From Blastocatellia bacterium (GTDB lineage: Bacteria; Acidobacteriota; Blastocatellia; RBC074): a stretch of 63,134 bases of DNA. Location of the stretch: NCBI GenBank assembly GCA_043736395.1, contig JAYTCQ010000032.1, positions 1 to 63,134 on the forward strand, read 5' to 3'. The notes under the pieces were generated by a model. That model did no database searches. It had not been told where the DNA came from and saw only the letters and a list, made by a program, of their open reading frames with translations. Positions 1-63,134 of the stretch are shown piece by piece. How positions within the stretch are numbered: the stretch's first letter is position 1; each line of letters begins with the position of its first letter. A program made the position numbers and the translations under genes.

Positions 1-1530
1 GGGTTGGTGAGGGCGTCTTGCTCGCTCAGCGTGAATGCTTTCCAGTAACACGCTGGCGGGTTCGTCGTTTGGGTCTTGTGCAACAAGTTGGCCTGAGAAA
101 GCCGCCTGGAGAATATTTTTGCGCTGAACGTCAGATTGTTTTAGTGATAATTCAATTGAGTGTTCTTGTTGCTCAATGCCTGACAATACATGAACAATCG
201 TACGAAGAATGGCAACGGTTTCTTCCATTGAAGGTAGTGGCAAAAACACTGAGGCAATTTGCTGAAGATTTAAGCCAGGCTTACCTGCACCATAAGCTGC
301 TTCCAAAATTTGATTGTGCCGACCTAATGGGCAAGTTAGAAACAAGTGTAAATATGCACCTAGCATTTTGAAGACGGGGCGAATTAGTGCTACGTGCTGA
401 CTAACATAAGCTTCATCAATGTCATTAGCGACAAGTGCACATTTCCCAACATTAGCACCTGTGATTGTTAACAAAATATCGTCACGCTCAACTAATGTTC
501 TGGCGCCTTCGATTTCTGTTGGAAGTAAAACTTTTGCTACGTCCGACAGATCAAGCCTGTCTGTCTTAATGTCTTGTGATCGAATGAATAAAACACCCTC
601 TTTAGCGTAGAAATCCGCCCAGCCGCGAGAACCGCTGGTGATTAGTGACGTGCATTGATCCACCGTTGCCCACGCCCAACCTTTTGGCAATTGCGGCAAT
701 TCGCTGGTGTCAGGTTGTACAGGTTCAGGATATTTGTCTTTCCAGTCTTTGGGAGGCGTTTTGTCTTGTTCTGCAAACTTGGCGAATTGTTTTTCTTCCC
801 AGCGGTGACGGCGTTCGATGAGGATGCGTTTGAGCAGTTGCGCACCTGTTTCCAACGGTTCGCCTAGTTTGGTGCGGGCTTTCCGCCACTCGGCAGTGAG
901 CGTGCCTTCCACTGCCGCTTTCAGTAGCGATTGCCGATATTGTGTCAATTTCTTTTGTGCGGCTTTGAGTTCGGCTACGCCTGCGTCGAGGTCGGAGAAG
1001 ACTTCTTCGAGCTTTTTGACGATACGTGTTTGTTCGTTCCTTGGCGGAATTGGAAGCATTAGAGTGCTTAGATTCCCGCGAGAAATTCGTTTTCGGGTAG
1101 ACCCACTTTGAAGCGAATGGATTCTTTCTCGGAACTCAGGTGCGTTGATGAAATACATTAACCAACGTTGATCGAAGTGAGCTTCAATGCCTCTAACCAC
1201 ACAAACATCCACAACCGTAACTGATTCCATTTTGTCGCCGGGAAAGAGGCAAGCACGCCCCAAAGGATCGGGCATTCTTGCGATTAAGACATCGCCTTTG
1301 ACCAAGAAAGTGCAGCGAAGTTCAATTGCTTTGGCTTTAGTTAGATAACGATTCGATTTGTTAACAAAAAAACCATCACCAATGTCGGCCAACTGAATCA
1401 ACCTAATATTACCATTGGGGTCTTGGTCTTTACTCTCAATCCAATCACCATCAATAAAAACCCCATCGCCGGAGATTAGGTTGGGGATCGTAGCTTGTAT
1501 CCAACTGTCAGGTAGTTTGAATTCACTCAC
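1..1530 (-). CDS. hsdS: Type I restriction-modification specificity subunit (3' end runs off the window)
   Basis: Absent from the ORF track because it is open at the edge. Manual translation from GTG at 1530 (AAGGA upstream) is stop-free to base 1: MSEFKLPDSW...FIDGDWIESK...LPIPPRNEQTRIVKKLEEVFSDLDAG...QYRQSLLKAAVEGTLT...LPQLPKGWAWATVDQ...GKPGLN...NILQAAFSGQLVAQDPNDEPASVLL. This is the two-TRD plus conserved-helix layout of HsdS. Confidence 0.92.
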   Translation of the reverse strand, partial: MSEFKLPDSWIQATIPNLISGDGVFIDGDWIESKDQDPNGNIRLIQLADIGDGFFVNKSNRYLTKAKAIELRCTFLVKGDVLIARMPDPLGRACLFPGDKMESVTVVDVCVVRGIEAHFDQRWLMYFINAPEFRERIHSLQSGSTRKRISRGNLSTLMLPIPPRNEQTRIVKKLEEVFSDLDAGVAELKAAQKKLTQYRQSLLKAAVEGTLTAEWRKARTKLGEPLETGAQLLKRILIERRHRWEEKQFAKFAEQDKTPPKDWKDKYPEPVQPDTSELPQLPKGWAWATVDQCTSLITSGSRGWADFYAKEGVLFIRSQDIKTDRLDLSDVAKVLLPTEIEGARTLVERDDILLTITGANVGKCALVANDIDEAYVSQHVALIRPVFKMLGAYLHLFLTCPLGRHNQILEAAYGAGKPGLNLQQIASVFLPLPSMEETVAILRTIVHVLSGIEQQEHSIELSLKQSDVQRKNILQAAFSGQLVAQDPNDEPASVLLESIHAERARRPHQP

Positions 1531-1677
1531 ACTGCAATATCCTTATTTATTTCTTTCATTTTTGCGAACATCTGCGGGGGAGCATCTTACGAGAAATGAG
1601 GGTTACTTGGAAGGCTGTTTTGTTGTTCAACGGCTGGAATTTTGATTTGTTGTTTTGAGGTATTTAGAGGGCACGTT

Positions 1678-1932
1678 TCAGTACGGTTTTATTGGCGGTT
1701 TGTAGCGGGTATCGTCGCCTTCCTGCCGCGTCCGCGAAACCCAATCCTGTGCGTCTTCGCCAGTTAACGGGTAGGGAGCAATGCCTGCAACGTCCATCCA
1801 TTTTTTTCGTGTCGGTGTTTCAATCGCGGGATCGCGACGGGCGCGTTCGATCAGTAAAACTGCCAATGCTAATTGTTCACTAGCTGACAGCATTTCTGCC
1901 TGTTTCATAATTTCGCCAACTTGAGCCGTCAT
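1678..1932 (-). CDS. Small hypothetical protein, antitoxin-like
   Basis: GGAGG RBS before ATG 1932; 84 aa MTAQVGEIMKQAEMLSASEQLALAVLLIERAR...WMDVAGIAPYPLTGEDAQDWVSRTRQE, resembling small putative antitoxins usually paired with PIN toxins. Confidence 0.65.
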   Translation of the reverse strand: MTAQVGEIMKQAEMLSASEQLALAVLLIERARRDPAIETPTRKKWMDVAGIAPYPLTGEDAQDWVSRTRQEGDDTRYKPPIKPY

Positions 1933-2070
1933 TTGATTTCCTCCGAAATGCGACAAACTTTCTGCTCTGCTATCTTACTCGCATCCTGCGGTTGAAGACA
2001 AAATATTTATAAAGTCATTGACTGGCAGGCATCTGGAAAATTGAATTAGGAAGGATTTTAGTTGGTACGT

Positions 2071-2114
2071 TTCAGCGTGGTTTTACTTCTGATGTGAGGT
2101 AAAACCACGCTGAA
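2071..2114. repeat. Intergenic inverted repeat (REP-like hairpin)
   Basis: TTCAGCGTGGTTTTAC (2071-2086) pairs perfectly with GTAAAACCACGCTGAA (2099-2114). Confidence 0.8.
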
Positions 2115-2147
2115 GCGTGAACTCTGAACGTTATTTCGAACTCTTTT

Positions 2148-2840
2148 TCATTCGCCTCGGTGTTGCAGGAAATAGTCTACTAATTCTTCGGCGGAGTTGT
2201 TCATTTCTACGCCGAACACGTGGATGCGGTTGGTGAAATAGTTGTACATCCAGACGGCGGGGATGGCTACGACTAAGCCGAGTGCGGTAGTGAATAATGC
2301 CTCGGCGATGCCGCCGGCGACGACGGTTAATCCGGCGCTTTGTTGTTCGTTCATTTGTGTGAAGGCGTTGATGATGCCGACTACGGTTCCGAATAATCCA
2401 ACGAAGGGAGCGGTGGAACCAATTGTCGCCAGGCTGGATAATCCTTTTTGCATTTCAGCATGTTTCATCGCGGTAGTTCGTTTGATGGCGCGTTTGGCTT
2501 TGCGCAAAGGATTCGTGACAGCCGTATTCGTCAATTCCTGAAGACCGGAATTGACTACGATGGCGAGATGACTTTTTTTGTAATCCCTTGATAATTGCAA
2601 CGCCTGATCCAGATGAGCTTCTTTCAGCATCGCGGCAACCTGCGGAATGAATTCGCGTGATTGGCGGGCGGCGGCGTTAAAGGCAAGGTAGCGTTCGAGC
2701 ATAACTGCCAAAGAAAATACGGACATTAACAGCAAAATTACGATCACGGCTAACCCTACAGCGCTGGTATCGCGGATGATATTGCCGATACTCCATTTGA
2801 ATTCCGACAAGAGAGCAAAGCTAAAGCTAAGAAGTGTCAT
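2148..2840 (-). CDS. MotA/TolQ/ExbB proton channel family protein
   Basis: LATIGSTAPFVGLFGTVVGII and IAEALFTTALGLVVAIPA motifs; three hydrophobic segments. Confidence 0.92.
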   Translation of the reverse strand: MTLLSFSFALLSEFKWSIGNIIRDTSAVGLAVIVILLLMSVFSLAVMLERYLAFNAAARQSREFIPQVAAMLKEAHLDQALQLSRDYKKSHLAIVVNSGLQELTNTAVTNPLRKAKRAIKRTTAMKHAEMQKGLSSLATIGSTAPFVGLFGTVVGIINAFTQMNEQQSAGLTVVAGGIAEALFTTALGLVVAIPAVWMYNYFTNRIHVFGVEMNNSAEELVDYFLQHRGE

Positions 2841-2949
2841 AAACCGGACCTCCTGAGAAAAAAATTAGTCTCAAATCTTTTTTTGTGATGGTGACGTTCC
2901 TCAGCGCGCCTGATGAACGTGGTATATTAGTGATTATCGGAATTATTTT

Positions 2950-3068
2950 TCCACGAAGTACACGAAGGAACACGAAGTTGAAATCATTTCTTTTCTGGCG
3001 ATTCGTTCTTTGATTCAAGTATCAGAATTAATTCCTATCTCTTCGTGCAACTTAGTGTCCTTCGTGGA
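2950..3068. repeat. CACGAAG-unit (about 9-nt period) inverted-repeat element, copy 1
   Basis: TCCACGAAGTACACGAAGGAACACGAAG ... CTTCGTGCAACTTAGTGTCCTTCGTGGA (degenerate right arm); same family as 51439 and 59021. Confidence 0.75.
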
Positions 3069-3124
3069 TAATTTATCCCGATAATATTTATTAGACTCCA
3101 AAGTTTTTACAAAGTTCCCAACTT

Positions 3125-3892
3125 ATGAATTTCATTTACGGATTAGTACCAGTAGTCGAAGCCTTGCGCGCCGGACGGCGTACCATTAGCAAAATTGTCA
3201 TTGCGACCAACGTCCAGCCTTCGCGCTTGAATGAATTAATACAATTAGCGCGCGCCTCGAAAGTGACGCTCGAACGTCGTGATCGCCGAGACCTGGATGA
3301 ATTCGCCAAAGGCGGAAATCATCAGGGAGTCATCGCCTTGCTCACCGGCAACGATGTTGGCGCTCGTAAAACTGCCGGATATTTCGATGCGGAAGAGCTG
3401 CTCGATAATATCGCGGGTACGCCGTTTCTCGTATTGCTGGACAACATCGAAGACCCGCACAATTTAGGTGCAATTTTGCGTACCTGCGAATGCGCGGGCG
3501 TAGACGGAATTTTCCTGCCCGAACATCGCTCGGCGAGCTTGTCAGAAACTGTTGCCAAGACTTCGGCGGGCGCGGTGGAATACGTCAAAGTCTCGAAAGT
3601 TACCAATCTTGTGACTTTGATTCACGAACTGAAAGAGCGCGGAATTTATGTCCTGGGCGTCGAAGGTGGAACGGACACGGTTTATACCGAAGTTGACATG
3701 ACGGTTCCATTAGCGTTGGTAATGGGCAGTGAAGGGAAGGGCGTAAGGCGCTTAGTCAGAGAGAAATGTGATGCGCTGATTTCAATTCCGATGCTGGGGA
3801 AAATTAATTCTTTGAATGTGAGTGTCGCGACAGGAGTGGTGTTATTTGAAGCGCAACGGCAACGAACTGTATCACGGACTGTTAGTCCGTGA
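3125..3892 (+). CDS. rlmB: 23S rRNA (guanosine-2'-O)-methyltransferase RlmB (TrmH/SpoU family)
   Basis: LDNIEDPHNLGAILRT, GSEGKG and SLNVSVATG SPOUT motifs; N-terminal substrate-binding domain. Confidence 0.92.
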   Translation: MNFIYGLVPVVEALRAGRRTISKIVIATNVQPSRLNELIQLARASKVTLERRDRRDLDEFAKGGNHQGVIALLTGNDVGARKTAGYFDAEELLDNIAGTPFLVLLDNIEDPHNLGAILRTCECAGVDGIFLPEHRSASLSETVAKTSAGAVEYVKVSKVTNLVTLIHELKERGIYVLGVEGGTDTVYTEVDMTVPLALVMGSEGKGVRRLVREKCDALISIPMLGKINSLNVSVATGVVLFEAQRQRTVSRTVSP

Positions 3893-3925
3893 GCATTTAG
3901 ACGCAGACTGACAGTCTGCGGTACG

Positions 3926-4648
3926 TTATCCAGCTGCACTGATTTCAGATTTGTAATACAGGATGCGTCCGCAGTTTTCGCATTCGTGGATTTTATCTCC
4001 ACGTTTGATTTCGCTGAAGGCTTGCGGGCGCATCGTCATGCGGCAAGCGGAACAGGCGTAATTTTTGGCTTCGGAAAGTACGAGGCCGGATTTCAGACGA
4101 GCTACACGTTCGTAGGTGGAACGGGTTTCGATAGAAAGTTGCGTGACTAAACGTTCACGTTCAGCGGCAAGAATTGCAAGTTTTTGTTGATCGGCTTCGA
4201 CAGCAGCGGCGAGCGCGGACAGGTGGTCGTCAACTTCCTTTCGCTTAATTTCAATTTCAGGAGAGCGTTCGTTGACTTGGACTTCGAGTTTCTCGACCTT
4301 TTCCATGATTTTCAGCAACTCAGTTTCTAAGGTACTGATCACTTTTTTGGTCGAATCAACTTCACGGACAGCGGTTGTGTATTCGCGCTCATTCGTCGCC
4401 TTCATCAAATCCGCTTTGAATTTTTCATGCTTGGCGGTTTCAGAAGCGATGTCTGTTTCAAGACGATTTTTTTCAGCGGCAGCAGTCTCGAATTCAGATT
4501 TGAGATTCAAGAATTCTTTGGCAGAAGCCTCAAACTTTCGTTCGATGGAGGTTTTACGCGTCGGCAACGACGCAGCTTCAGCGTTACAACGTTTTATTTC
4601 GATGTCGGTTTCCTGGAGCGAAACTAATAAGCTAAGTTCAGCGATCAA
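3926..4648 (-). CDS. Coiled-coil protein with C-terminal C4 zinc ribbon (DUF164-like)
   Basis: Long heptad coiled coil, then CSACRM...CENCGRILY; probable TTG start at 4648 behind AGGAG (ORF track extends to 4738). Confidence 0.85.
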   Translation of the reverse strand: MIAELSLLVSLQETDIEIKRCNAEAASLPTRKTSIERKFEASAKEFLNLKSEFETAAAEKNRLETDIASETAKHEKFKADLMKATNEREYTTAVREVDSTKKVISTLETELLKIMEKVEKLEVQVNERSPEIEIKRKEVDDHLSALAAAVEADQQKLAILAAERERLVTQLSIETRSTYERVARLKSGLVLSEAKNYACSACRMTMRPQAFSEIKRGDKIHECENCGRILYYKSEISAAG

Positions 4649-4727
4649 GCGGTATCTCCTGTTTCTTGCGTCAAAATTTCTTTGAGGTATGAGAATACAT
4701 TTACATTCTATAATCACACGAAACCAA

Positions 4728-4878
4728 CTGGAGCGCAAGCGTCTTGCTTGCCGCGAGCGCGTGAAACGCCGCTCCTGTGACGTGGTAAGCGGTTCACTTG
4801 ATCTTCAGGGTATTTCCTTGCCACGGTCGTTTGTGATGCTTGCGCTGGCAAACGGCAAGCGAGACGCTTGCGCTCCAG
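4728..4878. repeat. Long inverted repeat between divergent genes
   Basis: CTGGAGCGCAAGCGTCTTGCTTGCCG (from 4728) pairs with CGGCAAGCGAGACGCTTGCGCTCCAG (ends 4878); 26-nt arms with one mismatch. Confidence 0.8.
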
Positions 4879-4903
4879 TCAGGCTTGCGACTATTTTAAA
4901 GAG

Positions 4904-6190
4904 ATGAGCATTTATCCAAAATCTGAACAATTATTTGAGCGAGCCAAACAGGTAATTCCCGGTGGCGTGAACTCTCCGGTACGCGCTTTTCGCGGCGTCG
5001 GAGGTTCTCCACTATTTATAAAATCCGCTAACGGATGCTTTCTGCATGATGCTGACGGGCGCGAATACATTGACTACGTTGGATCGTGGGGGCCAATGAT
5101 TTTAGGCCACGCGCACCCGGAAATTATTGCTGCGATTCAGGACGCCGCGACTCGTGGGACGAGTTACGGAGCACCGACTGAACTTGAAATTGAACTGGCT
5201 GACGAAGTCATTGATGCCTTTCCTTCCATCGAAAAAGTCAGAATGACATCCAGTGGAACAGAGGCTACAATGTCGGCTTTGCGTGTGGCGCGTGGATTTA
5301 CGGGACGAAATAAAATCGTCAAATTTGAAGGTTGCTATCACGGTCACGGCGATAGTTTACTCGTCAAAGCCGGATCAGGAGTGGCTACGCTTGGGCTGCC
5401 GGATTCACCCGGAGTTTTGCCGGAAGTAGCGGCGAATACGATCACGGTTGCGTTCAATAATGCCGGGGCTTTGCAACAGGTATTTGACGAAATCGGTAAA
5501 GAAATCGCAGCTGTCATCATCGAACCGGTTGTAGGGAATATGGGCTGTGTGCCTCCGCAAGCAGGTTATTTACAAGCCGTGCGCGACATTACGGCTAAGC
5601 ACGGAGCGGTGTTAATTTTCGATGAAGTGATGACTGGATTTCGCATCGCACGCGGCGGAGCGCAGGAACTTTACGGGATCAAAGCCGATATGACGACGCT
5701 GGGAAAAATCATTGGAGGCGGCTTGCCTGTGGGAGCTTTTGGTGGGAAACGCGAAATCATGGATTGCGTCGCTCCGGTTGGACCTGTTTATCAGGCGGGA
5801 ACTTTATCAGGAAATCCGTTAGCGGTTACGGCAGGATTGACGCAGCTTCGATTGCTGAAAAATAAGGCAGTGTATGAACATCTGGAACGGGTGACGAAAC
5901 GCCTGGACGAAGGCTTTGCGGAAGCGGCAAAAGAAGCGGGAATTGCCACAGTCAGCAATCGCGTTGGCTCAATGGTGACGATGTTTTTCAACGATGAGGA
6001 AGTTGTGGACTGGACGACTGCAAACAGAAGTAATCGTGAATCGTTCGGGAAATTTTTTCACGCGATGCTGGAGCAGGGAGTATATCTGGCTCCCTCGCAA
6101 TTTGAGGCTGCATTCGTGTCGTTCACGCACACCGATGAAATTATTGATCGAACAATTGAAGCGGCACGGAAGGCATTTGGAAATCTGTAA
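4904..6190 (+). CDS. hemL: Glutamate-1-semialdehyde 2,1-aminomutase
   Basis: [61 protein letters not shown] motifs; ATG at 4904. Confidence 0.96.
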
Positions 6191-6302
6191 TGCAGAAGCC
6201 CGCACGCAGTAAGGGCGCCAGTGCTCTACTCGAACTTTCGCAGGCAATTAATTATTTTCTTCTGGTGAGAAGGCGCCCTTACTGCGTGCGGGCTTCTGCA
6301 TT
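6189..6302. repeat. TGCAGAAGCCCGCAC palindromic repeat, copy 1
   Basis: AATGCAGAAGCCCGCACGCAGTAAGGGCGCC ... GGCGCCCTTACTGCGTGCGGGCTTCTGCATT; 31-nt perfect arms. Confidence 0.88.
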
Positions 6303-6311
6303 AAAAAATTT

Positions 6312-7361
6312 ATGGCTCCTCCAAAATCATCAACCGACGCCTTGAAATCACAGGCTGAATTATTCCGTCAGCTCAAGAGCGGAAAATTCGCGCCCTTGTA
6401 TTTATTGGTCGGCAATGAAAATTTCCTGCGCGAAGAATCTCTCAAACGGCTCATTTCCGAAGCCGTAGATGAGGGCTTGCGCGATTTCAATGTCTCCGAA
6501 ATTTCAGTGGCTAAAGGCAATCTGGATGACGCATTAGCGATTGCATTGCAATATCCAATGATGTCCGCGCGGCGGGCTGTGGTCGTAACAGGATTTGAAG
6601 CTCTCAACGACGAAAAACAGCTTGAGGCCTTGAAGGATTATTTGCGCAGGCCAGTCGAAAGTACGGTATTAATTTTCAATTCTGCCGGACTGGATAAACG
6701 TCGCACCATCGCTACGATGCTGACAAAATCCTGCGAAGTCGTGAGCTTCGATCAGCTTGATGAACGCGAAGCAGCGCCGCGCTGGGTAGGGAATTACGTC
6801 ACGCAAGCCGGAAGCTTCATCGAACCCGCCGCTGCATCTTTATTGATTGGAATGGTCGGGACGGAATTGCAACGGCTCTCAACAGAGTTGGATAAATTAA
6901 TTTCCTATGTCGGAACGAAAGGGAAAGTTACGCGGGACGATGTGGCGTTGCTGGTGCGATATTCACGGGATCATTCAAATTTTGAAATGACAGATGCAAT
7001 GATGGACGGAGACCGCCGCCGCGCTTTGACTTTATTGGATCATCTGTTCACAAACCCCGCCGAACCACCGCAAACATTGGCTCTGATGCTGCTCGGAGCG
7101 ATGGCGAGCAATTACCGCCGAATGTTGATGGCAAAAGAATTGATGCAGCAAAACGCGCCGCAATCTGAAGTGCAGCACGCCGTGGGATTGCCGACATTTT
7201 TACTCGGAAAATTCAATGAGCGCGTCCGCCGCTTTGATACAGATCGTATTGTGCTCGGCATTGAAAGACTAGCTGCAACGGATGTAGCGTTGAAATCTTC
7301 GATGGGTACGCCGCGCCTGCAATTGGAATTATTGATTTGCGAATTGTGTCCGCTGAAATGA
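6312..7361 (+). CDS. holA: DNA polymerase III subunit delta
   Basis: APLYLLVGNENFL, LQYPMMSARRAVVV, VGTELQRLSTELDKLISY, TDVALKSS...LQLELLI match the HolA pattern. Confidence 0.9.
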   Translation: MAPPKSSTDALKSQAELFRQLKSGKFAPLYLLVGNENFLREESLKRLISEAVDEGLRDFNVSEISVAKGNLDDALAIALQYPMMSARRAVVVTGFEALNDEKQLEALKDYLRRPVESTVLIFNSAGLDKRRTIATMLTKSCEVVSFDQLDEREAAPRWVGNYVTQAGSFIEPAAASLLIGMVGTELQRLSTELDKLISYVGTKGKVTRDDVALLVRYSRDHSNFEMTDAMMDGDRRRALTLLDHLFTNPAEPPQTLALMLLGAMASNYRRMLMAKELMQQNAPQSEVQHAVGLPTFLLGKFNERVRRFDTDRIVLGIERLAATDVALKSSMGTPRLQLELLICELCPLK

Positions 7362-7463
7362 TGTTTTAGGAACGTCAAAAACTGTAAAAGAAAATTCTTG
7401 CCCATCCCCTCTGAATGTGAGAGCATCAAATTTGAGTTAAATTAAATTTATAAGGTACTCGCT

Positions 7464-7778
7464 ATGAACCTACTTAGTATTGATAAAGATATTCATCCGC
7501 TCTCTGACTTTAAGCGTAATACACCAGAATTTATTGAGCAGTTAAAGGCAACAGGTCGCCCTGCTGTCTTAACGGTCAATGGGAAAGCGCAGGTCGTGGT
7601 GCAGGATGCGCAGAGCTATCAAAAGCTAGTGGATTCGCTTGACCGTTCCGAAACCTTAGAAGCGATCCGGCTCGGATTAGAAGACATCAAAGCGGGACGT
7701 ACCCGTCCTGTGAAAGAATTCTTAGCCGACCTGCGGAAAGAATTCGGCTTCCCAGAAAAGGGCGATGTTAAGAAATGA
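7464..7778 (+). CDS. Phd/YefM family antitoxin
   Basis: IHPLSDFKRNT...GRPAVLTVNGKAQVVVQD...Y; ATGA overlap with the downstream toxin frame. Confidence 0.9.
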   Translation: MNLLSIDKDIHPLSDFKRNTPEFIEQLKATGRPAVLTVNGKAQVVVQDAQSYQKLVDSLDRSETLEAIRLGLEDIKAGRTRPVKEFLADLRKEFGFPEKGDVKK

Positions 7779-8077
7779 GTTACCGTGTCGAGATCACCGA
7801 AAGAGCTGAATGAGCGGCACGTGAAATTGTGATCTGGATTGCTGATTACTCGCCGGAGAAAGCCACTGATTGGTACATGGGTTTTTTGGAAGCGGTGGAA
7901 AGCCTGGAAACCTTTCCTGCTCGTTGCGCGATTATTCCAGAGCACTAAGGACAATCAGTTTTTCGACATCTGATCTTTGGAAAATATAGAATTATTTTTC
8001 GCATTGAAGACGAGGCTGTTTACATTGTTCACGTGCGACACCAAAAACAGAAGCCGCTCAATCCTGAAGATATTTAA
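7775..8077 (+). pseudogene. ParE/RelE family toxin pseudogene (two in-frame stops)
   Basis: MSYRVEITERAE*AAREIVIWIADYSPEKATDWYMGFLEAVESLETFPARCAIIPEH*GQSVFRHLIFGKYRIIFRIEDEAVYIVHVRH; TGA at 7811-7813 and TAA at 7946-7948, frame otherwise kept. Confidence 0.85.
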
Positions 8078-8088
8078 TCTCATAAACA

Positions 8089-8355
8089 ATGCAACCCATC
8101 CTCGGACAATCCTGTGAATGCGACGGCTGCCATCTTTGCCATCGGCAAGAAGATGACGGGCGTTGTCTCAACCTTCACGGTCAGAAATATCTCTTTGATG
8201 GGAGCGTCATTGAGTTGTACCATTTCAACGCCAGATTCTATTGCAACTCCTGCCTACCTAAACCAATTGTCGAACCTGCCAATCTTGACTTCAAATTATT
8301 CAATCGGGAAATGGAACGTTTAGAAAAACAAGAGACGTTATTTTTCTTTCGATGA
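8089..8355 (+). CDS. Small Cys-rich hypothetical protein
   Basis: 88 aa with CECDGCHLCH and YCNSC; fills the intergenic gap; no clear RBS. Confidence 0.45.
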   Translation: MQPILGQSCECDGCHLCHRQEDDGRCLNLHGQKYLFDGSVIELYHFNARFYCNSCLPKPIVEPANLDFKLFNREMERLEKQETLFFFR

Positions 8356-8472
8356 GTTAAGAGCACAGCCAGCCATTGTTCATGTCAAAATAGAATCCCG
8401 TTTTTAGTCACTTCCACTTTCTGATAGAATCGTCAAAGCCCCAAAATTAGAAATTTGAGGAGCAGTTATTTT

Positions 8473-9273
8473 ATGAAGTATTACCTCACCTGTGTCTTGG
8501 CAGTGTGTTTGTTTGCTTTGCCTGCGATGGCGCAAAAAGCAAAGCCTTCAAAAAGCAAAGTGTCAGGCAAAATTGCAACGACTGCGAAACCAGTGAAAAC
8601 CGAAGTGGCTGCGAAGACGGTTGGTGTTCCAAAGTTAGTGATGGAATCGCTGGAACATAACTTTGGCAACGTTAAAGAAGGCCGGATTTCAAGCTATAGT
8701 TTTTTAGTAAAAAATGAAGGCACGGGAGCATTGCAAATTGAAAGTGTAGCGTCTTCCTGAGGATGCACCGCAACCGACTTTGATAAAGTCGTCCAGCCTG
8801 GTCAGGTTGGGAAAATTACGCTCTCAGTGACTCCTTCGGGCAGAGGACAATTTGAAAAACATGCGACGGTGATAACGAATGATCCGAAGCAAGGTGTATT
8901 TGATTTGATTGTCAAATTTCAAACCAATTTGATGAAGGGCTATCGCGTTGGAAGTTTTTTGTTTGATCCGAAAGATGAGATCAGTGCGACCGTCAAGCAG
9001 GGTGAAGTTTTTACGCAAAAAATTGAAATTATTAGCGACGGTAGCGACACAGTCAAAGATGCTGTCAAAGTTGAAAAATTGGATTCAGATAACAATTATC
9101 TGAATTTTGAAATTGAAACAATTGAATCCGGCAAGCGTTATACTTTAGTCATGAAAAGCCGGAAAGATTTAGCAGCTGGTGTCTATACTCAATTGATGCG
9201 ACTGAAAACAAATAATAATAATCAGCCGACATTGGACATTACGATTGAGTTAACGGTACAGGCTAAACAGTAG
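8473..9273 (+). CDS. DUF1573-like Ig-fold exported protein with in-frame TGA (candidate selenocysteine, codon 96)
   Basis: Signal peptide MKYYLTCVLAVCLFALPAMAQ; HNFGNV...YSFLVKNEGTGALQIESVASS*GCTA...GKITLSV...FEKHATVITNDP. TGA 8758-8760 replaces the first Cys of the family S-C-G-C-T motif, and the frame continues to 9273. Confidence 0.8.
8775..8791 (+). promoter_or_regulatory. Candidate bacterial SECIS hairpin
   Basis: CGACTTT-GAT-AAAGTCG stem-loop; G at first loop position, 22 nt after the TGA. Confidence 0.55.
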
Positions 9274-9279
9274 CCGCTA

Positions 9280-10989
9280 ATGAAAGAATTAACTGTGAAA
9301 TTACTATTATCATTTTTGTTCGTTGTTTTTAATTCCGCTGCTTTCGCGCAGGCTCCCGCTGCGCGCGTGACCTTTGAAGCTGTTTCGCTCAAAGATGCAG
9401 GCATCACGTGGATACACGATAATGGCCGCTCTGATGAAAGATACCTGCCTGAAACATGTGGCGGCGGTGGAATTTTTTTCGACTTCGATAATGATGGTTG
9501 GATGGATATTTATTTTGTGAATGGCGGGCCGTCAGATTTTTATAAGCCTAAAAATCCAGTGAAAAATGCGCTCTATCGCAACAATCACGACGGGACTTTT
9601 ACCGATGTCACCGACAAAGCCGGAGTCGCTGCCGGACAAATGGGACATTTTGGAATGGGCGCGGCGGCGGCAGATTTTGATGGTGATGGATGGAAAGATT
9701 TATACGTCACGAATTACGGCAAAAATATTCTGTACCGCAATAATGGCAATGGAACCTTCACGGATATTACAGAAAAATCCGCGACGGGTGCTCCGGGCTG
9801 GTCAACGTGTGCGACGTGGTTTGATTACGACAACGATCAAAAACTGGATTTGTTCGTGTCGAGTTTTGTGAATTACAGCAAAAATACGGATGTGTTTTGC
9901 GGCGATAACAAAATGGGGAAGCGCTATTATTGCATCCCGCGCATTTTCAAGCCGATGCCTGGAAAGCTGTTTCACAATAACGGCGACGGAACTTTCACCG
10001 ACGTCAGCAAGAAATCTAAAATTGCAGATTCGCTCGGCAAGGAATTTGGCGCAGTTGCCACTGACATCAATAACGACGGATGGATGGATTTATTTGTCGC
10101 GAATGACACGGTTGCGAATTTTCTTTTCCTCAACAAAAAAGACGGCACATTTGAGGAAATCGGATTGCCTGCCGGAGTTGCCTACAGTGATTCCGGTCAG
10201 CCGCGTTCCGGCATGGGCGTAGATGCGACAGACTTTGACGGAGATGGCTGGCAGGATTTATTTGTCGCTAACATTGATCAGGAATTGTTCAGCCTTTATA
10301 AAAATTCCGGTGATCCCAAAGACATTACGTTTACGGATGAAGCTGCCGGAGATATTGGGCAAGCGACGCGGCTGCTCAGCGGTTGGGGATTGAAATTTTT
10401 TGATTATGACAACGACGGTGACCCGGATTTATTTCTGGCCAACGGGCATCCTGACGATATGGTGGAATCGCAGGTTTCCAAAGTGAAATACGCTGAACCA
10501 CTGGTGCTGTTTGAAAATATCAAAGGCAAATTCAAAAATGTCAGCGCTGATTCAGGCGCAATTTTCAAACAGGATTTTCCCGCGCGTGGAATGTCGGCTG
10601 GCGATCTTGATAACGACGGAGACTTAGATTTATTAATTATTAATAATGGAGCCGCTCCGGTATTGCTAAAGAATAATGGCGGCAATAAAAATAACTGGCT
10701 CGGATTGCAACTGGTCGCCAAGCAAAGCAATCCTGAAGCCGTCGGCGCAATCATTAGCTGGACAGTCAATGGGGTGAAGCGTCAACGCTTAAAAACAAGT
10801 GGTGGCAGCTATTTGGCTTCACACGATCAACGTGAAATCTTAGGGCTTGGCGCTGCAACCAAAGTTGAAAGCCTGGAAATTAAATGGCCGAGCGGCAAGG
10901 TGGATAAATGGGCAAATTTGACACCTAATTCTTATCTTAAAGTCGTCGAGGGCGAAACTGCTCCGAAAAATGTAGCGAACGCGAAGTGA
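9280..10989 (+). CDS. CRTAC1/ASPIC-UnbV family protein with FG-GAP repeats
   Basis: Repeated [20 protein letters not shown] motifs, G..F.DVT..AG, C-terminal [16 protein letters not shown]...IKWPSG; signal peptide. Confidence 0.92.
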
Positions 10990-11188
10990 GAATGTTATCG
11001 TGACACTTCTCTGACGGTAGTTTCTAATATGTTAGTTCCCCGAAAATAGTGCTTTCCGCTTGCGATACGCTGTCTGAACCGTTAGAATGCCCGTCTTTTT
11101 ACGCCCCTGCTGACCCCATAATTGCTTCCCCGGAAGTACGGTTGAGAGATTCAGCCAACACATCATTATATCTTGGAGTTATCTGATT

Positions 11189-13195
11189 ATGCTTCGAATG
11201 TTTTCAAAATTTCAGCGTTCAGGAAAAGCAGTCCTGTTGATTTTCAGCGCCGTATTATTACTTGGTTTGGTGCTTTTTTATGGCGCGCCTAATACTAACC
11301 TCACACCTGGAATGGGCGGCGCGACAGCTGAAGACAAAGCTGTGATTGCCAAAGTCGGCAATAAAGAAATCACGCTCAAGGAATTCCGCAATCAGTTAGC
11401 GGCCATGATGCAGATGTATTCGCGTGGTGGGGGAATAGACCCACGTCTCGTCAAAAGCATGAAGCTCGATCAACAGATTCTGGATCGTCTGGTCGAAGAT
11501 CGGATCGTTCAGAACGAAGCTGAAAGACTTGGCTTTACGGGAACCAATCAGGAAATCAGCGACGCGGTTACTAAAGCTTTCACTGATCCTGATACAGGTC
11601 AGTTTGTTGGCAAGGAAGAATACATTCGCTCACTACGTCTGCGCGGAGAGAATACCGAAGAATACGAAGAAAATATTCGCCACAGTTTCGCAGCGTCAAA
11701 AATGAGGACATTTCTGACCGCTGGCGCTCAGGCTTCCGATAAAGAAATTGAAGAAGCTTACAAGGCGGAAAATACCAAGATCGAAGTTGCCTACGTGACC
11801 ATCGAGAAAGACAAAATTAAAGATATTCCGAAGCCGACCGAAGCTGAATTACAAGCCTATTTCGACGGTCACAAGGAAGAATTCAAGGCTACGGATTCGG
11901 TTCGTAAGGTTGAATATTTATTCATCCCAACTGACAAAGTCAGCGTGGCTGTGACCGATGAATTGCTGAAAGCTGAATACGAAAAAAATAAGCAACAGGA
12001 ACCTCGCGTCAGTATCATCAAGTTGAATGTTCCTTCTCCTTCAGCGGAAGATGAAGCCGCTGTCCGCGCGAAAATTAATGAATTAAACAATCGCGTCCGT
12101 GATAAAGAAAACCAGAAAGGTGAAGATTTCGCCGCAGTTGCCAGAGGTAATTCACAAGACCCTTCAAAAGCGAATGGCGGAGACATCGGGTATATCAAGA
12201 AAGACGCGAACAAGAAAAGCGATTGGCGTCAACGCGCTATTGGTCAGGGAGTTGGCACGGTTGATGGGCCGTTTCGTGATGGCAACAGCTGGTACATCAT
12301 GAAAATCACAGAAATGCGAGACATTCCATTTGCCGAAATGAAACCGACTCTTGTAGCGGGTGCAAAAAATCGTGGTGCCTACGCCAAGGCGAATGAAATC
12401 GCCAACCGTGGCTATGAACTCTTCACAGAAAACAAAGACCTTCGTAAAACGGCTGAGACGATTGCCGCTGAAATGAAAGTCAAACCTGAAGACTTAATCC
12501 GCGAAACGCCGTACTTCAAAAAGGGTGATACGTTACCGGACATCGGCAGCAATCCAACTTTTGAAGATCACGTCAAAGACCTGAAAAAAGGTGACATTGC
12601 CGATAAAATCGGGATTCCGAATGGCTTTGCGATTCCACGTTTGACAGATGTGATTGATGGCAATGGCGCTCAATTAAATTTTGAGCAAGCCAAAAACCAA
12701 ATCGTCACGAAATTAACGCGTGAAAAAGAAGCGAACGCGGCTCAGCAAAAAGCGGCTGAAATCGTTAACGCGGCAAAAAACGCCGATGAATTCAAGGCTT
12801 TAGCCACCAAAGCCGGGTTTGAAGTCAAAACCGATGTTAATAATTTATCGAGCTTGCCTTTTCCAAATCTTCAGACCAATCAACAGGTCAAGACGGCAGT
12901 CCTGGCATTAAAGCAGGGAGACGTTTCCAAGGCTCCAATTAAAACCGGAGCAGGAACCTATCTTATCTTTGCGGCTACCAAACGGACTGATCCTGATATG
13001 GGAAAATTGGCTGAGCAGAAAACAACTGTTAAGCAACGGCTAGTTTCAGATAAAGCTTCGATGATGTATGACTCATACATCAAAGACACACGCAAAAAAT
13101 ATGAAACAAGCGGAAAGATTTCGATTGATAAGGCGAAAATTGATGCATACATCAATGGCCTCAGTGCTACGCAACAATCGCAAGCATCAAATTAA
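11189..13195 (+). CDS. PpiD/SurA-like membrane-anchored peptidyl-prolyl isomerase/chaperone
   Basis: N-terminal TM anchor, IAKVGNKEIT SurA-N domain, DFAAVARGNSQDPSKANGGDIGYI parvulin motif. Confidence 0.88.
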   Translation: MLRMFSKFQRSGKAVLLIFSAVLLLGLVLFYGAPNTNLTPGMGGATAEDKAVIAKVGNKEITLKEFRNQLAAMMQMYSRGGGIDPRLVKSMKLDQQILDRLVEDRIVQNEAERLGFTGTNQEISDAVTKAFTDPDTGQFVGKEEYIRSLRLRGENTEEYEENIRHSFAASKMRTFLTAGAQASDKEIEEAYKAENTKIEVAYVTIEKDKIKDIPKPTEAELQAYFDGHKEEFKATDSVRKVEYLFIPTDKVSVAVTDELLKAEYEKNKQQEPRVSIIKLNVPSPSAEDEAAVRAKINELNNRVRDKENQKGEDFAAVARGNSQDPSKANGGDIGYIKKDANKKSDWRQRAIGQGVGTVDGPFRDGNSWYIMKITEMRDIPFAEMKPTLVAGAKNRGAYAKANEIANRGYELFTENKDLRKTAETIAAEMKVKPEDLIRETPYFKKGDTLPDIGSNPTFEDHVKDLKKGDIADKIGIPNGFAIPRLTDVIDGNGAQLNFEQAKNQIVTKLTREKEANAAQQKAAEIVNAAKNADEFKALATKAGFEVKTDVNNLSSLPFPNLQTNQQVKTAVLALKQGDVSKAPIKTGAGTYLIFAATKRTDPDMGKLAEQKTTVKQRLVSDKASMMYDSYIKDTRKKYETSGKISIDKAKIDAYINGLSATQQSQASN

Positions 13196-13217
13196 TTAAT
13201 TTCTATTTTGAAAGATC

Positions 13218-13255
13218 AAAGCCGGATGAATTTTTATGATTCATCCGGCTTTTTT
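13218..13255 (+). terminator. Intrinsic terminator after ppiD-like gene
   Basis: AAAGCCGGATGAAT / ATTCATCCGGCTTT hairpin followed by a T run. Confidence 0.75.
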
Positions 13256-13506
13256 ATAAAAAATTCCTCAGCCAGACGAAGTTCCCAGCCTATTAATTGT
13301 GAAAAAATGTTTTTCAATGAATCCGATAAAACTCCATTTGTCGTATACAGTTTGGAAAAGCAAATAAGTTTGATTTCTCAATCATTCAAAGCCCCGGATT
13401 AAGGCCGACACAAACACTGATGTTGAAGGCCTAAATAAATTTGGAAGTAAAAAAAGGTAAACGGTCGCAGTCTAAAAAATGACTGGTCAGGGGAGGTCTG
13501 TCTCTT

Positions 13507-16005
13507 ATGAACTCACATCAAAAAAGAACGAAAGAAATATTATCTTCATTTAGGGCGAGCTGGTTAATCATCATGATAGCCATCCTAATCACGATTCCAG
13601 TTGCAGCCCAAACCGCCCAAGTCGAGGGCCTGGCCTGGGCGCTCACAGCAAGCAATAAATTAATCAGCTTCAGCACTTTGGCACCGGGAACAATTAACAG
13701 AACGCTAACTGTCACCGGACTTCAATCCGGTGAGACAATACAGGGAATTGATTTTCGTCCCAGAACTGCGCAGCTAATTGCGGTCGGTTCGACCAGTCGG
13801 GTTTATAGTATTAATACTACCACCGGAGCCGCTACACAGATTGGCTCCGCAGTCTTTACCCCAGCATTGAGCGGAACTAAGTTCGGGGTAGATTTTAATC
13901 CTGTCCCGGATCGCATTCGCCTTGTCAGTGAAGCCGATCAAAATCTTCGCTTAAATCCTGACACTGGAGGAATAGCTGGAACAGATACGACACTTATCTA
14001 CGCCACTGGTGATGCAAATGTGGCAGCGAATCCTAATGTTGTCGGCGTTGGATATACAAATAATGTTTCCGGTGCGACGACGACTACGTTATTTGGGATT
14101 GATTCAAATCTGGATATTCTGGTTCGACAGGGATCAGTTGGAGGCGCGCCGACTTCGCCAAATACGGGGCAGCTCTTTACGATTGGAACTTTGGGATTTA
14201 ATACCACAGACCAAGTTGGCTTCGACATTGCTGATTTCAATGATGCGGCCTTTGCTTCATTAACAACATCGGGCGCGACGCAGTCACAGTTATATTCGAT
14301 AAATCTGACGAGTGGCGCGGCGACATTAATTGGGACAATTGGCGTTTCAGAAATTATTCGTGATCTTGCGATTGCGCCAACATTTACAACTTCGGCTCCG
14401 CAATCTTCTGTGATAGTGGTGAACGCCGCCAGCTACGCAGCTGATGTCGTTGCGGCGGATTCAATTGCCGCAGCATTTGGAATGTTTCAAACCCAGGATG
14501 GTCAACCCGCCACAACCACTTCGCTTCCGCTTCCGACGACCTTGAACGGCGTGAAGATCAATATTAACGGGCTTGACGCACCGCTTTTCTATGTCAGTAA
14601 TTCACAAATTAATTTTCTGGTTCCACCTCTGACAGCTCTTGGTGTCGCGACAGTTATCGTTACAAACGCGAACGGAACAACCAGAACCGGAACCGTCAAC
14701 ATCATGGCAGCGGCTCCCGGATTGTTTTCACGAACTGCGGATGGACGCGGAACAGCAGTGGCTTTGACGACGAATAACGGAATTAATTATCCAAGCATTG
14801 CGAACCCAGATGGCAGCGAACGTCAGGTTTCTCCGGGAACAGCCGCGCAACCGAATTATCTAATTCTTTACGGAACTGGCATTAAGCGCGCGCAGGCAGC
14901 GAATCCGAATGATGCCAATGGCGTAGCGGAAGCCGTCCAAGTGCTTTTTCAAGGTGTTCCAGGCACGGTGACGTATGCCGGACTGGCACCGAGCTTCTTT
15001 GGATTAGATCAGGTCAACGTAATTATTCCGCCGGAAATTTCCGGACTCGGAAAAATCAATGTGCAATTGCTGGTGAATGGAAAAATCAGTAACACGGTGA
15101 CTTTCACAGTAGGCGGAACACCACCTCAGGTGAGAGCGCAACCGTTAATTCCGGGGCAAGTGACGAGCGGTCAGTTAACGACCGATGATCAAATTACTTC
15201 TTCAGGAGATGGCAGCGGCAGGACTCAGTTTTTTGATGCTTACAGCTTCACTGCCAATGCTGGCACCGGCATTGCCCTGGATGTCAGAGCCGATCTTTTT
15301 GATGCTTCAGTTTTGCTCTACAAAAAAGAAACTGACGGATCAATGACCTTGCTCGCGGCAGACGATAATTTAGGTGGTTTGGGCGCTGGCAACCTCGATA
15401 ACACAAATGCGTTGTTACTGACGGTTTTACCCAGTGGTGGTGATTACGTAGTTTTTGTGACCAGCGCAGATGATGATCCGAATGCAGTTGGCGCTTACAC
15501 TTTGCGTCTCACCGGAAATGCGATTCAGCCGATCAGCTACGGCGCAAATCTTACCTCGGCAAGTATTTCCTCAACTGATTTACGCACTTCTGCCGGAACA
15601 TACTTTGATGCTTATTGGTTCGCCGGAGTGAAAGGCGATAACGTCCGAATAAAAATGGCTTCGACCAGTTTTGATTCATTTTTATTAATGAACACAAACA
15701 GCGGAGAAACGCTTTTCAGTGATGACAACAGCGGTGGTGGAAATGACGCGCAGATCAGTCAACCATTACCGGAAACCGGGATTTATGTGGTGATTGCGAC
15801 GCCTTATGAAGTCAATCAAACAGGCAATTATTCGTTAATGCTGAATCGAATTGCACCGGCTTTGGCTCAGACGGAAGCAATCAAACCGGATTCGATTTTG
15901 ACTCGTCACCGAACAGTTGGCAGCGTTGGCTTAGAAGCTGTCCGCAATCAAGCAAATTCACAATTTGAACGCTTCGCTTTACGACGCGTCATCGAACGCC
16001 ACTAA
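13507..16005 (+). CDS. Secreted multidomain protein: DUF4394 + acidobacterial IPT/TIG-like (TIGR03437-like) domain + PPC-like domains
   Basis: GIDFRPRTAQL, FGVDFNPVPDRIRLVS..QNLRLNPDTG (DUF4394-like); VNAASY...APLFYVSNSQINFLVP...AAAPGLFS...LILYGTG...GLDQVNV; two DDN/DAYWF PPC-like repeats. Confidence 0.8.
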   Translation: MNSHQKRTKEILSSFRASWLIIMIAILITIPVAAQTAQVEGLAWALTASNKLISFSTLAPGTINRTLTVTGLQSGETIQGIDFRPRTAQLIAVGSTSRVYSINTTTGAATQIGSAVFTPALSGTKFGVDFNPVPDRIRLVSEADQNLRLNPDTGGIAGTDTTLIYATGDANVAANPNVVGVGYTNNVSGATTTTLFGIDSNLDILVRQGSVGGAPTSPNTGQLFTIGTLGFNTTDQVGFDIADFNDAAFASLTTSGATQSQLYSINLTSGAATLIGTIGVSEIIRDLAIAPTFTTSAPQSSVIVVNAASYAADVVAADSIAAAFGMFQTQDGQPATTTSLPLPTTLNGVKININGLDAPLFYVSNSQINFLVPPLTALGVATVIVTNANGTTRTGTVNIMAAAPGLFSRTADGRGTAVALTTNNGINYPSIANPDGSERQVSPGTAAQPNYLILYGTGIKRAQAANPNDANGVAEAVQVLFQGVPGTVTYAGLAPSFFGLDQVNVIIPPEISGLGKINVQLLVNGKISNTVTFTVGGTPPQVRAQPLIPGQVTSGQLTTDDQITSSGDGSGRTQFFDAYSFTANAGTGIALDVRADLFDASVLLYKKETDGSMTLLAADDNLGGLGAGNLDNTNALLLTVLPSGGDYVVFVTSADDDPNAVGAYTLRLTGNAIQPISYGANLTSASISSTDLRTSAGTYFDAYWFAGVKGDNVRIKMASTSFDSFLLMNTNSGETLFSDDNSGGGNDAQISQPLPETGIYVVIATPYEVNQTGNYSLMLNRIAPALAQTEAIKPDSILTRHRTVGSVGLEAVRNQANSQFERFALRRVIERH

Positions 16006-16007
16006 TT

Positions 16008-16049
16008 AAAAAAAGGACTGTCAACAAGTCTGCTGATAGTCCTTTTTTT
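16008..16049 (+). terminator. Hairpin terminator/attenuator between DUF4394 and DUF4331 genes
   Basis: AAAAAAAGGACTGTCA ... TGATAGTCCTTTTTTT. Confidence 0.65.
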
Positions 16050-16097
16050 AATGGCAGGAAATTTTTCAAAGATAAATTTTAGAGAGGAATTAAAAGT

Positions 16098-17600
16098 ATG
16101 AACAAATTATTTTGCCACCTGAAATACAGTTTGGGCTTGGGCCTGATGGCGGCTTTGCTGATTGCGCCGGGCGCCAGTATCGCTTCCAGCCACATGGACG
16201 CGCCTTTGATTACACGCGATCCGTCTGCCAATACTACGGATGTCTATGCGTTTGTGACAAACAAAGGCGGAGCTAAATATTTAAGCGTCGCGCTGGGAAT
16301 TTATCCGCATGAATTTCCCGGCGTCGGGCCGAATAAATACAATTTTGATGACACGGTTCGCTACGAAATTCATGTCTCAACCGGAGCTGATGTTGCGGCG
16401 GGGCGTCCGACGTATACATATCGTTTTGAGTTCAGAACGAAATTCAAAAATCAGGACACAATTCTGCAATCCTATCTCGGAGTCGTGGCCGCGAATGACG
16501 ATGCGAATCAAAACTTAACGCAGATGTACACCGTTACCAGAGTTGATAATCGAACCGGATTTCAGACTTCACTGGGGACTGGCATTGTTCCCCCGAATAA
16601 TCAGGGCATCGCGACACCGTATTACAACGAAGGCGATAGCGGCGAAGCTCTGGCGCGAAAAGGCGTGGCGACTGAAGCAGAATTAGATCGCTATACAAAA
16701 AATGCGATTGCAACTTTACGCAATGGATACAGCGCATTCGCAGGCCAGCGTGATGATGGATTTTACGCGGACATTCAATCCATTTTTGATTTGCTCAGCC
16801 TGCGTAATCCGGGCAAGGATTCACAAGGTGGATTTAATATTCATCTGATGGCTTTGCAGATTCCGGTCAGTGAGCTGGGCGGAGACATGCAATCCGTCGG
16901 TGTGTATGCCACGACCAGCCGTCAGGTTGTCTCGGTGGCAGCAACGCCGGACGCCGGTGGACGTGGACTGACAACTCGTCGTGCCGCGCAGTACACGCAG
17001 GTCGCGCGTCAGGGAAACCCACTTTTTAATGAAGGTTTAGTGGCTCTCGTGGATAAAGATACATACAGCCGTACCAGTCCGGCCAGTGACAATCAGCTTT
17101 TCCGTAAGTATGCGACAAATCCTGAACTGGCAAAATTAATCAACCTGATTATTGGCAAAGGCGCGACGCTCGCGATTGAAACCAATCGGACTGACATCGC
17201 CGGGATTTTTATTCCTGATGTCATCAAAGTAGACCTTTCGACAGACGCCGTACCGCTGGCTGGTAATGGTGCTGCTGATGCTAAAAATCCTGACGGCACC
17301 GGGTTTTCACGGTTGAGTATTTTTGGCGGCGATGTAATCAAAAGTAAGATTCAGGACCCGTTCAAAAATGGCGGTTCAATTCCGAGTGGCTGGCCGAACG
17401 GACGCCGCTTTGGTGATGACGTCGTTGACATTGCCATCATTGCTTTGTTGTCTGATTTGCGTGATCCCAATAACCTGAAAATCAACGATCCATTTAAAGG
17501 AAATTATGACGGCGTGACGAGTAACGAGATGGGCTACAACAAAGTCTTCCCGTATGAATCTACGCCGCAGAATGGACGTAATAATAGTTTTCCGAAGTAG
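16098..17600 (+). CDS. DUF4331 family protein
   Basis: ASSHMDAPLI..DPSANTTDVYAF, FAGQRDDGFYADI, QVARQGNPLFNE, GWPNGRRFGDDVVDI, FPY motifs. Confidence 0.9.
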   Translation: MNKLFCHLKYSLGLGLMAALLIAPGASIASSHMDAPLITRDPSANTTDVYAFVTNKGGAKYLSVALGIYPHEFPGVGPNKYNFDDTVRYEIHVSTGADVAAGRPTYTYRFEFRTKFKNQDTILQSYLGVVAANDDANQNLTQMYTVTRVDNRTGFQTSLGTGIVPPNNQGIATPYYNEGDSGEALARKGVATEAELDRYTKNAIATLRNGYSAFAGQRDDGFYADIQSIFDLLSLRNPGKDSQGGFNIHLMALQIPVSELGGDMQSVGVYATTSRQVVSVAATPDAGGRGLTTRRAAQYTQVARQGNPLFNEGLVALVDKDTYSRTSPASDNQLFRKYATNPELAKLINLIIGKGATLAIETNRTDIAGIFIPDVIKVDLSTDAVPLAGNGAADAKNPDGTGFSRLSIFGGDVIKSKIQDPFKNGGSIPSGWPNGRRFGDDVVDIAIIALLSDLRDPNNLKINDPFKGNYDGVTSNEMGYNKVFPYESTPQNGRNNSFPK

Positions 17601-17624
17601 GTAGCTTTCTTTGCACTGGGCATT

Positions 17625-17738
17625 CCAGCGTTGTGAACGATAGCGAATACAGTGGGGTTGTTAGAAGAAGCCTTAAGGGGAGGCACACGACTAACATTCA
17701 ATTTAGCTGAGCAGATTCGCTATCGTTCACAACGCTGG
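17625..17738. repeat. Long inverted repeat
   Basis: CCAGCGTTGTGAACGATAGCGAAT (17625-17648) pairs perfectly with ATTCGCTATCGTTCACAACGCTGG (17715-17738). Confidence 0.85.
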
Positions 17739-17742
17739 GATT

Positions 17743-17820
17743 AGATGCAGAAGCCCACACGTAGTAAGGGCGTCTTCACATTAGAAGTCGCGCTCTTACT
17801 ACGTGCGGGCTTCTGCATCT
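17743..17820. repeat. TGCAGAAGCCC palindromic repeat, copy 2
   Basis: AGATGCAGAAGCCCACACGTAGTAAGGGCG ... CGCTCTTACTACGTGCGGGCTTCTGCATCT. Confidence 0.85.
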
Positions 17821-17904
17821 GCGTAATAGAAAAGTAAACTTTGACGACAGCGGCTTTGCATTGCGGGAACTGTTCATTAAGATGGCTGATTAAATTATTC
17901 ATCT

Positions 17905-18687
17905 GTGAACCAATCTATGACCTCAGCGCAAGCAGCTTTAATTTTCTCAGCAGGGATTGTCGCCGGAGCTATGAATGCCGTGGCCGGAGGCGGTACCATG
18001 GTGACGTTTCCAGCTTTGATCTTCATTGGACTCAAAGAAATTCCAGCGAACGCGACCAATACTGTTGCGCTAGTACCGGGAGCCTTAGCCAGCGTGTGGG
18101 GGTATCGAAGGGAATTGCGTGACTCCGATCCGCGTCATTATTGGTTATTAGTACCAAGTTTTTTTGGCGGCTTGTTGGGCGGAATTTTGCTTAGCCTGAC
18201 ACCGGCTCCAATCTTCAGAGTGATCGTTCCATTCCTGATTTTATTTGCGACCATTTTGTTCATGGCGCAGGCTCCGATCCAGAAAAGATTGCAAGCCAGA
18301 AAGCAAAAGAATGGTGAGCCGGAAGTCACCAGAGATTGGTTATTCGTTGCGGCGTTAGTACAATTTGTGACGGGCGTTTATGGCGGATACTTCGGAGCCG
18401 GAATGGGAATCATGATGCTGGCGACCCTGAGTTTGCTGGGCTTTGCGAACATCCATCAAATGAACGGATTGAAAAATGTGTTAGGGATGACCATTAATTT
18501 AGTCGCTGCCTTATATTTTATGTGGGCCGGTTTAGTCCATTGGAATGAGGCTTTAGTGATGATGGTTGGCGCAATTATTGGCGGATATTACGGGGCTGGA
18601 CTTGCCCGAAAACTCGGCGCAAAATTTGTGCGGTGGACGGTGATTGTGATTGGCGTTGGCGTTGCGCTTTCGTTATTGTTACGATAA
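17905..18687 (+). CDS. Sulfite exporter TauE/SafE family membrane protein
   Basis: AGAMNAVAGGG..VTFPAL, ANATN, GVYGGYFGAGMG, NGLKN motifs; about 8 TM segments. Confidence 0.9.
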   Translation: MNQSMTSAQAALIFSAGIVAGAMNAVAGGGTMVTFPALIFIGLKEIPANATNTVALVPGALASVWGYRRELRDSDPRHYWLLVPSFFGGLLGGILLSLTPAPIFRVIVPFLILFATILFMAQAPIQKRLQARKQKNGEPEVTRDWLFVAALVQFVTGVYGGYFGAGMGIMMLATLSLLGFANIHQMNGLKNVLGMTINLVAALYFMWAGLVHWNEALVMMVGAIIGGYYGAGLARKLGAKFVRWTVIVIGVGVALSLLLR

Positions 18688-18708
18688 ATAATGTTACGAA
18701 AGTTCTAA

Positions 18709-18781
18709 TGCAGAAGCCCGCACGCGAGTCGAGGGCACCTCTATGAATCAAGAACGCCCTTACTGCGTGCGGGCTTCTGCA
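18709..18781. repeat. TGCAGAAGCCC palindromic repeat, copy 3
   Basis: TGCAGAAGCCCGCACGC ... CCTTACTGCGTGCGGGCTTCTGCA. Confidence 0.85.
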
Positions 18782-18796
18782 AGATAAGGAGAAACA

Positions 18797-19405
18797 ATGA
18801 AACATCGAATAAACGCACTTCGCTATTTCGTGAGCGCGATGGCAATTTCAATTGCTTGTTCAATGGTTGGCTTGGCACAAACTGCCGCGCCTGCCAAAAA
18901 AGAAATGCCTGCGGCGGCGGCAGCGAAACCCGCTGAAGATTGGAAATCCAATTGGGTCACAGAGTGGACACGTGCCAAAGATTACACCAAAGAATATCTT
19001 GATGTGATGCCGGAAGACGGCTTAGGCTTCAAGCCAACGCCTGACATTCGCAGCTTTGCCGAACAAATGCTGCATCTCGCCAGCGCGAATTTCGGCTTCG
19101 CGTCACAGGGGATTGGCACAAAAAATCCCTACGAAGGAAAAAATCTCGAAAAGATGGATGAGTACAAAACCAGCAAAGCGGCTCTGACAAAAGTCGTGAT
19201 GGAAAGCTATGATTTCATGATTGATAGCATCAAAGGGATGGACACTTCGAAATCAAATGAAGCCATCAAATTGTTTGGCAGAATGGACAGCACGCGTGGC
19301 GTTGCCGTTGCCAAATGCTTCGAACATCAAACCCATCATCGCGGACAGACTACGATTTACATTCGCCTCAAAGGTGTGAAGCCACCGAATGAAAAGCTGT
19401 TTTAA
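18797..19405 (+). CDS. DinB family protein with signal peptide
   Basis: FKPTPDIRSFAEQMLHLA and FEHQTHHRGQTTIYIRLKGVKPP metal-binding His motifs. Confidence 0.9.
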   Translation: MKHRINALRYFVSAMAISIACSMVGLAQTAAPAKKEMPAAAAAKPAEDWKSNWVTEWTRAKDYTKEYLDVMPEDGLGFKPTPDIRSFAEQMLHLASANFGFASQGIGTKNPYEGKNLEKMDEYKTSKAALTKVVMESYDFMIDSIKGMDTSKSNEAIKLFGRMDSTRGVAVAKCFEHQTHHRGQTTIYIRLKGVKPPNEKLF

Positions 19406-19410
19406 TAATC

Positions 19411-19472
19411 AGGGAGCAGGGAACAGGGGCAAGGGAAAATTTCTTATCCCTGTTTCCTTATCCCTGCTCCCT
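19411..19472. repeat. Heptamer-unit inverted repeat (AGGGAGC/AGGGAAC)
   Basis: AGGGAGC AGGGAAC AGGGGCA AGGGA ... TCCCTGTTTCCTTATCCCTGCTCCCT. Confidence 0.65.
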
Positions 19473-19479
19473 TTTTTCC

Positions 19480-20121
19480 ATGCGCATTACTGAAATTTTT
19501 TATTCCATTCAGGGTGAGTCATCCTACGCTGGCTCGCCCTGTGTGTTTGTGCGGCTGACGTGGTGTAATTTACGTTGTACGTGGTGCGACAGCGAATACA
19601 CTTTCAAAGGCGGCGAAGAATTTTCAGTAGATGAAGTCCTCGAAAAAGTTCGTGAGTATGGCTGCAAATTAGTCGAAGTCACGGGCGGCGAACCGCTAGT
19701 TCAAAAGCGTGAATGCTGCGAATTAGTGACGAGGCTCTGCGACGAAGGCTTCACTGTTTTAGTCGAAACCGGAGGCGGATTAGACGCGACAGTTTTAGAT
19801 CAGAGAGCCATAAAAATCCTTGATGTAAAGTGTCCCGGCAGCGGAGAATCCGAACGTAATGTCTGGTTGAATGTGGAAAATCTGAATCCTCTTGATGAAA
19901 TAAAGTTTGTCATTCAGGATCGCGCCGATTTTGATTTTGCGCTGGGAGTGATTGAGAAATATTCGCTCGACAAACGCGCACCGCAAGTGTTGATGTCTCC
20001 GGTGTGGGGCGCGGTCGAATGGAAGGATTTAGCGGCGTGGATTTTAAGCGCAGGAGTTCGCGCCCGAATGCAATTGCAAATGCACAAGTTGATTTGGGGC
20101 GCGGATGTGATCGGCGTTTAG
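19480..20121 (+). CDS. queE: 7-carboxy-7-deazaguanine synthase (radical SAM)
   Basis: ITEIFYSIQGE, FVRLTWCNLRCTWCD (CxxxCxxC), VTGGEPL, VETGG, LQMHKLIW. Confidence 0.92.
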   Translation: MRITEIFYSIQGESSYAGSPCVFVRLTWCNLRCTWCDSEYTFKGGEEFSVDEVLEKVREYGCKLVEVTGGEPLVQKRECCELVTRLCDEGFTVLVETGGGLDATVLDQRAIKILDVKCPGSGESERNVWLNVENLNPLDEIKFVIQDRADFDFALGVIEKYSLDKRAPQVLMSPVWGAVEWKDLAAWILSAGVRARMQLQMHKLIWGADVIGV

Positions 20122-20163
20122 CAAACGTTCAGAGTAACGACTTTAGTCGGCTTTCTTATCCCT

Positions 20164-20718
20164 ATGACACATTTGAACATGGAGCAACTTGAAGCGAAAT
20201 TAGATGAGATTCGACAGTCTCCTAAGGATGCTGGTGTGCTGGAATTAATCGTTCGTCGTCCACGACCAAAACAGCGAGAGGTCTTGCTTGAAGGTGAATT
20301 AAATTTGCTCGAAGGGCTCGCCGGAGATAATTGGAGATTTCGAAAAAACTTTCGTTCGGCAGCTGGCATACCCGATCCTGAAATGCAGCTTAACATCACG
20401 AATTCCCGCGCCATCGCGCTGGTCGCTCAGGAAAAAGAGCGTTGGCAATTAGCCGGAGATCAGCTTTTTATTGACCTTGATTTAAGTACCGAAAATTTGC
20501 CTCCCGGCACGCAATTCATACTCGGCTCGGCAATCATTGAAGTCACGGCTGTTCCTCATACCGGCTGTAAAAAATTTGTCGAACGCTTCGGATTAGACGC
20601 AATGAAATTCGTGAATTCAAACGTTGGAAGGCAGCTTAATTTGCGCGGCATTAATGCAAAAGTAATTCAAGCCGGCGTGATTCGGGTTGGTGATGTAGCG
20701 AAAAAAGTAATTTCATAG
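20164..20718 (+). CDS. MOSC domain protein
   Basis: GLAGDNW, LAGDQLFIDLDLS..NLPPG..LGSAIIEVTAVPHTGCKKF, RGINAKVIQAGVIRVGD. Confidence 0.88.
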   Translation: MTHLNMEQLEAKLDEIRQSPKDAGVLELIVRRPRPKQREVLLEGELNLLEGLAGDNWRFRKNFRSAAGIPDPEMQLNITNSRAIALVAQEKERWQLAGDQLFIDLDLSTENLPPGTQFILGSAIIEVTAVPHTGCKKFVERFGLDAMKFVNSNVGRQLNLRGINAKVIQAGVIRVGDVAKKVIS

Positions 20719-20791
20719 TGATTGAATGAAATACTTGTTTTTATTTATTATCGTTGTAAATTTTATTAGTGTCAGGTACTGACACCTACTT

Positions 20792-21454
20792 ATGCTTTCA
20801 ATCGTATTAGCCAGTGGCGGCATGGACAGTTGTGTGACGGCTGCGATTGCTGCTAATGAATCAGATAAAATTGCGATGTTGCACGTTAGCTACGGGCAGC
20901 GTACGCAGGCGCGGGAGCTTCAAGCTTTTAACGACATCGCGGATTTTTACGGTGTCGAGCAACGATTCATTTCGAGCATCGCGCATCTCACGCAAATCGG
21001 TGGTTCTTCGCTGACGGATAAAAATATTGAAGTCAGTGTTGCGAATCTTGAATCCAAAGAAATCCCGACTTCGTATGTGCCTTTTCGCAATGCCCATTTT
21101 CTTTCGATTGCCACCAGTTGGGCGGAAGTGATTGGAGCCGAACGGATTTATATCGGAGCCGTCGCCGAAGACAGTTCCGGCTATCCTGATTGCCGACCGG
21201 AATATTACGAAGCTTTCAATCGTTTGATTGAGGTCGGAACGAAGCCGGAAACGAAGATTAAAATTACGACCCCAATTATCCGGATGAAAAAAAGCGAAAT
21301 CATTCAGCGCGGTCTTGAGTTGCAGGCTCCCCTGCATTTATCTTGGTCGTGCTATCAGGCGCAGGAAAAGGCCTGCGGTAAATGTGACAGTTGTGCGCTA
21401 CGGTTGCGGGGTTTTAAATTGGCAGGAATCACTGATCCGATTCCATACATTTGA
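20792..21454 (+). CDS. queC: 7-cyano-7-deazaguanine synthase
   Basis: SGGMDS PP-loop, [19 protein letters not shown]...[10 protein letters not shown]. Confidence 0.95.
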
Positions 21455-21609
21455 AATATCCTTTCTGTCTGCATTACAATTACTTTCCCAATACGCAACC
21501 ATTTTATATTCGGTACACATCCAAGCATTCGCATTCGGGAAAAGCAGAAATGTTGAGTGCCGTGCAATTTTGAGTAATACATTTTCGACCACCTTACGGA
21601 GGACACTAT

Positions 21610-22899
21610 ATGAAGATCAAATCACTACTGACCACTGTTGCGTTATTAGCAATTATGTCACTGAGCGCGCTGGCACAAGTCGGACGCATGGAAGGCGAAG
21701 TCCTATCTGCTGCTGATAATACGCCCATCGTCGGAGCTGATGTCCAGATTCATCGTAACGACATTAAATGGAGTGCGAATCTGAAAACTGACAAAAAGGG
21801 TAAGTTTATCCATGCTGGTGTTCAGTATGGCGGAACCTATACGATCATTGTCGGGGCTGATGGTTTTCGTGCGGATGCCTCGTTCGGGCACAAGCCTGAC
21901 CAACCAATTCCGCCTTATAAACTGGCGGTTGGTGATGGCAAGCGTTTGACGATTGAAGAAGTCAAAGCTGGAATGAAAACTGGTGGAGGCGGCGCAACTG
22001 CCGCTGCCGCCGCTCCAACAGCGGCAGCCTCGAAAAAAGCCGAAGAAGAATATAAAAAGAAACTGGCTGAAATCGAAAATAAAAATAAAAAGATCGAAGG
22101 CGATAACAAAGCGATGCAGGACGCTTTAGCCGCTGGCAAGACTCTTTTTAATAACAAAGATTATGCTGGGGCATTAGCGGAGTTTGATAAAGGTATCGCT
22201 CTTGATGCTGAACAGAATGTGTTCTGGTACTTCAAAGGTTTATCGCTTTACAATCGCGGAGTGACGCTTTTGAACGAAAGTTTGAAAGACCCTGCGAAGC
22301 GTGACCCGGCGAAGTCTGATTTCACGGAAGCTGTGTCGGCAGCTACGAAATCATTAACTTTGCTTGATGCTGCGGTCACTGCTGCTGGGCCGGCAGACTC
22401 CACAAAGGCTGCCGGGAATAAAGCGAACAAAGTTGCTTACTTGAAAGTCAAAGCTGATTCTGCGGCATTACTGGGAGAACGATTTAGTGATCAGGCGATG
22501 GCTGAAGTTGCAAATAAAGATTATGAGATGATGGCAGCAATGACCGATGATCTTGAACAGAAAAAGAAAATTCTATTCAAGGGAGCGGAAGCTCTCCGCA
22601 ATTCAGGGGCTTTGCTGCCTGCGCAAAATGCGTATAAAGCAATTATTGCCTTAGACCCAAATTACGCCGAAGCTTATTATGGAATGGGATTGTCATTCTT
22701 TGGGGATGAAAAAACATTCCAGGATGGAGCGAACTACCTTCAATTCTTTATTGATAAAGCTGCTCCGACTGATCCACGTGTAACCGAGGCGAAAGGCGCT
22801 ATTACCCAGATGAATCTCAAGCCATCGAAGGATGCGCTGAATGCTTTGAAGAAAGATGCTGGTGCAAAACCTGCCGCAACTGGCAAAAAGAAAAATTAG
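21610..22899 (+). CDS. Exported carboxypeptidase-regulatory-like domain + TPR protein
   Basis: Signal peptide; GRMEGEV...LKTDKKGKFIHAGV..GGTYTI; TPR-like helices (YKAIIALDPNYAEAYYGMG). Confidence 0.8.
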   Translation: MKIKSLLTTVALLAIMSLSALAQVGRMEGEVLSAADNTPIVGADVQIHRNDIKWSANLKTDKKGKFIHAGVQYGGTYTIIVGADGFRADASFGHKPDQPIPPYKLAVGDGKRLTIEEVKAGMKTGGGGATAAAAAPTAAASKKAEEEYKKKLAEIENKNKKIEGDNKAMQDALAAGKTLFNNKDYAGALAEFDKGIALDAEQNVFWYFKGLSLYNRGVTLLNESLKDPAKRDPAKSDFTEAVSAATKSLTLLDAAVTAAGPADSTKAAGNKANKVAYLKVKADSAALLGERFSDQAMAEVANKDYEMMAAMTDDLEQKKKILFKGAEALRNSGALLPAQNAYKAIIALDPNYAEAYYGMGLSFFGDEKTFQDGANYLQFFIDKAAPTDPRVTEAKGAITQMNLKPSKDALNALKKDAGAKPAATGKKKN

Positions 22900-22922
22900 G
22901 TTGTATTAAAAATATTAAAGAA

Positions 22923-22967
22923 GCGGAGGCAAATGGGTGTAGTACATTTCGCCTCCGCGCTTTTTTT
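22923..22967 (+). terminator. Intrinsic terminator
   Basis: GCGGAGGC...AAATG / CATTT...GCCTCCGC hairpin followed by TTTTTTT. Confidence 0.65.
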
Positions 22968-23074
22968 GGCATAATGAACATGTTCTTTTGCCGTCGGTGA
23001 GGTTTAGGTAAATTCAGGTGCTGGCAATTATCCCCCAACGAAAAAGGATTAATATGTGCGCCCACTTTCCCCAA

Positions 23075-24106
23075 ATGCAGAGACTTCTTTCATACTCTCT
23101 TATTTTATTATTTGTGATAAATGGCTTTGCCGCAGATAAGAAAAAAACTGCTGCTCCTGAATCAAAAGGCAAAGATAAAACTTCGGTTAAGTCCAACAAA
23201 AAACAGCAAGCGAAGAACGCTAACGATAAAAAAATCGATTCAAAAAAAGAAAAATCCGATACGTCTAAATCGCAAACTGTTAAGAATAAAAAAGACGATC
23301 ATCCCGCTCAATCTCTCAAATCAAAATCCGATTTAATTTCTGAACGATCAAAGACAAAATCTCAGAAAAAAGATCAGCTAGCTCTTAAAACTTCTTCACG
23401 TCAGTCAGAATCAAAATTGAAACAAGACAAAGTTGAAGTAACTTCAAAAAATGAAAAAGTTGAAAAGAAAAATGTCCGCGAAGAAAAAATTAAAGAAAAA
23501 TCTAAAGAGGTAGCTGCTTCGGTTGAGAAAAAAGTGAAGCCTCTCAAAATTGAGAAACCTGAGATTGCAAAACTGGTCAAGAAATCGCAACCAATTGTTT
23601 TTGATGATTTGGTTCACGAAAGCGCAGCGATTAAGGAGCTTCCTCGGGCAGACAAGTTTCAATTCCGTCCCGTAGTGAAAGTTTCTCCGAAGGTGCAATT
23701 AAACTTTGGTATCTCTAATGCTCTGGCAGCGGCGGCTTATGAACCTCCGCCCCCTGTCACGCAGGTTGATATTATTGAGGTTTATGAAAGCGGATCAGCA
23801 GAAACGCAAGTGCTTGAAGAAATTCGTCGTCAGGAAATTGCCAGACTCAGCACAAATCCTATTCCCAACGTTTCGAATAAGAAAATTGACTTGAAGAAAA
23901 TGGATCAGGAGCGCATCACGCAGATTCAGGAAGCTTTATTTAAACGTGGATATTTTGCAGGAGCGGCGACCGGCACTTATGATGACTTAACAGTCCAGGC
24001 AATGCGCAAGTTTCAGGAGGTTCATCGTGTAGACGTAACTGGATACCCGACAGCACAGTCCTTAAAATTATTAGGATTAGTAGATTACGAGCCTAGATTC
24101 GAATAA
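23075..24106 (+). CDS. Exported Lys-rich protein with C-terminal peptidoglycan-binding domain
   Basis: Signal peptide from ATG 23075, long K/S/E-rich disordered tract, ITQIQEALFKRGYFAGAATGTYDDLTVQAMRKFQ...VTG PG_binding_1-like end. Confidence 0.78.
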   Translation: MQRLLSYSLILLFVINGFAADKKKTAAPESKGKDKTSVKSNKKQQAKNANDKKIDSKKEKSDTSKSQTVKNKKDDHPAQSLKSKSDLISERSKTKSQKKDQLALKTSSRQSESKLKQDKVEVTSKNEKVEKKNVREEKIKEKSKEVAASVEKKVKPLKIEKPEIAKLVKKSQPIVFDDLVHESAAIKELPRADKFQFRPVVKVSPKVQLNFGISNALAAAAYEPPPPVTQVDIIEVYESGSAETQVLEEIRRQEIARLSTNPIPNVSNKKIDLKKMDQERITQIQEALFKRGYFAGAATGTYDDLTVQAMRKFQEVHRVDVTGYPTAQSLKLLGLVDYEPRFE

Positions 24107-24113
24107 GAATTAT

Positions 24114-25103
24114 TTACGGAGTTGCGTAATAACCTTCTTTTGACCGAACATTTAATTTCGGCAAACCGCGTGGCGGCATTACTTTGACGCTGATTTTACG
24201 CCATTTACCATCATTCTTTTCGTTACTTGGTAAATAACCGATGCTATATTGATGACGAAGTTCGAGCGCGATACGAGTTGTCGCATCTTCTAACTCTGCC
24301 GCTGAACGAGGGAAAAATGCTTTACCTCCGGTTGTTTGCGAGACTTCTTCAAGAATCCCCTGGCCCTGCATGTCGAGTGAGCCACCTGACCCTCCACCCA
24401 TCTCAACAATTCCAATACTATAAATTTGAACGTTAGCTTCTTTCAGTAACTTGCGAAGCTCGCCATATGTATAACGAGAAGAATTATCCTGACCATCAGA
24501 GATCAAAAGAATAGCGCGTTTTTTGTGCCGACCTTGTTTTACTTTTTCAATCCCTAGATAAGCCGCATCATACAGCGCGGTCTGTCCTTTAGGATCAATC
24601 AGTGTCAGTTTATTTGTTAATCCCTCACTATCAGTAAATTCAGCAATTAAATTCGCTCTTTGATTAAAGCCAACTAAAAAGAAATCATCCTGATCGTGAC
24701 AAGTTTGGACAAAGGCCTTCAGAGCCTCGCGCGCACGATCCAGTTTGCCTTTCATACTGCCGGAAACATCGAAAATAATCCCGACACTGACAGGTACATC
24801 TTCATCGCGGAAGAATTCAATATTCTGTTTAACTTTATCTTCAAAAACTTCGAAATGCTGTCGGTCTAATCCCGTTACCAGCCGATTATAAGGATCGGTC
24901 ACAGTCACGGAGAGCGTTACGACTTCAGTTTTGAATTTAATGGATGGCCCGTCCTGATTATTTTCTATCGGAACGGATGTTGGCTTCACCTGAGGCGCAG
25001 ACTCTGGCTTAGTCTGTTGAGGATTGACCTGTGCCAGAACATAAAATCCTAAAAAAGCTGATACCGCCAAGCAAAAGAATAAGAATGAAAAAATCCTCTG
25101 TAG
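24114..25103 (-). CDS. VWA domain protein (acidobacterial VWFA-related family)
   Basis: VTVTDPYNRLVTGL....FEVFED, GIIFDVSGSM (MIDAS), TALYDA, LLISDGQDNSS, ELRHQYSIGY.P..DGKWRKISV; start uncertain (25103 or 25118). Confidence 0.9.
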   Translation of the reverse strand, partial: LQRIFSFLFFCLAVSAFLGFYVLAQVNPQQTKPESAPQVKPTSVPIENNQDGPSIKFKTEVVTLSVTVTDPYNRLVTGLDRQHFEVFEDKVKQNIEFFRDEDVPVSVGIIFDVSGSMKGKLDRAREALKAFVQTCHDQDDFFLVGFNQRANLIAEFTDSEGLTNKLTLIDPKGQTALYDAAYLGIEKVKQGRHKKRAILLISDGQDNSSRYTYGELRKLLKEANVQIYSIGIVEMGGGSGGSLDMQGQGILEEVSQTTGGKAFFPRSAAELEDATTRIALELRHQYSIGYLPSNEKNDGKWRKISVKVMPPRGLPKLNVRSKEGYYATP

Positions 25104-25383
25104 CATACAGACCCCCAAAAAAGCTAGTGCTTAAAAGCAAATCATCAAATACAAATTCAGGGAAGAGGTCGGAGCAGTTAAGACCTTAGCAACTGATAGC
25201 AAAATTATAACATATATTGTTCAGGATAGAACGCAAGAATATGTAAAGAATTGCCAGAGCGAAGATGAATGGTTGCAATTTAATCAGTTTTAAGATAGTT
25301 ACTATGCGCCCTGAATTTATTTACCCTGCACTGATTTTGAAATTATTTCTTTCCACCTTCCCCGAAGGACTCACAAATTAATT

Positions 25384-25734
25384 ATGAATATGGAGACGAC
25401 TGAAAGAAGAGGCGAGCAACGCGTTCAATTAGATATTCCTGCCAAAATTCGCTGGAAAGATTCACTCGGCGGTGTCATCGAACGCGACGCCCGTCTGTGG
25501 AATTTAAGTGGTGGTGGCGCTTATGTCCTGACTGATGATCTATTGATCGTGGATCAATCGGTGGAACTGATTGTGATTCTGGAAAGTAATGATCCTTATA
25601 AAGGCGTGGCGACGTATTTTCGTGGGAGAATTGTACGGACTGAAAGTGTACAGCATTCTGAAGGGAATACTGGCGCTGCAATTGCTTTTGAGCGTCGAGC
25701 CAGCGCGAATCATCAACCTGCGATGTCGGTTTAA
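25384..25734 (+). CDS. PilZ domain protein
   Basis: ERRGEQR (RxxxR) and NLSGGG (D/NxSxxG) c-di-GMP-binding motifs. Confidence 0.8.
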   Translation: MNMETTERRGEQRVQLDIPAKIRWKDSLGGVIERDARLWNLSGGGAYVLTDDLLIVDQSVELIVILESNDPYKGVATYFRGRIVRTESVQHSEGNTGAAIAFERRASANHQPAMSV

Positions 25735-26733
25735 TTATCCGACAGGCTGCCATTTGGGTTGATTGCCTTCCGCTAACTGTTTTAACTGCCCCAGCGTATC
25801 AGAAACTACTATCTGACCGTTATCATCGTAGACCAACAGCGACCGCTCGCTATTCCATTCCTGAGATAAATTTGCAATCGGAGCAATCGCCAATTGTAAT
25901 TGCGCTCCGCCCCACGCGTCTACCAGATACATTCTTCCTGAACACATTCCGTACTCAGAACAAGTCTGCGCCGGAACAAACACAACGCGCTTACCATCTG
26001 GTGACCAGGTGGCTTCAATAATTCTCTTGCCACCATCAGGCATCGCATTGCTCTCAAAGCCATCTAAAATGTCTAAATCTGTCACCCGACGGCGAATCCC
26101 GGTTTCAATATCAGAAATATAAAGTTGAATGTTTTTGTCAGTTGCTTCCGCAAACAAAACATAGCGACCATCAGGTGAAACAGAGAGGTCTCCGGCATTA
26201 CGAACGATAGTTGCCTGCGTTGAGGCTAGGGCGTGATATTCATCTACGCTCAGCTCCCGCGCCTGCATCGGATTAAGCGCGACCGCAAATACTTTTGGAA
26301 CGGTATTCAAAGCGTCATTCGTGTCAATCGTTTGTGCGAGCAACGTCACGCCATCGTTGGAAAGTTCGAGACGATCCAGGGCCAGTCCTTCCGGTAACTC
26401 CAGTTTGCCGTAAGCCACTACTTTTTGTTCTTTTAAGTTGTAGGATTGTAACGAATTGCCCAGATTAAAATAAATTTTAGAGCCGTCTTTAGACCAAATT
26501 TGATTTCCAATCGTGACTTCTTCCGGGGCAGGAACTACCAGACGATCTTCGGTGCCGTCCTCATTCACCAGCCAGAGCGCACCTTCTTTAACATAAGAGA
26601 TTATTTGTTTCGGCTTAGCAGTTGGCGTTGGAAGTGGTGAAGTAATCGGAGAAGTTTTCTGTGCCCACAGATGGACGCTTAAAAAAACGATAGTTGATGA
26701 TAACAATACAGCAGTAGCGATTTTCTTCCAATT
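25735..26733 (-). CDS. TolB-like/PD40 beta-propeller exported protein
   Basis: Signal peptide, WSKDGSKIYF, LSVSPDGRYVLF, WSPDGKRVVF, terminal PKWQP; start probably ATG 26733 (track starts 26766). Confidence 0.8.
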   Translation of the reverse strand, partial: NWKKIATAVLLSSTIVFLSVHLWAQKTSPITSPLPTPTAKPKQIISYVKEGALWLVNEDGTEDRLVVPAPEEVTIGNQIWSKDGSKIYFNLGNSLQSYNLKEQKVVAYGKLELPEGLALDRLELSNDGVTLLAQTIDTNDALNTVPKVFAVALNPMQARELSVDEYHALASTQATIVRNAGDLSVSPDGRYVLFAEATDKNIQLYISDIETGIRRRVTDLDILDGFESNAMPDGGKRIIEATWSPDGKRVVFVPAQTCSEYGMCSGRMYLVDAWGGAQLQLAIAPIANLSQEWNSERSLLVYDDNGQIVVSDTLGQLKQLAEGNQPKWQPVG

Positions 26734-26948
26734 CATAACAACTTTCAAATAAAACCCCAATTCCAATCCTGATAAATATAACGAATCTGGTTCGATACTT
26801 AATCAGGCATTTCCGTTGCCCCAAACTTAACTTGCTATCATCGTTGAGTACACGATAAAATTCAAGTTATGTTTTTGTGACTTTATACGGTAGAATACGA
26901 ACCTTCAGGTCATTTTGTTACATTTTTTTCACAAAGGAACTCGTTACT

Positions 26949-27536
26949 ATGAATCGAACAATGATGACAATCAGCGCTTTCGCTTTGTTTGCGCTAACGA
27001 TTATGGGGATGTCCTGCGCCACATCCACGCAGGCTAATAAAGCGACAACCGAAGCTGCAGCCGCCGCTACGGTCGCTAATGATCCAGCTCAACATGCTGA
27101 TCATGCTGAAGACGATGGTGTCCCACGTATTGCTCCGGCAGATGCCGTAGCCTTGGTTAAAAGTGGCAAAGCTTTGGTCATCGACACGCGTGATGAAGCA
27201 AGTTTCACTGCGATGCACATCGCTGGCGCTATTAATGTGCCTTATAAAGAATTTGTAGATAAAACCAATAAAGCACTGCCAAAAGATAAAGAGTTAATTT
27301 TTTATTGTACCTGACCAAGCGAACACACAAGCGCCGGTTCGGCTGCTATTTTGATGAAAGACGGATATAAAAATGTTCACGCTCTGTTAGGTGGGTTGTA
27401 TGGCTACAAAGATGCCGGTGGAGAAGTTATCCAGGCTCCTGCGCCGCCCGCACCACCAGCCGCCAGCCCGAGCGCGGGGGCTGCACCTGCGCCTGAAGCA
27501 AAAGCTACAGACGCTGCGAAGCCAAAGAAACAGTAA
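26949..27536 (+). CDS. Rhodanese-like (lipo)protein with in-frame TGA (candidate selenocysteine, codon 122)
   Basis: VPRIAP...LVIDTRDEASFTAMHIAGAINVP...LIFYCT*PSEHTSAGSAAILMKDGYKNVHALLGG: the rhodanese fold continues across TGA 27312-27314, with a CxU arrangement in the active-site loop. Confidence 0.85.
27330..27347 (+). promoter_or_regulatory. Candidate bacterial SECIS hairpin
   Basis: AGC-GCCG-GTT-CGGC-T-GCT stem with bulged T; G first in loop, 23 nt after the TGA. Confidence 0.55.
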
Positions 27537-27559
27537 AATCGAAATAAGATTTGCTTATT

Positions 27560-27598
27560 AATAGTCTCAACGAAGAAAATTTCGTTGAGACTATTTTT
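27560..27598. terminator. Bidirectional terminator between convergent genes
   Basis: AATAGTCTCAACGAA / TTCGTTGAGACTATT followed by a T run. Confidence 0.75.
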
Positions 27599-28025
27599 AT
27601 TTTGGCTCTTTCAGTAAGTGATCCTTACGACAAGCTGCCAGCGGACGGGCATATGCGCTTTTAATTTCTATTACTTCGTGAGTCTTTCGATTCACTTTGA
27701 CTCGCAAGCAGGCACATCCATAACCGTAATTGACATTTGTTTTTATCCATTGTTTCGGCTTGAAGTCAGGCCAATCGCCATCAGCTTGATGGCCACCTTG
27801 CACTCCGATAATCCATTCTCCATCACGATCCTTGAGCCAGGCATTCGCGGGAGTAGGATTACTAAACCATCCGCAGCGTGTTTCAAATTCGCTCATCGCA
27901 GATTCAGAGGTACTGAACTGACCTGTCGAAAAAATTATTACGATGAAGAGCAAAAACTTGAACGTGCTGAAATGGAATTGCTTTTGTCGGGTTTTCATAT
28001 TTTTTCCAAATAAATCTTTGTCCAA
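27597..28025 (-). CDS. DUF4087-like exported protein
   Basis: ETRCGWFSNPTPANAWLKDRDGEWIIGVQGG...NYGYGCACL; start uncertain. Confidence 0.8.
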   Translation of the reverse strand: MDKDLFGKNMKTRQKQFHFSTFKFLLFIVIIFSTGQFSTSESAMSEFETRCGWFSNPTPANAWLKDRDGEWIIGVQGGHQADGDWPDFKPKQWIKTNVNYGYGCACLRVKVNRKTHEVIEIKSAYARPLAACRKDHLLKEPK

Positions 28026-28130
28026 GAGCTACATAAAGTTAGAATCCTCCGCTTCTCTCATTGCGGATGTGCGGTCGGGGAGAAAAGAAAAAGGACACCC
28101 AATAGATGTCCGTTTTCTTTTTCTAAATGT

Positions 28131-28218
28131 TGGTGCCGAGGGCGGGAATCGAACCCGCACGGAGACAAGCTCCAACGGATTTTAAGTCCGTTGCGTCTAC
28201 CAGTTCCGCCACCCCGGC
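28131..28218 (-). tRNA. tRNA-Leu(TAA)
   Basis: Reverse complement GCCGGGGTGGCGGAACTGGTAGACGCAACGGAC-TTAAAA-TCCGTTGGAGCTTGTCTCCGTGCGGGTTCGATTCCCGCCCTCGGCACCA: class II variable arm, TTCG T-loop, encoded CCA, anticodon TAA. Confidence 0.96.
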
Positions 28219-28266
28219 ACAGGCTGCAAAGTTTAAGCCTTCAACTCAAAGGTTGCAAGTGACGCT

Positions 28267-29364
28267 ATGAAAATTTTATCAGTTTTTGGAACCCGCCCCG
28301 AAGCTATCAAGATGGCTCCCGTTCTCACTGAACTAAATAAGTATCCTGAAATCACCTCAATCGTCTGTGTGACAGCGCAGCACCGCGAAATGCTGGATCA
28401 AGTCTTGGAACTTTTCGAGATCAAACCTGACTACGATTTGAGTATTATGAAGCCTAATCAATCGCTCAGCGAAATCACTGCGCGAGCCTTAACGAAATTG
28501 GATGAAGTCTTAACCAAAGAAAAACCGGATTGGGTGCTGGTGCAGGGCGATACGACGACAGCGATGGTCGGAGCGCTCGCTGCTTTTTACCACCAAATCA
28601 AAGTCGGACACGTCGAAGCGGGATTACGTTCCTTCGATAAATATCAGCCGTTCCCTGAAGAAATTAATCGAAAAATTGCGACGAGCATCAGCGACTTACA
28701 TTTCGCTCCAACGGAAGTTTCCAAACAAAACCTCATCCGCGAAGGTGTCAACGAAGCAAACATTTTAGTCACCGGAAATACCGTGATTGATGCGTTGTTG
28801 CTAGTTGCCGACAAATCGTACGATTGGGAATCTTCGCCGTTGTCAGCAATTCCGCGTAACAAAAAAATAATTCTGGTGACAGCCCATCGACGCGAAAACC
28901 ACGGCGAACCATTGCACAACATTTGTGCAGCCCTGCGCACACTCGCCGAACAATTTTCCGATGTGCAAATCGTCTACCCCGTACACCTAAATCCCAACGT
29001 CCAAAAAATCGTCCGCGCTACACTGGGCAATATTTCGAATGTCACATTACTCAAGCCGCTGAAATATTTACCGCTTGTCCATTTGATGAAGCAATCCTAT
29101 TTCGTCATCACCGATTCCGGCGGCATTCAAGAAGAAGCCCCAGGACTTGGCAAGCCTGTCTTAGTCCTGCGCGAAGTCACCGAACGCCCCGAAGGCGTCA
29201 CCGCCGGAACCGTCAAATTAGTCGGTACGGATACTGAAACAATTCTACGCGAAGCTACGAATTTGTTAACGAATGAAGCGGCATATCAATCAATGTCACA
29301 AGCGGTGAATCCGTATGGCGATGGTCAGGCGAGCGTCAGGATTGTTGAGCGATTGATGGTGTAA
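28267..29364 (+). CDS. wecB: UDP-N-acetylglucosamine 2-epimerase (non-hydrolysing)
   Basis: FGTRPEAIKMAP, VQGDTTT, HVEAGLRS, PFPEEINR, TDSGGIQEEAP, ERPEG, NPYGDG. Confidence 0.96.
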   Translation: MKILSVFGTRPEAIKMAPVLTELNKYPEITSIVCVTAQHREMLDQVLELFEIKPDYDLSIMKPNQSLSEITARALTKLDEVLTKEKPDWVLVQGDTTTAMVGALAAFYHQIKVGHVEAGLRSFDKYQPFPEEINRKIATSISDLHFAPTEVSKQNLIREGVNEANILVTGNTVIDALLLVADKSYDWESSPLSAIPRNKKIILVTAHRRENHGEPLHNICAALRTLAEQFSDVQIVYPVHLNPNVQKIVRATLGNISNVTLLKPLKYLPLVHLMKQSYFVITDSGGIQEEAPGLGKPVLVLREVTERPEGVTAGTVKLVGTDTETILREATNLLTNEAAYQSMSQAVNPYGDGQASVRIVERLMV

Positions 29365-29384
29365 ATAAAAACAGGAGTAATCTG

Positions 29385-32300
29385 TTAGAGAGATTGTAAA
29401 GAGGGGTTATAAATAAGGCGAAATCCGGTCGCATCATCATGGAAAGATGGAGACGCACTTCCGCGAGCTGTAGCGCGTGCAACTACCTTGTGACTATTCC
29501 AAGAACCGCCTCGTAGTACCCGTCTTTCATGGAGTAGTAAGTTTTCAGCTCTTTCTTCAATTGTAGGTTTGTAATAACTACTTAAACACCATTCCGATAC
29601 GTTTCCACTCATATCCATAACACCTTCAGGTGAAGCGCCATTTGGGAAGATACCTACTGCACAAGTCATGTTAATTTCAGTATCGATGGTGTTGCCTTTT
29701 GCTGGATCATACGTGCCTTTGTATGGATAGGAGTATCCCGTTGTACCGCGTGCTGCTTTTTCCCATTCAAACTCGGTTGGCAATCGTACTACCCATTCAC
29801 TTACATTTTTCAGGTTATATCCACCACCTAGTCGCCACGAAAGCCAGCGACAGAATGCCATTGCTTGATACCAGTTAACCGTTTCGCGTGGATGGTTTGT
29901 ATATGGATAATCATAATATTTTGCAGCTTGAATGGGCATCTGTTGCTTGTCATCAGATACCGACCAACCTTCAAACCAGCGTTTATCGCTAAAGCCTTGA
30001 GTGTCGTCCAAAAACGTTTGGAACTGTGCGTAAGTTATTGGGTAACAGCTTATTTTAAAAGTTGAAAGCTTAAGAATTTTTGGTCTAGCAGCATATTCTT
30101 CCTTACTTCCGTACTGAAATTCGCCATCAGTGATCTCTACCCAATCAATCTGAGGCAGGGCATCAGGCTTAACCCCTATCAATCCAATCGCACGTCCTAT
30201 GGCAGCACGAGCGCGGGGATCATGTTCGTATTGCAAGTCATTTAAGCGCGGAACCCAGAGTTTACGCAAAATATCCTTGGTACTCTCAGGGGTTTCTGCA
30301 CCGCTTCGGATAATACACTTTGCGGCGACTTCGGGATTGGCATCGCTAAGCCAATTCAGGATGTTCGTACAATCATTGCCATAAAAACCTGCTAATAAGA
30401 TTGAGGGTTCCTCCAAATTTTTAGGTTCCCACCAACTTTCACGTCGCCAAATTTTTTTAGCTGGATCTTCCTCTTTTTGAAACAGATTATCCATAAACTT
30501 AGCAGCGAAATATTCCTGTAGAAGTTGATGCGAGAAACGTACCTGTTCATCGGTGCTGAGGATACTTGCGCTAACAGCTAGATAAAGCTGTTGGTCAGTT
30601 AAAATTTGTAGTGTCTCAGCTTTGGGTAGCGCGGTATTACGTAATTGCTGCATCTCAAAAGCTAGACACGCCAAGTCGTGGGTCAAATTTTCTTGCTCTT
30701 GAAGTACGGCTTCTTTTTTAGCCTGATTCAGTAAAGTCTTACGTTCGCGCAATAATAGTGCGTCTACGAAATCGCGGAACAGGTCTCCCTGATTTTTTGG
30801 TAATTCACCACGATGGAAATAAACGCTAGCTAGCATTTGCAGCATAAAAGGGTTTTGTGCCAAAACTAATAAGCTGGATGGATTTAGCCACTGCTGCCAA
30901 TGTTCATTACTCTCCTTATGCCAACTTTGGCAGAATTCTAGAGATACCTGTTCACTCAATGGCGTAATTTTTTGTGTAGATGTTTGTCGTTGGAATGTTT
31001 GAAGAAACGATATGAATTTTTGTGATGTTTCTTTTCCTATGAGTTCCCAAAATAACGCATTCCCTTTTTCATTTCCCAGATAGTTTCTGACAAATTTTTG
31101 AATCCTGAGTGGATCAAGCGGGATGATAACAATACGATTAAAATCAAGAAAGTCGCCTTTCTCGCCCTGTTCTAACTCGTCATCTGGTGCCATCATCCCG
31201 GCGACTCTTTTCTCATATTGGAAATCAAGATAATCATCTTTGTAATCTTGCTCACGACAGGAGACTACAGCCAGCAACTGTTTATTTTGATAAAGGAATT
31301 CTTGTACTTTGGGATATTTATTTTCGCGCTGGGCGATTGGTAATTCATTTAAGCCGTCCAGTAAAAGTGCAGCACGATTAGTGTCTAACAGTGTATTGAG
31401 ATGTTGACCTAGCTCACCCAATTGTGCAGCAATGAATTCGAGTAAGGACTGGTCAGGGATTGTCCACTCCCCTAAACGGACTAACAAAGGAATAGGTTTA
31501 AGAAAATTTTGCTTCGCTTCATCAACTAAATAATGCGCCAGTTTTCGAATTGTAGTCGTTTTGCCACCCCCAGGTTCGCCTAGTAAAACTGCCCGCCGAA
31601 GTTGCAGAATTTCTCCTACGACATTTTCGAAACGACGGATTGGTTGCTGACGATCTTTACCAATAGGTGTCAACTCGAAGACCATGTCCATTTGTGGTTG
31701 CGGCACATTTGATAGTGAGGTGCCTGCCATTGGTGTGTATCTGTCTATGTTGCGTAATTTTTTTTCCTCTATGTAATCCAGATAAGCTAATTCCAAAATG
31801 CGCTGGGCAGTAGTGGATGATATAGGAGTAGCACCTTGATTCAGATTGATGGTGATATTGCTATCTTTAATGTGCTGTAGCGCAATATTGCTTTTGCCTG
31901 ATTGGGTTGCGGTGATCGAGAAATTGTTCTGAAGTTCCTGCGACTTTAACGTAGAGTCGTTAGTGACAGGAGGCAAGTTTTGCAACGATGGCGTAAGAAG
32001 CAAATTATCTTTGATAAATTGGCAAAGCAGTCGATGTTGAAGCGCCGCTTTATTTTCAGGCTTCGCAATCGAGAAATGGTCTGAGAGCGGAATCTTAATT
32101 GACTCGCCAAAATAGCTGGCTCCAGAGAAAGGCTCAACTACTTGTTTTCGCCAGAGTTTCTTCAAGACAACAAATTGATCTTCGATTAACTCCTTGCCTT
32201 TGATCGAAATTGAATTCGCTTCCTTCAGGTTTTTGAATTCTTTGTCGAGTCCGTGGAGCCAAACATTGCTTTGCGAAAAACCCAAAGCTGCGGCTTGGGT

Positions 32301-32741
32301 GTGTCCAAGAAATTGAGCGAGTGGTGAAAGCCAGTCAGCATACGATGAACCGAGAGAAGGTGAGGCGACAAGAAATAATACAATGTCCGTTTTGCTTGCG
32401 ATTAAATCCGCAACTCGCTCTACCAGAAATTTTCTGACGACGATTCCACCCATGCTGTGACAGACGAAGATGATTTGCTTGCTTGTCAGAACTTTATCTA
32501 ATCGCATGAATTCTTTGAGCGAATCAACGACATCGCTCAAAGAATAACTGCCACTAAAAATTCCTGTTTGATAGGTGAAAACATAAATTCCAAGTGCGCC
32601 AAGATCAGATTCTTGGTTCAATAGCTCAGGCCAGTACGAGCCATTTTCATGCTTCCAGCAAGTTTCGCCGCTGGATAAAATTCCATGCACAAAAACAACT
32701 GAAGTGTCTGATGCGGGTTTTCTAAGCCATTCACCTTTCAT
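29385..32741 (-). CDS. NLR-like protein: alpha/beta-hydrolase + NACHT NTPase + FGE-sulfatase (SUMF1) domain
   Basis: VVFVHGI...CHSMGG nucleophile elbow; GEPGGGKTT Walker A, LLLDGLNE Walker B, NPFML; HPRETVNWYQAMAFCRW, RLPTEFEWEKAARG, DMSGNVSEWC, VLRGGSW. Confidence 0.88.
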   Translation of the reverse strand: MKGEWLRKPASDTSVVFVHGILSSGETCWKHENGSYWPELLNQESDLGALGIYVFTYQTGIFSGSYSLSDVVDSLKEFMRLDKVLTSKQIIFVCHSMGGIVVRKFLVERVADLIASKTDIVLFLVASPSLGSSYADWLSPLAQFLGHTQAAALGFSQSNVWLHGLDKEFKNLKEANSISIKGKELIEDQFVVLKKLWRKQVVEPFSGASYFGESIKIPLSDHFSIAKPENKAALQHRLLCQFIKDNLLLTPSLQNLPPVTNDSTLKSQELQNNFSITATQSGKSNIALQHIKDSNITINLNQGATPISSTTAQRILELAYLDYIEEKKLRNIDRYTPMAGTSLSNVPQPQMDMVFELTPIGKDRQQPIRRFENVVGEILQLRRAVLLGEPGGGKTTTIRKLAHYLVDEAKQNFLKPIPLLVRLGEWTIPDQSLLEFIAAQLGELGQHLNTLLDTNRAALLLDGLNELPIAQRENKYPKVQEFLYQNKQLLAVVSCREQDYKDDYLDFQYEKRVAGMMAPDDELEQGEKGDFLDFNRIVIIPLDPLRIQKFVRNYLGNEKGNALFWELIGKETSQKFISFLQTFQRQTSTQKITPLSEQVSLEFCQSWHKESNEHWQQWLNPSSLLVLAQNPFMLQMLASVYFHRGELPKNQGDLFRDFVDALLLRERKTLLNQAKKEAVLQEQENLTHDLACLAFEMQQLRNTALPKAETLQILTDQQLYLAVSASILSTDEQVRFSHQLLQEYFAAKFMDNLFQKEEDPAKKIWRRESWWEPKNLEEPSILLAGFYGNDCTNILNWLSDANPEVAAKCIIRSGAETPESTKDILRKLWVPRLNDLQYEHDPRARAAIGRAIGLIGVKPDALPQIDWVEITDGEFQYGSKEEYAARPKILKLSTFKISCYPITYAQFQTFLDDTQGFSDKRWFEGWSVSDDKQQMPIQAAKYYDYPYTNHPRETVNWYQAMAFCRWLSWRLGGGYNLKNVSEWVVRLPTEFEWEKAARGTTGYSYPYKGTYDPAKGNTIDTEINMTCAVGIFPNGASPEGVMDMSGNVSEWCLSSYYKPTIEERAENLLLHERRVLRGGSWNSHKVVARATARGSASPSFHDDATGFRLIYNPSLQSL

Positions 32742-32882
32742 GCTGAGAATGTTCTTTCATTAAAATTTGTGGAGTCCGCATCGTGAAACAAGTCCCCACA
32801 AATTGCAACAAGAAAAAGGGCGGACAATTACAACTATTGACGATAACGTTACGTGGCAGGCGGGGTGTTAATTTTTTACAGG

Positions 32883-33920
32883 TTATGGATGATTAAGATG
32901 CCGTGTGACAAATTCATCGTCATTGAGGTGAGGGTACGCTGCATAAATTCGATCAATTTCTTCCATCTGTCCGGGCGATAAATCTTCCTGCGGATCAAGA
33001 CACCAGCGACCTTGCATCAGTCCCTGTCTGCGCAACACTTCGTGCAATCCGGCGATGCAGCCGACGAAATTATTTTTTGCATCAAAGAACGCGGCATTTG
33101 AATCCGTGATTTCTGCGGAACGGGCGAGGACTTCAAAGGCGTTTCCGTTCGTACGTGCTGCCTTGATTTCATTGAGCAATTCGACGGCACGTTTTGTCCA
33201 CACTGCCCAGTGTCCAAGCAAGCCTCCTGCGAAGCGCAAATGTTTTCCACTCATGCGAAATTCGGTCAATAAATCGGCTACGATATTGTCATCATTTCCG
33301 GTATAAAGCGCGATGTCTTTTTCGCATCCGCTGTCGGCAAGAGCGCGTACGACATCAAGCGTTTGGTAGCGATTGAATGGCGCAATTTTTACGGCGGCGA
33401 TATTTTCGATGACAAAAAAATCACGCCAAAATTCGTAGCTCAACAATCGTCCGCCGACTGCTGGTTGCAAATAAAATCCAATCAGTGGAATTTCTTCGGC
33501 GATGATCCGGCAATGTTGTATCAGCTCTGGTTCCGTTGCTTCGCGCAGAGCTGCCAGGCTGATCAGTCCGGCGTCATAACCAGTTTCGCGGGCAAAAATG
33601 GCTTCGTATTTTGCCTGCTTTGCCTCGCCACAAATTCCAGCAATTTTCACGAGACGTTTGTGGTTTGCATTTTCATAAGTACGCATCGCCTCTGCCGCGA
33701 GTTGTAAGACGAGTTCGAATAATCCGATCTGCGCATCACGAATCGCAAATTGTGTAGTATGTACGCCAACCGCGATGCCACCTGCGCCGGCAGCGCAATA
33801 ATAATTTGTCAGCCCAACCTGACGGCGTTCATCAAGTTTGCGTTCGGCGGTCAACGCCAGCGGATGCGCGGGGATGACGATGCCATCCAACAAGGTCTCG
33901 CGAATAATTGAATCCAACAC
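32883..33920 (-). CDS. Dihydrodipicolinate synthase-family (class I aldolase/dehydratase) protein
   Basis: VIPAHPLAL, GIAVGVHTTQF, GFYLQPAVGG, AVKIAPF (Schiff-base Lys), LYTGNDD. Confidence 0.85.
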   Translation of the reverse strand: MLDSIIRETLLDGIVIPAHPLALTAERKLDERRQVGLTNYYCAAGAGGIAVGVHTTQFAIRDAQIGLFELVLQLAAEAMRTYENANHKRLVKIAGICGEAKQAKYEAIFARETGYDAGLISLAALREATEPELIQHCRIIAEEIPLIGFYLQPAVGGRLLSYEFWRDFFVIENIAAVKIAPFNRYQTLDVVRALADSGCEKDIALYTGNDDNIVADLLTEFRMSGKHLRFAGGLLGHWAVWTKRAVELLNEIKAARTNGNAFEVLARSAEITDSNAAFFDAKNNFVGCIAGLHEVLRRQGLMQGRWCLDPQEDLSPGQMEEIDRIYAAYPHLNDDEFVTRHLNHP

Positions 33921-33932
33921 TTTTTCTCCTTC

Positions 33933-34955
33933 TCAAAACTTTCCATCGGTGACTTCAAATTTCGTCGGTTTATTCAAACTCGCGCCGCCGATCTCGACCC
34001 AGTGCGCGACCATTTCCATCAGCGTTTTTGAAGCGACTGACGGATTACCAAGCAACGAATGGCACAACGCCGCGTTGTTGAGCAAAGCGAAGGGTGAAGG
34101 CTCGCCGTAATAAATCGCGCTTCGTTGAAATCGCTGCGCAAAAAATTCTGCGGCGGATTGCGTCGAAATTATTTCTGATCCGGTGACATTCAATATGCGT
34201 GGCGGCGACTCACAAAGCTCAACACTGCGCAGCGCGTAAGAATTCGCATCGCCTTGCCAGATTACATTGAATGCTGCGACGGAAAGATTGACAGGCTGAC
34301 CTGCGAAAACTTTTTGGGCAATGTCCACCAATACGCCGTAGCGCAAATCTACCGCGTAATTCAGACGAAAAATTAGACAACGTGTTCCGCGTTCGTATGA
34401 GAAATATTCAAAGATTCGTTCGCGCCCCAGGCACGATTGTGCATATTCGCCTTGTGGCCCAAGCGTATCACTTTCAACCGAACCGCCTGAAGCTGGGCTG
34501 ACGAACGGATACACATTGCCTGTCGAAAAAGCGACGATGCGCGAAGTGTGAAAACGTTCGGCTACGAGCGCAGGCACATACGTGTTGCTCGCCCAAGTCA
34601 GATCAGTTCTTTCGGTCGAACCAAATTTTCTCCCGGCCAAAAAGTAAACATTTTCGCAATCAGGCAATTGATTGATCTGCATTCGGTCAAGCAAATCGCA
34701 AGCGATGGTTTCGACTCCGATGCTATCCAATTCATTGCGTGAAGCAGTCGACGAAAATCGTGAGACGGCAATCACGCGGCGTTTGATATTCGCGTCATCA
34801 GTTGCCTGTTTGATGCGCCGCGCCAGTGACGGCCCCATCTTGCCGCCTGCACCCAGAATCATTACGTCGCCGGACAAACGGCGCAGGCAATCCACGTCGG
34901 CGGCGGAAGGCGCAGCCAATAATTCTTCGAGTTGTGATTCGTTAGAAATTAGCAT
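33933..34955 (-). CDS. NAD-dependent epimerase/dehydratase family protein
   Basis: ILGAGGKMG Rossmann motif, FSTGNVY, EYAQSCLGRE, RLNYA. Confidence 0.85.
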   Translation of the reverse strand: MLISNESQLEELLAAPSAADVDCLRRLSGDVMILGAGGKMGPSLARRIKQATDDANIKRRVIAVSRFSSTASRNELDSIGVETIACDLLDRMQINQLPDCENVYFLAGRKFGSTERTDLTWASNTYVPALVAERFHTSRIVAFSTGNVYPFVSPASGGSVESDTLGPQGEYAQSCLGRERIFEYFSYERGTRCLIFRLNYAVDLRYGVLVDIAQKVFAGQPVNLSVAAFNVIWQGDANSYALRSVELCESPPRILNVTGSEIISTQSAAEFFAQRFQRSAIYYGEPSPFALLNNAALCHSLLGNPSVASKTLMEMVAHWVEIGGASLNKPTKFEVTDGKF

Positions 34956-34963
34956 TTTTTTGA

Positions 34964-35833
34964 TTAGCCGAACTCTGGCCCCAGAATTCCAAACTGTTTT
35001 TCAGGCAATCCCGGATAAGAATTTTCGCCACGATACATCCGTATAAATGGACGCTGTGCCTGGAAGTCAATGGATTCAAGCCACGTGCGCCAATCCATTG
35101 CATGATGCGTAGCGTCAAGGATAAATTGTTTGCCTCTTTGTTGATTTAGACACGCGCTCACAAGCTGGCGCGCTGTTGTCTGGTAGTGCGCGATCACTGG
35201 TCCCAAATGCTCAGCATTGTGTCCGTGTCGCCCAAAACAATATCCCGTGATTAGTCCTTGTTGTTCAATTACCCAAGCATATTCGGGCGCGCCTGCGAAC
35301 ATCCATTCCAACAAAACGCGGCGATCCGCACCGAACACTTCACAATCAAGGCGAAGTACAGCAGGAAAATCTTCGTGTGTCATCGGACGCGCCGGATTGG
35401 CTTGTTTTATCAGGCCTTCACGCGGAACCAGAATTTCCATTCGGCTCAGACTGTATTCATCAAAAAAATTGAGTTGCCGATAAACGCGGTGTCCCGCCGG
35501 AGTCGCGTCCAATCGAATGGATCGCACGTCTTTCAGTACGGCGAGAACTTCCTCCACTAGCATCGTACCAATCCCGTTCCCGCGTGCAGCGGGATCAACC
35601 AACACCATCCCCACCCAACTAAAAAGATGTTCGTAATTCACGGTAGCAACTGTGCCAATCACTTGACCGTCAATAATGGCGACGCGGCAACCGTGCGGGC
35701 TGAGTATGAGGAACATTTCCCAGTCGCGGCGCACTTGATTCCAGCCACTCGCGCGGCAAAGACGCAATCCGGCCTCAATGTCGGATTGACGCATTTCACG
35801 AAAGCTCACTGCGATTTCTGAGGGTAAGCTCAT
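34964..35833 (-). CDS. GNAT N-acetyltransferase (two-domain)
   Basis: GWNQ...DW, WVGMVLVDPAARGNGIG acetyl-CoA motif, LDATPAG..VY. Confidence 0.85.
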   Translation of the reverse strand: MSLPSEIAVSFREMRQSDIEAGLRLCRASGWNQVRRDWEMFLILSPHGCRVAIIDGQVIGTVATVNYEHLFSWVGMVLVDPAARGNGIGTMLVEEVLAVLKDVRSIRLDATPAGHRVYRQLNFFDEYSLSRMEILVPREGLIKQANPARPMTHEDFPAVLRLDCEVFGADRRVLLEWMFAGAPEYAWVIEQQGLITGYCFGRHGHNAEHLGPVIAHYQTTARQLVSACLNQQRGKQFILDATHHAMDWRTWLESIDFQAQRPFIRMYRGENSYPGLPEKQFGILGPEFG

Positions 35834-35840
35834 GCTTCAC

Positions 35841-37310
35841 TCATGATAATTTTATTATGCCGAGTCCCGGTTGATTAAGTGCGCTGGTGCGCAACATCCC
35901 ATCCTTGATGATGAACAAACCGGGGAAATCTTTTTTCCACTTTTCATTCGCCGTCGGCACGTATTGCCGCGAGTTGCCTTCGAGTCCGCCGACGCCGGGC
36001 ACGTGCGAAGCGATGCTGCACGAATGAATGAACGACGCGCCGGGGCAAGTCAGGTCTTGTACGCATAATGACATTTTGTATTTCTGTGCCGCCGCTGCCA
36101 TCAGTACCGCGTGGCTTTGCCCTTTGCACGCCTTGAGCGCGACGCCCGTGTAGCCCATTTCGCGCGCCAGCAGCAGCGATTCAAGATCAGTAAGCGATTC
36201 GTCAATGACTACGGGACGCAGCTTTGCGGCTTCGTGCATCACATTCGCACGGTCGGCGCGCAGATCGCGTTGCGTAGGCTGTTCGATGTATTGAATCCGC
36301 GCAAAGCCCTGCGGCGCAGACTCTTTCACGCGTCGCAAGACTTCGAGCAAATAGCCGACGTTGTCACAGCGTTCGTTGAAATCGAGCAGATATTTGCAGA
36401 GCTTCTGTTTGGCTGGCGAAAGATTTTCATCCACGATGCGATCAATTTTGAGGATACGTTGCGTGTCGGCTTCGCGGTCGCCGCCATTGAGCTTGATCTT
36501 GAAATGCGTCAGTCCGTTGAATCGAATCCAGTCCGGTAAAGTTTCGGGCAAGCCATCGCCGACACGCTTTTTGATGTCGCTTTCGAGCAGCGGATCAGAT
36601 GCGCCAACGGAATGAAACAGTGGTATGCGCGGCACGGGTTGTTTGAGCAGATAACGGTCAAGCGATTCACCTTTGAAATCGGCGTTGAGGTAATGCGACA
36701 AATCGCGCGGCAATAAATCTCGTCCATACGTTTGCCAACTGCTGCGGCGATGAACCTTGCCGAACGCGTCGTGAATCGCGGCATCAAACGCGCTCGCCGT
36801 GACCAACGTGCAGAGCTTCGGAATCGGCGCGGCAAGTTTTAATTCTCGCGAAACTTCTTCAGCGGCTTTCAGAAAATCCGGTTCAAGTGCTACAAATGCA
36901 TCAAGTGGATGTCCGGTTTCTTTATAGGTATTGATGATTTTGTTGAGCCGTTCGGCGAGCGCCTTCATTGCGCCCAGCGTCACGTCGTAGCCCATCACGC
37001 TTGATGGAAAAGCCCATTGATTGCCCATCGTCATTGAGCCAAAGCCGCGTGCGTTATGTCCGTTATTTGTTTTGACTACGCAATTGACGTTAAGCAGTGT
37101 CACGCGATCCACGCTGCGTCCGCCGAACATGTATGGCGCGCGATAGAGATGATCTTCATAGCCGAACGAAATTTCTTCAATGCGAATATCCGTCGCACGC
37201 GGCACGATAATAGTTGGCGTGGCAAAGACTAAAGTCGCAAGCGCGGTACTGCGCAAAAAATCCCGCCGCGATGAAACTATAGACTGAGGTTTATTGTGTG
37301 TATTCATCAT
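35841..37310 (-). CDS. Enolase-superfamily (mandelate racemase/MLE-like) enzyme with twin-arginine-like N-terminus
   Basis: SRRDFL; FKIKL (KxK), LLDFNE, YIEQP, VIDES metal ligands, ALKACK. Confidence 0.82.
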   Translation of the reverse strand: MMNTHNKPQSIVSSRRDFLRSTALATLVFATPTIIVPRATDIRIEEISFGYEDHLYRAPYMFGGRSVDRVTLLNVNCVVKTNNGHNARGFGSMTMGNQWAFPSSVMGYDVTLGAMKALAERLNKIINTYKETGHPLDAFVALEPDFLKAAEEVSRELKLAAPIPKLCTLVTASAFDAAIHDAFGKVHRRSSWQTYGRDLLPRDLSHYLNADFKGESLDRYLLKQPVPRIPLFHSVGASDPLLESDIKKRVGDGLPETLPDWIRFNGLTHFKIKLNGGDREADTQRILKIDRIVDENLSPAKQKLCKYLLDFNERCDNVGYLLEVLRRVKESAPQGFARIQYIEQPTQRDLRADRANVMHEAAKLRPVVIDESLTDLESLLLAREMGYTGVALKACKGQSHAVLMAAAAQKYKMSLCVQDLTCPGASFIHSCSIASHVPGVGGLEGNSRQYVPTANEKWKKDFPGLFIIKDGMLRTSALNQPGLGIIKLS

Positions 37311-37522
37311 TGCTCCAGAAAAAAATCAATGTGCCTTTTCGTGAACATAGCCAGCACTTGGGCAGCCTTCCCGACTAACTCGATCTTATAATCTTGAGCC
37401 ATTAGGCCAGCTTTTTTGTGATTTCGTGTGTTCTGTTGAGTAGAATATGTTTCTTTCTTCAGAATTGAAAGGTAGGTACCTTGATACCTTGTCAGTAACG
37501 TAATATAGCAAATCTTGAAGAT

Positions 37523-37563
37523 AAAAAAAGCGCGCAAACTCTGATAAGTTTGCGCGCTTTTTT
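37523..37563 (-). terminator. Intrinsic terminator after rpoD
   Basis: AAAAAAAGCGCGCAAACT / AGTTTGCGCGCTTTTTT. Confidence 0.85.
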
Positions 37564-37595
37564 GAAGATAACCGATTAAAGTCGGTACTCTAAAT

Positions 37596-39296
37596 TTATG
37601 GTCTGCCAGTATCCAAAAACGCTTTCAGCTTACGTGAACGGGAAGGATGACGCAGTTTGCGTAATGCCTTCGCTTCAATTTGGCGGATACGTTCGCGGGT
37701 GACGGCGAAGTGTTGTCCGACTTCTTCGAGCGTATGCTCGCTGCCGTTTGGTCCGAGTCCGAAGCGCATCTTGATGACTTTTTCCTCGCGGGGAGTCAAC
37801 GTCTTCAAGACTTCTTCGGTGATTTCCCGCAGATTCAAATTGATGACTGCTTCGGCAGGATTTTGAATCGTTTTGTCTTCGATGAAATCGCCGAGATGTG
37901 AATCTTCTTCTTCACCAATCGGAGTTTCCAGCGAAATTGGTTCTTGCGCGATCTTCAAAACCTTACGAACTTTGGAAGCTGGGATGTCCATTTTACGCGC
38001 GATTTCTTCGCTCGTTGGTTCACGTCCGAGTTCCTGCACCAGCGCTCGTGAAGTCCGAATCAGTTTGTTGATCGTTTCGATCATGTGGACTGGAATTCGG
38101 ATCGTTCTCGCCTGATCTGCAATAGCGCGAGTGATCGCCTGACGAATCCACCATGTGGCGTACGTCGAGAATTTATAACCGCGACGATATTCGAATTTGT
38201 CGACAGCTTTCATCAAACCGATGTTGCCTTCCTGAATCAAATCCAGAAATTGCAAACCGCGATTGGTGTATTTTTTGGCGATGGAAACAACGAGGCGCAA
38301 GTTGGCTTCGACGAGTTCTTTTTTCGCCTGTCCGGCTTCAGCTTCGCCGGTGACGATGTTTTGCATCGCCCGTTTCATCTCAGCGGCGGAGATGTGGAAT
38401 TGCTCTTCCAGTTGAACTAAATGACGTTTGGCAGCGCGCTGTTTTTTCTCAAGCTCTTTGATTTCGTCAACTTTGCGTTTGCGTTCAAGCTGGCGCGTGA
38501 GCTTATCAATTTCACGATCAGTTTCTTTGACTTGCGCGGTCGCCGTACGAATTGCATTGACGAGGCGATTCTCCATGCGCGGCATCAATTCAAGGATGCG
38601 AACGTGTTGCGAAATGTCCACACGCATACGCATCAGCTTGCGGCGCATTTTCGTATGCTTGGGCGAACGTTTTGGCTCAATCAAATACTTTTCGTAATGC
38701 GTAAGAATTTTCTTGAACGACTTTCCGATTTCGGTGATTTGTTCGACGGTGTAGTTGTAATACTCCTCGACCTTTTCTTCAGTGATGCCTTCCTGCTCGG
38801 TGAACTGGACGACTTCACGAATTGTCAGTTGACCGGCTTCGAGTTCGCGACCGATTTTAATCAATTCCGTGATGGCCATGGGCGAACGCGAAATTGATTT
38901 TTGAGCGCGAATTTTGCCACGTTCGATACGTTTGGCGATAGCGACTTCGCCTTCGCGTGTGAGCAACGGTACGACACCCATTTCACGCAAATAAAGGCGA
39001 ACGGGATCGTTGGTTTTGTCGAGGCTGCCAGGAGATAAATCAATCTCGACTTCTTCTTCAGCGGAGTCTTCGATTTTTTTATCACTGCCACTGATGGCGG
39101 CATTCTCAAGGAATTTTTCATCGGAGTCGCCGATGGAAATTCCTTCAGCGCCGAGGGAGGCAAAAATATCCTCAATGTCGTCGGGGGAGACGAGACCTTC
39201 AGGCAATTCATTATTGATGTCATCGTAGCTGAGAAAGGCTTTGTCTTTGCCCATTTCCAACAGCTTTTCGACATCGTCTGTGTATTTCTCTTCCAT
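37596..39296 (-). CDS. rpoD: RNA polymerase primary sigma factor
   Basis: [95 protein letters not shown]. Confidence 0.98.
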
Positions 39297-39643
39297 TTAC
39301 TTACTCCTGCGATACTGCCTTTCCATCGTCCGTTTCATCGGGAGATACGGTTTGGGAAAAACGAAAACGGTAAACAGTATCAATGACTGCTCCAATTCAA
39401 TATTTCGTGAAGAGAGTTTTGTCCCACTGCAAAATTGCGGGAAGTCAGCTGTCCTGGCAGAGTAAGTTTTGATTCAATGTGTCGTAATTAATTTTAAACG
39501 ACGAACAATAATCTCTGCGTAGACCTGATTGAACCCGACGTTTTTTGAGAGTGAGACAAGGCAATAAATCGCCCCGCTTCTCGAAACGTTCTTGTTTTCA
39601 AAACTGAAATTTGAATAACGGCGAAGTTATTTAGATTATTGGC

Positions 39644-41428
39644 TCATCTGATTGCGAGAGCTCGTTCTTGTTTCGCCAATTCAAATTTTTTCATTAACAA
39701 CTCATTCACCAGCTCAGTGTCGCCTGACCGTTGAGCCTGATTCATCTCACTTTGTAAGACTGTTTGCTGTTCGGACAAACGTGACGAACGCAAACTTGAT
39801 AAGCTTTCTTCGGCTTCGCGCTGATAGGCTGCTTCAAATTTGTCATCATCTTCAATCAGCAATTCCGGAAGCAATTCATTGACCAAAGACGAGTCAAAAA
39901 TCTGTTCACTCAAGGCAGCGTAAGTCGGCTCCAGATTCTGCTTCGCCAGTTCAACCATCAGCTTAAAAATCGGAGAAGTACGAAGCTGCTTGTAATCCTC
40001 TTCGACCAATTGCTGCAACATACGATGCCGGACACCTTCATGATTTAACATCGCAGCCAGCAGATTTTTCTCCGCCGGTTTCATTGTCAAAGATGCCACG
40101 ATCACGGCATCACTCACCCGGTCAGACTTAATTTCAACAGCGCGTCTGAATTCCTCACGAATCATTTTGCTGTCCAGCTTTAAGCGGTCAGCAATGCGCT
40201 CAACCTGTTCTGAGCTTTCCACACGATCTTTCACCAATTTCAAATACGGTAAAATCTCGTTCAGCGTTTCAACTTTCCCAGTTGGAGAATTCTGATCGCG
40301 GCTCTTCATTGCCTGGGCCACGATGTAATCCATAAACGATTGCGAATTCTTCAGCAACCTGCCATAGCTTTCAGCTCCACGTTCTCTGATGAATTCGTCG
40401 GGGTCAAGGTTGTCTGGCAGCGTTAATACATTGACTTTAAAGCCTTCTGTTAACAGCAATTCAAGGCTGCGTTTGGTGGCGTTCACTCCAGCTTTATCAG
40501 GGTCAAAATTAACTATGATCTTTTTGGAATAACGTCCCAGTAACCGCACCTGTTGTTCCGTCAACGCCGTTCCCAGGCTTGCCACCAGATTTTTGACACC
40601 AAACTGAAAGGGGATTAGAAAATCCAAATATCCTTCCACCAAAATAACGTAGCCTTGTCGCCGAACGGATTCACGCGATTGATTCAGCCCAAACAGATGA
40701 TGCCCTTTGGTGTAAAGCGCAGTTTCGGGTGAATTCAAATATTTCGGTTCACCTTCGCCCAGAATACGCCCGCCAAACGCGACGACCTTTCCTTGTGCGT
40801 CGGTGATGGGAAACATCAGCCTGCCGCGAAATTTGTCAAAGAATCCATTTCCCGTATCGCGAAGCGAAACTAATCCGCTGCGTTCGATTTGCATTTTCGA
40901 AGCGCCACGATTTTGCAGAAAATTAATTAACGCATCCCAACTGTCAGGCGCATAACCGATCCGGAAAGTCCGGCGCGATTCTTCGGTGACGCCGCGTCGG
41001 GCAAGATATTCAAGCGCGCCTTTGCCTTCGCCGGATTCGATACTACTTTCAAAGAACTCTGCGGCCCACGCATTTAATTGGCGTAAGTCATCACGCAGTT
41101 TGTCGCGCTCTTCGTGGTATTTCGCGTTGTCGTTTGTTTCGACCGGGAGCGCGACGCCACATTTTTCCGCGACAGTTTTGATTGCTTCGGGGAACGGGCT
41201 GCCTTCGATTTCCATCACGAAAGCGAACACGTTGCCGCTTTTTCCGCATCCGAAGCATTTAAAAAAACCTTTCGAACTAACACTAAAACTTGGAGTCTTC
41301 TCACCGTGAAACGGGCAACACGCCCAGTAATTCTGTCCTTTTTTCTTGAGCGTTACATAATCGCCAAGCACCCGCACAATGTCGGCTTGATTACGTAAAT
41401 CGTCAATGAATTCTTTGGAGAAGCGCAT
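39644..41428 (-). CDS. dnaG: DNA primase
   Basis: CPFHGEKTPSF, CFGCG, FRGRLMFPI, KYLNSPET, VEGYLD, SLGTALT, DPDKAG, DPDE. Confidence 0.97.
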   Translation of the reverse strand: MRFSKEFIDDLRNQADIVRVLGDYVTLKKKGQNYWACCPFHGEKTPSFSVSSKGFFKCFGCGKSGNVFAFVMEIEGSPFPEAIKTVAEKCGVALPVETNDNAKYHEERDKLRDDLRQLNAWAAEFFESSIESGEGKGALEYLARRGVTEESRRTFRIGYAPDSWDALINFLQNRGASKMQIERSGLVSLRDTGNGFFDKFRGRLMFPITDAQGKVVAFGGRILGEGEPKYLNSPETALYTKGHHLFGLNQSRESVRRQGYVILVEGYLDFLIPFQFGVKNLVASLGTALTEQQVRLLGRYSKKIIVNFDPDKAGVNATKRSLELLLTEGFKVNVLTLPDNLDPDEFIRERGAESYGRLLKNSQSFMDYIVAQAMKSRDQNSPTGKVETLNEILPYLKLVKDRVESSEQVERIADRLKLDSKMIREEFRRAVEIKSDRVSDAVIVASLTMKPAEKNLLAAMLNHEGVRHRMLQQLVEEDYKQLRTSPIFKLMVELAKQNLEPTYAALSEQIFDSSLVNELLPELLIEDDDKFEAAYQREAEESLSSLRSSRLSEQQTVLQSEMNQAQRSGDTELVNELLMKKFELAKQERALAIR

Positions 41429-41450
41429 AAAATCAAAAGGCTTTAATTGA

Positions 41451-41576
41451 AATCAAAAGGCAAAAGGCAAAAATTAAAAGGCAAAAGTTGGATTCGGAAG
41501 CAAAGCCATTTTCTGAATTTCTTAAATTCAGGTGCCTCCCTTTTAACTTTTGATTTTTGCCTTTTGCCATTTGATT
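41451..41576. repeat. Heptamer-unit inverted repeat (CAAAAGG)
   Basis: TCAAAAGG CAAAAGG CAAAAAT TAAAAGG CAAAAGT ... TTTTAACTTTTGATTTTTGCCTTTTGCCATTTGA between mutS2 and dnaG. Confidence 0.8.
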
Positions 41577-43993
41577 TATTTTTTGAGTTCAACAATCGTC
41601 GCCCCATTCCCACCTTCATTACCCGGTGCCGGATAGAATTTTTCAACGTGCGGATGATCGCTCAGCATTTGCGCAATCGCGCGTTTCAGTGCGCCCATTC
41701 CCATTCCGTGAACAATGCGGACACGGTCGTGATTATTCAAATATGCCGCATCTAAAAATTTGTCAGTCGCGTCCTGTGCTTCGGAAACATTTTTGCCGAT
41801 GACGTTTAATTCCGAACCAATTTCAGGTTGCTCATTGAAATTCACTGTGACGCCTTGCGGCAAGCCGACAGCTTTTGCAGAGGCTTTTTTGTTCACAGGT
41901 TGCACGGCGGAAATCAAGCGCAAATTTTCCTGCGTTTCTCGAAACCGTAAAGCACCTACCTGAACGTTAATGCTGTCCGCACCAACAGAATCAATCACGC
42001 CCTGTTGATTTAATGAAAGGATGAGTACTTTGTCGCCGGGCTGGAAAACATGGTCAGACGGGGGGGCGGTGGTCGGTAATCGGTGATCGGTAGAATCGCC
42101 GCTGCCCTCGCCTTGTCGCATTTCCCGCGCCGCGTTGCTGGCGGAAACTCTTAAATCTGTCGTGCGCTTGTCAATCTCCCGCTGTACTTTTTTCGCAACG
42201 GCAGCATCTTCTATCGTAGCGACAAACGCTTTCGATTTGGTCACGAAGTCATCAACAATTTTTTGCAGTTCGGCGCGGAATTCCTTTTCGCGGGCTTGTT
42301 CACGCTTATTGAAATCCATTTCGAGCGAAGCATATTTTTTGGCAACGGCTTCGCGTTCTTCTTCGAGCGCTAAAATAGTTTGTTGCTGCTCATCGCGCTG
42401 TGTTTTTAGGCGTTTTAAGAATTCTGTCGCTTCGGCACTGGAGCTTTGTACTTTTTCTACGGCGCGATCTGTGATGGCTTTCGGTAATCCGAAGCGTCGG
42501 GCAATTTCAATCCCTGAAGATGATCCGGCAATCCCTGTCAACAATTTGAACGTCGGTTTCAACGTACGTTCATCAAATTCAACCGAAGCATTAATGACGC
42601 CAGTGGAATTTGTCGCATAAATTTTCAGTCCGCTGTAATGCGTTGTCACGATGACGTGCGCGCCCTGCGATTTGAAATAATCAACAATCGCGACGCCGAG
42701 CGCAGAGCCTTCTTCGGGATCAGTTCCCGTGCCAACTTCGTCCAGCAGGATTAACGCGGGTGGTTCAAGTTCATCACTGATTTTTCGGATGTTGGCGATG
42801 TGCGCAGTGAACGTCGAAAGATTTGCGGTGAGCGATTGATTATCGCCGATGTCGGAAAGTACCTGACGAAAAATCGGGAGGTTCGCATCTACGGCGGGAA
42901 CGTGCAAACCGGATTGCGCCATCAGCGACAATAATCCCGTAGTTTTTAGAACAACAGTTTTGCCACCAGCGTTCGGACCGCTGATGACCATGATGCGATG
43001 ATCGGCGTCGAGTTCTAATGAAATCGGTACAATTTCGAGTCTCTGCGCTTTGAGATTGGATTCGAGCAGCGGATGTCGCGCCGCTTTCAAATAAAGAATT
43101 CCGTCTTCGTTGATGTTGGGTTGAATCGCATTTTGATTTAACGCGAGACGTGATTTTGCGGCGATGAAATCTAATAATCCAACGGCATCGGCCATCAAGG
43201 ATAATTCTTCGCGGTGATCGCGCAGTTCTTCGGTGATCGCAAAAAGTACCTTTGTGATTTCAGCAATTTCAACTTCATGCAGGCGAACTAATTCATTATT
43301 CGTCTCAATGGTTTCGAGCGGTTCAACAAAAGCGGTTTGTCCTGAAGAAGACATTCCATGAACGACGCCGACGATGGCTCCACGATTGTCATTACGAATC
43401 GGAACCACATAACGTTCGTTGCGAATGGTGATGAAATCATCGCGGAGCGCATGTGACTCATCAGCACGTTTCAAAATCGCTTCTAAGGTTTTTTGAAGGG
43501 AAGCTTTGAGCTTGGAAATCTGAAAACGGACTTCGCGCAATCCGGGACTGGCAAAATCGTCAATTTCTCCAGTTGGTAAAATTCGCGTGCGGAGTCGCTG
43601 ATAAATGCTGTGCAGGTTCGCAATTTGTCCGGTGATTTCGCGTAGTGAAGGGAAGCGCGCTCCTTCGTCACGAAACGTATCGCGCAACCCCATCGAAACC
43701 GAAATCAGCCGCAGCACCGTCAGAATTTCAAAAGGTTCAAGATTAATGTCCGCGACTGATAGCTTACTAATGGCAGGACGGGGATCATTTAATTCGCTGA
43801 AATCAAGGGCTGTGCCTTCGCGCAAATACTCAACGCCTTCGGAGGTTTGCTGCAAAGCCTGTGTAATGTTTTCTAAATTGGTAGCAGGGATCAAATCACG
43901 GACACGAAGATCGCCAAGCGGGGTGCGAATTAACTGCGCCAAAGTCGCTTTAAGTTGATCGTATTCGAGCGTTTCGAGTGAGCTTAGTTGCAT
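41576..43993 (-). CDS. mutS2: Endonuclease MutS2
   Basis: [21 protein letters not shown]...[26 protein letters not shown]-terminal Smr domain ([11 protein letters not shown]...[11 protein letters not shown]). Confidence 0.96.
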
Positions 43994-44154
43994 TCAATTG
44001 GTTGTTTTGCGGACACTGTTCAGACATCGCTGGGGCAAACCTTCTAAACCAATGGATTGTAGGGATCAACCGATGTGATGTCAATCAAAATGAAGGGTTT
44101 TTCAGGGATGAAAAAATACCGGTGAACGCCAGCTTACGTCCAATTTTATTGGCT

Positions 44155-44553
44155 CTAATGTCCGGTTGGAAAAGCTTGCTCTATAAATTTCTTGAGCGAG
44201 TCCGAAAGCTTTTCCAAATCAATTGGTTTCGTGAAATATTCGTTGCATCCTGCCGCGTGGGCTTCGGCTTTAGTGAGATCGTCGTCGTAAGCAGACACGA
44301 TAATAATTGGAACTGTTTTAAATTGAGTAGTTGCGCGTAACGCTTTGGTGAATTGAATGCCATCAAGATTAGGCATTTTGAGATCAAGCAAGATGGCATC
44401 ACACGAGTGTTTGCGTAAAGCATCCAGTGCAACGTCACCATCACAGGCTTCGATAACCGCAAAACCTTCCAGTTCTAATAAGCGCCGTAACATAAAACGA
44501 CTGTCTGCAAAATCCTCGACCAGTAGGATTTTTCCGTAATAATTCATCAACAC
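44155..44553 (-). CDS. Single-domain response regulator (CheY-like receiver)
   Basis: ILLVED, ILLDLKMP..DG, IIVSA, AGCNEYFTKP. Confidence 0.92.
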   Translation of the reverse strand: MLMNYYGKILLVEDFADSRFMLRRLLELEGFAVIEACDGDVALDALRKHSCDAILLDLKMPNLDGIQFTKALRATTQFKTVPIIIVSAYDDDLTKAEAHAAGCNEYFTKPIDLEKLSDSLKKFIEQAFPTGH

Positions 44554-44760
44554 CAGATTTTATCAACCTCAGTAAGTTTGTGCTTTACAGCAAGGGGATT
44601 TATGCACTGGCGAATTCTACCAGCCGATTTTTCCCACGACAAGGAACGTGTTAGCATCAAACAAAATAAGCGTTCAAAATAATCGTTTGAAAATTTTTCT
44701 CTATGCTTTGTTAGGTTGTGAGAATTAACAAGCAATTGTTCGTATCTGAAAAGGGCAAGT

Positions 44761-46140
44761 GTGAAGAACGAAATTAGTATTCTGTTGGTGGATGATGAAG
44801 TTGCAATTACCAGTACGTTGAGTCTGGTTTTTCGCGCTGAAGGGTATACCGTTGAATCACGCTCAAGTCTTTCAAGCGCTGTCGTTGCAGTGGAAGCTAA
44901 AAATTATGATTTAGTCGTCACCGATTTACGCTTGGGCGGATTGGAGTTACTAAAGCGTGTCAAAACACTCAGCCCAAAAACTGAAGTAATAATCATCACC
45001 GGATACGGAACAGTTCCGGAAGCCGTCGAAGCCACTCAATCTGGCGCGTTTTATTTTCTCGAAAAACCTTTTAATCCTGAGCAAATTTTACTGATTGCCG
45101 AAAAAGCAGTGGAGCGCGGTCGCCTGATTGCTGAATCTGCGGATCTGCGCCAGCAGTTCACCAAACGTAAGCAATACGCTGATTTAATTGGGTCATCACG
45201 CGCGATGCAGACAATTTATGAGACGATTGAACATATTGCGAAAACAGATGTCAACGTTTTAATTATCGGTGATTCAGGCACCGGCAAAGAATTAATTGCC
45301 AATGCGATTCATTTCAATTCGCGCCGCGCGGATCGTTCCTTTGTGAAAGTGAATTGCTCGGCGCTACCAAAAGAATTAATTGAATCGGAATTATTTGGTT
45401 ACGTCAAAGGCTCTTTTACAGGTGCCGCGCAGGATCGTTTAGGATTGATTGCACAGGCCGATCAGGGCAGTTTATTGCTGGATGAATTAGCTGAAATGCC
45501 GATTGATTTGCAGCCAAAATTGTTGCGTGTGCTGGAAGAAAGAAGGTACCGCCGCGTCGGCGATGCCTTGAGTCGTGAAGTTAATTTCCGGTTGATTTGT
45601 TCGACGAATCGTTCTCCGCATGAAGCCATTCAAAATGGTCAGTTGCGCGAAGATTTATATTATCGAATTTCGACCATTACGATTAATGTCCCGCCCCTGC
45701 GCGAGCGCAGCGAAGACTTGCAATTATTGATCGAAGAGCTATTTCGTCGCTTTTGTGAACGTTACCAGAAAAGCCTCAAAGGCTACACGCAGGCTGCTTA
45801 TCAACGCCTGTTTTCTTATTACTGGCCAGGGAACGTCCGCGAATTGCAAAATGTAATTGAGCGCGCAGTTTTATTATCGAAAGGCGAGCGCATTGACGCT
45901 GAGGATTTACCGCTGGGAATGGCTGCGTCCGGGAACGGTTACAGCCCGGAATTTTATTATCCTCCGAATATGAAATGGGAGGAGATGGAACGCGCGATTC
46001 TCATCACGGCGCTCGAACGTTCTGCCGGAAATAAAAAAGCGGCAGCACACTCGTTAGGAATGCAACGCTCACGGTTATACAATAAACTTGAGAAGTACGG
46101 CATCGAAGTTGAGCGATTACGAAAAAGCAAAGAAGGCTAG
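44761..46140 (+). CDS. Sigma-54-dependent response regulator (NtrC family)
   Basis: Receiver (LLVDDE...VVTD), GDSGTGKELIA, ELFGYVKGSFTGA, LLLDE, FREDLYYR-like motif, WPGNVRELQN, C-terminal Fis-type HTH; GTG start. Confidence 0.95.
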   Translation: MKNEISILLVDDEVAITSTLSLVFRAEGYTVESRSSLSSAVVAVEAKNYDLVVTDLRLGGLELLKRVKTLSPKTEVIIITGYGTVPEAVEATQSGAFYFLEKPFNPEQILLIAEKAVERGRLIAESADLRQQFTKRKQYADLIGSSRAMQTIYETIEHIAKTDVNVLIIGDSGTGKELIANAIHFNSRRADRSFVKVNCSALPKELIESELFGYVKGSFTGAAQDRLGLIAQADQGSLLLDELAEMPIDLQPKLLRVLEERRYRRVGDALSREVNFRLICSTNRSPHEAIQNGQLREDLYYRISTITINVPPLRERSEDLQLLIEELFRRFCERYQKSLKGYTQAAYQRLFSYYWPGNVRELQNVIERAVLLSKGERIDAEDLPLGMAASGNGYSPEFYYPPNMKWEEMERAILITALERSAGNKKAAAHSLGMQRSRLYNKLEKYGIEVERLRKSKEG

Positions 46141-46189
46141 TTCTTAGTCGCGTGATTTCTTCCCCCTTATTCAATTGAGGTAAGCACTG

Positions 46190-47023
46190 ATGAAAGTAAA
46201 TTTTTTGAAAAATATTCTGCTGATTTTAGTGGCCTGTACGGTTAGCCAAACAGTAATTTTCGCGCAAGCCAATGAAGCGGCTCCGGCGGCAGATCAGCCT
46301 TTACCGATTACTCGCAAGGAAGTTGCTGCCGTTCAGGCAGAGCTGCAACGGCGCGGTTATTATCGCAATACGCCGCACGGAATACTCGACACGCAAACCC
46401 GTGAATCCATCATCGAATTTCAAAAAGAAAATGAATTACCGGATTCCGGGACAATTGATTTGGCGTTGATGAACAGCCTCGAATTGAAATATCCGGCGAC
46501 GGGAAAAGAAGTCGAAAGCGCTCGCAAAAAAGGCTTAATTCCACGCATCGGCTATGGCGTCAAAGACGGTGCGACCACGACGCGAGATGCCACGGTGAAC
46601 GCTGGAAAGACAGCGGTCAGAAGCACGGAGAAAGCCTACGACGCCAGCACGAAAGCCGTCAAAAATGCGGCGGATGTCACCAAAGATAAATCAGTGAAGC
46701 TGGCGAAGGATGCCGGGAATATGACTGTCACCGGAACAAAGAAAGCTGGAGAAGTAACGACGGATACAGCAAAGAAAGCAGGTAACGCGACAGTCCGCGC
46801 GGGACGAAAAGTGAATGATGTTTTTGTCGGACGCAGCGATGCCGAAATTCAAAGCGATGTGCGTGATGTGCTCGAAGCTGATGAAAACACCAAACGTGTT
46901 CGCTCTGAAGTCAGAGAAGGAACCGTCAAACTTTCTGCCAAATCTGATATTGATCTAAGTGACGCCGTTTCAAAAGTTCGTAAAGTCAGCGGAGTCAGAG
47001 GCGTCATTGTCGCAGCAAAATAA
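46190..47023 (+). CDS. Exported protein: peptidoglycan-binding domain + LEA-like repeats + BON domain
   Basis: Signal peptide; VQAELQRRGYY...GILD..T..SIIEFQ...SG; A/T/K-rich repeats; RSDAEIQSDVRDVL...EGTVKLS BON-like end. Confidence 0.75.
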   Translation: MKVNFLKNILLILVACTVSQTVIFAQANEAAPAADQPLPITRKEVAAVQAELQRRGYYRNTPHGILDTQTRESIIEFQKENELPDSGTIDLALMNSLELKYPATGKEVESARKKGLIPRIGYGVKDGATTTRDATVNAGKTAVRSTEKAYDASTKAVKNAADVTKDKSVKLAKDAGNMTVTGTKKAGEVTTDTAKKAGNATVRAGRKVNDVFVGRSDAEIQSDVRDVLEADENTKRVRSEVREGTVKLSAKSDIDLSDAVSKVRKVSGVRGVIVAAK

Positions 47024-47038
47024 AGGCTATCAGCAGGT

Positions 47039-48883
47039 ATGATTTTTCAGAAGTTCATTCAAATTATTTTTGTTTCTTTGATTGGTTTGACCGCGCATGC
47101 GCAAGACGTTGCTGCCGTCAAATCAGCCTATACCAAAGCAGAAGTTCAAATCCCCATGCGTGACGGCGTGAAGCTGTTTACAAGCATTTACGTTCCCAAA
47201 GATACCTCACAGAAATACCCGATTCTGTTGGATCGGACGCCGTACAGCGTTGGCCCTTACGGAGTCGGAAATTATAAACGATCACTGGGGCCTTCCTCAT
47301 TTCTGATGAAGGAAGGTTATATTTTCGTCTATCAGGACGTGCGCGGAAAGCACATGTCCGAAGGCCACTACGAAGATATGCGTCCGTTCAATCCAAACAA
47401 AAAAGGCAAGGATATTGATGAAGCCAGCGACACCTACGACACTATTGAATGGTTGCTGAAAAATGTTGCGAATAACAATGGACGCGTGGGAATGTGGGGG
47501 ATTTCCTATCCGGGTTTTTATACTTCGATGGGAATTTTATCAGGGCATCCGGCGCTGAAAGCCGCATCGCCACAGGCTCCGATTGCAGACTGGTTTATTG
47601 GCGATGATGATCATCACAACGGAGCATTGTTTCTTTTTGATGCCTTCGGATTTAATCAGGCGCTCGGCTGGCCTCGTCCTCAACCTACGTTTTCTGAAGG
47701 GCGTGATTTTGATTATGGAATGCCGGATGGTTATCAGTTTTTTCTGAATCTTGGATCAGTTGCCAATGCGCAAAAAAAATATTTCAAGAACCAGCAAGAG
47801 TATTGGAATGATTTGACGAAGCACACGACCTACGATGAATTCTGGCAGGCGCGCAATGTGCTTCCGCATCTGAAAAATATCAAGCCCGCAGTCCTCACCG
47901 TCGGCGGATGGTTCGACGCCGAAGACCTTTACGGCGCGATCAATACTTACAAAACCATTGAGAAAAATAATCGCGGCATCGTCAATCATTTCGTCATGGG
48001 GCCGTGGTGTCACGGATGCTGGACGGGCGAAGGCTCTCAATTAGGCGCAATAAATTTCGGCTCGAAAACAGGCTTGTGGTATCAGGAAAATGTCGAGCTT
48101 CCATTCTTTAATTTTTACTTGAAAGACAAAGGTGAAGCGAAATTTGACGAGGCGACAATTTTTGAAACGGGCACGAATCAATGGCGCAAATATGAGCAAT
48201 GGCCGCCCGCGAATACACAGGAAAAATCGTTGTATTTTCAGTCCAACGGAAAGCTGAGTTTTACTGCTCCAACAGAAGCGTCGGGCTTTGATGAATACAT
48301 CAGCGACCCCATGAAACCTGTGCCGTATTCGAATGAAATTTCTAATGATCGCAACTCAACGTACATGATCGAAGACCAGCGTTTTGTCGCACGACGTTCT
48401 GATGTGATGGTTTATCAAACTGAAATTCTGGATGCGGATATGACGCTGGCAGGGCCGATTCTGGCGAACCTTTTCGCTTCGACCAGTGGCACGGATTCAG
48501 ATTTTATTGTGAAGTTAATTGACGTGTTGCCGAATGACGCTCCGCCTGTGAAGAACGTCGAAATGGGCGGATTTCAAATGCTGGTGCGGTGGGAAGTGAT
48601 GCGCGGAAAATTCAGAAACAGCTACGAAAACCCTGAAGCCTTTCAACCGAACGAACCAACAAAAGTCCCAATTTCATTGAACGATGTCGCCCATACCTTC
48701 CAAAAAGGTCATCGGATTATGGTGCAAGTGCAAAGCTCAATGTTCCCATTGATTGACCGCAATCCACACAAATTTTTAGATATTTACCAAGCCGCTGAGA
48801 CAGATTTTCAAAAGGCAACCCAACGACTTTATCACGGCGGAAAAAATGCTTCTTACCTTAAAATTAATGTCTTGCCGCAGTAA
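47039..48883 (+). CDS. CocE/NonD family hydrolase (glutaryl-7-ACA acylase-like)
   Basis: IPMRDGVKL, RTPY, QDVRG, GISYPG nucleophile motif, GGWFDAED, GPWCHG, FQKGHRIMVQVQSS.FPL.DRNP. Confidence 0.93.
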   Translation: MIFQKFIQIIFVSLIGLTAHAQDVAAVKSAYTKAEVQIPMRDGVKLFTSIYVPKDTSQKYPILLDRTPYSVGPYGVGNYKRSLGPSSFLMKEGYIFVYQDVRGKHMSEGHYEDMRPFNPNKKGKDIDEASDTYDTIEWLLKNVANNNGRVGMWGISYPGFYTSMGILSGHPALKAASPQAPIADWFIGDDDHHNGALFLFDAFGFNQALGWPRPQPTFSEGRDFDYGMPDGYQFFLNLGSVANAQKKYFKNQQEYWNDLTKHTTYDEFWQARNVLPHLKNIKPAVLTVGGWFDAEDLYGAINTYKTIEKNNRGIVNHFVMGPWCHGCWTGEGSQLGAINFGSKTGLWYQENVELPFFNFYLKDKGEAKFDEATIFETGTNQWRKYEQWPPANTQEKSLYFQSNGKLSFTAPTEASGFDEYISDPMKPVPYSNEISNDRNSTYMIEDQRFVARRSDVMVYQTEILDADMTLAGPILANLFASTSGTDSDFIVKLIDVLPNDAPPVKNVEMGGFQMLVRWEVMRGKFRNSYENPEAFQPNEPTKVPISLNDVAHTFQKGHRIMVQVQSSMFPLIDRNPHKFLDIYQAAETDFQKATQRLYHGGKNASYLKINVLPQ

Positions 48884-48888
48884 GAAAA

Positions 48889-49686
48889 TCAGCCGGGGCG
48901 ATGTAAATTTTTTAGTATGAGATGTGCGGTTACTTGAGCTTCACCACGAGAAGATTTGAGAATAGTTGCTCCTGTCACGGCTTGTTGTAAGGTAGGGATT
49001 ACGACTTCAGGTTTTCGTCTGGCTGAGACGGTATTATTCAATAATTCCAGGACGCCTTGTCCACCGGAAATTTTTTTCGGACGCCAACGAACATTGGCTT
49101 GATATGTACTGACAATTACCAGGGCAACATGCAAAGGTTTTGTGCCTGTGATGCCGCCGATTTTTTCGGCAGAATATTTTTTTTGCGCGAACCCACCAGG
49201 TTTTCTGACGGCTAACGGCTGTGGATACGGATGTACGCGGCCTTGCCAATCCAAAACGGCATATTCATCGGAATAATACGTTGCGCCCGCGCGTACCAGT
49301 GCCGCGACCAAACTGGTTTTGCCGCTGTAACTGCGACCGGGGATGACAATGGCTTTGCCCTGCCATTCGACTACGCCCGCGTGCACGAACACACGTCGTC
49401 GAGCCATTTCTGCGACGTACATCTTGATGCGGCGTTCCAAATCTTCCAGCACGATTTTCAAGCTGCGTGATTTTGCACCGCGTTCTTTGCCTTCAAAAAT
49501 TTCGTGGCTCTTGCCAATTTTCAGTGAAAATAATCGTTCGACTCGCGCCGCGTTGGAGGGCTTCCATAACGGCGGAAAATATTCATCAAGCGCGGACAGA
49601 ATTTCCGGCTGATTGGTGCGAATGCCGATCCGCACACCGTAAGATAAGATGGTGCGTTGGGCGATCCATTCGGTTGCGTTGTTCAT
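48889..49686 (-). CDS. HPr-kinase-like P-loop kinase
   Basis: VFVHAGVV..QGKAIVIPGRSYSGKTSLV (HA + Walker A) and YYSDE; N-terminal HPrK DRTGG domain absent. Confidence 0.85.
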   Translation of the reverse strand: MNNATEWIAQRTILSYGVRIGIRTNQPEILSALDEYFPPLWKPSNAARVERLFSLKIGKSHEIFEGKERGAKSRSLKIVLEDLERRIKMYVAEMARRRVFVHAGVVEWQGKAIVIPGRSYSGKTSLVAALVRAGATYYSDEYAVLDWQGRVHPYPQPLAVRKPGGFAQKKYSAEKIGGITGTKPLHVALVIVSTYQANVRWRPKKISGGQGVLELLNNTVSARRKPEVVIPTLQQAVTGATILKSSRGEAQVTAHLILKNLHRPG

Positions 49687-49787
49687 AAATGCTTAGCATG
49701 GAGTACAAGCTTCAGCTTGGTTGTAAAGTGGCGAGAAGTAAAACCAAGCTGATGGTCTTTGAAAATTAATTCCGGCAACCCGTACTG

Positions 49788-49824
49788 CGGGCGGCTCGCC
49801 CGCAGCACACGGGCGAGCCGCCCG
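49788..49824. repeat. GC-rich REP-like palindrome
   Basis: CGGGCGGCTCGCCCG ... CGGGCGAGCCGCCCG. Confidence 0.75.
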
Positions 49825-49889
49825 TGATACGATTTTTTTAGTTGCCGATTTTAATTTTCAAAGACTATAAGCTTGTACTTCATGCTTAC

Positions 49890-57986: not shown

Positions 57987-58985
57987 TTATTTGTAACTTG
58001 CAACCACCAATTCGGGTTGCATTGTTTGATTAAGTATCGGCGCAGGAACAGTTGCTCCCATCGTTTTAAAATCTAATAACCCACGTTCGCGCAAGCTTGT
58101 CGCATGCTCAAAAATCATCCGCAGCCCGGCAAACATTTGCTCCATTTCATCTACCAAATTCGTTGGATGAAGCCATAGATGGAAAATACGTTTTTCCTTC
58201 ACTGCGGCCTCTAATCCTTTGCGAGCACGATGGACGCGTAACGAGAGCGGGATATAGCGACGTCGCCCGTGCATCGGAAAATACAACATCGAACCAGGCA
58301 GCTTCCAAATTCCATCTGAAGTAAATTCCGGCAAATAAACAGGTGGTGTTGCCGCCGTACAAACTAATCCAAAATGTACGATCCGTCGCAAGATGTCGGG
58401 GATATGTCCACGTTCATGCCACTCTGCGCCGCGATAACAGGTGAACCCATATTTAGCCAGCAAATCTACATACCCTGCTTTATTTTGGGGATAGACAAAC
58501 GATTGCATCTTGATCCCGCGCTCATTTGCCAATCGCACACACTCAGCAAGTTCCTCTTCGGCTCTGGCGCGGGTGATATTTTCTTCGGTAAAAATTGGAT
58601 GCGAAAATGTATGACACCCGATTTCCTGAGGGACATCGCAAGCCTGAATTTTTTCCACTAAACTGCGTCCGCAAAAAATGCTGTCAGCCTCCTCGTTACC
58701 GCTGCTACTGGACGAAGGGCAGGGAACTGTTACATTGGCGTTTGGTACGGCGTGGTTGACGCCGCAGCTATCTAAAAATAAATGCCCCACAATTAACCAG
58801 GAGGCAGGCAGATTGAATTCCACCAACAATGCTAATAACCGATCAATAATGACTTGGCGCTCCAGTTCACACTGTTTGCGATATTTCTCAACACCACGTC
58901 CGGCAAGCGTTCCCCAAATCAATTCAAAATCTATGCTGAGTGTGAAAACGCCACGCTCTAATTGCAGTTGGTTCTGATTATTCAT
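57987..58985 (-). CDS. Polysaccharide deacetylase (NodB/CE4-like)
   Basis: FTLSIDFELIWG, QEIGCHTFSH, SFVYPQN, FHLWLHP; ATG 58985. Confidence 0.88.
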   Translation of the reverse strand: MNNQNQLQLERGVFTLSIDFELIWGTLAGRGVEKYRKQCELERQVIIDRLLALLVEFNLPASWLIVGHLFLDSCGVNHAVPNANVTVPCPSSSSSGNEEADSIFCGRSLVEKIQACDVPQEIGCHTFSHPIFTEENITRARAEEELAECVRLANERGIKMQSFVYPQNKAGYVDLLAKYGFTCYRGAEWHERGHIPDILRRIVHFGLVCTAATPPVYLPEFTSDGIWKLPGSMLYFPMHGRRRYIPLSLRVHRARKGLEAAVKEKRIFHLWLHPTNLVDEMEQMFAGLRMIFEHATSLRERGLLDFKTMGATVPAPILNQTMQPELVVASYK

Positions 58986-59020
58986 TTTTCTATACCGCAA
59001 ACGGTCATTAACTGTGCTTT

Positions 59021-59122
59021 TTTTCATCCACGAAGAACACGAAGGGACACGAAGTAAACGCGAAGAACACCCTTGGGTGCTTGTCTTTCTTCGTGTCCCT
59101 TCGTGTTCTTCGTGGATGAAAA
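59021..59122. repeat. CACGAAG-unit inverted-repeat element, copy 3
   Basis: TTTTCATCCACGAAGAACACGAAGGGACACGAAG pairs perfectly with CTTCGTGTCCCTTCGTGTTCTTCGTGGATGAAAA (34-nt arms). Confidence 0.9.
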
Positions 59123-59144
59123 CCTCATAACAACTGCCCCCCAA

Positions 59145-59924
59145 TTAACGCACGGCACGAACCAGAAACATATTTGACAGTTCGCGCAAAATCGGGCGAT
59201 CCGCCAGCGCGTTGTCAATTGGCTCCCAGGCTTTCAGTAGTGAAGGAATCAACCCAGGAAGAATGCGCTCCACCCATATAAACGGGCCGCTATAAACTCC
59301 GTGGACTTCCGTACTCACAAATCCGGCCTGCGTGCATTCGCGGCGTAACCGGTTTTCGGTCGTAAAAAATTGTTTCAGCGGAGTCAGCCCACTAAGATTA
59401 AATTTAGTCGCCAAACGATTGATGGGTAAATATCCATTCGAGTTGAATAATGGCAAAGCCGTAGTCAAACACACTCCGCCCGGTTTCAAAACTCGCGCCA
59501 TTTCTCGCCAGCAGGAATCATTCGCAGGCAAATACCGCAACACTTCAATGCAAATTGCAAAATCAAAACTTGCATTTTCAAACGGCAGTTTTTCAACATC
59601 CGCTTGCCGCAGCTCTGCATCAGGATTCGTGATCCGCGCCTTTTCCAGCATATCTGCCGAACCATCAACGCCCACAACTTCGAAGCCACGTTCGCGCAAA
59701 CGTTGCATCAGATGCCCTGTGCCACATCCCACATCTAATACCTTCAAACCCGCACCATTTGCCGGTAAATATTGATCCAACCATTGATTCAAGCGGTGAC
59801 GGGAATAGGTGAAACATTTGCTGTACACATCGTCTGCCATCACTTGGTAGCGCGTCGCAAATTTTACGGATTGCCGTGAATGCGTATCTATGGCGTCTTG
59901 TTTTTGTAACTCACTGGATTCCAT
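59145..59924 (-). CDS. Class I SAM-dependent methyltransferase
   Basis: VLDVGCGTG, VGVDGS, ADVEKLPFENASFD, RVLKPGG. Confidence 0.92.
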   Translation of the reverse strand: MESSELQKQDAIDTHSRQSVKFATRYQVMADDVYSKCFTYSRHRLNQWLDQYLPANGAGLKVLDVGCGTGHLMQRLRERGFEVVGVDGSADMLEKARITNPDAELRQADVEKLPFENASFDFAICIEVLRYLPANDSCWREMARVLKPGGVCLTTALPLFNSNGYLPINRLATKFNLSGLTPLKQFFTTENRLRRECTQAGFVSTEVHGVYSGPFIWVERILPGLIPSLLKAWEPIDNALADRPILRELSNMFLVRAVR

Positions 59925-61036
59925 TTATCTAACTCCTGCTTTAATTTTGCTTCATTGACAGTAGTGCGAACGACATCGGCAAAAAGCTGAGCCGCATATT
60001 GCTTGGAATATCGCGCCTCAACAGTGCGCCGCCCTGCCATCCCCAAACGTTGTCGTAAACTTGCATCCTGCACCAGCCGTCCAATGTTTGTCAGCCAATC
60101 TTCATTCGTACTCACCAGCAAACCGTTTTCGTCATGCTGAATCACTTCACAATTTGCGCCAATCGCCGAGCAGACGGCAGGCACACCGAGCGCCATATAG
60201 AGCAACGCTTTCATCGCACATTTGCCTTTCGCCCATTCAACATCAGGCATCGGCATCAGACCAATATCGAACTGCCCAATTTCCTCGGCTTCAGTTGCCG
60301 CCGTCCACTTGCGCCACACATACGGCACGCCCGGCAAATTTGGTTGACGGTCAGAATGAATCCGCAATTCAACATCGTAGCGCGAAGTCAATTCTCGCAG
60401 CATCGGCACAAAGGCTTCCAAATACGTTTGCGAAGTCGAACTGCCCGTCCATCCCACAACAACGTGCTCTTTATTTTCGTAGAGGTTGATCGGTTGAAAA
60501 CGCTCAACCTCAACCGTACTTGGAACGATTGTCACCTGTGTATTAAATTGCCGCGCATAATCCGCGAGCCAGGCGTTGCCAACAATCACGTGCGAACTTA
60601 ACCGACAAATCGTAGCCGTTTTCCCAGGAAATTTCAGCCACCCAAATTTGCGATTTGCTTCCGCCGTATGCAGATGAAAAATCGCATCATCAAAATCAAA
60701 GATAACGGGCTTGCCGCTCAATGTTAATAACCGTTCGAGCAACGCAGGCCCCACCAGACAAGCCGTACGATGCAACAAAATCGCATCGTAGCGACCAGCC
60801 GTAATCACATCTCCAATCCGCCGCATCATCGCCGCAGCCATTGCTGCAACTTTCGCAGCACGGTTGTTCGATTGATACAACAACTGCATCAATCGCTCAT
60901 CAGCGAATGGCAAAAAGTGTAGATCAATTCCTTGCTCCCGAAGTGCTGGAAACCATTGCTCCATCCGAAAACGCTGACTCGGAATTGTGTTGAGCGGATA
61001 AGGAACCAGAGCACAAATTGAAATCGCAGGGGTCAT
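59888..61036 (-). CDS. Glycosyltransferase family 4 (GT-B)
   Basis: SQRFR.EQ, FDFDDAI, VGWTGS, DIGLMP...KGKCAMKALLYMALGVPAV; ATG 61036. Confidence 0.92.
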   Translation of the reverse strand: MTPAISICALVPYPLNTIPSQRFRMEQWFPALREQGIDLHFLPFADERLMQLLYQSNNRAAKVAAMAAAMMRRIGDVITAGRYDAILLHRTACLVGPALLERLLTLSGKPVIFDFDDAIFHLHTAEANRKFGWLKFPGKTATICRLSSHVIVGNAWLADYARQFNTQVTIVPSTVEVERFQPINLYENKEHVVVGWTGSSTSQTYLEAFVPMLRELTSRYDVELRIHSDRQPNLPGVPYVWRKWTAATEAEEIGQFDIGLMPMPDVEWAKGKCAMKALLYMALGVPAVCSAIGANCEVIQHDENGLLVSTNEDWLTNIGRLVQDASLRQRLGMAGRRTVEARYSKQYAAQLFADVVRTTVNEAKLKQELDKWNPVSYKNKTP

Positions 61037-61040
61037 GTTT

Positions 61041-61940
61041 TTAAGCACTGCGCCTCGCATACACTTTCAGTCCGTCACCGAGTTGTAACACTGAAAGCCC
61101 GTTATTAATCCAGTTTTTCAGCGTGCGACGCAAAGGTGACGACGTGAACGTTTGATTCAATGTTTCGCCTGATTGATTGCGGTTGACAGCTTCTTTAGGC
61201 GAACGAATGCGCGCCAGAATTTCATACGGGTTCAGCCCCTCTGTACGAATGCGCAAAGGCTGAAATCCCACTTTATGCAAAGCCTGCCTGATTCCTTTGG
61301 GCGACCAAATCACCAGATGTTCCGGCGGAGAAAAAACGCTCCAATCCAAACCAAGCAATCGTTGATTCAGGCTTCGCACATTGGGTGTAGTCAAATAAAG
61401 CAATCCGCCCGGACGCAACCAATGCGCCGCCTCTTGTAGAATTTCTTGTGGATTTGGCACGTGTTCCAACAATTCAATCATCGTCACTACGTCAAAGCTC
61501 TGGGGTATAAAGCGCGGATCGCTTTCCATATTGTTAGTAACGACCCAACCTTGTTGTGCGCCATATTCAAGTGAGTGCGGAGAAATTTCTGCCCCATAAC
61601 ATTGCCACCCTTGCCGTTCTGCAATTTGCAAAAGCCCGCCTTCACCAAATCCTATATCAAGAATTTTGCCGTTGCTGCGAAACGGTGCAAAAGATGAAAT
61701 CTGTCGCTCCAGTGATTGCCTCACCACGGGCGAAATTTCAAAATGCGCGCCATCGTAATAATGGTCGTACAAATCTTTCACCATCTCTTGTTGCGCCTGA
61801 TCGCAGGTAAAAATTGTCTGGCAATGTAGACATTTCCAAAGATCAAAATAATTCTTACTGCCAACAAAATGATGCCGTGCGCCGCCGCAACCAAAACAAG
61901 CGAATTCATTTTCCTTGACCTTAGAATTGGGCAACTTCAT
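61041..61940 (-). CDS. Class I SAM-dependent methyltransferase with N-terminal Cys motifs
   Basis: CFGCG...CLHCQ, ILDIGFGEG, FDVVTMIELLEHVPNP, LRPGGLLYLTTPN, PPEHL. Confidence 0.9.
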   Translation of the reverse strand: MKLPNSKVKENEFACFGCGGARHHFVGSKNYFDLWKCLHCQTIFTCDQAQQEMVKDLYDHYYDGAHFEISPVVRQSLERQISSFAPFRSNGKILDIGFGEGGLLQIAERQGWQCYGAEISPHSLEYGAQQGWVVTNNMESDPRFIPQSFDVVTMIELLEHVPNPQEILQEAAHWLRPGGLLYLTTPNVRSLNQRLLGLDWSVFSPPEHLVIWSPKGIRQALHKVGFQPLRIRTEGLNPYEILARIRSPKEAVNRNQSGETLNQTFTSSPLRRTLKNWINNGLSVLQLGDGLKVYARRSA

Positions 61941-62832
61941 CTGGGCTAAGCGTCGTAAATAAATAATTCAACCACTCTGGATGACCTTCTATCTTATCGC
62001 GGTGAACCGGGCCATTCGGAGTCAGATGATAAAAAAGATAACCAAAGCGGCGCAGAATTTCTTCTAATGGTGCTTCTCCGCCACGCTCCGTCAATACTTC
62101 ACAAAAGATGATGGGATGATCGCGCTCCAGTGTTTTCGTCATTCCGCGCAAGACCTGATGTTCGGTACTTTCGGTATCAAGCTTCATGAGTTCAACGCGG
62201 CTGATATTCTTATCGTGAACAAAACGATCAAGAGTAATGACTGGGACTTTTGTACTGACCAGGTTATCCGCTGCCTGCATAAATTCAAATGACAAACTGG
62301 AGCTGGTCGGCGTCTCGGCGTTGATGTGCCAGAATTCGGCTTCGCCTTGTGCCTCACCAACCGCGCTGGCAGAACACTGCACATTCGTCAATTGGTTCAG
62401 TTTGACGTTGCGCAATAATCTTTTATGCACAGACGGCAGCGGCTCAAAAGCGAAAACCTGCCCCGCCGGATTGGCGTGTGCCGCGAGCAAAGAAAAAAAG
62501 CCCACATACGCACCCACATCAAATGTCACGTGAGCACGCGCAGCGAGACGGTAAAATAACGGAACCGTTTCCGTCTCATAACCATCCCAACCGCGCCAAT
62601 AAATTTGATTCGAAACCCAATCATCTCCGCGTGACCAAAGCACCAATTGACGCCCATTCGGCAACGTTCGTCGCACTGATCCAACCCGATGCAAATGTTT
62701 GATCACGGATTCTGAGTGCATTCCTGTCGCTTGCTGACAAGCATACACAACAGAAGTTGCGAGATAATTGAATGGCTGCGATGCACGCATTCTCTTCAAG
62801 GTTTTGACCATCCCAACACCTTGATTATTCAT
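61921..62832 (-). CDS. FkbM family methyltransferase
   Basis: FDVGAYVGFFS, VFAFEP, VPVITLD, LMKLDTESTEHQVLRG; start uncertain (62832 or 62811). Confidence 0.92.
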   Translation of the reverse strand: MNNQGVGMVKTLKRMRASQPFNYLATSVVYACQQATGMHSESVIKHLHRVGSVRRTLPNGRQLVLWSRGDDWVSNQIYWRGWDGYETETVPLFYRLAARAHVTFDVGAYVGFFSLLAAHANPAGQVFAFEPLPSVHKRLLRNVKLNQLTNVQCSASAVGEAQGEAEFWHINAETPTSSSLSFEFMQAADNLVSTKVPVITLDRFVHDKNISRVELMKLDTESTEHQVLRGMTKTLERDHPIIFCEVLTERGGEAPLEEILRRFGYLFYHLTPNGPVHRDKIEGHPEWLNYLFTTLSPDEVAQF

Positions 62833-63133
62833 TGCGCCCTTCCGTCACAGCTTGACGCACATTGATCTGCATCAGATTCAGTACAATGGTTTGATACAGA
62901 TCAATTTGTCGCTCGCACGCAGGAGCAAGTGCGTAATATTTTTCAGCCGCTTGACGGCATCTTTTTGGCAATTCAGGATCAGCCAATAATTCCAGGAGCG
63001 CGTGAAAAGCCTTTCGATAGGCTTCATCTGTATGTGCTTCTACTACCACGCCGACTCTTTCCCTCCGAATAATTTCATCGGTGTCACTGACGTTGGGAGT
63101 TGTAATGACAGGCAAACCGCACGCCCAATATTC
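62825..63133 (-). CDS. Glycosyltransferase family 4, C-terminal part (5' end outside window)
   Basis: Frame open at the edge: EYWACGLPVITT..VSD..EII...VGVVV...AEKYY, the GT-B C-terminal signature. Confidence 0.85.
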   Translation of the reverse strand, partial: EYWACGLPVITTPNVSDTDEIIRRERVGVVVEAHTDEAYRKAFHALLELLADPELPKRCRQAAEKYYALAPACERQIDLYQTIVLNLMQINVRQAVTEGRNE

Positions 63134-63134
63134 T

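Follow-up and report, generated by a model that had tools for sequence, protein, structure and literature searches.

The gene that occupies positions 8473 to 9273 of the stretch of DNA analysed here (the window, 63,134 nucleotides from a Blastocatellia bacterium of the Acidobacteriota) very probably encodes a single exported DUF1573 protein with two Ig-like domains, in which the UGA of codon 96 is recoded to selenocysteine (Sec), the residue that we infer to be inserted. Its in-frame TGA is almost certainly what it is predicted to be, a real Sec codon. The gene is a new, unannotated member of an already catalogued selenoprotein family, OS_HP2/DUF1573-UGC, and the novelty is therefore modest: it consists of an acidobacterial clade of Sec forms split by annotation, a tandem-hairpin element with covariation and repeated switching between Sec and Cys.

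In the nucleotide sequence and in the list of open reading frames alike, nothing but this TGA interrupts the frame between the ATG and the TAG (Table 1). A sequence-only reading of the window had joined two fragments across the codon, and the open reading frames 8455/8473..8760 and 8827..9273 do lie in the same frame; their joined product runs ...IESVASS-U-GCTATDFDKVVQPGQVG... and includes VASS-U-GCTATDFDKV. That reading had also expected standard annotation to divide the gene, as indeed happens: the public gene calls on a near-identical contig yield fragments of 95 and 148 amino acids, and the entry in the protein database consists of the 148-residue fragment only. The closest full-length database proteins (40-44% identity, P0003 and P0004 among them) align both before and after the TGA, over some 80% of their length.

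Table 1. Features of the DUF1573 gene and of a second TGA-containing gene in the window
Feature	Position	Strand	Description
Shine-Dalgarno-like GAGGAG	8457..8462	+	10 nt 5' of ATG 8473; read directly from the sequence
DUF1573 selenoprotein gene, complete	8473..9273	+	266 codons plus TAG stop; TGA at codon 96 read through
Putative signal peptide	8473..8532	+	MKYYLTCVLAVCLFALPAMA; A-x-A cleavage site, predicted; sequence reading
DUF1573 Ig-like beta-sandwich domain with U96-G97-C98 turn	8629..8925	+	Residues 53-151; Pfam, AlphaFold2
TGA, predicted Sec codon (U96)	8758..8760	+	Aligned with the nearly invariant first Cys of CGC
TGC, Cys98, UxC partner of U96	8764..8766	+	Nearly invariant in the DUF1573 family
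Hairpin 1, candidate SECIS upper stem-loop	8775..8791	+	CGACUUU-GAU-AAAGUCG; 7 bp, loop GAU, 21 nt from UGA to loop
Hairpin 2, candidate second part of the recoding structure	8792..8811	+	UCCAGCCU-GGUC-AGGUUGGG; 7-8 bp, loop GGUC, 39 nt from UGA to loop
Second Ig-like beta-sandwich domain, Cys-free	8935..9270	+	Residues ~155-266; AlphaFold2 strands 157-263, pLDDT mostly 86-95
Rhodanese with signal peptide and in-frame TGA	26949-27536		TGA at 27312; ...LIFYCT-U-PSEHTSAG...

The product begins with a hydrophobic leader, which is also present in those DUF1573 orthologues whose starts are clean, and continues with a low-complexity linker of Lys, Ala and Thr that extends to about residue 50 and has a pLDDT of about 50 in the AlphaFold2 model. 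In this model (mean pLDDT 83.8, above 92 in the DUF1573 domain) the disordered linker behind the signal peptide is followed by two Ig-like beta-sandwiches, of which the second is conserved among the closest homologues. Residues 57-140 match PF07610 (DUF1573) well above the gathering threshold (E = 7.8e-20, 71.2 bits vs a cutoff of 26.1), and the HYDIN/VesB-like Ig family PF22544 is matched with E = 1.3e-14. A Foldseek search with the model returned just generic Ig domains of the ASH/HYDIN type and 2qsv, a P. gingivalis protein that is itself uncharacterised; these give no mechanistic lead, and a PDB sequence search found no relative. Within the first sandwich, S95-U96-G97 is modelled as a tight exposed turn joining strands 87-94 and 98-103. 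S-C-G-C-T, which the sequence-only reading took to be the normal motif of the family, is the consensus in alignments of 19 and 43 homologues, in which C96, G97, C98 and T99 vary little or not at all; U96 falls on its first Cys, and U96-G97-C98-T99 matches the [C/U]-G-C-T motif of the DUF1573 Ig-like domain. Cys98 is invariant in the 19-sequence alignment and is encoded by TGY in every locus examined.

The window belongs to a metagenome-assembled genome (MAG) of low depth (~5-9x), a circumstance that lends itself to reading the TGA as a sequencing or assembly error for TGC or TGT, the codons that the sequence-only reading had itself named as the possible outcome of a look at the reads. Assemblies from several samples keep the TGA. 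The codon and both hairpins are identical in a separately assembled ENA contig (L001) that differs by one SNP elsewhere, and Logan contigs from three runs of one study (X1, X2 and X4) match the window across the codon. Run X6, from a different study, contributes a 151-nt contig over positions 8670-8820 whose three differences all fall in third codon positions and leave the TGA intact; the contigs of run X3 break between 8746 and 8790 and are hence uninformative on the TGA. Since the TGA recurs in independent assemblies, and is carried by orthologues in nine other MAGs, the probability of an error is negligible and this explanation is excluded for practical purposes.

These orthologues come from a scan in which an alignment of the closest relatives was run against prokaryote genomes, one for each species, and which yielded 80 loci. 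The codon aligned with U96 is TGA at ten further sites in nine other Acidobacteriota MAG loci, counted at species level (L002, L003 with two tandem paralogues, L004, L005, L006, L007, L008, L015, and one of two tandem paralogues in L016), at ~30-76% protein identity; the remaining 70 loci fetched have TGT or TGC there. TGA and TGY thus alternate exactly at codon 96 with the downstream frame conserved, the pattern by which the sequence-only reading proposed to check its case. Nearest are L002 and L003, from two Blastocatellia MAGs (75-76% protein identity); their flanking genes are syntenic with the window and 88-96% identical, which assigns the window to the Blastocatellia of the Acidobacteriota. 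Selenoprotein genes are recognised by an in-frame TGA that corresponds to Cys in homologues, by conservation of the frame that follows and by retention of the TGA in orthologues of other species, all of which are found here. The maximum-likelihood tree requires at least three changes between Sec and Cys; it includes a sister pair from two genomes (L015 with TGA, L009 with TGC) and the pair of paralogues, one with TGA and one with TGC, in the single genome of L016.

All TGA-bearing frames run on to a normal stop, which in five of them is itself TGA, and 20 of the 55 long open reading frames in the window end in TGA as well. Recoding is therefore specific to the site, with the genetic code unchanged, and a global reassignment of TGA was rejected.

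Could the TGA instead be a true stop, leaving either a pseudogene or a 95-residue N-terminal fragment next to an independent product of 148 residues initiated at GTG 8827? Gene callers do give this result, and it would agree with the non-significant fold obtained from the single sequence. However, a nonsense codon would not persist at one site in 11 genes that have diverged to ~30% identity. Moreover, a cut at the TGA would, in the AlphaFold2 model, fall in the middle of a beta-sandwich, between the two strands that the turn connects, and neither piece could fold. No part of the protein is better conserved than the 22 codons from the TGA to GTG 8827, where dN is very low. Covariation of the hairpins in the TGA forms only is likewise contrary to a true stop, which we consider very improbable. 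Read through as a Sec codon, the TGA lies within a frame whose pairwise dN/dS values (0.05-0.34) span the same range upstream and downstream, and which is under purifying selection on either side. In six of the seven comparable pairs dS is lowered in the 23 codons after the TGA (0.20 between the window and L002, vs 0.68-1.1), as an overlapping RNA structure would predict.

Two hairpins follow the TGA. For the first, the sequence-only reading had given the sequence CGACTTT-GAT-AAAGTCG and a loop G 22 nt downstream, and the hairpin is present with this G at position 8782, 22 nt past the A of the TGA. Hairpin 2 was absent from that reading; it adjoins hairpin 1 directly and is the stronger of the two (-10.1 vs -5.0 kcal/mol when each is folded alone, -15.7 for both together). 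Folding of the single sequence was rejected as evidence on its own, as z is about -1.7 and 10-13 of 200 shuffles fold as well; the significance of the structure derives from comparison. When both hairpins were imposed on a gap-free alignment of the 11 TGA forms (nine sequences in an earlier run), 93.3% of the cells were paired over both hairpins and five pairs had changed on both sides. Hairpin 1 was paired in 94.8% of the cells, with two compensatory pairs (C-G to U-A and G-C to A-U), and hairpin 2 in 92%, with three (C-G to A-U, G-U to U-A and U-A to C-G). None of 500 shuffles reached the covariation score of the TGA forms, and pairing fell to 33-56% in slid registers.

In comparison, the same columns of 14 Cys-form relatives were 52.4% paired (59% in hairpin 1, 46% in hairpin 2), no better than shuffles. 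The same difference is seen in the sister pair L015/L009, where hairpin 2 folds in the TGA form only; L015 is without the loop G in hairpin 1 and retains hairpin 2. As judged from the alignments, it is only in the UGA forms that compensatory changes maintain the two hairpins, which supports the SECIS-type role that the sequence-only reading had suggested for the first. The protein sequence takes part in this: nine of the 11 Sec forms read D-F-D-K-V vs D-F-T-K-[V/I] in most Cys relatives, and the Asp codon provides the loop G of hairpin 1. Some of the pairing potential of hairpin 2 is due to codons for Pro (CCN) and Gly (GGN), which the protein requires anyway.

According to the published rules, a bacterial SECIS (bSECIS) has a loop of 3-9 nt, a stem of 4-16 bp, a G in the first two loop positions, a distance of 16-37 nt from the UGA and a minimum free energy of at most -7.5 kcal/mol (PMC13188914). 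Hairpin 1, with a G-first loop of 3 nt, a 7-bp stem and a spacing of 21 nt, agrees in loop, stem, G and spacing but is weaker (-5.0 kcal/mol) than the energy limit. Hairpin 2 agrees in loop, stem, G and energy (-10.1 kcal/mol), its G-G-U-C loop fitting the pattern of a G followed by G or U, but its spacing of 39 nt is 2 nt beyond the permitted range. As in the consensus, the stem-loops are part of the coding sequence and follow closely 3' of the UGA; in contrast to the consensus and to the E. coli fdhF prototype, there are two adjacent hairpins here and not one extended stem. The apical loop of the E. coli fdhF SECIS is also GGUC. In the mechanism that we propose, SelB carrying Sec-tRNA(Sec) would bind the tandem stem-loop while the ribosome sits at the UGA, with hairpin 1 at the canonical distance and hairpin 2 offering the G-G-U loop, and Sec would be inserted; the preprotein would then be exported via its signal peptide.

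A listing of the open reading frames of the window with TGA read through brought up a second gene of this kind, a rhodanese with a Pfam Rhodanese match. Its best NCBIfam match is NF041203, "rhodanese_LYCAU", a rhodanese-related (seleno)protein, at 70.6 bits, under the cutoff of 115. Its F-Y-C-T-U corresponds to the L-Y-C-A-U of the model name; a signal peptide and a G-first loop complete the likeness. The hairpin, AGCGCCG-GUU-CGGCUGCU, has a 3-nt loop whose G lies 23 nt after the UGA, and it is the only one in this gene, at the position corresponding to hairpin 1. As to which hairpin SelB would bind, the rhodanese gene and L015, with its hairpin 2 but no loop G in hairpin 1, point in opposite directions. 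Four database proteins that are 74-93% identical to the rhodanese all terminate at ...ELIFYCT, and the DNA of two such orthologues (74-80% identity) keeps the TGA, the downstream frame and the hairpin. A metagenome scan with the rhodanese found distant homologues only, which are without Cys at the U position. This protein family is different from DUF1573 and is relevant only as independent evidence of UGA recoding. As such, two unrelated genes less than 63 kb apart, with conserved TGAs at catalogued Sec positions and matching hairpin geometry, support UGA recoding in this organism. Other TGA-bridged frames of the window (3095-4150, 35125-35622, 37665-38420, 50836-51432 and others) were set aside as presumably spurious, since they overlap long open reading frames of the opposite strand or extend normal genes.

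As for the machinery, ARAGORN detected tRNA-Leu only in the window, Rfam at gathering thresholds returned the same tRNA only, and motif scans of the 63 kb found neither a SelB-type GTPase motif nor a SelD-like motif; ARAGORN found no tRNA(Sec) in 81 loci. The residue inserted at a UGA is not distinguishable by sequence alone, and tRNA(Sec)-like tRNA(Cys) opal suppressors (selC*-type) and allo-tRNAs have been described, the latter also in Acidobacteria (PMC5389517). Such a tRNA might insert Cys or another residue here, with or without SelB. We consider this improbable. The selC* genes are reported from Firmicutes, Thermodesulfobacteria, Nitrospirae and Proteobacteria, not from Acidobacteria (PMC5389517), whereas Acidobacteria are on record as Sec users with known selenoproteins (PMC1794560). 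Both recoded genes, moreover, belong to catalogued selenoprotein families and have their UGA at the catalogued positions, and a TGA with a dedicated RNA structure just to insert Cys would bring no obvious benefit, since sister genes use TGC.

The sequence-only reading had asked whether the family is already catalogued as Sec-containing, which it is. The best NCBIfam match of the DUF1573 protein is NF041425, "OS_HP2 family (seleno)protein" (E = 7.1e-23). As its 80.8 bits fall below the cutoff of 100, we file the gene under the broader family of DUF1573 UGC selenoproteins and not under the NF041425 subfamily. OS_HP2 was described in 2007 as a new selenoprotein family from the metagenome of the Olavius symbionts (Zhang & Gladyshev, PMC1976440), and the Global Ocean Sampling selenoproteome of 2008 lists "OS_HP2, pfam07610, UxC" with two Sec and 354 Cys forms (PMC2398784). 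A DUF1573 domain-containing protein with UGC stands among the selenoprotein families in reviews of 2022 and 2026 (PMC9312934, PMC13188914). The PF07610 domain and the position of Sec, at the first Cys of CGC to give U-G-C (UxC), are common to OS_HP2 and to the protein described here. The host differs: the family was defined from deltaproteobacterial symbionts of Olavius and marine metagenomes, whereas the gene in the window belongs to the Blastocatellia (Acidobacteriota). The architecture to be set against OS_HP2 comprises a signal peptide, a linker, the DUF1573 domain and a second, Cys-free Ig domain. The acidobacterial Sec forms described here are present in the protein database as fragments only.

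The literature assigns no function to DUF1573 in any paper and holds no experimental work or measured activity. Three elements of the exported UxC redox- or metal-binding Ig-fold selenoprotein that the sequence-only reading had envisaged hold up, namely its signal peptide, its Ig fold and its UxC turn, while either role, redox or metal, is conjectural. We favour an exported selenol/thiol redox centre, at about even chances of being right, in which the S-U-G-C turn, joining two beta-strands at an end of the sandwich, would pass in the periplasm from the selenol/thiol to the selenylsulfide form. This suggestion is based on the interchange of Sec and Cys, on the CxC-type motif in an exposed turn and on fusions of DUF1573 to glutathione peroxidase. 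Exchange between Sec and Cys is typical of redox-active cysteines. In the fusions, paralogous DUF1573 domains (47-50% identical over the domain) precede a C-terminal glutathione-peroxidase domain (PF00255, E = 1e-40 to 5e-44), and the proteins begin with the same kind of leader; similar domains are present in the Acidobacteriota loci L018-L037. The protein thus resembles the CxC and Sec-Cys thiol oxidoreductases in having two interchangeable chalcogen residues, one residue apart, in an exposed turn, and it is linked to peroxidases through relatives in which the same domain is fused to one. Unlike these oxidoreductases it has no thioredoxin fold, its scaffold being an ASH/HYDIN-type Ig sandwich.

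Ig-like beta-sandwiches are common among periplasmic carriers of metals, and copper chaperones use CxC motifs to bind Cu(I). With Sec in place, the U-G-C turn might therefore bind a soft metal or metalloid (Cu(I), Hg, Zn or As) in the manner of periplasmic Ig-like metallochaperones, a possibility that concerns the function only and that we think unlikely, if worth keeping in mind. The exposed position of the U/C pair in the AlphaFold2 model would suit such a role, and among the selenoproteins listed in the literature are several metal-binding families whose motifs pair Sec with Cys (as in PMC2398784). However, metal-resistance or metal-transport genes flank the gene in none of the loci examined, the domain has no additional conserved His or Met ligands near the motif, and the sole informative domain fusion is that with a thiol peroxidase. 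The genes found next to it across the loci are holA, priA, aminotransferases, a CRTAC1-like gene, a CN-hydrolase and radical-SAM genes. Upstream lies holA, in a synteny common to several Cys and Sec relatives. The CRTAC1-like FG-GAP/UnbV_ASPIC gene begins 7 nt downstream with no terminator between, an arrangement confined to the closest relatives; other loci have housekeeping genes as neighbours, and in the loci examined the neighbourhood points to no conserved functional partner or pathway.

If the favoured redox reading is extended further, the acidobacterial DUF1573 Sec proteins and the exported CxU rhodanese might together form a periplasm-directed selenoproteome. The U-G-C turn on an Ig scaffold would then be a new type of catalytic centre, either a stand-alone selenol peroxidase or an electron-relay partner of periplasmic glutathione-peroxidase-like enzymes, with Sec inserted by means of a SECIS of two tandem hairpins, its G-G-U loop being placed beyond the consensus spacing. 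Taken as a whole this proposal is speculative and rather doubtful.

The immediate consequences concern annotation. Public gene calls split or truncate the gene together with its orthologues from at least nine other Acidobacteriota MAGs, automatic pipelines miss the DUF1573 Sec genes because their scores fall under the NCBIfam OS_HP2 cutoff, and the rhodanese is likewise missed. The glutathione-peroxidase fusions provide the first testable functional hint for DUF1573, a large family. Furthermore, the 11 TGA forms and their Cys sisters, including one pair of paralogues within a genome and one sister pair from two genomes, constitute a clean natural experiment. They illustrate how a SECIS may be constructed inside a constrained coding sequence, where a change from T to D creates the loop G and Pro and Gly codons are tuned into an 8-bp stem. 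Current understanding is not overturned by these observations; beyond annotation, they add up to a neat case of SECIS evolution within coding sequence.

Besides the DUF1573 selenoprotein gene, the window contains a second candidate selenoprotein gene, which codes for an exported rhodanese (see the table). The best NCBIfam match of this protein is NF041203, "rhodanese_LYCAU (seleno)protein", with a score (70.6 bits) below the cutoff of 115. The GUU loop of the hairpin that follows the UGA begins 23 nt past this codon. Every one of the orthologues found in the protein databases (74–93 % identity) is cut off at ...FYCT; at the DNA level, the loci of two orthologues (L086 and L088) have kept the TGA, the downstream reading frame and the hairpin.

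Additional features of the window
Feature	Position	Strand	Remarks
Phd/YefM-type antitoxin gene	7464-7778		within the holA-DUF1573 gap
CRTAC1-like exported protein	9280-10989	+	FG-GAP repeats, UnbV_ASPIC domain
Candidate selenoprotein, exported rhodanese with F-Y-C-T-U	26949-27536	+	in-frame TGA 27312-27314, hairpin 27330-27347

The CRTAC1-like gene starts only 7 nt beyond the stop codon of the DUF1573 selenoprotein gene and no terminator-like site was found between the two, which are probably co-transcribed. Among the loci compared, this adjacency is retained only in the nearest Blastocatellia MAGs, L002 and L003. On the upstream side, holA and the DUF1573 gene lie about 1.1 kb apart in the window (7362-8472) and in the near-identical contig L001, compared to merely about 110 nt in L002 (2892-3001). 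The gap seems to hold what is left of an inserted toxin-antitoxin system, which may have decayed: no toxin partner is recognisable after the antitoxin gene, where the ORFs 7839-7973 and 8089-8355 are without Pfam match. Further downstream on the forward strand (13507-17600), two large genes lie side by side; their products belong to DUF4394 (832 aa) and DUF4331 (500 aa), neither of them with an assigned function.

DUF1573 paralogues also occur in tandem. Both copies in L003 (positions 2237 and 3274) carry the TGA, while in the homologue locus L016 (3217 and 4409) a TGC copy adjoins one with TGA and both hairpins, and thus forms a Sec/Cys pair within a single genome. Some orthologues come from MAGs labelled Heliomicrobium/Heliobacteriaceae (Bacillota), i.e., L009, L011-L014, L027, L030, L031, L035 and L037. 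Their sequences nest inside those of Blastocatellia and four of the MAGs (L009, L012-L014) share the holA synteny; these labels look wrong.

In three database proteins (P0018, P0019 and P0021), a signal peptide and a DUF1573 domain with the Cys form of the motif (CGC) are joined to a glutathione-peroxidase/AhpC-TSA domain that retains the NVAS-x-C-G motif. The DUF1573 domains of the Acidobacteriota loci L018-L037 are similar in appearance to those of the fusion proteins, and these loci possibly carry the same fusion. By Rosetta-stone reasoning, such domain fusions may tie DUF1573 to the chemistry of thiol peroxidases.

Follow-up and report, generated by a model that had tools for sequence, protein, structure and literature searches.

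Within the window, the whole 63,134-nucleotide stretch of Blastocatellia DNA analysed here (contig C32 of its assembly), a reading frame for a rhodanese-like protein contains an in-frame TGA triplet. The locus raises the question of whether this triplet ends a short fragment or is read as selenocysteine (Sec), and, if it is read as Sec, of what kind of protein carries the residue. An earlier note, made from the sequence without database searches, had proposed an exported rhodanese with a Cys-Thr-Sec active-site loop.

Reading frame and domain layout

Translated with TGA as Sec (U), the gene encodes 195 residues with U at position 122, and orthologues of the same layout were found. The features of the gene are listed below; pLDDT values are those of an AlphaFold2 model, and A2 denotes the alignment used to judge conservation.

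26934–26939, + strand: Shine-Dalgarno-like AAGGAA, 9 nt before the ATG, read from the sequence
26949–27536, + strand: complete predicted selenoprotein gene, TAA included
26949–27017, + strand: predicted lipoprotein signal peptide (residues 1–22) and lipobox Cys23 (TGC, 27015–27017), from a PROSITE-type lipobox rule and A2
27018–27113, + strand: low-complexity Ala/Thr/Pro linker (residues 24–55) leading from the anchor to the domain, variable in length and sequence in A2, with pLDDT below 50 for residues 24–42
27135–27413, + strand: rhodanese homology domain (residues 63–155), spanning the TGA, from Pfam PF00581 and AlphaFold2, with PDB 3NHV as best solved match
27306–27314, + strand: predicted active-site Cys120-Thr121-Sec122 (TGT ACC TGA), with C120 and position 122 invariant in A2
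27330–27347, + strand: SECIS-like hairpin AGCGCCG-GUU-CGGC(U)GCU, beginning 16 nt after the TGA, from comparative evidence
27435–27533, + strand: Pro/Ala/Lys-rich C-terminal tail (residues 163–195), variable and present in only some orthologues in A2, with pLDDT 66–74
27560–27605, + strand: intrinsic terminator with a 16-bp stem and a T tract, after the TAA, from a terminator scan

The coding sequence is continuous across the TGA. The local context reads F-Y-C(TGT)-T-TGA-P-S-E-H-T-S-A, with Cys120 encoded by TGT at 27306–27308 and the in-frame TGA of residue 122 at 27312–27314. Beyond it the frame stays open through PSEHTSAGSAAILMKDGYKNVHALLGG and then a Pro/Ala-rich tail, up to the TAA at 27534–27536; the sequence agrees with the continuation into the rest of a rhodanese fold that had been described in the earlier note. 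The translation with TGA as U matches the Pfam Rhodanese family PF00581 with an E-value of 9.4e-15 (55.3 bits against a gathering threshold of 22.2) over profile positions 2–101 of 102, and the match, which covers residues 63–155, crosses the TGA. The terminator scan returned no terminator after the TGA, and a strong one after the TAA only.

The lipoprotein-like N-terminus ending in IMGMSC, also remarked on from the sequence, was examined with a PROSITE-type lipobox rule, which calls for an N-terminal basic residue, a hydrophobic stretch and [..][AGS]-C within residues 15–40. Arg3 provides the basic residue, residues 7–21 are hydrophobic and G-M-S-C23 forms the lipobox (M..R..hydrophobic..IMGMS-C23). 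The rule is passed by the window gene and by 75 of the 80 genes of its clade, in both of the phyla from which they come, and Cys23 is invariant in A2. Lipidation of the CxU rhodanese, and its topology, are predicted from this N-terminal pattern.

Decoding of the TGA and the downstream hairpin

The assembly (6.85 Mb in 434 contigs) was searched for the sel genes, a check that the earlier note had suggested, and tRNA-Sec, SelA, SelB and SelD are all present. A single tRNA-Sec was identified, with anticodon TCA according to ARAGORN and a score of 61 bits to Rfam RF01852 against a cut-off of 47. The match to SelA amounts to 564 bits. SelB is distributed over two contig ends, C89:4-501 and C172:15395-16777, with scores of 223 and 141 bits, a split that probably reflects a break in the assembly and not disruption of the gene. 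SelD (359 bits, C175:23-952) has a single in-frame TGA of its own and is probably itself a selenoprotein in the source organism.

Conservation of the TGA was followed in two sets of orthologues. A read-through search of 41 genomes from the genus, family and class to which the window belongs yielded 20 loci, the window included, and the aligned position is TGA in 19 of them and Cys in one (L041, with Y-C-S-C-G-A-E-Q-T-S-A). A public scan with one genome per species yielded 197 related loci confirmed by tblastn, of which 80 were kept; the motif is present in 78 of these, in 79 genes, with TGA in 73 genes and TGT or TGC (Cys) in six. The Sec/Cys alternation expected of homologues at this site is thus borne out in both sets. 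The public orthologues are labelled Blastocatellia or Acidobacteriota, and many of them Anaerolineales or Chloroflexota, and the nearest relatives of the window gene, at 79% and 69% identity, are labelled 'Blastocatellia bacterium'. The 38 codons past the TGA show pN/pS values of 0.07–0.54 at pS of 0.4–0.8, a sign of purifying selection, and therefore appear to be translated. A Cys form is nested in the tree within the Sec clade, beside a Sec form, so that Cys is the derived state.

The hairpin lies 16–33 nt past the TGA. Counted from the A of this triplet, the loop G at 27337 is 23 nt downstream, the position originally given for it. Folding of 27306–27380 from the window alone gave nothing better than shuffled sequence (z −0.17), and the significance of the window hairpin consequently comes only from comparative data. 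When 20 orthologues are aligned without gaps (A1), three G-C pairs of the stem are invariant, and the next two pairs show compensatory exchanges (C-G to U-A, and C-G to G-C or G-U) at synonymous positions of Ser and Ala codons. In the subgroup of the window, three further pairs are restored by means of a one-base bulge. RNAalifold retained only the three invariant pairs across the 20 orthologues, and the longer helix was specified by hand because of the bulge in this subgroup.

A hairpin at this position is formed by all 50 distinct Sec-form sequences from the public loci. The apical loop, which contains G(U/G), is CGUGC in 38 sequences, GUU in 6, GUG in 3, CGGGC in 2 and AGUUC in 1. In each of the six Cys forms the stem is broken, a different fold is adopted instead, or the stem is kept but the GU of the loop is lost. 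The same six forms retain the peptide S-A-R-A-A with other codons, and since they keep the peptide yet alter the hairpin, it is the TGA, not the protein sequence, that the hairpin follows. The element sits in the codons for the conserved T-S-A-x-x-A start of a helix, and the Ala/Arg/Ala codons GCC CGU GCG GC- are fixed in most Sec forms; because of this overlap with strongly conserved codons, part of the hairpin conservation reflects protein constraint. The same geometry, with a stem from 15–18 nt after the UGA and a G-first loop, occurs at the TGAs of three other candidate selenoprotein genes in the genome, namely two paralogous rhodanese genes and a DUF1573 gene in the window. Rfam returned neither a match nor a model for the hairpin, and only the tRNA-Leu was matched.

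The bacterial SECIS model of Zhang and Gladyshev (2005) reportedly places the apical-loop G about 16–37 nt past the UGA. The geometry of the window hairpin fits this model, and the element is predicted to be a stem-loop directly 3′ of the UGA with a G in its apical loop, as expected of a bacterial SECIS.

The hairpin and the conservation data also bear on other fates of the TGA. Readthrough with a residue other than Sec, whether Cys or Trp inserted by a suppressor or near-cognate tRNA or by way of a reassigned code, would accord with the six orthologues in which Cys is tolerated at the site. Against it, ARAGORN found no other UGA-reading tRNA in the genome, which has tRNA-Sec and the full Sec machinery, and the hairpin accompanies the TGA, whereas the Cys forms have lost or altered it. 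Moreover, TGA serves as the true terminal stop of three orthologues of this very gene (L036, L038 and L041), so that recoding is site-specific and the genetic code is unchanged. Taken together, these points leave non-Sec readthrough very improbable. A pseudogene, or a TGA that arose through an error in sequencing or assembly, with a 121-residue N-terminal fragment as the true product, is scarcely credible: public gene calls of the orthologues do stop at the TGA (116–126 aa), but the same TGA is found in more than 70 independent assemblies from two phyla, which rules out a sequencing error, the post-TGA codons are under purifying selection, and both halves are required for the rhodanese fold. 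TGA conservation, post-TGA selection and the TGA stops of orthologues led us to reject the readings of a pseudogene, of a sequencing error and of code reassignment.

We conclude that the in-frame TGA at 27312–27314 is almost certainly a real selenocysteine codon. The gene very probably encodes a true exported selenoprotein, as predicted from its sequence, and selenium would be incorporated at residue 122.

Close orthologues are represented in public protein collections only by fragments of 116–126 residues ending in ...FYCT (P0002–P0014), which are not annotated as selenoproteins. Some of these truncated orthologues have been named '3-mercaptopyruvate sulfurtransferase SseA' by JGI, a case of systematic mis-annotation at the UGA.

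The Anaerolineales/Chloroflexota loci L080–L128, which come from many MAGs, carry the same lipoprotein rhodanese with CxU and Glu-His in the loop, together with the TGA and a CGUGC-loop hairpin, and form a clade inside the family. The data suggest that the gene for this lipoprotein-CxU-EH selenoprotein was passed between phyla together with its SECIS.

Placement among rhodaneses and the active-site loop

The statement in the earlier note that rhodanese-related Sec proteins exist in bacteria is correct, and the CxU family has been catalogued (PMC9312934; PMC13188914; NCBIfam NF041203). A rhodanese-related sulfurtransferase was already among the known selenoprotein families in 2007, and in that year a second Sec was described in it, which creates a UxU motif (PMC1976440). 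The CxU rhodanese is listed as a selenoprotein type in PMC9312934 and PMC13188914; in the latter, 'Rhodanese-like form 3' (earlier 'COG0607 form 2') carries the CxU motif. The window protein, with Y-C120-T-U122 in a rhodanese domain, is of this form 3 type. The novelty of the locus has to be stated correspondingly: the CxU rhodanese selenoprotein type is already catalogued, and the window gene is an unannotated sister branch of it, a distinct lipoprotein subfamily.

The best NCBIfam match is NF041203 (rhodanese_LYCAU, 'rhodanese-related (seleno)protein'), an equivalog model with a cut-off of 115 bits, to which the window protein scores 70.9 bits and eight tested orthologues score 61–84 bits, all below 115. 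In a maximum-likelihood tree of 65 domains, the lipoprotein genes form a clade of their own (43 rows, support 92/97), marked by E-H-[TS]-S-A within the clade motif YC[ST]UPxEHTSA and separate from both the D-E-A-T clade, which is that of NF041203, and an N-E-A-[ST] clade. Membership of the window gene in NF041203 was rejected, given the score below the cut-off and the separate clade. Both families have a single rhodanese domain with the motif YC-x-U-P-x-E-x-[ST]-[SA]-A, both alternate between Sec and Cys at the same residue, and their hairpins occupy the same position; NF041203 members in this genus are exported as well. They differ in that NF041203 has a type-I signal peptide where the window clade has a lipobox, and Glu-Ala-Thr in the loop where the window clade has Glu-His-Thr.

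The same genome contains a true NF041203 member at C365:6149-6472 (− strand; 117 bits); it has a TGA and the loop ITYCSUPDEATSA, and starts with a type-I signal peptide. A further CxU paralogue at C241:1729-2052 (+ strand; 87 bits) has an in-frame TGA and the loop VTYCTUPNEASSA and is cytoplasmic, without a signal peptide. Related genomes have 2–4 CxU rhodanese genes each.

AlphaFold2, run with a 19-sequence alignment, predicts a rhodanese alpha/beta fold, the pLDDT being about 97 for residues 60–160. In this model a strand (residues 115–119) is followed by a loop (120–125) and a helix (126–137). The nearest solved structure is that of BH2092 from Bacillus halodurans (PDB codes: 3NHV and 3O3W), a structural-genomics rhodanese of unknown function, which gives both the best single-stretch profile match (68 bits) and the best Foldseek match (E 3e-9). 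Its loop YCWGPACNGATKAA aligns without gaps with YCTUPSEHTSAGSA. BH2092 is unlike the window protein in lacking Sec, in having its second Cys at +5 and not at +2, and in being cytoplasmic.

The predicted active-site loop, C-T-U-P-S-E-H-T-S, has no basic residues and lacks the CxxGxR[ST] Arg/Lys-rich anion cradle of thiosulfate sulfurtransferases. Cys120 and Sec122 stand two residues apart and are followed by a conserved Pro-x-Glu-His-Thr-Ser-Ala, in which Glu125 is invariant and His126 nearly so. In hhalign comparisons with GlpE and with a canonical rhodanese encoded by the same genome, the canonical Cys pairs with C120, and T-U forms a two-residue extension of the loop. The hhalign result and the AlphaFold2 secondary structure favour C120 at the position of the canonical nucleophile. 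An ungapped HMMER alignment to domain 2 of 6MXV pairs the canonical Cys with U122, contrary to hhalign.

The single-domain thiosulfate sulfurtransferases PspE and GlpE of Escherichia coli resemble the window protein in fold, size and the DxR and HIxGA motifs, and PspE is also extracytoplasmic. The window protein differs from them in having no CxxGxR[ST] loop, two chalcogen residues against one Cys, and a predicted lipid anchor. Identity with either was rejected, as the scores of 38.6 (GlpE) and 27.2 (PspE) are far under the cut-offs of 102 and no anion-binding loop of the CxxGxR[ST] type is present.

Other rhodanese domains are known at or beyond the membrane. ExtH of Geobacter sulfurreducens, a rhodanese-family lipoprotein, and an exported rhodanese-like protein of Acidithiobacillus ferrooxidans share with the window protein an extracytoplasmic rhodanese domain. 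ExtH is placed outside the cytoplasm by a lipoprotein signal (PMC6148476) and is a 49-kDa protein within a cytochrome and porin cluster (PMC5877670); neither of these papers reports a CxU motif in it, and inspection of the neighbourhood with Pfam revealed no cytochrome/porin cluster near the window gene. Proteobacterial DedA-rhodanese fusions with LYCTCPSEASAARVA (P0021, P0030 and similar, 300–322 aa) present an all-Cys form of the same CxC/CxU loop type on a membrane-attached rhodanese. They differ from the window protein in having Cys and not Sec, and in being attached by fusion to polytopic membrane proteins and not by lipid. TsoB (NF045694), a rhodanese/DsbD-like fusion, is likewise a membrane-attached rhodanese selenoprotein. 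Its loop motif is UxxxxU and it is attached through a polytopic membrane protein, and the window protein scores 31 bits to it against a cut-off of 805.

Genomic neighbourhood and possible function

The genes next to the rhodanese gene are as follows.

25735–26766, − strand: exported PD40 (WD40-like) beta-propeller protein with a C-terminal CSEYGMC pair, from Pfam PD40; divergently transcribed, directly upstream
27597–28025, − strand: DUF4087 protein, downstream, not conserved beside the gene
28131–28218, − strand: tRNA-Leu(UAA), downstream, kept beside the gene within the genus only

Across the 80 loci, the PD40 gene is the only conserved neighbour. It is kept in 25 acidobacterial loci, at identities of 37–87%, and is absent from the Chloroflexota loci. 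The pairing of PD40 protein and rhodanese suggests a functional link. The other recurrent neighbours look like lineage-specific synteny; in the Chloroflexota, as judged by eye, they include a protein of about 676 aa and proteins resembling acyl-CoA dehydrogenase and glutamate dehydrogenase. No neighbour pointing to a substrate was seen among the loci compared, and the neighbourhood and Pfam inspection showed no transporter, reductase or metal-resistance gene nearby.

In the mechanism that we propose, the UGA at 27312–27314 would be read as selenocysteine by SelB and tRNA-Sec, directed by the hairpin 16 nt downstream. The signal peptide would be cleaved before Cys23, which would then be lipidated, and because the lipoprotein signal and a flexible linker precede the rhodanese domain, the latter would be tethered to the membrane on its extracytoplasmic side. 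The Sec122 selenolate would act as the attacking nucleophile and take up sulfane sulfur, another chalcogen or an oxidising equivalent, and Cys120 would resolve the adduct as an intramolecular selenenylsulfide. The outcome would be a Cys/Sec relay of the cell envelope that transfers or reduces persulfides or polysulfides. As a whole, this reading, with Sec inserted through SelB, tRNA-Sec and the hairpin into a lipid-tethered rhodanese that operates a Cys/Sec relay, is likely to be right and is the best explanation of the locus. The relay chemistry as such is put forward tentatively.

The composition of the loop and the PD40 neighbour also allow different functions to be considered. It is conceivable, although unlikely, that Blastocatellia and Anaerolineales share, in the Glu-His lipoprotein clade, an envelope selenoenzyme of separate function, whose Cys/Sec/Glu/His loop would handle a chalcogen or a soft metal or metalloid, with the PD40 protein as partner in Acidobacteriota. 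If so, it would represent an undescribed extracytoplasmic selenium-dependent activity. A related proposal is that the exported selenoprotein forms no sulfur-transfer or redox relay, and that its loop Cys-x-Sec-Pro-x-Glu-His binds species of a soft metal or metalloid (Cu, Hg, As, Se or Te) in the envelope in order to sense, sequester or deliver them, perhaps with PD40 as partner. The lack of the basic residues of thiosulfate-binding rhodaneses and the presence of four invariant potential ligands (C120, U122, E125 and H126, the last nearly so) are in keeping with it, as are the conservation of the PD40 neighbour in 25 loci down to 37% identity and the case of a Geobacter cluster encoding a rhodanese lipoprotein, which its porin gene extI links to the reduction of selenite and tellurite (PMC5877670; PMC6148476). 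The surroundings of the gene, with no transporter, reductase or metal-resistance function, speak against metal binding, as do the Chloroflexota orthologues that have no PD40 neighbour and the sister clades with Glu-Ala and not Glu-His; the proposal is reached by inference throughout, and we regard it as distinctly unlikely.

Under the preferred reading of a lipid-tethered CxU rhodanese, the window gene is not a new kind of system; it is an unannotated subfamily member of a known selenoprotein type. Its clade, with about 200 genes in public data (197 loci confirmed by tblastn), constitutes an annotation gap, being truncated at the UGA in present records. Pipelines will keep missing the clade because it lies beyond the reach of the curated NCBIfam selenoprotein model, and a subfamily model would close the gap. 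The hairpin offers a clean natural example of a SECIS embedded in the codons for the N-terminus of a conserved helix. The source genome has three CxU rhodanese paralogues and a candidate DUF1573 selenoprotein, and the gene described here adds to the evidence for several envelope-located selenoproteins in Blastocatellia.
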